A stretch of 63,562 nucleotides of DNA, counting the filler, from Octopus bimaculoides (Eukaryota), in NCBI RefSeq assembly GCF_001194135.2. It is 4 parts of 4 records of this genome, joined end to end, with 100 filler letters (N's around TTAATTAATTAA, not from the genome) between each part and the next. Parts side by side here need not be neighbours in the genome. Positions count along the whole stretch, not along the records: positions 51,798 to 62,148 come from NC_069005.1; 3 more parts are not named here. One strand, 5' to 3'. Below the pieces are notes generated by a model, which did no database searches, was not told the DNA's origin, and saw nothing but the letters and a program-made list of their open reading frames with translations. A program made the position numbers and the translations under genes. Shown here piece by piece: positions 1 to 63,562 of this stretch. The first letter of the stretch is position 1. The number at the start of each line of letters is the position of its first letter.

Positions 1-12859: not shown

Positions 12860-13844
12860 TTGTTCAACATTTGGTAGTTTCAGGCAAATTTCGACTGCAT
12901 CATCTGCTACACCTCCATGTCGCTGGAGTGTGTGCAGCATTGTGTACTTTTTTGTTTCTGGGAGTGTGCAAACTCTTCCCGATATTACATTGCGTCAGTT
13001 TCTTTCTTTATGAGGCATGGTGCAGTCTTTTGTTGTATTGGTGTTTCTCTTGTGCGTTTGTATGTAATGCGTTGGGTAATAAGCCTGCTGGTGGTAGTTT
13101 ATTTCTTTGCATATTTGCTGTATAGAGTGTCTTGTTTTTGTTGATTGTTTTGCTCAAGTTGTATTATTGAATTGCGTAAGATGTGGGCTGTTCCTAGCAG
13201 GGCTATTTTTGAATAGAGTGTAATGTTGAGGATCCAGGTATAGCTTCTACGCTTCTGTTCATATGTATTTTATCATGCCCAATGCTCCATTTATTACTAG
13301 TATTGTTTCACCTTCAAGCCCCATATCTTAAATACAGTAATTTGACAATTTCTCCACTTCTTTTTGGGCGATATTTTGGTCAGAAAGGACTACAATATCT
13401 TTCCGTAAGTAGATTTGTTTTCCAATCCTTGATTATTATGTCTGTGTGATTAACTTTTATTTCTTTGTCAGTTTGAAAAGTTATATCCCAGGCGATTGTG
13501 GCCTAGTCGTTGTCTTGTACCTTATTTGGAACATGTTTATACCATTTATTGTCAGTCTTTATGTTGTAGTGTTGGCATATTGTCCAGTGGATATAAATAC
13601 TTACCCGGTCCTGTCTATATATATATTCAGATTTGGCAAGGGCTGGACATCCAGAGATGATGTGGTCAACTGTGTCATTGCGCTGGTTGCATATTCTGCA
13701 ATTGGTATTAGGGCCTGTTTTCATTATTTTGCTTTTATAGTTGTTCGTAGTCAGGTATTGGTCTTGTGCAGCGAGAATCAGCCCTTCTCTTTCAGCTTTT
13801 ACTTTGTTGGCTTTTACTGAGACTCACTTCTTCTTTGTCAAGCC
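12860..13844 (-). mobile_element. 5'-truncated R4/Dong-like RLE LINE flanked by (TAA)n-type microsatellite
   Basis: ORF 13503-13724(-) CRICNQRNDTVDHIISGCPALAKSEYIYRQDRVSIYIHWTICQHY, then QTDKEIKVNHTDIIIKD (PD-(D/E)xK-like RLE) and NNGALGMIK. Confidence 0.85.
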
Positions 13845-13864
13845 TATTATTATTGTTGTTGTTG

Positions 13865-14078
13865 TAAGGGTGCGAACTTGTACAATCGTTAGCACACCGG
13901 ACAAAATGCTTAGCGACATTTCGTCCATCCATACGTCCTGTGTTCAAATTCCGCCGAGGTCCACTTTACCTTTCATCCTTTCAGGATGGATAACATAAGT
14001 ACCAGTTGAACACTGGGATCGATGTAATCGACTTATCCCCGCCCCCGAAATTGCTGGCCTTGAGCCAAAATTTGAGAC

Positions 14079-14080
<2 letters not shown>
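13865..14080 (+). mobile_element. SINE family A copy followed by a (TAT)n tail to ~14212
   Basis: aatcgttagcacaccggacaaaatgcttagc...gttcaaattccgccgagg...aaatttgagacc then (att)n. Confidence 0.85.
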
Positions 14081-14168
<88 letters not shown>

Positions 14169-14174
14169 CATTGA

Positions 14175-14214
<40 letters not shown>

Positions 14215-14731
14215 TCAAACCATTCATACTTCACTGCTTGAACATGATCAATACGCTTTAAAAGGGTTACTTTCCAGACTCATTATTGACAACTTAATAT
14301 CACCTTAACATTGTTTAACATTTAATTAGCATAGCTCTCCGTCCTCTTTGTTCGTACAGAAATGTAATTTCTATTTGAATATCCTATAGCTATTTTGATA
14401 TAGCCACGGATTTAACACCTGGTTTAACAGGAATAAATTGAAAACTTTTTATATGATCACCAGAATAATCACTTGCATTGTTAACGAGACGAAAGATTTT
14501 CTTGTCATAATTCCAGTTTATTGGAAAACAAACTAACAAATCAATGTTTTATGTTACATGAATTATGCTAGTCTGTCTACAATAAGCATGAACATCGTTC
14601 GAACCTGGTCACATGCCTACAGCTTATAGCATAATACTTCAGTAGGAAATTAACAGCCAATTAATTTCTTACATAGTTATATCTACCACGATACTATCAT
14701 GCCCATTGAATTCATTGAATTTTAAGAAGGC

Positions 14732-14774
14732 TTTTTCTCTCTATTGCAGGTGATGTAAATACAGGAAACTTAAC
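14732..14774 (+). promoter_or_regulatory. Splice acceptor (AG 14748-14749) and 25-nt 5'UTR of the GPCR coding exon, containing an ATG-TAA start-stop element at 14753-14758
   Basis: tttttctctctattgcag|gtgatgtaaat: polypyrimidine tract plus CAG|G consensus, 25 nt before the ATG. Confidence 0.75.
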
Positions 14775-15899
14775 ATGAATATCTCCCAAGAGAACGAAAA
14801 TACTTCATTTGAGGAGCATTGCTTAGACCTTAACAAAGACTTAGGTCCATTTCAGTTTTACACCTGGGGTATCGGCTCTAATATCATTGCAATCACTGGT
14901 ATCTTACTGAATATCTTCGCCATCGCAGTACTGACTCAACCTCGGATGCGCTCCTCCACAGCCGTATACCTCATTTCACTGGCCGTATATGACAACGTCG
15001 TACTTCTTTCAATGATCATTAATTTCGCCATACCAACTATAAACACCAACGAGGCCTTCAATGATACATATTCGTTCATGTACAGCTACCTCCAGCCGAT
15101 AGCTTACCCCATCGCTCTCATTGCACAAACAGGTACAATCTACACTACAGTTGGATTCACAGTGGAACGTTACGTAGCCGTTTGTAGACCTTTACAGGCA
15201 GCTAATATATGCACGATGAACAGATCCAAGAAAGCGGTCTTGTGTATTCTTTTAGGCTCAATTATGTACAATATACCTCGAATGTTTGAATTCGAAACGA
15301 AAACTGAATGGAATTCTCAATACAACCACACACGACCAACTTATAGTACCACAGAACTTGGCAAGAACAAAATCTACAAAGAAGTCTATTTCATTTATTT
15401 AAATCTCCTTGTGATGTTTTTGATGCCTTTTACATTACTTACCTATCTTAATACTTGTTTAATTAATGCTATTCGCACATCGCGCAAGTCTCGAATGCAA
15501 ATGAGCTCTTCAGCTGTGAAGGAAAACAACATGACAATCATGCTAATATCCGTTGTTGTAGTATTTCTAGTTTGCCAGCTTCCATCAATTGCTGACAATA
15601 TCCTCTGGACGGTACTTAAGAACAATCAACAAAACTGCAGTGCCGCTTACATAAAGTTCACCACGATCAGTAACTTGATGGTAGTTTTTAACTCAGCCTG
15701 TAATTTTGTTCTCTATTGTCTCTTTGGCAAAAAATTCAGGCGTGTTTTCAGCAAGTTATTCTGTAGTAGATTTCGTCGCTCGACAGTCCGGTATCAGTTT
15801 CGACCAGAATCAACCACTTTAGTTTCTCACATACGTGACAATACAACAAAACTTTATCACATACAAGGACATCATGAAATGGAAAGTACGTCAGTTTGA
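14775..15899 (+). CDS. Class A (rhodopsin-like) neuropeptide GPCR, FMRFamide-receptor-like; 374 aa, single coding exon
   Basis: Seven hydrophobic segments. TM1 GILLN, TM2 YLISLAVYD, TM3 IAQT..IY.T..FTVERYVAVCRPL, TM4 YNIPRMFE, TM5 PF..L..LN, TM6 VFLVCQLP, TM7 NSACNFVLYCLFGKKFR. These are the ERY and NFxxY variants typical of invertebrate FMRFamide/myosuppressin/sex-peptide receptor-like GPCRs. The ligand cannot be inferred from sequence. Confidence 0.93.
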   Translation: MNISQENENTSFEEHCLDLNKDLGPFQFYTWGIGSNIIAITGILLNIFAIAVLTQPRMRSSTAVYLISLAVYDNVVLLSMIINFAIPTINTNEAFNDTYSFMYSYLQPIAYPIALIAQTGTIYTTVGFTVERYVAVCRPLQAANICTMNRSKKAVLCILLGSIMYNIPRMFEFETKTEWNSQYNHTRPTYSTTELGKNKIYKEVYFIYLNLLVMFLMPFTLLTYLNTCLINAIRTSRKSRMQMSSSAVKENNMTIMLISVVVVFLVCQLPSIADNILWTVLKNNQQNCSAAYIKFTTISNLMVVFNSACNFVLYCLFGKKFRRVFSKLFCSRFRRSTVRYQFRPESTTLVSHIRDNTTKLYHIQGHHEMESTSV

Positions 15900-17344
15900 C
15901 AAACTAAAGCAATAATACATTTGCTCTAGATTCTTCTACCATTCCATCTCACTACGTTTTAACATTTTGTAATAATTACATTCTTTAAACAACATGTGTT
16001 TATCTCTCTAGCTTAGTAACTGGTTGAAAATAACATATTTTCTTTTGCGTTTTTCAATATTTATATATTTTTCTGAAATATGCGTAGTTGTACAAAATAT
16101 CTTATTATTATATTTGGCTTTTCTACTGGATGAGTCTCTTAAAACTGTATAACATATGTACATGTGTGTATGTGTGTTTGTATGGTTGTATGTAAAATAC
16201 AGGCGGTACCCCAACATGTATGTTTATATGTATGTATGTATGTATGTNNNNNNNNNNNNNNNNNNNNNNNNNNNNNNNNNNNNNNNNNNNNNNNNNNNNN
16301 NNNNNNNNNNNNNNNNNNNNNNNNNNNNNNNNNNNNNNNNNNNNNNNNNNNNNNNNNNNNNNNNNNNNNNNNNNNNNNNNNNNNNNNNNNNNNNNNNNNN
16401 NNNNNNNNNNNNNNNNNNNNNNNNNNNNNNNNNNNNNNNNNNNNNNNNNNNNNNNNNNNNNNNNNNNNNNNNNNNNNNNNNNNNNNNNNNNNNNNNNNNN
16501 NNNNNNNNNNNNNNNNNNNNNNNNNNNNNNNNNNNNNNNNNNNNNNNNNNNNNNNNNNNNNNNNNNNNNNNNNNNNNNNNNNNNNNNNNNNNNNNNNNNN
16601 NNNNNNNNNNNNNNNNNNNNNNNNNNNNNNNNNNNNNNNNNNNNNNNNNNNNNNNNNNNNNNNNNNNNNNNNNNNNNNNNNNNNNNNNNNNNNNNNNNNN
16701 NNNNNNNNNNNNNNNNNNNNNNNNNNNNNNNNNNNNNNNNNNNNNNNNNNNNNNNNNNNNNNNNNNNNNNNNNNNNNNNNNNNNNNNNNNNNNNNNNNNN
16801 NNNNNNNNNNNNNNNNNNNNNNNNNNNNNNNNNNNNNNNNNNNNNNNNNNNNNNNNNNNNNNNATATATATAATTGGTTCTCTGGAGAATATATTTGGTA
16901 TTGGTAGTAATACATGGAGATAGTAATTGACTAAGGCTGAATGGGTTAAGGGGATAGTTGGGGATGAGTTGTTGATATAGTGGCAGTGGTAGATCTGTAT
17001 ATTTTTATGTTTAGGCCGAGGTTATGGACGTAGTTTTCAATATTTAGACATTTAGGTAAAGAATTGGTGGGGGTCAAGTAAAGAAATTGAACCACACCCC
17101 CATTAACACGCACTTCAAAACAATGTACTTCCTCGAGACCACTTTCAACCTTTGCCAACTCTCAATATTTAATTACTCAAATCCACATTACATACATACC
17201 TCATCTAACCACCCTAATAATGTTATTAATAAACTTACCTAAAAAATAAATCGCTTCTCTCCTCCAGAGTTTCAGACAACGAAGCTTGCTTCAAAAAACA
17301 CATCTACAAGTTTTAAATTTCAGAAACTTTAAAGACGCAAGTGT

Positions 17345-17725
17345 AGTTGTGCGGTGAGATGTTTGTTTCCCAACTACATGGTTCCGAGTTCAGTCCTACT
17401 CCGCAGCACCTTGGGCAAGTGTCTTCGCGCTGACCAAAGCCTTATGAGTGGGTTTTGTAGCCGGAAACTGAAAGAAGTCAGTCGTGTATGTGTGTGTACG
17501 GAAACTGAAAGAAGTCAGTCGTGTGTGGGGGGTCTACGTAGTCTACCACCACCGCTTGACAACCGGTGTTAGTGTGTTTACGTCCCCCGACAAAAGAAAC
17601 CAATTGAATGAGAACCAGGCTTAAAAAGAGCAATGAGGTCGATGTATTCGACTAAAATTCTACAAGGCGGTGCCCCACTATGACCACAGTTCAATGACTG
17701 AAACAAGTAAAAGATAAAAGCTAAA
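17345..17725 (+). mobile_element. tRNA-derived SINE family C copy
   Basis: catggttccgagttcagtcc...caccttgggcaagtgtc head; tail aaggcggtgcccc...gactgaaacaagtaaaag. Confidence 0.8.
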
Positions 17726-17929
17726 ATAAAAAAAGACAGATTCAATGAAACCAACACCATGAGGCATATTAAAAACAAAATGAGGCATATTATCTGGTAT
17801 AACCCTCCCGATCAATTTATAACTACCTGCACTAGAAACCACCTTTTCTATAGAAAGGTTCACTTCGATTTTCAAAATAAAAATGAATACCTCACCATGA
17901 GTGGACGACAGAGTTGTATATCGCACATA

Positions 17930-19175
17930 CAGGGACGCAGATATATTCGTTCGTTTTTTTTTTTGTTTTTCTATTTTGATCCTCCTTTTTTATCAACGGT
18001 TTTCACAAATCAGTCAATAATATATTCTCCTTTATTACTCATGACTTCTTGGCAACGTTCCACTAGTCTGTCACTACCTTGATTGTTGAAATCACCGAGT
18101 TTTAACTCAAAGAATTCATCAAGCCACGTTTTCAGCTCTACGTCATTGTTGTACGAAACGCCTCGGAAACTATTGAAGAGTATCCAAAAAACATTGATAA
18201 TCTGAAGGGGCAATACCATGAGAATATTGCGGATGTGGTAGAACTTCTCAATGAGGTTCTTGAACAGTATTTTTGGTCAATTTAACGACACGGAAGACGA
18301 GTGTTGTTCTGTTGACGAAGCATACCATATAGCCAGTCTGGTTGTATTAGATGGATTGCTTCGTTGTATTAGATGGAGTGCTTCGTTGTTTTCAAGTATT
18401 TTCCAGTGGATTACTCCTTCCCAATTCCACCAAACGAAGATCATTGCTTTGCAGCGATACAGCTCTGGCTTGCTTATCGAGACTCGCTCATATTTTCCTC
18501 TACTTCATATTGACGTAAAAACACTATTTTTCATCGCCGGCGACAAGACGGTAACAATATTTTCATTTATGTCCACAAATAGCCTGGTTTCGAGCGAGCA
18601 AACTGGCAGCAACAGAGGGATGCTGAAGTTTATCACCTTTCGTCCAGAGTCTATGGTACTCATGCACCGAGATAGTTTAGCCTTATCCATCGAGTGGTAA
18701 CGGGCGATGGTATCACGAGATTATCCCATCTGCTAGACCAATTTGCTAGTGGATTGGCACCGATCTTTGTGGATGAGCTGGTTCAATTGATCTTCATTGA
18801 ACTGAACAAGTCGGTCGGAATATAGAGAGTCTGTGAGGTCGAATTTCTCCTCCTTGAAAGCTATTTCTGTACAGTTCTTTCAGTAATGGCTCCTTCTACC
18901 TACACAGCACAAATGTCTTGAGTAGTTTTGGCAGCATTGGAACCTCGATTGAAAGTAAAGAGAAGCAGGTATCGAAAAAGCTCATTTTTTTTCTACACAC
19001 TTTATCGTCATATGACTGAAAAGCAGAAAGATTTAATCAAACTTCAAAAACGATAAACAAAAATAGTAGAGAAAGAATAGAGTTACAAAAAAAGCATAAG
19101 ACATTACGATAAAAATGTTTTTGTATTAACGTAAATAACTTTGGAAACAAACGAAGAATTTATCTGACAACCCTA
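17930..19175 (-). mobile_element. Decayed, near full-length mariner, second lineage
   Basis: N-terminus ELFRYLLLFTFNRGSNAAKT; catalytic remnant LVAGDEK; C-terminus LKTWLDEFFELKLGDFNNQGSDRLVERCQEVMSNKGEYI. TIRs cagggacgcagatatattcgttcg / reverse complement tagggttgtcagataaattcttcg, TA-flanked (17928-29, 19176-77). Confidence 0.85.
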
Positions 19176-19182
19176 TATATAA

Positions 19183-19273
<91 letters not shown>

Positions 19274-19429
19274 TGTACCAAAATAGTTTTAATTGAAACT
19301 TTATTGCATTTTTTATTTGCTTGTTACTTACTTCGATTGGAGCCTTGTTCTTCACGCTGGCTGCAGATTTGTTTAATTCGAGGAACTAATGCCGTTAGTT
19401 TCAACCTTTATACCGCTGTTTTCTGATAT

Positions 19430-20945
19430 CCACTCAACGATTGGTAACAACGCTAAATTGTTAACAACACTGAATTAGTAACAACACTAAAACCACATCG
19501 ACTAAACTAGACAATTAAAAATCTATCAATACTTCTCCTCCTAAAGTAATAGTGTTTGTATGTTTCTTTTTGCTCTCCTGAAACAACCACATCATAATTC
19601 ATTTGATTTGGAAACGTTTTCACTGATTTATTGTGTTTCTACTCAGATGACTCTTCTTGTTTATTACTCGTTCTGATACTTCAGAGAAATCCACTAGAAA
19701 TGATTAAATCAAGTAACGGAGATACCCTTTTGCTTTCAAATCATAAAATCTGTCAATAAAACTATTAATTATTAACCAACATTTCCAGGCATTCAACGAT
19801 GACCTTCTTTATCGGTAACCACACAGTTTTTATAGTCAAGAGAAGTGACTAAATGTTCTTGCCGATATTTTGTTTTATTGGCACAAATCCAGAAATATCA
19901 AGAATACAAATATCTTTACTTTTGCATCAACCAATGTCACACTGGCTTCTTTGGAGTTACTTGATTATAAATCAAAGTTTCTCAAAAATATCACTCAAGA
20001 AGCCCACACAAGTTCTGTCGTTTGTTATAAAGAGGAGGTTCATTTCGGGTTTATACTTTAAAAAAATTTGTTGAGATCAAATAGTTCCATAAATCTTTTG
20101 AGGTGGCATCCAACTTACTTCAGTGAGGAGAAATAATCTTACATGCTCTGTACTTTTATCCTCAGAAAATTCCTTGAGCAGATACATTTACTTTGATAGA
20201 GTTGATGCATTTAATCCCTATCACAATATCGCGTGAGTGTAGGGTAAATTATCTTCATGTGCAAGTTTTCTCTATAAATAATAAAATGCACAGTCATGTT
20301 TGGATTATCATCTGTCATTAGTTAATTAGTTTTTTTACCCATCATGGCGGATGCACCATCTACTACGCATAATGCAATGTTTAGTTTTAATTATTTGATT
20401 TTTTTCATCGTACTCTAACAACAATAGTGATTGTTTCTAAAGATTAACAAAACAGCATCTCTTCTTGAAATTCTTTATGCCAATAACAGAGCTTCGTTAT
20501 CTTGTACGGTAGATTCATCGATTTGTATTGAGAGCTTTCGTGATTTCAGCTTCTCAATAAATTGCTTTGTCAGCATCTTGCCCCATATTATTTATTCTGT
20601 TGCTGACAACATGGTTACTCGATGATATTGTTTGAATTTCTTCGTCATCCTTTAAAGAACTGTTTTGAAAATAACTGATATTGCAAATCTAATAATTTCT
20701 TCCCCAATCGTATGATTCTTCCCCTTTTTTGCTATCAACAGAAATATTCCATAGCTTGCTTCAAAAGTTCGATTCAGTACTGTAGTTTCCACATCAAATA
20801 AGGAAATGATTTTTCCATCTATTTTCAAATGTGTCTTTAAGAGATTTAAAATATTCTAATTTCGAAATAACACAGTTAGGATGTTTAGCTCCCAAAAGGG
20901 TTTAAGACAGTCAGGTTTCATTGTTTCATTTGATAAAGTATGATG
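19430..20945 (-). mobile_element. Decayed hAT transposase remnant (Charlie/Buster-like)
   Basis: Minus-strand fragments LSNETMKP, IAKKGKNHTIGEEII and a SNNTV.RRI-like segment, characteristic of Charlie/Buster (ZBED8/SCAND3-like) transposases; many stops. Confidence 0.7.
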
Positions 20946-22302
20946 CCTATNNNNNNNNNNNNNNNNNNNNNNNNNNNNNNNNNNNNNNNNNNNNNNNNNN
21001 NNNNNNNNNATTAACGAATTTTTTATTTCCTAGTTCTGTTCATTTTAAAAAAGTGAAATATATCTGGGAAAATTTTATCAATCTAAATCATATTTTGTTC
21101 CTTTAACGCCCCACGTTTCCTCACTAGCATGGGTGAGACGAGAAAGTATTTTAGGCAGGATTTTTTGTCTTCATGAGAGGGTTTTTTTTTAATTCCAGAT
21201 GAATACGAAAGGACAAGGATAGCGAATTTGTCGACGGTAAATGACAGCAAACGTCACCGATGTCAACCCAGCTGCAAACAACGACATCACTTCTTGCAGT
21301 TCAGCATCAAATGGTGACGGTTATAGCCGTAGCACAACGCAGATTGTAAATATTCATGCACACACACACACACACACACACATATGGCAGGCCTCAATTT
21401 GCGTTAACAAAATTTTCTTGGTGGGCATTGACTGACACGGGTCTATAGTAGAAAACAGTTGACCTAAGTTACCATGCGTGTTTTTAACTGTGAATAATGA
21501 TTATATAGATGCCCTTTTCAAAAACAAACTAATTAGAGTAAACAAACTAGTTAAGGCTATCACACTAGTTAAGTTTAAGTATAAACCTTACATTGAGATA
21601 CTACCAGTTGCCTCACCACTTATTTGTTATCGACGAAAATTCAAAAAAGGTAATGGATATTTAAATAATTTCATTATAAGTAGCCTCTCTCTATTTTTCT
21701 ATGTGATTTCTGCCATGGTTGTCATTAAAAAATTTAGAAAATAATCCATAACGTTGTTTAAAATGATTCAGAACACATTAAAAGTCTAAACTCAGCAAAT
21801 TTTCCAGAATGTAATAAAAATTTGTGAAAAGTATGATACCAAAATTACAATTTATTGACCTATTTTCGTTTTTTAGACCAGCTTTTAATTTAATGAAAAT
21901 TCCCTATGCCCCATTCCGAAAGCTCCCATCCTGTCAAAATAAGGTCAAGCCCACGTAAATTTTCATAATCTATCTGCTTTCTGTACAGTTGGTAATTAAC
22001 TACAATACTGAGTAGAGTAACCTGTTATGAGCTACAGAGCAAATGTAGGAAAAATAAGGGTAAATACGTAGTTATCTGTAACTTGATACAATAAAGTGTT
22101 CCTCGACGATCTGTCGTGGTTAAACTTCTATACGTATTTGGAACATCTAACATAATATTAAAACGCGTGTAGGAACTTTAGAATAAACTGGTGTTTATCC
22201 TTATTTTTCACATACACATGTTCCCTTATGTGAGTGTGATTGTATGAATTAGTCTATCTGTGTACATGTATGTATGTATGTATGTATGTATGTATGTATG
22301 TA

Positions 22303-22495
22303 CTCGTGGGGATGCTGAAAAGTTCTTGGCTTTAAGGGTATTGCGAAAGGCCTGATTGGAGGTCCAACTTTCCAAGTTTTTTTACAGGGCTTAGCAAAAC
22401 TGGAGGACCACTGCAATAACTGTGTGAATCAGAGAGGGGAAAGTGTTGAATAAAATCGTAATTAACTTATCCTCCTGTATTTTCTTTTACCCAGT
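22303..22495 (+). mobile_element. Truncated mariner-derived MITE
   Basis: ctcgtggggatgctgaaaagttcttggc TIR-like start; retains the mariner C-terminal remnant C..CVNQRGESVE*. Confidence 0.55.
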
Positions 22496-22504
22496 ATACA
22501 TATA

Positions 22505-23783
22505 CACAGGCCAAAATAAGTTTAAGACCGATGATGACAATTCTATTCATTCATTAATATATTTTTAACAAAACTGGATAAAATTATTTTACTTTTTACA
22601 GTTTATGTAGATTTTTTTCTTTCGAATGATATAAGCAATATATATATATACCTTTCTACAATTTTGATGTGCAATTAATTCAAATGATTAGAAATTGTCG
22701 ACAAAATAAGTTTAAGTCTGTACCAAGATTATGCAAATATGGCTACCGTAGTGCAGTGTTTTGTTTAATAATCGAGTATTGTTACACATTAATTCGCTAT
22801 GGGAAAGCATCGTGGCCCAGTTACTAGGTCAAAGATCGTGTTGCTTCATCAGCAAAATGTGTCCTTCATGAACATTAACAAGCAATTAGGATGCAGCAAA
22901 ACGGCTTGTGTTCAAGCAAGGAAGCTTTGCCAAGCCACTGGCCAATACAAAGATCGGCAAAGAACGGGCGCTCCGAGAAAAACAACAGTACAGATGGATC
23001 GGCAAATTCATAGGCTCTCTGAAGGTAACCTGCGCAAGTGGGAGGCGGTGGGGTAATGGTGTGGGCCGCATTCAGAAGCTTAGGTGTTGGTCCAATTGTT
23101 AAGGTTGATGGCAGACTGAACAGTGTAGGCTATCTGCAATTAGTAAATGAAAATGTGCTGCCATATTTAAATAATCAGACGCCACCGGGATTTTTTTTCA
23201 AGCAGGACAATTGCCCCGTTCATAAGCCTAGGAAAGTTTTGCAGTATTTTGAGCGCAATAATATGGTCGTTATTCAGTGGCCTCCGCAGATCCCGGATTT
23301 GAATCCGATAGAAAATTTATGGAATTATATTTCTAAAAGAGTTCATGCTAAAACACCAGCAAATTTGTCCCAATCATATAATTTTATTGAAGAATATGGC
23401 AGAACATTCCAGGTGATTTTTGTGCTCATTTATCGAACTGCATGTCCTACCGTTGTAAGACTGTAATTGAAAATAATGGCTATGGAACTAGATACTAATA
23501 ATAAATTTTTGTTTGTTGATCATTTGTGCCGTAAATTTTCAATTTAAACAAAATAATGTTGGCACGGTCTTGAATTTATTTTGCCGACAATTTTTAATCA
23601 TTTGAATTAATTGTGCATTTAAATTATTCAAATTGTAGAAAGATATATAACACCTATATTATTCAAAATAGAAAAAAATTCTACATAAACTGTAAAAAGT
23701 AAAATAATTTTATATAGTTTTGTTAAAAATAAATTAATGAAGGAATAGAACTATCATTGGCCTTAAACTTATTTTGGCCAGTG
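22505..23783 (+). mobile_element. Internally deleted Tc1-family (DD34E) transposon with ~215-bp IR/DR-type TIRs
   Basis: Left TIR (22505-~22720) and right TIR (~23565-23783) are reverse complements. caaaataagtttaag occurs at both ends of the left TIR. N-terminal ORF 22799 (paired-like HTH, TGAPRKTT) is fused at ~23035 to GGGGVMVWAAF. FKQDNCPVH to PDLNPIENLW gives 34 residues between D and E. Confidence 0.92.
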
Positions 23784-23851
<68 letters not shown>

Positions 23852-24577
23852 TGGGTATCTGTCGCCTACTCATTATCAACTAAAATTCCACCATCCTCAC
23901 AATTACACATTCAACCACACACCAACCTATCACACTTGCATACACACGCACGTACATATCAATACTACACAATTATCTTCGTTTATTAATCAACAAGTAG
24001 TTAGTCTCATAAAAACGATACCTTGTATTATTTTTCATTGGTTGTAAATATGAGTACTTATTTATTTCTCAACTTACAATAGTGGTCCCTATATCCCCCT
24101 ACCCGTCTACTATATCAATTACAGCCAACTACTAAACGTTGACCACCACTCTTAAGACACATTCAATACCTATTACCTCGTTTTCAATCTCCTTTCATTG
24201 TCAAACGTTTTGTTTTTGTATTTGTTTCGCATGATTCTTGATGAGAAATCGCATTGAAGCGGATAATATTGCATTTTGAGAGGGTTACAATGCCAATGAA
24301 AACACACGCACTGGCTATGTTTCACTTCAGTTTTGTCACCAATCAATTAGATAAGAACTCATTTGATGAGTAGTTTGATTCATTAGTCTGCGAAAATTCT
24401 TTTGTCATACTCTATGACATTACCAAAGACTATGTGCCATTCAAGCACTTCTTTCTCGCCCAAATAGCAATTCCCCGAGAAAAACCTCCATACCCCAACA
24501 TGAAAACGACTCCATAAAACCAAGACAATCATCTACACAGTCAACAACAAATGTTTACATTATCTTCTTACTTCTTT

Positions 24578-24790
24578 ATTGTCCACAAGGGGCTAAACAT
24601 AGAGAGGACAAGCAAGGGATTATGTCGATTACATCGACCCCAGTGCGTAACTGGTACTTAATCTATCGACCCCGAAAGGATGAAAGGCAAAGTCGACCTC
24701 AGCGGAATTTGAACTCAGAACGTAGCGGCAGACGAAATACTGCTAAGCATTTCGCCCAGCGTGTTAACGTTTCTGCCAGCTCGCCGCCTT
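24578..24790 (-). mobile_element. SINE family A copy
   Basis: Reverse complement of the family A head and body. Confidence 0.85.
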
Positions 24791-25130
24791 TTACATTATC
24801 TTTTACATTATCTTCTTGTCGTATCAACAACTCTTCGCCCTCAATACGCAAATACTTCTATAAATCAACTGCCAGAACCATATCACAATCTACAGATGCA
24901 ACAACTATCACCCACTAAACTCTCCAGGGAAGATAACATTTCTTATCAATATAGCTGAAGACTCGCAAAATGAAATTACCGGACACCGGAACACATCAGT
25001 CATTCTGATACTTTGAATAATTTTTGCTCTAAACATAGAGTTGAGTTCTAATATTGTTAGACGTATACGCACACAGTACTCACATCCTTCTCTCTTATAC
25101 TTTCTCTCCCTCTCTCTATTCTCTCTTTCT

Positions 25131-25181
<51 letters not shown>

Positions 25182-25746
25182 CTCTGCGTGTGTGTGTGTG
25201 TTTATCTATCTACCTATCGTTATATATCTACAAACACAAATATATACATATATGTACACATATATACATAAATATGCACACATATTCACATTTATAAATT
25301 TATGAGCGTATATATTATATATAAGATGAAGGAGTGTATGTATGTATGTGTATACATTGATAATACAGAGAACGAAGAATTTGAACATTCAAACTTTATG
25401 TTTAATTAGAGTTGGTTCATTCAAAATAATTGCCCGACACGTGTTTTGATCGCGTTAATTGCATATTGCTGCATATTTATATGCAGCGATTTATGCATTA
25501 TTATTACGATCTCTTCGGAGGGTATAAATATGACATTGTTCGAAGAGTAATTTTCCTCCGTTATTAGCTTGAATTAGGCTTGGTAGCAGTAGTAGTAAGC
25601 CGATATGTTGTTTTTTACAACTGATTGTTTGGGTAAAAATTCAGCAATAGCAGCAGTGTTTGTTGAAGTTGACACATTTTCCTGGTCCGTTGGAGAGTGG
25701 TTATTTATAGAATACTTTTTTTTAATGATATATATATATATCGAGA

Positions 25747-25860
25747 GAGAAGGAGAGAAAGAGAGAAGGAGAGACAGAGAAGGAGAGACAGAGAAGGAGA
25801 GACAGAGAAGGAGAGACAGAGAAGGAGAGACAGAGAAGGAGAGACAGAGAAGGAGAGACA
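25747..25860. repeat. 14-bp tandem repeat GAGAAGGAGAGACA, 7 perfect units plus 1 imperfect
   Basis: Counted directly (perfect units 25763-25860). Confidence 0.95.
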
Positions 25861-25922
25861 GAGATCTGGCGTTTCAATTTCAAAATTACGTAATCGTCTA
25901 CGTAATGATTACCGCACAACAT

Positions 25923-26022
25923 NNNNNNNNNNNNNNNNNNNNNNNNNNNNNNNNNNNNNNNNNNNNTTAATTAATTAANNNNNNNNNNNNNNNNNNNNNN
26001 NNNNNNNNNNNNNNNNNNNNNN
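25923..26022. other. Artificial 100-bp scaffold spacer N44-TTAATTAATTAA-N44 (identical spacers at 51698-51797 and 62149-62248)
   Basis: The same 44+12+44 layout occurs three times. The 12-mer puts a stop codon in all six frames, a typical assembly linker. Confidence 0.95.
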
Positions 26023-26023
26023 A

Positions 26024-26081
<58 letters not shown>

Positions 26082-27140
26082 GTGTTAGTGTGCGTTAGGA
26101 TCCATGTGAGTGTGTTTTTAGAGAAATAGACAGTCAGACAAACAGAGGGAGATAAAAGGAAGGCCAAAATTTTATTTTTATTTGAGCTGGTGTAAATATC
26201 AACAGGCAAATGCATTTGAGTTAAAAATCGATATTTTTGCTTCTACATTTAAGTCATAGAATTCAATACAGTATCCTCGCTTCGCCCCTTTGCGACGATA
26301 TTTCTTTTCATAAGGACATCTTACAATCTTGATTTATTTGTTGCATAAACATTTACAATGAAAGAAATATTTTCCATTGACAGGCTAAACAGCAACAATA
26401 ACAACAACAAATATAATAGGATTCTCTCCAAATCAAATCAATGTCAGATTTTATACTTTTGTGAGTTGGCAAATTTTTAATCTATAATAATATGTGCTCT
26501 CATATCAATCTGGTAAAATAGCTGATATAATATTATAAATACCATCATTTATCTTTCAGATATATTGGTTTCAACGTCACCATATCTTGAAAATGAAATA
26601 TTTTGATTAATTTTTTATATAATATAAACTGGTATAATCTATTCTTTTCATTGTAAGGTTATATTTCAGCTCAGGTTTTATTTTAGATCTTGCTATGGGT
26701 TTGTTGTTATTTATCATAGTGTTTGTCTGTAAGATTTTTATGCCTTTATTCTGTTTTATTTCAAACAGAAATCAATATATTATATAACAATTATACTGAC
26801 AGAAGCATTCGATCATTCAACGTGGATTCAGATTTCAAGATCTTTCAAAATGTTTCTGCTTGACATCATAGAATACCTTATATGCCGATCATATTATACC
26901 TTTCTGTATTTGTTGGGTGAGTTCTTCATAAACTGAAAACAAATGTAAAAATTGATTTAATATATGACTGTAAGAATAAGATGAGGAAAAAACAATTTTG
27001 AAAAACATCTTTTTGCTCAAATGTTATATGTCGTAGTAAATCGCATCCAGTTTTGAAAATGGAATACTGCATCTGCAACACAAATGATGTTATAGTCTCC
27101 CCTTGATTGATATATCATATATCACATATTTATATATCAT

Positions 27141-27176
<36 letters not shown>

Positions 27177-29763
27177 NNNNNNNNNNNNNNNNNNNNNNNN
27201 NNNNNNNNNNNNNNNNNNNNNNNNNNNNNNNNNNNNNNNNNNNNNNNNNNNNNNNNNNNNNNNNNNNNNNNNNNNNNNNNNNNNNNNNNNNNNNNNNNNN
27301 NNNNNNNNNNNNNNNNNNNNNNNNNNNNNNNNNNNNNNNNNNNNNNNNNNNNNNNNNNNNNNNNNNNNNNNNNNNNNNNNNNNNNNNNNNNNNNNNNNNN
27401 NNNNNNNNNNNNNNNNNNNNNNNNNNNNNNNNNNNNNNNNNNNNNNNNNNNNNNNNNNNNNNNNNNNNNNNNNNNNNNNNNNNNNNNNNNNNNNNNNNNN
27501 NNNNNNNNNNNNNNNNNNNNNNNNNNNNNNNNNNNNNNNNNNNNNNNNNNNNNNNNNNNNNNNNNNNNNNNNNNNNNNNNNNNNNNNNNNNNNNNNNNNN
27601 NNNNNNNNNNNNNNNNNNNNNNNNNNNNNNNNNNNNNNNNNNNNNNNNNNNNNNNNNNNNNNNNNNNNNNNNNNNNNNNNNNNNNNNNNNNNNNNNNNNN
27701 NNNNNNNNNNNNNNNNNNNNNNNNNNNNNNNNNNNNNNNNNNNNNNNNNNNNNNNNNNNNNNNNNNNNNNNNNNNNNNNNNNNNNNNNNNNNNNNNNNNN
27801 NNNNNNNNNNNNNNNNNNNNNNNNNACATATATAGATGTAGACAGATAGATACGATAGATAGATTTATATTTTTATACATACATATATGTATGTATTATA
27901 TATGCTTGTACTCTTTTATTCTTTTATTTTTTAACTCGTTTCACCCAGAGGTTGGGGCCACGTGGGAGAAATTTAACAATCCAACAAATTTAAACTCAAA
28001 GATTTAAAACAATAATGTTTTAAATCTTATCTCAACGTGTCAAATTACTTCTTGCAACATGTTGTTAAACAAATTTCTTCAAACACTTTTTTATGCTCAC
28101 CGCGCTTCGCATGTTGTTCAGCCACACCATCTAGAACCTGGTTGTAAATTTCTTCAACTTTGCTGTTCTTGATATTGTACTGAATCCTAGAGTTTAAACT
28201 ATTTTCACTAAATTATCAGTACATTATCGTATTTGTATATATCAGTAGCGAAGTGTGACTTGGAAAGCAGGGTATGCAGTCCATGATGCTGGTTAATCGT
28301 CACGGCAGAGAGTGGGTCAGTGATGCCTCATTCCTCCATCACCTGAAAGGTATTTATTGCTCCCCACCCCGTCAGTAGATGCGATATGAGCTAGTTTTAA
28401 TGTGACAAAATGCACTTCTACCTCAGTCCACGCTTCGAGTTTGATACACCTTCCCACTGGACTTGCCGTTCCCCCATTAGCAATTTCCTGACGGCGGGCT
28501 GTCTATGATGGCTGTTATTGATTACAATAGAAATCTGAGATAATAAAAGAACCTATAAATAATAACATTTTAAAAAGTTTATCTGTAAATCAGTTCAATC
28601 TTTAGTTTCTCTTTGGCAATTTCAACAATAACTCTGCTATAAAATATATCAGCATCACGTTCTACCATCATCTTCCTTGAAATGTCTTTGGCCGTGGGAA
28701 TGGACACCAAATTACCCAATCTGTCCTCACTTATTTCTTTATTTACTCGCTTTAATGAATAAAACGATTTCTCACAAGAAACATGTAGCAAGTATGGACA
28801 GAAACAGATGTAGTAATTTTCTTCTGCCTAAGCTTCATTTAGTTCAAGTTCCCGTATTATGTCTTTGACTTGTTAGATACTTGATACTTACTTTTCAAAA
28901 TCTTATCTTTGAAGATTCCCGTTGCATAAGGTCGGGAAAGTAGTGAGAAATCTGAGCTAATTGACTCTTTTTCCATCCTGGGGAGCATGAAAGCGTGAAA
29001 AATGTTACTGAGTTAGAACGCCTTTAAATGAATCAAAATTTTATTCTAACACAAAATTTAAAATTTAGGTGCTATTTTACTTTTCTACGTTACCGTTTTT
29101 AAATGATTTTAAATATTTAAAATTAAATTTTAAATTATTGGTATGGATAAATGAATAATACTGTTACTTTTTAATCACAAAAAAAGAACCTTTACTGGTT
29201 GCTTCTTTTTGCACCAAGTGTGAAGAATCAAGAAGTTGCATGACTGAATTAGTCTTAAGAAGGGACCAAGAATATTCTCAATAGGTTAAATCTTTTTAAA
29301 AGCAGTAAATACTATTCAATACCGAATAATCGTACGAAATAAACCACAATCAGCAACAGAACAAGCATAAATGGACTGAAGACTAATTTCTCGTCTTTAT
29401 CTGTTCGGCTATGAGTAAATATCTAAGTCCTTTGAATGGGCAAGACTTTAATCTCTGTCATAAAGAGCAGCAAAAACATCAGCGTTTCAGTACAAAATAC
29501 GTTGACAGCGCGTCTGCTGGCTACGGCTGTAATGCAAGCAGTAAAATTTCTGTTTTCTCTACTTTCTGTCTTTGACCTCCCACTTTTTTGTTTTGTCTCT
29601 CTTTTTCACACTCCCTTCTTGAAGAGAATAATAGAATACGAAAAAACTAACACCACTCTTTTATATTACTAAGACTGAAAGGCAAACTGAAAAAAAAATT
29701 GCTTTTCTCTACTTTACTCTTCGACGACCCCTCTCTAAGCTTTTGCTTTTATCTTTCAGGATC

Positions 29764-32732
29764 TGTTGGGATGAGAGTTACGACGCCCCTTACTGACCCG
29801 AGTAAAGTATAAATAGTAACGATCTGAGTGAGTTCAAGGTTCAGAGTTCGGAGTCGAGCGCAGTTCGTGTTAGTTCGCAGTGAAATCGGAAAGTGCCGGT
29901 TGGTTAGTTCACAAGGAATATTGATTATTGTCGGTTCCTAAAGAGATTTGTTAGTTCGTTACATTGTTTTACTATTATCTAATTACTTTATTTATTATAC
30001 GTAAATAAATTACGTTACAACATCTGGCGACGAGGTTTTCTAAGTTCGCGGAGGTTATTTAACAATTTGTTCGTGATACTTGTTGAATAATAGAAAACAT
30101 ATTAGCTTCCATAGTACAGTTGCAAAAGCAACAAGACCAGCAGCAGGAGTTGCAGAAGCAATTATTGCAGCAACAACTACGACAACAACAATTATTGGAG
30201 CTATATTCAAAGAAGTCCTAAAATGAGTTATGTTCGTTTCCGCCAGACGGCGTTTCGAACTCGATTAATGATTTCAGTTATAACCCAGAGGATGGTATAA
30301 CTTTTTGCATCGTACTACAGAATGTATCGGGAAATTTTTAAGCAAGATTGAAAGTCATAGTCAAACGAACAAAAAGTAACATTGTTACTGCGAAAATTAG
30401 CTCCTTTAGAACATGAACGTTACTGTAATTTCATACTGCCAAAAAAATAAAAAATGAAATTTGTTCTAAAGAAACAATAGAATTACTGTCTAATATGTTC
30501 GGTGATAAAAATTCTCTATTTAACACTTGAACGAAGTGTTGGACTATAACGAAGAAAGAACACGATGACTTTTATCACATACGCAGGAACAGTCAACAGG
30601 ATGTGTGAAAGTTTTAAACTCAAATAAATTATACCTGAGATGTTCAAGTGTCTTATTTTCGTACAAGGTCTTACAGCAAACAAAGATACAGAAATTCGGG
30701 TAAGTATTCTTTCTAAATTGGAACAAGCGAACCAAGATCTAACCTTACAGTCCGTGGCAGAAGAATGCTAAAGGACGGTAAGTCTGAAACACGATGTAGA
30801 AAAATATTCAAGGAAAGGATTCCTTAAAAATACAGATATGCTGACCGGAAAAGTACAACCAAAAAAGAGCATCACGTCCTAATCCATGTTATGGATGTGT
30901 GGGCATACATTTCAAAAAAGATTGTCCATTTACAAATCAAGAATGCTACAATTGCAAAAGAATTGGTCACAAGAATTCACACTGCAGAACAAAATTACAA
31001 AGGTTAAATGTTAAAGATTCTAGAGTGCTCTCAGCAGAAATAAAAATCGATTCCCAAATAAGAAAATTCGTGCACGAAAAATAAATGGAAAGCACATTAA
31101 ACTTTAATTGGATACTGGAAGTGGTAGTTCAATAATAAATATCGACACATGAAGAAAATAGGGAAACCTATGTTGAGAAAAACAGCGAAATCTGCTGGTA
31201 GCGGGACAGGCGTCAAATTAAATTTCATAGGCGAAGAAAAACATGCAATGCAAAAATCTTCGTCATTAAAAATGCAATCGATTTGTTTGGTACCGATTCT
31301 TTAGAATTATTCGGTTTATAGGACCTCTCCAAAAATCTCTATTGTTAAAACGTAAATAATTGTCCCAATAAAAATACTCTCGGACAAACTAAGTCTATGC
31401 ACAGAAACTGTGAGCCCATGGTCCAGGATACGTTTCGACTATGTTGGACCAGTGAACAGCGCATACTCTCTAATCGTTATGGATAGATATACAAAGTGGC
31501 TAGAGGTATGCAAATGCAATAAACCCACAGCAAAGACAACAATTAAGTTCCTACTCGAGTTATTTACTCGATACGGTGTTCCAGACATTTTAGTTTCAGG
31601 TAATGAAACACAATTCATGGGATATGAATTAAGAAATTTCTGCAAAATACATGCCATAAACCACATTTTTACCTTGCCTTACCACCCGAGGTCAAATAGG
31701 CAGGCGGAAAGATTTGCCGACATATTCAAAAGAGCTCTAAGGAAAGTTAGGAACGAGCTAGATAATGATGAGGTACTAACAAAATTTTTAAGAATATATC
31801 GAATAGTGCCAAATCAAAATACCAGCAGTGTTAATGTTCGCGTGTAAAATAAAATCGAACTTATTGCGAAGAAAAAATACATATAAAGGAAAGACAAAAA
31901 TGCATTTGAAGTAAATACAAGAATTATCGACCACCCATTTCGAAGTCAGAGATAAGTTCATTTTAAAATTTACAAAAATAGTGAAGAAAGTTGGAAGGAT
32001 GGTTGTGTAATCAAAAGATTAGTTAACATGAAGTATTTAATTAAAAGACAACGTTCAAAACATAAGAGACACTTTAACCAGTTACAGATGAGATATACAG
32101 AAGAACGAAGGGTAATACGAATAGAAGTCTTCTATGATATGTTTGAAGTGCCAGCACCGAGAGATATTGAACCCCGTAGAACTGACGTCAGAAAACGAAA
32201 ACAGACTGCATATCCGGAACTAATACCTAAACGAAAAAGATATTAAACTTTCACCACCACCCCACGAAAAAACAAGAGTGCTTAGTATAACTAAAAACAA
32301 GTGCTGTATGCAATAAACAATACTACCTTAAACGTCGGGCAACATTTAAGATAAAACAGCTAAAAAAACAATGAGAGGTGCTGCAAAGAAAACAAAATGA
32401 AAGAAATTCCACTTCCTCACAATAGTCAAAATCTCAAAAGAGGAGATGTTGTGATGAGAGTTACTATGTCCCCTTGTTAGAGATAAACTTGTCCGAGTAA
32501 AGTAGAAATAATAACGATCCGAGTGAGTTCAAGGTTCAGAGTTCGGAGTCGAGTGAAGTTCGTGTTAGTTCGTGTAAGTTCATGAAGTTCGTAAAGTCAG
32601 AAGGTGTTGGTTGGTTAGTTCACAAGGAATATTGATTGTTGGTTTGTAAAGAGGTTTTTTAGTTCGTTAAATTATTTTACTGTTGTCTGGTTACCTTATT
32701 TATTGTACGTAACAGATTACGTTACTATAACA
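29764..32732 (+). mobile_element. Decayed Ty3/gypsy LTR retrotransposon lacking RT/RNase H
   Basis: 5' LTR 29764-30022 and 3' LTR 32447-32732 (TGTTG...ACA). PBS-like TGGCGACGAG at 30025-30034; PPT aaaagaggaga at 32436-32446. Gag with a Q-rich start and CCHC knuckles (CYNCKRIGHKNSHC); protease DTGS at ~31110; integrase PWSRI..DY.GP, FTLPYHPRSNRQAERF. Confidence 0.92.
31410..31847 (+). pseudogene. Gypsy integrase catalytic-core remnant
   Basis: PWSRIRFDYVGP...MDRYTKW...YGVPDILVSGNETQF...YHPRSNRQAERF. The second catalytic Asp of the SDNG motif is altered to SGNE. Confidence 0.85.
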
Positions 32733-32759
32733 TTCCTCTTCAAAGAGAGTAGATCAAGA

Positions 32760-34920
32760 AAGCAATAAATTCACTGATTTTCTTATTTTTCTAAACCATA
32801 TCCACTTTTAACTCCTTCCAGGCGAACTGGAAGTCAATTGAAAAACAGATACACTAACAAAATTGACTTAAAAGTCTCTGTATGCAAGATATGAATCATA
32901 AAGTGTTAATGTCAATAATGTCAGCGTTAAATTTGTTCCATGCAAGAGATCTATTACATACAAAAACATCATCCCACGAGATAGGAGGGTCCTTATGAGA
33001 AGAATAAAGTTCTTCTATCGCTTAAATAAACAACTTAATGATAGCGAGAAATCCCTCCATAAAGAAAAGGGTAGAAAGAGAAACCAGGACGATGAAAAAT
33101 ATAAAAAAGAATCCTAAAGCATTCTAAATATTTGCGAAAGAATACGCCTCGGCGCACTACAAGACAGACCACTGTTTGAAGCCGACTGCTCACAAGCTTC
33201 AAACCCCTGGAGGATAAGTGAAGTGCTAAATAAAAATTTCAAACAGCCTTCGCTTTTACTCAAGGAAATATGTAAATAAGCCAGTGGGATGAGTTTTTCA
33301 ACACTGCATGGAAAAGAGGCAACCGTCGATTACATCGACATAAATGAGGAAGATGTAAAATCAGTCGCTGATGATTTGAATTCAAATTCAACAACGAGCC
33401 TAGATGGATTTTTGAATGTTCTTTTAAAGTCATGCAAGAGAGCTCTCAAAAACGTACTGCAGATACTTTTTAAGAGTCTCCTTGCATGGTAAGGAGAACG
33501 TGGTAAACTTAAAAGAAGGTATAATATGCCCTGTCTCGAAAGGAGGAAGCAGGTCAGATACTGAAACTTACAGGTTTATCGCTGTGACTTCATGTTAGCA
33601 AGCTGATAGAACGCATTTTCAGAAGGAGTCTGATCATATTTCTGGAAGAAAATAACTTGCTCACAAACACACAACATGGCTTCCGTCCAAGGAGAAGTTG
33701 CCTCAGTTACAACAACATTATGACTGAGTACTGAAATAGTAGGTCATACACTCAAATGTGGATGTGAAATATTTCAACTTTACCAAGAACTTTGATAAAA
33801 TGATCATGGAATGATATGTCAAAAAGTGTGACAATGGTGTCGCTGAAAATCTGGATGTGTGGCTGCATGATATTTTAAAAGGCAGAAGTAGCACACTTGC
33901 AGTCAATGGTACTCTCTTTGGGGAAACATCAATTCTCAGCAGAGTTCGTCAAAAAATTTTATTAAGACCAATACTGTTTGTGGTGGTTCTCTCAGACATG
34001 CCTTCAGCCATACAGTTAGATGATACAAAAGTATCGCAGGCGGTCAAGTATCATTTGACACTAAAACCGCAATACACAATATGGGTTGATGAAAATAACA
34101 TGCAGTTCAATACTGAGAAGTTTCAATCACTTCAGTATCGGTCCACAGACTACAATCGGAATACACAGTGCCAGGGTGTAGTGCAGTCTCAGGGTCAGAG
34201 TCGATACGGGACTTGGGAATCCACATGAATAATGATGATACATTCCATGTGCATAGTACCAAAATGGCAACACTGAGCAAGAGAATAACTCGATGGATCA
34301 TCCAGAACCATGAAAATGGATACCATACTACTTCTATAGCAAACTTCCATTCTCACACGTCTAAATTCCTACTCCTATCTGTGATCACCACAGAAAAACA
34401 AATTGGTGGTGGAACTTGAGGCAATTCAGAGCCATTATGCAAAGAAGACTGAATCGGTGAAACAGATGAGCTACTGGGAGAAGCTAAAGGAACCGAAGTT
34501 CTACTCCCAGGAGAGAGGGCGCTAAAGATATGAAGTGATATACGTATGGAAGATCCTGGAAGGTTCAGCTGCCAAATTTTGAATTGAATGCTATACCAAC
34601 CACTGAACTGGACGGCACTACATAATACCAATGATCCCGTCTACTCTATCTAGAATAAGGATCCAGTACTGTAACAGCCTGGGTTTCAAGGGTTCACAAC
34701 TATTCAGTATTCTGCCAAATAGACTCAGAGATCTGCTAGATGTGGATGTGAAAGTCTTAAAAGAGCGTTTGCAAACATTTTTATCTGAGAATCCACATGA
34801 ACTCATATCGCTGTTGGAGGCACATAGAAGAGCAGCACTAGCCGCCTCACTACTTCACCAGATACAATACAAAAAGAAATGTAATCAGACTGAAAGGTGG
34901 TGCCCCAGCATGGTCACATT
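32760..34920 (+). mobile_element. Decayed CR1/L2-like LINE ORF2 (RT) with 3' tail
   Basis: IKKNPKAF, IICPVSKGGSRSD...YR.I, QHGFRPRRSCL, FTKNFDK, L.PILF, DDTK, NNMQFNTEKFQ, IRDLGI, in frames with stops and frameshifts. Confidence 0.85.
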
Positions 34921-34989
34921 CTCAAACCTTACCTTTCTCTGTTACGAGGAAGACATTATTTCAGTCATCAACTACTGCTGCCACTCTTC

Positions 34990-35560
34990 AAGGCTCTAGT
35001 GAAACTAACAGGGAAAACTGCACCTACATCTGGAACGTCACTACTATTACGTGGACTGAGAGTTCGGATCACATCCAGAGAAAAGTCACTCGGGTGAGTG
35101 GTATCTTTTCACTTACAGAGTCTCTACAACAGGTTTGCCTTTTCTCTGTATTTCTTCTAAGGTTACAATGATGCTCTCATTGTAACCTTACAGTTCGGAG
35201 CCAGATGTTCGGAGCCTACTGTTGGAAGCCAGATGTTCGCAAAACTCTGTCGGTGATGTATTTCTAATCCATTCATCTCTCTACCACCCATCATTATAGA
35301 TTTCCAAAAGCTCCAAGCTCTTATAATAACCACTATTCCAATTCCTTTATCGGCAGAACATCGGTTTAGTGAAATCTTATCTTTCATCATAGCTTTCCCA
35401 CATGTGTTGATATTCAACAGTTTAAACGGAGCATTAACGCCAATAAACTTACTGGTCTATAAACGTCATGGTTTTTGGCCAAAACCAAGCATTGCATCTT
35501 GTAGTTTAAGCTGTATCTTCCAGATGAAATAAATGATATTTCTTGGTTGATGTGATTTCT
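34990..35560 (-). mobile_element. Penelope-like element RT N-terminal fragment
   Basis: SADKGIGIVVI (compare the PLE KADKG motif) and a downstream KIPL.R-like segment. Confidence 0.5.
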
Positions 35561-35715
35561 CTAGGGAGGAAGATCAAAGGAAAACGAGAATGCCATATCG
35601 CGGTCGGTTAACTGCTAAGCCTGACAACTCCCTTCCCAATGCACTTTGTTGTCTTAATGATTGGAGGCTAAACAGCAACAACAATAACTACAACTTCTAC
35701 TACTGCTGCTGCTGT

Positions 35716-35784
<69 letters not shown>

Positions 35785-36724
35785 GTCCGAGCAGGGTTGT
35801 TTATGGAAGACCAGCAGTCACCCATGCATACCAGCCTTTCCTCTTCACACCACCGATGTTATCCAAGTGAAAGGCAAAGGCCGACACAGCCTGGCACCAG
35901 TGACGTCAGATGAGGGAAGTGGAGCAACGTGAAATAAAGTGTTTTGTTCAAGAACACAGCACACAGTCCAGTCCGAAAATCGAACTCACTACCTCATATT
36001 TGTGAGCTCGACGCTCTAACCACTGAGCTTTGCGCCTTCACTACTACAACTACTCAAATATAATTTGTGGTTAGAGATATTTCTCACTGCATATTTCTAA
36101 ATTACGTAGAAAATCAGACCAGGTAAATTACATCAGTCCATTTTTTAAAGCTTATAAAATATTTGAGCCTATGACCAGAAGATGAAAAGTATTTATTCTG
36201 TATTCTGACTACTTGGAGTAGCAACATCATTGCATCAAATTAAGTACATTTTGAATATTGATTGTACTTTTGATATTTCAGTTTTATTTCCACCCAGGAT
36301 AAAGAAGTGATTGATAGATCAGGACATTGATATTTACCATAAGATATAGCCACAGCAGGACTATATCTTTCCTGTGGATTATATTCTTCTACATTTGATT
36401 ATATTCCAGCATGATCTAAATGTAGGAGGAAGTGTGCTGTCAATTTAAGGAAACGGACGGTGTATGTTGAATGGCGTTTAAATTGATAGCTGTTACTAAT
36501 GCTCAGCAAAAAATACGCCTACAGATATTTATTCTCTTACTTTCATTTAAATATGAAACGTCTAAAATTCATACCTAGTAATGTTCTAAGATTAGACATA
36601 GCAGACAGACACGTCTACTACATGCTTCCTGTTCTGCGGTGTTACTTGAATGCTGAAAGGCATTACCCAAATGTGGGATCTATGACTTCCATATTGGTTT
36701 TAAATTTTAAAACGAAGCCAGTAA

Positions 36725-37115
36725 GTTCAAGGGTGGGGGTAAGACGATTACATCGACCCCACTGCGCAAGTGGTGCATATTTTATCGACTCCAAAAGGGT
36801 GAAAGGCCAAGTCGACATCGGCAAAATTTAAATTCAGTATGTAAAGAAATATAGCTAAGCATTTTTCGCCTTCGTACTAACACTTCCGCCTGCTTGCCGC
36901 CTTATTTAAGGCAGTAAGTTGGCAGAATCGTTAGCACGCCGAGCAGAAATGCTTAGCGGCCTTTCGTTTATTTTTTACGTTCTGAGTTCAAATTCTACCG
37001 AAATGGACTTTGCCTTTCATCGTTTCGAGATCGATAAAGTAAGTAACAGTTGAACACTGGAATCATGTAATCGACTTAGCCCCCACCCGGATATTGCTGG
37101 CCTTGCACCATAATT
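36725..37115. mobile_element. Head-to-head pair of SINE family A copies (- then +) centred at ~36905
   Basis: gccttatttaaggc palindrome at the junction; the family A body reads outward on both sides. Confidence 0.85.
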
Positions 37116-37444
37116 AGAGAGCAATATTAATTTGTGTCTGCGTAGGTATAAGTATGTGTGTAAGTGTGTATGTGCTTTATATATATCTTTAGTTTTAGAC
37201 AATAGAAAGACACTCCATCAGAAATACATCCTGGCAACATGCCTTTATTCAAGTCTGATGAAGTGCCTCTCGAATGTCTAAAAGTGCAAACATTACGTGA
37301 ATTTCCACTTAGGATTTTTGCGTAAACTGGCGTGGCAAATGGAGATGGTCACACACACATACACATACACACGCACGCATGCACGCAAGAAAAGGTTTTT
37401 GTTTAAATCTTGTTTGCTTAAATAAAGATTATTTATCGCTAACC

Positions 37445-37920
37445 AGGACTGAATGTTATGCTTTTGATGTAATCTAGCGTAGAAGCAGGTATAAAACAGT
37501 CTTGCGTTTATACATGAGAGTATAGTTCAAAAGGGATAATCAGTGACTATAACAATTTTTAGCTAAAGGAATGATCAGTGGATTACTTAGGTAAAGGGAG
37601 GTAAATATTTTGCTTTTTTCTGGTTGAATTTTTATTTGTGAATCCAATTATATATTCATGTTAAGTTCTGTTTTCTATTTTTTGAAAAGTACAAAATTCA
37701 CAAAAAAAAAACTATCAGAAAAAAGGAAAAAAGGAGTTACCTCCCCTTAACTGAGAAATATTATATCCACTGATTATCCCTTTAGCTAAAAAAAACCCAT
37801 TATATTCACTGATTATTTCCATTGCGCTATACTCTCATGTATAAATGCAAAGCTGTTTCATACATCCGACTACGCAAGATTAAATCAAAAACTTACTATG
37901 ATTTCATAACATTGACTCAT
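37445..37920. mobile_element. Palindromic MITE-like element with ~160-bp imperfect inverted arms
   Basis: For example ttgcgtttatacatgagagtatag (37502-37525) vs ctatactctcatgtataaatgcaa (37827-37850), plus inverted blocks tttagctaaagg and aggtaa. Confidence 0.75.
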
Positions 37921-38067
37921 GATTGGCGAAGTGAAACCGGTCGACTCTGTACATATGGTAATGGATTAAATAATCTTCATCTATACAAACAAGATTTCTG
38001 TGCTTTTTCACCTTAAATTATATTTAACACGAAGTGGAATCTCCCTCGAATTTTTCACACACACATA

Positions 38068-52329: not shown

Positions 52330-53300
52330 AATGATGTTTAACATTACAAATCAGAGAGACCCGGGCTGTGCCTACTGAAGACACGCATAAGCTTGAAAGA
52401 AATGAAGCCAGTATGCTCTGCTGGATGGGTGATGTCACTGTGCATATATCATCATCATCATCATCGTTTAACGTCCGCTTTCCATGCTAGCATGGGTTGG
52501 ACGATTTGACTGAAGACTGGTGCAACCAGATGGCTACACCAGGCTCCAATCTAATTTGGCAGAGTTTCTACAGCTGGATGCCCTTCCTAACGCCAACCAC
52601 TCAGAGAGTGTAGTGGGTGCTTTTACATGTCACCCGCACGAAAACGGCCACGCTCGAAATGGTGTCTTTTATGTGCCACCCGCACAAGAGCCAGTCCAGG
52701 GGCACTGGCAACGATCTCGCTCGAAAACCCTACAAGGCCAGTCAGGCGGTACTGGCAAGAGTCACGCTCAGGATGGTACATCTTACGTGCCACCCGCACA
52801 TATATGACAGAGTATAAGTGATTGAAGAGAAATACTGGGTATATGAGGCATCAGAAGTGGTAGACCCAGGAAGACGTGGGGCAGATTGGTCAGAAAGGAT
52901 CTTCAGCTGTTGGGCCTCACAGAAGAGATGACAAGAGACTAAGACTTCTGGTGCTTTGCTGTGCTTGAGAGGATATGTCAAGCTAGGTGAAATCATGATT
53001 GTCCTTGCAGTACAGGTGTTTCCTCTGCATCCCTCTTCAGATGAGAAGATCCTTATCTTGTGAGCTCGTGGGTGCTGGTGCCATGTAAGAAGTGCCTGTA
53101 CTGGTAGCACGTAAAAGTGTCCATATCGATACTGTATAAAAGCACCCAGTACGCTCTGTAAAGTGGTTGACATTAGGAAGGGCATCCAGCTGTAGAAGCC
53201 ATACCAAAATAGACACGCAACCCAGGCAATCTTCAGCTGGCCAGCTCCTGTCAAACCATCCAACCCATGCCAGCATAGAAAACGAACATTAAATGATGAG
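52330..53300. mobile_element. RTE LINE fragments plus an inverted pair of RTE-tailed SINE family E copies (52447-~52630 and ~53140-53300)
   Basis: KLERNEASML.WM and RPRKTWGRLVRKDLQLLGLTEEMTRD are RTE remnants. catcatcgtttaacgtccgctttccatgctagcatgggttgg is inverted relative to ccaacccatgccagcatagaaaacgaacattaaatgatga. Confidence 0.75.
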
Positions 53301-53521
53301 GGTACTCCAAAATTCTAGTGGACAAAGTTTGGATTTCCATGTCCATACTACAGTGCAGTTTAAATTTTTGGCATCCTTTTAATTGTATCATGTTATTTGT
53401 GAACCTTATGACATTCAAAAACTCTACACCTTACTGTCTCTTCTTAATTTTTCTCATTTGCCAGTTTACTTGTGGAAGTATTTTCAACTAAGATATCAGC
53501 CTGCTGCCAGCTACCTCCATA

Positions 53522-53689
53522 ATGGATGTTCCTGAGGATAAATTGGAACAGCGCCGTGCCATCAAGATGGTAACGGCAGCTGACAAATATCTCCAGAAGC
53601 ATGAATATCTGAATGCTTTGAATCTTTACAAGGAATCTGTGGACATTTTGCCTGATCCTGATATCATTTATAAAATTAGGAAACTACGA
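53522..53689 (+). CDS. ERCC6L: ERCC6L/PICH coding exon 1 (56 aa, N-terminal TPR-like helix pair)
   Basis: Acceptor ttttctcatttgccag at 53464; in-frame TAA at 53489 upstream of the ATG; donor GA|GTGAGT at 53690, phase 0. ALNLYKESVDILPDPDIIYKIRKLR aligns with the N-terminal TPR of vertebrate PICH as I recall it. Confidence 0.8.
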
Positions 53690-53869
53690 GTGAGTTTTGT
53701 GTCTCTGTAACCTTGAAAGCGTCATGTGTGTGTGTGTGTGTGTGTATAGTCATTGTTGCCTTAGATTAACCATGGAGCCATTGTACATGTACCATGATTA
53801 TGCCATGATGAACATTGAACCCCTCATTGTGTTGTTATGTCACACTAAGCATGGAAGCATCGTCATTCT

Positions 53870-54150
53870 TATGTCACTGTAATCATCGAACAACCATGTG
53901 GTGTCATTGTGACTAATCATCGAACAACCATGTGGTGTCATTGTGACTAATCATTGAACAACCATGTGGTGTCATTGTGACTAATCATTGAACAACCATG
54001 TGGTGTCATTGTCACTGTAATCATTGAACAACCATGTGGTGTCATTGTCACTGTAATCATTGAACAACCATGTGGTATCATTGTCACTAATCATCGAACA
54101 ACCATGTGGTGTCATTGTCACTGTAATCATCGAACAACCATGTGTCATTG
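53870..54150. repeat. 34/36-bp minisatellite (core gaacaaccatgtggtgtcattgt), 8 visible units, running into a gap
   Basis: Counted directly; located in ERCC6L intron 1. Confidence 0.95.
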
Positions 54151-54469
54151 NNNNNNNNNNNNNNNNNNNNNNNNNNNNNNNNNNNNNNNNNNNNNNNNNN
54201 NNNNNNNNNNNNNNNNNNNNNNNNNNNNNNNNNNNNNNNNNNNNNNNNNNNNNNNNNNNNNNNNNNNNNNNNNNNNNNNNNNNNNNNNNNNNNNNNNNNN
54301 NNNNNNNNNNNNNNNNNNNNNNNNNNNNNNNNNNNNNNNNNNNNNNNNNNNNNNNNNNNNNNNNNNNNNNNNNNNNNNNNNNNNNNNNNNNNNNNNNNNN
54401 NNNNNNNNNNNNNNNNNNNNNNNNNNNNNNNNNNNNNNNNNNNNNNNNNNNNNNNNNNNNNNNNNNNNA

Positions 54470-55028
54470 AAATCTTCCACCAAACCTTAATCACAATTTA
54501 TGTTCCTAACACTAGTTAAATGATAACTAAGTCATTTTACTAAATTCTTTGTTATATTTAAAATTAATTGCAAGAAACAGAGCATCTCAACAGAAGTACG
54601 GTAACAAAAGGGTTAATGTTACCATGATATTTTTAACTCTCTTGATACCAATTCAGCTGAAACCAGCTCTGGTTCTGTAGTACAAATGTCTTGTTTTCAT
54701 AAGTTTTGAACTAAAATCTTCCACCAAACCTTAGTCACAATTTATGTTCCTAACACTTGCTTAAATGATAACTAAGTTATTTTACTAAATTCTTTGTTAT
54801 GTTTAACCCTTTTGATGCCAACCCACACGAAACTGCCTCTGGCTCTGTAGTACAAATGTCTTGTTTCCATAAATCTTGAATTAAAATCTTCTACCAAATC
54901 TTAATCACAATTTAAGTTCCTCACACTAGATTAATGATAGCTAAGTTATTTTTCTAAATTCTTTGTTGTATTTAAAATTAATTGAAAGAAACACAGAGCA
55001 TCACAAAATAAATACAGTAATGAAAGGG
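54470..55028 (+). mobile_element. Three tandem/partial copies of a ~220-bp piggyBac-type MITE
   Basis: The complete copy 54807-55028 is TTAA|CCCTTT...AAAGGG|TTAA. Another AAAAGGG|TTAA end lies at 54606-54616. The internal sequence aaatcttccaccaaacctta.tcacaatttatgttcct occurs three times. Confidence 0.8.
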
Positions 55029-55032
55029 TTAA

Positions 55033-55268
55033 TGTGACAGTCACCTGAAAGTAATAATACTACTGTTGGTTAGACCTAGGAAGCTGCACCGCTTCCTGTC
55101 GGCCTTGACACATTTCCTATGTCCTTATGTTTACAAGAGGGAGACAAGCACCTCCACCCAGCTAAGCCTGCAACCAGAGACCTGTTACTGAGTCTTTTCC
55201 GACAGGAAGTGGTGCAGCTTCCTAGGTCTAACCAACAGTAGTATTATTCCCTTCAGGGGACTGTCACA
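55033..55268. mobile_element. 236-bp hairpin MITE with 70-bp TIRs (4 mismatches), flanked by TTAA
   Basis: 55029-55102 is the reverse complement of 55199-55272 apart from 4 substitutions. Confidence 0.9.
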
Positions 55269-55539
55269 TTAAGTTGACAGCATACAACTACTTCAAGTAA
55301 AATGTTTTGTTTTCATATTTTGAGATTTATATCATGACCTCCTGCTTATCATCATCAGGGTTATGGAGTCGGAGTTGGAAACAATTAAGGGGGTAGCTGG
55401 AGTGGGAGTCTGTATAGTTTTACCGACTCCTACTCACAATGTCTTTATTCTTTGATATAAACCAGTTATAACATATAGGCCTACTCAAAGTACAAGTGTA
55501 TGCATATGTTTTATGAGATATGCAGACTACAGTCACTTG

Positions 55540-55920
55540 ATTACCTCCGCCAAGGAAGGAAGATATATTTTCATCGGCGTTAGTTTGTCTGTCTGTGTGC
55601 AAAATAACTCAAAAAGTTGTGAACAGTATTTGATGAAATTTGCAAGAAAAGGAACAGATGATGAAATTTTGGTAGTGATCCGGGAATTTTTATGGATTCT
55701 AGAAGGAATTTTCATTTGTTATATTTACCTTACATGAAGTATTACAATGTTACGTTCTTTGGTTATCTCCCTTGAAAACACGTTTATTGTTTCCACGTAA
55801 CCTATGGTGGCGTTGCTGTTTCCAAAGTTTATTTTCGTTTCACTATTAGTAATTTTACCCACGTACCTATCTTAAAATGAGCTTGGTGGAGGTCTGCGCT
55901 CTCTGAGTACTTTTCTAGTT
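55540..55920 (+). mobile_element. Non-autonomous Helentron-like (HINE/DINE-1-like) element; related copy at ~57447-57812
   Basis: Subterminal IR cctccgccaagg (55544-55) / gcttggtggagg (55881-92), a short 3' stem-loop, CTAG(TT) terminus and an internal (GTCT)-like tract. This is the architecture described for Helentron-associated elements. Confidence 0.55.
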
Positions 55921-56218
55921 CATATTATTTTGAATTAACTATACATTATTTTTGTAGCTTGGAGATTTAGATGAAGTAACTGTTAATTTTTAGAATGATA
56001 TTGTAGGATTGGTGTGAGAGGCTAGATCTGGCTGATTTGAACATATGGCCAGTTTAAATGCTATGCCTTCCATGCTGGCATGGGTTGAACCTCGAGGTTT
56101 GAAATCTCTGACCTGCCTGAAATTTTACTCCTTGCATCTTTCATTCTTCTAGAAATTTCAATGCATTTTCTTATTTGTGTTTTTGTTCTTTTAATTATTT
56201 AATTTTTCTTCCTTGCAG

Positions 56219-56763
56219 AAATACATGAAACGGAAAGGTTACGACTTAGGGGAAAACAAAGAGAACATCGATTCCTGTGAACCAGCTGCTAATGAAATTG
56301 AGAACTCTGATGAGAACTTAATTAAAAAAGTTAAGTCACCTGACATTTTGAAAGAACAAAGTGATTTCTATTGTTCTTCAAATAGTCAGAATCCACCTTC
56401 CAATTCCCATCAAATGTCTGCTAAAAGTCCTCTATTGGACACTGACAAACAAATTGTAAAGAAACAGAATGATAAAAGTCCCCTCACTCAAAGTATGGAA
56501 CAGTTGTCGCTATGCAGTAAACAGCCGGTACCAGTTAAAGCTGAAGATGAGGTCAGAGTCCCTCTCGGAGATGAAACCAACAAAGCCTCTCTGGCTGACG
56601 AAGTCAAAAGGCCTCCCAAAAAGGCTGTTGTTGAATATGATGGCCCAATACGTGACTTCAAGGACCTTCGCAAATATCTTTATCCTCATCAGAAAGAAGG
56701 CATGAAATGGTTGGCTCGGTTGTACTCAGATGGCAAAGGTGGCATTCTTGGAGATGATATGGG
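56219..56763 (+). CDS. ERCC6L: ERCC6L/PICH coding exon 2 (long low-complexity linker plus start of the SNF2 ATPase)
   Basis: Acceptor tttttcttccttgcag at 56218, phase 0 matching exon 1. LYPHQKEG..WL..LY.DG.GGILGDDMG. Donor GG|GTTAGC at 56764, phase 2. Confidence 0.92.
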
Positions 56764-57119
56764 GTTAGCAAAGAGTTCTTTCTTGTTTTATTTATTTATT
56801 TATTTATTCTTGTGTAATTGTGAGCATGGAATTCCAGTGTTTTTGCTGAGTTAATTAGTCAGACAGTATTCATGAAGGAGAGGCATAGAACCTCCCCGTC
56901 ATTTAGCAAGACATCTTACACTGCTTGCCTCTCAGCTTAACTGATACTATATAAGCCAACATTTTTATTTTACAGATGACTGGATTAATGGTTTACCATT
57001 TCCATCATTGGTCTAAGGCCATGCTGGGGCATTGCCTTCATAAATAGTTGATAATACAAGACAATAAGAAAGCCTGTGTGTGGTTACTCTAAAAACAACA
57101 TTGATAATATAGTCTAGGG

Positions 57120-57436
57120 CAGTGGTTCCCAAACTATGAGCCGCGACCCATCAGTGGGTCGCAAAAAGTTATAAAATTACGCATTAGCTTTGATTAACTG
57201 CTGTCTATCGAGATTCAGCAATGGTTGAGATTAAAAGCAAATTTCGAAATAAACTGCAGCTCTCGAATTCTTTATGGCTGAAACTATCACGCATTGAACC
57301 TGATGTTAATTCTATTATTGAGCGTAGCAAAAAACCGGGCTCATCCTTCTCACAGGCCTCAATGAAAATGTAATCTGAAAAAAATTTGTTTCTTTCATTA
57401 ATGTTTTTACCCAGTAGAGTTAAGTGGGTCGCCATA
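57120..57436 (+). mobile_element. Non-autonomous Charlie-type hAT element retaining the transposase C-terminus; 3' end lost in a gap
   Basis: CAGTGGTTCCCAAAC terminus preceded by gtctaggg (Charlie-type NTCTAGAN-like target). Internal translation SAMVEIKSKFRNKL...LSRIEPDV...HPSH. Confidence 0.75.
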
Positions 57437-58004
57437 NNNNNNNNNNATTATTATCTCTGCCTTAGCGAAGGCGGAGGTATTGTTTTCAGTTGTGTTTGTT
57501 TGTCCATGGACAATATGTCTCAAGAACCGCTGGATGGATTCGGATGAAACTTTCAGGGATGTTTGGCCTCGTAACTGGCGTGAACTGATTCGATTTTGGG
57601 ATCAATCTGGTATCTGACAAAAATTCTGGATTATTTTAACTGTTTTTTTACTTGATTTTTGAGAATGGTTGGGTTCATTTTTAATATTCTCGTTTGTGGG
57701 AGCAGTTGAGTTTATTTCAAATATTCTCAATTTAAAAATCACCTCTGGCTAATTGTTGAGAGGACGCTGGTGTTGCCTTGGTAGAGGTTTGTACTCTCTG
57801 AGTACTCTTATTATTAAAGCAGTGAGTTGGCAGAATTGTTAGAATTGTTTCTGCTGAGGTCGACTTTGCCTTTCATCCTTTTGGGGTTGATATGGAAAGC
57901 GGACGTTAAATGATGATGATGATTGGATATGGACACGGGCTCCATGACAGTTACACTCGTTTACAACCATCATGTGAAGTTATGGTAACACTCACATATA
58001 CATA

Positions 58005-58680
58005 CATATACTCAATATGCAGTGACAGAATCAACAAGAATACTGTATAGCAGCCTGGACAATCTATTTTGTTTTCTTGTTATTTAATCCCAGATCATTA
58101 ATGATTAAGACAACCTATTAACAGAACTGTTCTATCCAGGACCATCCTGTCTTTTCTTTCTTTTTTTTTTCTTATTTAATCTTAGCTCATTAATGATTAA
58201 GACAACCTATTAACAGAACTGTTCTATCCAGGACCATCCTGTTTTCTTCTCTTTTTTTTCTTATTTAATCTTAGCTCATTAATGATTAAGACAACCTATT
58301 AACACAATTGTTCCAGCCAGGATTATCCTGTTTTCTTTTTATTTCAAACAATATATCTAACAATGTATAGCATGTATTTTGAAATACATGCATATACTCT
58401 ATATGCAGTGACAGAATCAACAAGAATACTGTATAGCAACCTGGACAATCTATTTTGTTTTCTTGTTATTTAATCCCAGATCATTAATGATTAAGACAAC
58501 CTATTAACAGAACTGTTCTATCCAGGACCATCCTGTTTTCTTTTCTTTTTTTTCCTTATTTAATCTTAGCTCATTAATGATTAAGACAACCTATTAACAC
58601 AATTGTTGCATCTAGGACCGTCCTGTTTTCTTTTTATTTCAAACAATATATCTAACAATGTGTCTCATGTGTCATACATC
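58005..58680. repeat. Higher-order tandem duplication: two ~380/290-bp blocks containing 3 and 2 copies of an ~85-95-bp subunit
   Basis: ttatttaatc..agctcattaatgattaagacaacctattaaca recurs at ~58078, 58171, 58261, 58466 and 58557. The block head catatactc.atatgcagtgacagaatcaac occurs at ~58005 and ~58391. Confidence 0.9.
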
Positions 58681-59119
58681 ATTTTAAAGACAAGTAGCAT
58701 GTATTTTGAAATAGATATAATTCTTCTAAAGCTCTTTTGCTGATCTTGGATGGAGTTAAATAGTTAATCAAAGTACTAAATTTTTTTTCTTTCTTTCCAT
58801 ACATTATATTTAAAAATAATTCCCACATATTTGTTGTGTTTTGGATGACGCTTGTTTTAAACTTAATCTACCATTTTTTTTGTAATTAATTTATCAACCC
58901 CAAAAGGATGAAAGGCAAAGTTGACCTCAGCGGAATTTGAACTCCAAATGTTACAGCAGATGAAATACCGCTAAGCATTTTGCCCAGTGTGCTAACGATT
59001 CTGCCAGCTCACCACCTTAATAATAATAATAATAATATGATAATAATGATGATGATGATTATTACATAAAATAGAGAAATTGGTTATAATGTTGATATGT
59101 GTTGTGCCTTTCATTTCAG

Positions 59120-59245
59120 TCTTGGTAAAACTCTTCTGATGATTGGTTACCTTGCCAAAATGTTTGAGGTTGGAGAAGTTGAAACAGCTCTTGTTGTAGT
59201 ACCGAGTTCTTTGATATTGCCTTGGCATCAGGAAATTGATAAATG
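59120..59245 (+). CDS. ERCC6L: ERCC6L/PICH coding exon 3 (helicase motifs I and Ia); absent from the ORF track
   Basis: tttcatttcag|T CTT GGT AAA ACT completes DDMG-LGKT; ALVVVPSSLILPWHQEIDKW; donor TG|GTAAG. 126 nt, phase 2 to phase 2. Confidence 0.95.
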
Positions 59246-59496
59246 GTAAGTAGGGCTGCCTTAATCTCTCTCTCTCTTTCTCTCTCATGCTAATGATCAA
59301 GAAATTTGTTTTGCAATCATTAAGTCCCGGATTCATTCCCACTGTGTGGCATCTTGGGCCAATGTCGGTTCCTACAGTCTCAGGCCGACCCATATGTGGT
59401 GAGTGAAATTGGGTTGCCATGCTGATTCCACCTGAAGATTTCAATTACAGTACACTTACTAATACAGTGAACTTAGTTCAGTTGATTGAACTCTCC

Positions 59497-60008
59497 TTTA
59501 CTCTTTTACTTGTTTCAGTCATTTGACTGCGGCCATGCTGGAGCACCACCTTTAGTCGAGCAAATCGACCCTAGTACTTATTCTATCGGTCTCTTTTTGC
59601 CAAACTGCTAAGTTACAGGGATGTAAACACACCAGCATCGGTTGTCAAGCAATGTTGGGCGGGGGGACAAACACACACACAAACACACATACATATATAT
59701 AAATACACATATGTATGACGGGCTTCTTTCAGTTTCCGTCTACCAAATCCACTCACAAGGCTTTGGTCGGCCCGAGGCTATATATATGTGTGTGTATGTT
59801 TGTGTGTCTGTGTTTGTTCCCCCAACATCGCTTGACAACCGATGCTGGTGTGTTTACGTCCCCGTAACTTAGCGCTTCGGCAAAAAGATACCAATAGAAT
59901 AAGTACTAGGCTTCCAAAGAATAAGTCCTGGGGTCGATTTGCTCGACTAAAGGCGGTGCTCCAGCATGGCCGCAGTCAAATGACTGAAATAAGTAAAAGA
60001 GTAAAGAG
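59497..60008. mobile_element. Inverted pair of SINE family C copies (- 59497-59780, + 59785-60008) inside ERCC6L intron 3
   Basis: ttactcttttacttgtttcagtcatttgactgcggccatgctggagcacc is the near reverse complement of ggtgctccagcatggccgcagtcaaatgactgaaataagtaaaagagtaa; ~200-bp arms. Confidence 0.9.
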
Positions 60009-60170
60009 TATAGTGAATCTAGATCCAAATTATGCAGTGTGTCTCACATTTTAGGACGATCAACAAGATTTTACTGCTATTTTTATCATGTTGAATGATC
60101 GTGTAGTTATTTCTCTTTCTGATGATTGATTCTGCTATTATGATATTCTGCTATTCTTGTGTTCTTTCAG

Positions 60171-60339
60171 GGCTCCAGGATTGAATTACGATTCATTCCA
60201 TGACAAGGGAAAATCTGGCAGAAAGAAAACCCTTCAATTCATCCAGAGAAGAGGAGGTGTTCTTCTTGTGACTTACGGTTTATTAGCGAACAACTACGAG
60301 GATCTTTCAACTGACCGAACTGGTCAGGAGTTTGTTTGG
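60171..60339 (+). CDS. ERCC6L: ERCC6L/PICH coding exon 4 (motif Ib region)
   Basis: gttctttcag|G completes TGG. APGL...FH...IQRRGGVLLVTYGLL...GQEFVW matches the PICH-typical GQEFVWDY. Donor GG|GTAACA; 169 nt. Confidence 0.95.
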
Positions 60340-60787
60340 GTAACACAACATTCACACCTTCTTCTAGTGTGGTTTCTGGTTCATTCCCACTGTGCAGTAC
60401 CTTCGGCAGATGTCTTGTACTATAGCTTTGTGAATGGATTTGGTAGAACGAAACTGAAAGAATCCCATCCTATATATATGTGTGTGTGTGTGAAGGCACA
60501 TAGCTTAGTGGTTAGGGTGTTGCACTCACAATTGCAGGATCATGGGTTTGATTCCCAGACCAGGTATTATGTTCTTTAACAAGACACTCCATTTCACATT
60601 GCTCTGTGATCATTTCATCATCTGACATGTGGCACACTGTGCACATGCACAAGTAATGTCTATTTCATGGGGGGAGTGAGCTTATGTATACACAAATATT
60701 TGATCAGTATAAACAAATCATCTGTGTGGTTGTTCGGCAAGAAATTGCCGAACCCTCATACATTGTCTAACAATGGGAGAGTCCATG

Positions 60788-60833
<46 letters not shown>

Positions 60834-61149
60834 GATGATATCTCCACAATGTGTTGATGAGATAAACATGTAATCGCTGCCAAAATAGCCAGAGATTTCT
60901 CCCCAAAGGTCTAAAGTAGACTCCTTATGGATCGATTTTTGATATTGATATATATATACTAGCTGACATACCTGGTAATTCTCAGGAAAGCAGGGCTTAT
61001 CCCTTGGTTCTGTTCTCAAAATTGTTTCGCTAATCCAATAACAACAATACAAAGTATGTAACCCGTAAAACGGTTTTTGTGCATTTATTGAGAATACCGA
61101 ACTGTCTTACACAGGATCTTGTTTTTAGGATTTCCCAATAAGTTGTTGT

Positions 61150-61525
61150 TGGCACTCCATCGCTTACGACATCGAGGGTTCCAGTTGATCCGATCGACGG
61201 AACAGCCTGCTCGTGAAATTAACGTGCAAGTGGCTGAGCACTCCACAGACACGTGTACCCTTAACGTAGTTCTCGGGGATATTCAGCGTGACACAGTGTG
61301 ACAAGGCTGACCCTTTGAATTACAGGCACAACAGAAACAGGAAGTAAGAGTGAGAGAAAGTCGTGGTGGAAGAGTACAGCAGGGTTCGCCACCATCCCCT
61401 GCCAGAGCCTCGTGGAGCTTTAGGTGATTTCGCTCAATAAACACACAACGCCCGGTCTGGGAATGGAAACTGCGATCCTATGACCGCAAGTCCGCTGCCT
61501 TAACCACTGGGCCATTGCGCCTCCA
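61150..61525 (-). mobile_element. SINE family B copy
   Basis: Colinear with 9162-9537; tRNA-like A/B boxes on the minus strand. Confidence 0.85.
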
Positions 61526-62017
61526 CACCACAATAAGTTATAAATACCCAAATTGAGAAGTCAGTTATGTAATAACATGAAATTGATTACCCAATAGTAA
61601 GAATTCAAATAAAATAGCCCTGAAAAGGACTTTAATACGCTCCCAGAGTATATAGAACTCAAAAGGTAATAGTAATACGGTATGTATACTAAAATCGTGA
61701 AGCCTGATATGTACTGCCTAATCAGATATGAGATAATAACTCTGACTTAGCCTTTCATCCTTTCAGGGGTCGATTAAATAAGTACCAGTTACACACTGGG
61801 GGTCGATATAATCGACTTAATCCGTTTGTCTGTCCTTGTTTGTCCGCTCTGTGTGTAGCCCCTTGTGGGCAGTAAAGAAATAAGAAGACACTTAGCCAAG
61901 GTGCCACGCAGTGGGACTGAACCTGGAACCATGTGGTTGGGAAGCAAGCTTCTTACCACACAGCCACACTTGAATGTGTATTAACAATGTGTTTTTTTTT
62001 GTTTTTTTTTGTGACAG

Positions 62018-62143
62018 GACTATATGATACTGGACGAAGGTCATAAAATTAAGAATCCCACCAAGACACAGAAAGCGGCCCACCATATTCCGTCTCGTAA
62101 TAGAATTATTATGACTGGAACCCCTATCCAGAACAACCTGGTT
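62018..62143 (+). CDS. ERCC6L: ERCC6L/PICH coding exon 5 (motif II DEGH, motif III TGTP); gene continues beyond the gap/window
   Basis: ttttttgtgacag|GAC TAT ATG: DYMILDEGHKIKNPTKTQKAAHHIPSRNRIIMTGTPIQNNLV, then GTAAG at 62144. An alternative donor at 62141 is possible but weaker. Confidence 0.93.
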
Positions 62144-62254
62144 GTAAGNNNNNNNNNNNNNNNNNNNNNNNNNNNNNNNNNNNNNNNNNNNNTTAATTAA
62201 TTAANNNNNNNNNNNNNNNNNNNNNNNNNNNNNNNNNNNNNNNNNNNNGCGTTC

Positions 62255-62314
<60 letters not shown>

Positions 62315-63249
62315 GTTGTTGTTGTTGTTGTTGTTGTTTATGTTGTTGTTAATGAAAAAGCAATGGTAGTGAGAATGTATGTACATATAATTCATTTTGG
62401 CCCCATCCTGTATTTGGCTGCTTTATTTTCAGACATATCACATTGTAGATTATGTTCTAGAGCGGAGAAATTTATGAAAGCTTCACTAGATTGACGTCAT
62501 ATCCATGTGATAGGATATAATTGAGATTTACCCACTGACTGCTTGGCACCAAAGAGACCGGAATTTATGCACCGACTGTCAAACCGCTTCCTTACAGCGT
62601 TTCAGCTATTCCATACCAGAAGAAATACACCATTATTGTCATATAAAATCTCCAGGGTGGCTCGACTATATTTCATGGAAAGTGCTATTTCCTGAATTAT
62701 GTCATACTCTTATTCTCTCTATTATTAACACTTGTTATTGTTATTTCACTCTAAGATTAGAACAAATACAGTAGACCTATGACCAAGGGTGCTCTTGTCG
62801 TCATTTTCCTGTCTTTTATTTGGACATATTGTGTGGGAATACAATGTACCGATCCTTGTTAATAGACTAAAGGGTATGTGTAATTTAAAGGGAGATATTT
62901 TTTTAACAAGTCAAACAACTGCCTAAAAGTAGATCTTTAGTTAGCTCATGATCTCTGCGGCCGATGGGGAGGAAGATGACGCCGACATTGAACTTCGTCA
63001 TCGTTATCATCATTAACATCATTCTTATCCCAGGCACCACCACCGCCGTCGCCGCCACCGCCACCGCTACCACTGCCACCTCCACCGTCGCGGAGATGGT
63101 GGCTATTCTTTTATTCTTTTACTTATTTCAGTCATTTGACGGCGGCCATGCTGGACCTCCGCCTTCAACGGTTTTAGTCGAACAAATTGAAACCCGAACT
63201 TATTCTTTGACGCAAAAATCTATCTATCTATCTATCTATCTATCTGGAC

Positions 63250-63562
63250 AGACGGTAGACGTGTCGGCTCCGTAAGTTTTGACTTTTTCATGTTTTAAAA
63301 AGTTTGTTTGTAAAGTTTATTTTATATAGAAAGTTGTATAACAACTTGTATACTCTCTGGTGCAAGTTTTTTGCGACGGAAATCTGCCCTGTGTGGCACA
63401 TTTCCAGGATATAAAAACCAATTTCGGCTTTCTAGCCATTTTTTTTGAGACGATGGCGTCTTGTAGCCATGAAAATTTTTGTGAAACGAACGCTGCATTT
63501 TGCAGTGTTTCGTTCGAAAAAGAATTTCCTAGTCTTCCTTCCTCACAGTTAAAGCAGAGAAT
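63250..63562 (+). mobile_element. Possible 5' end of a Tc1/mariner-like DNA transposon
   Basis: Composition and a TIR-like start (gtgtcggctccgtaagttttgac) only; no partner TIR in the window. Confidence 0.25.

Follow-up and report, generated by a model that had tools for sequence, protein, structure and literature searches.

Expansion of the TPR-ATPase linker of PICH/ERCC6L in cephalopods, with a conserved KEN motif and a poorly conserved D-box-like sequence

The linker that joins the N-terminal TPR to the SNF2 motor of PICH/ERCC6L reaches 153 residues in Octopus bimaculoides, and comparison with orthologues indicates that this expansion is confined to the cephalopods, where it was gained, with nothing lost in the vertebrates. 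PICH has to act on anaphase ultrafine DNA bridges and then to be kept from the BLM-TOP3A-RMI complex in interphase, which in human cells is ascribed to phosphorylation as well as nuclear export. The original prediction read the linker as an APC/C and CDK control module that times PICH destruction at mitotic exit, but the composite of KEN box and D-box on which this reading relies is not conserved among the orthologues compared. We consider it probable, with moderate confidence, that the insert is a flexible, phosphorylatable spacer containing a young or accidental D-box match, and that the KEN motif, which lies outside the insert, is the only candidate degron.

According to this explanation, the cephalopod TPR-ATPase tether has expanded from 26-39 to 153-181 aa of probably disordered and fast-evolving sequence, all of it accommodated in one exon. 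The main role of the insert would be to lengthen the flexible connection from the motor to the N-TPR, which binds partners, and the insert would carry shifting S/T-P phosphosites of the kind used by mitotic kinases on the disordered regions of human PICH. Any APC/C-Cdh1 input would pass via KEN and would be independent of the expansion, since KEN recurs in N-terminal PICH regions from several other invertebrate phyla. What is documented is that the TPR-motor tether has become four to six times longer in one clade, which represents a modest addition to the knowledge of PICH.

The gene and its linker exon

The window, i.e., the whole stretch of 63,562 nucleotides (filler included) that was analysed, contains in the piece extending from 51798 to 62148, on the plus strand, the 5' part of a PICH/ERCC6L gene:

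53522 to 53689, plus strand: exon 1, with the ATG and the N-terminal TPR, 56 aa (MDVPEDK...KIRKLR), followed by a phase-0 GT donor at 53690 (GTGAGT)
56219 to 56763, plus strand: exon 2, with the complete TPR-ATPase linker, the Q-motif region and, at its phase-2 end, the beginning of motif I (…GILGDDMG)
56678 to 56763, plus strand: start of the SNF2 ATPase, LYPHQKEGMKWLARLYSDGKGGILGDDMG; Pfam SNF2-rel_dom from residue 213
59120 to 59245, plus strand: exon 3, (G)LGKT…EIDKW
60171 to 60339, plus strand: exon 4, APGLNYDSFH…GQEFVW
62018 to 62140, plus strand: exon 5, DYMILDEGHKIKN…TGTPIQNNL, with the DEGH box; the gene runs past the edge of the piece at 62148

Exon 2 follows the acceptor ttccttgcag, begins with AAA, reads in phase 0 and joins exon 1 in frame. 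Once spliced, exons 1-5 encode an N-terminus of 377 aa which comprises the Q-motif region, the GDDMGLGKT sequence and the DEGH box, and in which a clean SNF2 N-lobe is recognized (Pfam SNF2-rel_dom, residues 213-377, E = 4.3e-41). The best database relatives are ERCC-6-like proteins from molluscs, an annelid, echinoderms, cnidarians and vertebrates, and not ERCC6 or RAD54; a primate PICH representative is among the matches (E = 5.5e-48, 52% identity over residues 203-377), and the closest relative is the ERCC6L of Octopus sinensis (XP_036369367.1, 1441 aa). Exon 1 can be aligned throughout with the N-TPR found in nine orthologues, residues A32, I52 and K54 being conserved, and its boundaries are the same in O. 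sinensis; the Pfam TPR models all remained below threshold on the 377-aa N-terminus, which gave a weak MIT match only. The identity originally proposed for the gene is thus borne out by its SNF2 N-lobe, its N-TPR and its ERCC6L-named closest relatives.

The known architecture of PICH also includes the HELICc domain, the PICH family domain (PFD) and a C-terminal TPR (PMC8565832), all of which fall past the edge of the piece. In the O. sinensis orthologue, which is syntenic, Helicase_C was found, and a segment resembling the PFD as well as a tail resembling a C-terminal TPR were recognized by eye. A sequence search of the PDB returned other SNF2 remodellers only, the structure of the PICH ATPase or of its linker being absent from the results.

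The linker exon is genuine. The window and the O. sinensis locus (L002) are collinear, with splice sites identical in 5/5 exons, and the NCBI model of the O. sinensis gene uses the same linker exon. In a second, far more distant cephalopod, represented by contigs from Logan runs (SRR29271487, ERR12921336), 1-kb genomic contigs (L003-L005) place the borders of exon 2 as in octopus, with an acceptor tttttag preceding AAATATATG and a donor gtgagt following GATATGGG. Another contig from this animal (L001, 5,082 nt) holds an uninterrupted ORF of 1543 codons that includes the entire linker, and is apparently transcript-derived, given that introns interrupt this gene in the genomic contigs. The shared splice sites and the intron-free contig together show that the exon is real and expressed in at least one relative.

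It is scarcely credible, in this respect, that most of the linker is an intron removed via an internal acceptor. Thirteen in-frame AG dinucleotides occur inside the linker, one of which, at 56390, is preceded by a moderate pyrimidine tract (0.65), but the strongest tract (0.8) belongs to the true acceptor and no internal AG rivals it. In addition, the frame stays open across 153-181 codons in three species, and the O. sinensis model and the intron-free contig of the second cephalopod both retain the exon. A downstream acceptor that skips the linker, named as a refuting case in the original prediction, is accordingly very unlikely.

Length, composition and constraint of the linker

Three segments define the linker apart from its short motifs:

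56219 to 56677, plus strand: expanded linker, 153 aa (153 codons), beginning at the acceptor and ending just ahead of LYPHQKEG
56219 to 56266, plus strand: conserved post-TPR block, KYMKRKGYDLGENKEN; 12/16 residues identical in the second cephalopod
56606 to 56623, plus strand: basic patch KRPPKK, replaced by KSPKKSPKK in O. sinensis

Linker length was taken as the number of residues from where the last TPR helix ends up to L-[YF]-x-HQ, in an alignment of 44 orthologue representatives running from the N-terminus to motif I:

39 of the 44 representatives, ranging from jellyfish and sea anemone to a primate: 26-39 aa (31 in the primate)
Schistosoma: 56 aa
Bugula: 99 aa, with extra TPR copies and probably mis-anchored
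three cephalopods: 153 aa (window), 157 aa (O. sinensis) and 181 aa

Translation of 56219-56677 gives exactly the 153 aa first counted between the TPR exon and LYPHQKEG, and the figure of about 30 aa given for human PICH agrees with the 31 aa of the primate representative over the same interval. Linkers of 26-39 aa occur in bivalves, gastropods, an annelid, echinoderms, a hemichordate, arthropods, cnidarians and vertebrates, and the linker is short and acidic in the bivalves Mactra, Ruditapes and Pecten as well as in the gastropods Elysia, Haliotis and Biomphalaria. Owing to the presence of a short linker in all these other groups, the expansion is placed on the cephalopod branch, the cephalopod sample consisting of three sequences, two from Octopus and one from the second, more distant cephalopod. 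Between the two histories left open at the outset, an addition in this lineage or a loss in vertebrates, the comparison thus decides for the former and against the latter. A protein search with the linker alone yielded zero matches. In the alignment, the conserved post-TPR block stands where other animals have their short acidic linker.

The commonest residues of the linker are K, S, D and E, with P and N also abundant, and lysines account for 21 of its 153 residues. Its mean hydropathy falls below the Uversky charge-hydropathy boundary, the TPR and ATPase segments not lying on the disordered side. An AlphaFold2 model of the exon-2 translation, built on a shallow alignment of five rows, leaves residues 1-146 devoid of secondary structure with pLDDT values of 43-51, and predicts helices from exon residue 147 (FKDLRKY). 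Composition and the five-row model, weak evidence as they are, suggest that the linker is probably intrinsically disordered, in agreement with its first description as Ser/Asn/Lys-rich and probably disordered.

The dN/dS ratios calculated against O. sinensis differ along the protein:

TPR exon (exon 1): 0.24
first 24 linker residues (residues 57-80): 0.20
linker interior: 0.79
linker overall: 0.71
ATPase: 0.27

By these values the linker interior appears weakly constrained and near-neutral. Between the two Octopus species, the similarity of the flanking intron is about that of the exon. Octopus and the second cephalopod share 20% identity in the linker interior, and seven of the last 13 linker residues are identical. 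Small slippage events are visible in both Octopus species. In the window, a 15-nt direct repeat, the copies of which stand 51 nt apart, spans the second and third K-S-P sites; in O. sinensis, a 12-nt tandem duplication has produced KSPKKSPKK and added two full-consensus S-P-K-K sites. An origin of the insert from internal repeats was considered and set aside, the repeat search within the insert having found this single 15-nt pair.

These traits could belong to a functionless low-complexity expansion, produced by slippage or small duplications, in which the length of the tether would be irrelevant and all the motifs, KEN included, incidental. An interior dN/dS close to 0.8, the two small duplications, a length ranging between 153 and 181 aa and the low identity of the interior between cephalopod lineages all point in that direction. 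This reading is nevertheless very unlikely: the insert has been kept as an open reading frame in both sampled cephalopod lineages, and was therefore present before they diverged, clear constraint acts on KEN and on the post-TPR block, and S/T-P density is slightly raised in 3/3 cephalopods. As regards tether length, human PICH is contacted by BEND3 at two places, BD1 being bound by the N-TPR and BD3 touching the catalytic core, and this stimulates the ATPase (PMC5737856), so the distance between TPR and motor could matter.

KEN, D-box-like and K-S-P motifs

The short motifs of the linker are distributed as follows:

56258 to 56266, plus strand: KEN, linker residues 14-16, candidate APC/C-Cdh1 KEN box
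56333 to 56341, plus strand: K-S-P site 1 (VKSPDIL), kept in O. sinensis, reduced to K-S in the second cephalopod
56423 to 56431, plus strand: K-S-P site 2 (AKSPLLD), kept in O. sinensis, absent in the second cephalopod
56474 to 56482, plus strand: K-S-P site 3 (DKSPLTQ), kept in O. sinensis, sharing the 15-nt repeat with site 2
56555 to 56581, plus strand: RVPLGDETN, linker residues 113-121, fitting RxxLxxxxN

KEN and RVPLGDETN stand at the positions first reported for them, the K-S-P sites number three as described, and the match of RVPLGDETN to RxxLxxxxN is exact. The probability of finding them by chance was estimated post hoc on composition-matched shuffles of the linker, and amounts to 0.11 for KEN, 0.022 for RxxLxxxxN, 0.0025 for both together, and 0.0005 for at least three KSP, two of which are not independent events because they lie in the common direct repeat.

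KEN is invariant in 3/3 cephalopods, in the context DLGE-x-KEN, and occurs once in each full-length cephalopod protein (1441 and 1543 aa). It is located at the edge of the conserved 16-residue post-TPR block, outside the novel insert, at a site for which the five-row AlphaFold2 model predicts no secondary structure (pLDDT of about 50). A KEN degron is plausible on these grounds, but the conservation of the motif could reflect a TPR-adjacent structure instead of degron function.

Beyond the cephalopods, a KEN preceding the ATPase occurs in Ruditapes, Pecten, Bugula, Nematostella, Ptychodera, Argiope, Schistosoma and Echinostoma, and that of Sanderia is located within a TPR helix. Without collapsing of lineages, KEN is found in the N-terminal regions of 11/52 representatives, where shuffles predict 3.3. 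Each of the remaining five permutations of K, E and N occurs 0-6 times in the same 52 representatives. When the cephalopods are counted as one lineage and the trematodes as another, KEN occurs in 9/50 lineages, as compared to about 3.1 expected (P ~0.004), and the enrichment holds at P = 0.003-0.006 with global shuffles or with shuffles in blocks of 20-40 residues. Since the test is post hoc, the positions are non-homologous and many orthologues do not contain the motif, this cross-phylum enrichment is suggestive, not compelling.

KEN could accordingly be imagined as an ancient Cdh1-dependent degron, or a site for Cdh1 docking, that shifts its position within the N-terminal region of invertebrate PICH and to which the expansion and the D-box-like sequence would be irrelevant. 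The excess of the motif in several invertebrate phyla, the KENxxP context found in 3/9 instances and the fact that it is the sole KEN of both full-length cephalopod proteins lend some credit to this idea, which is possible but doubtful: the region is rich in K, E and N, KEN ranks 139th of 3204 over-represented tripeptides, many orthologues have no N-terminal KEN, Mactra, Elysia, Haliotis, Capitella, sea urchins and vertebrates among them, the positions are non-homologous, and the Sanderia instance is inside a TPR helix. A bolder version, which we regard as rather unlikely, assumes that in many invertebrates PICH is an APC/C-Cdh1 substrate via a mobile N-terminal KEN, a motif present in cephalopods, bivalves, a bryozoan, a hemichordate, a spider, trematodes and a sea anemone, so that proteolysis and not nuclear export would clear it after anaphase, with the cephalopod linker serving as a disordered, Lys-rich initiation region that holds an auxiliary D-box in one species. 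If N-terminal KEN-dependent proteolysis did occur in some lineages, it would represent a second, alternative evolutionary solution to the post-anaphase separation of PICH.

Returning to the spacer that we favour, the D-box-like sequence fares differently from KEN. The P1 arginine of a D-box forms hydrogen bonds with an acidic patch of the coactivator. This arginine is replaced by lysine in O. sinensis (KVPLGDETN), through a single AGA to AAA change, and by glutamate in the second cephalopod (EVPLDNAKN). With respect to the D-box pattern RxxLxxxxN (PMC8764033, PMC12401543) and to the consensus RLPLGDISN, RVPLGDETN shares six of the nine positions (R1, P3, L4, G5, D6 and N9), but its P7 residue is a glutamate, not the aliphatic V, L or I which known substrates display at P7 and which contributes to affinity (PMC12401543). 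The V-P-L triplet and the final N are kept in 3/3 cephalopods, at 41-42 aa from LYPHQ. At a background identity of 20%, about one island of three residues is expected by chance in the interior, where KKQ forms another one, and the conservation of V-P-L and N does not exceed this expectation. The residues of V-P-L also misfit the consensus of an HP1 PxVxL or calcineurin LxVP motif, which were both discarded as explanations of an island no larger than chance predicts.

As P1 is not conserved in the orthologues, the sequence fails the conservation check that had been set beforehand. Of the two motifs to be checked as conserved islands in a fast-evolving linker, KEN does so (3/3 cephalopods, against the 20% identity of the interior), whereas the D-box, with R, K or E at P1, does not, and the qualification as canonical could not be upheld. 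In all likelihood, RVPLGDETN comes near the consensus by chance or as a young acquisition, and is not a working, conserved D-box. Lysine at P1 might keep some weak binding, and three cephalopods, two of them Octopus, are too few to polarise the ancestral state of this residue. The two full-length cephalopod proteins contain no further RxxLxxxxN, and their RxxLxx[ILVM] matches fall in the TPR or helicase fold only. A textbook-looking D-box in disordered sequence can thus be restricted to a single species, which is a useful warning.

The K-S-P sites are of a more ordinary nature. None of the three window sites shows the full S/T-P-x-K/R CDK consensus, all three being minimal S-P sites for proline-directed kinases. 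The linker of the window contains three S/T-P (1.5 expected, P = 0.17), that of O. sinensis five (1.9 expected, P = 0.025) and that of the second cephalopod five (2.1 expected, P = 0.04), at positions which differ from those of octopus. This density is marginally above expectation. It is plausible that a group of proline-directed sites is loosely kept up in these linkers, the proposed CDK control module being a hypothesis. Human PICH is hyperphosphorylated in mitosis, and Polo-box docking requires a Ser at position -1, which 0/3 K-S-P sites possess, so that a role of these sites in Polo-box docking was discarded.

The APC/C link and comparison with known systems

No paper on PICH as an APC/C substrate, or on a KEN or D-box in PICH, was found in the literature search, and the 2021 review on PICH does not mention the APC/C (PMC8565832); the belief that such a control had not been described is in line with this search. 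A preprint of September 2026 on human PICH offers a precedent (bioRxiv 10.64898/2026.09.10.750333): the protein contains a conserved motif that fits the ABBA consensus of APC/C-coactivator binding but binds RMI1-RMI2 instead, reciprocal IP-MS of PICH and CDC20 yielded for neither protein peptides of the other, and nuclear export is credited with keeping PICH apart from BTRR after mitosis. Degron-like motifs in PICH have thus misled once already.

Against this background, a composite APC/C degron in which KEN and D-box, assisted by CDK sites, time the destruction of PICH at mitotic exit must be judged quite unlikely. Both motifs do lie in disordered sequence, 96 residues apart, their joint occurrence by chance is low, KEN is conserved, the D-box matches most consensus positions, the surrounding sequence is rich in lysine, and the anaphase role of PICH makes its later removal sensible. 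But the D-box arginine is lost within Octopus itself and is a glutamate in the second cephalopod, P7 is unfavourable, no other D-box occurs in the disordered regions of the two full-length cephalopod proteins, the window has no full CDK site, the interior evolves in a near-neutral manner, and neither the literature searched nor the mutually empty human immunoprecipitations give any sign of APC/C-mediated proteolysis of PICH.

With respect to its nearest relative, O. sinensis XP_036369367.1, the octopus protein has the same exon structure and 88% identity over 377 residues, with a dS of about 0.15, and KEN and all three K-S-P sites are kept in a linker of 157 aa; O. sinensis differs by KVPLGDETN in place of RVPLGDETN, by KSPKKSPKK in place of KRPPKK, and by an insertion of about 0.4 kb in the intron directly after exon 2. 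Compared to known APC/C degrons, the octopus sequence has a KEN in disordered, Lys-rich sequence and R1, P3, L4, G5, D6 and N9 of the D-box consensus, but differs by the glutamate at P7 and by the replacement of R1 in the nearest relative. Finally, octopus and human PICH are alike in the succession of an N-TPR, a linker and an SNF2 ATPase that begins with L-[YF]-x-HQKEG and continues through GDDMGLGKT to DEGH. They differ in the length of the linker, 31 aa in the primate and 153 aa in octopus, and in the KEN which directly follows the TPR in cephalopods and is absent from the primate N-terminus. The regulation known for human PICH consists of phosphorylation by CDK1 and PLK1 and of nuclear export, with no reported APC/C proteolysis, and the octopus finding is a variant of this known protein, not a new system.

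KEN tripeptides ahead of the ATPase domain

Among the orthologues of PICH/ERCC6L, a KEN tripeptide precedes the ATPase domain in 9 of 50 lineages, cephalopods and trematodes each being counted once, as compared to about 3 expected from shuffled sequences, and these lineages are distributed over several invertebrate phyla. The orthologous N-termini containing the motif are those of proteins P0003, P0008, P0009, P0128, P0132, P0133, P0163 and P0170, in several of which the KEN is located immediately C-terminal to a TPR helix or occurs in a KENxxP context. The KEN of the octopus linker is the following:

56258-56266, + strand, KEN tripeptide

Linker and introns compared with Octopus sinensis

In the linker of O. 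sinensis, the KRPPKK stretch of the window is replaced by KSPKKSPKK through a 12-nt tandem duplication (genomic locus L002 aligned to window 56604-56605), which creates two full-consensus S-P-K-K sites, both absent from the window.

The surrounding intron sequence is partly composed of interspersed repeats, apparently SINE-like, each of which finds many matches across the 37-kb O. sinensis locus, on both strands, with 70-92% identity:

51863-52108, interspersed repeat
52447-52810, interspersed repeat
59492-60010, interspersed repeat
61743-61967, interspersed repeat

The O. sinensis intron contains, immediately following exon 2 (L002 ~4940-5330), a ~0.4-kb insertion that is similar to this repeat family, whereas the window is devoid of it (~56857).

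Tandem repeats also occur in the introns. A minisatellite of intron 1 (34-bp unit, 7.6 copies, 95% matches, 53880-54144) adjoins an assembly N gap (~54150-54470). Intron 2 contains two arrays of an 89-90-bp repeat (58072-58338 and 58466-58634; 3.0 and 1.9 copies, 88-91% matches), and intron 4 an (AT)23 microsatellite (60788-60833). A (TTTA)n run (56786-56815), located about 20 nt 3' of the exon 2 donor, is kept in O. sinensis.

Multiplied TPR modules in other invertebrates

In the PICH orthologues of Bugula neritina (P0009; about 5 copies, as counted by eye), Argiope (P0132) and trematodes (P0163, P0170), the N-terminal TPR module is repeated several times in tandem. This multiplication is another route to a larger PICH N-terminus than the linker expansion of cephalopods.
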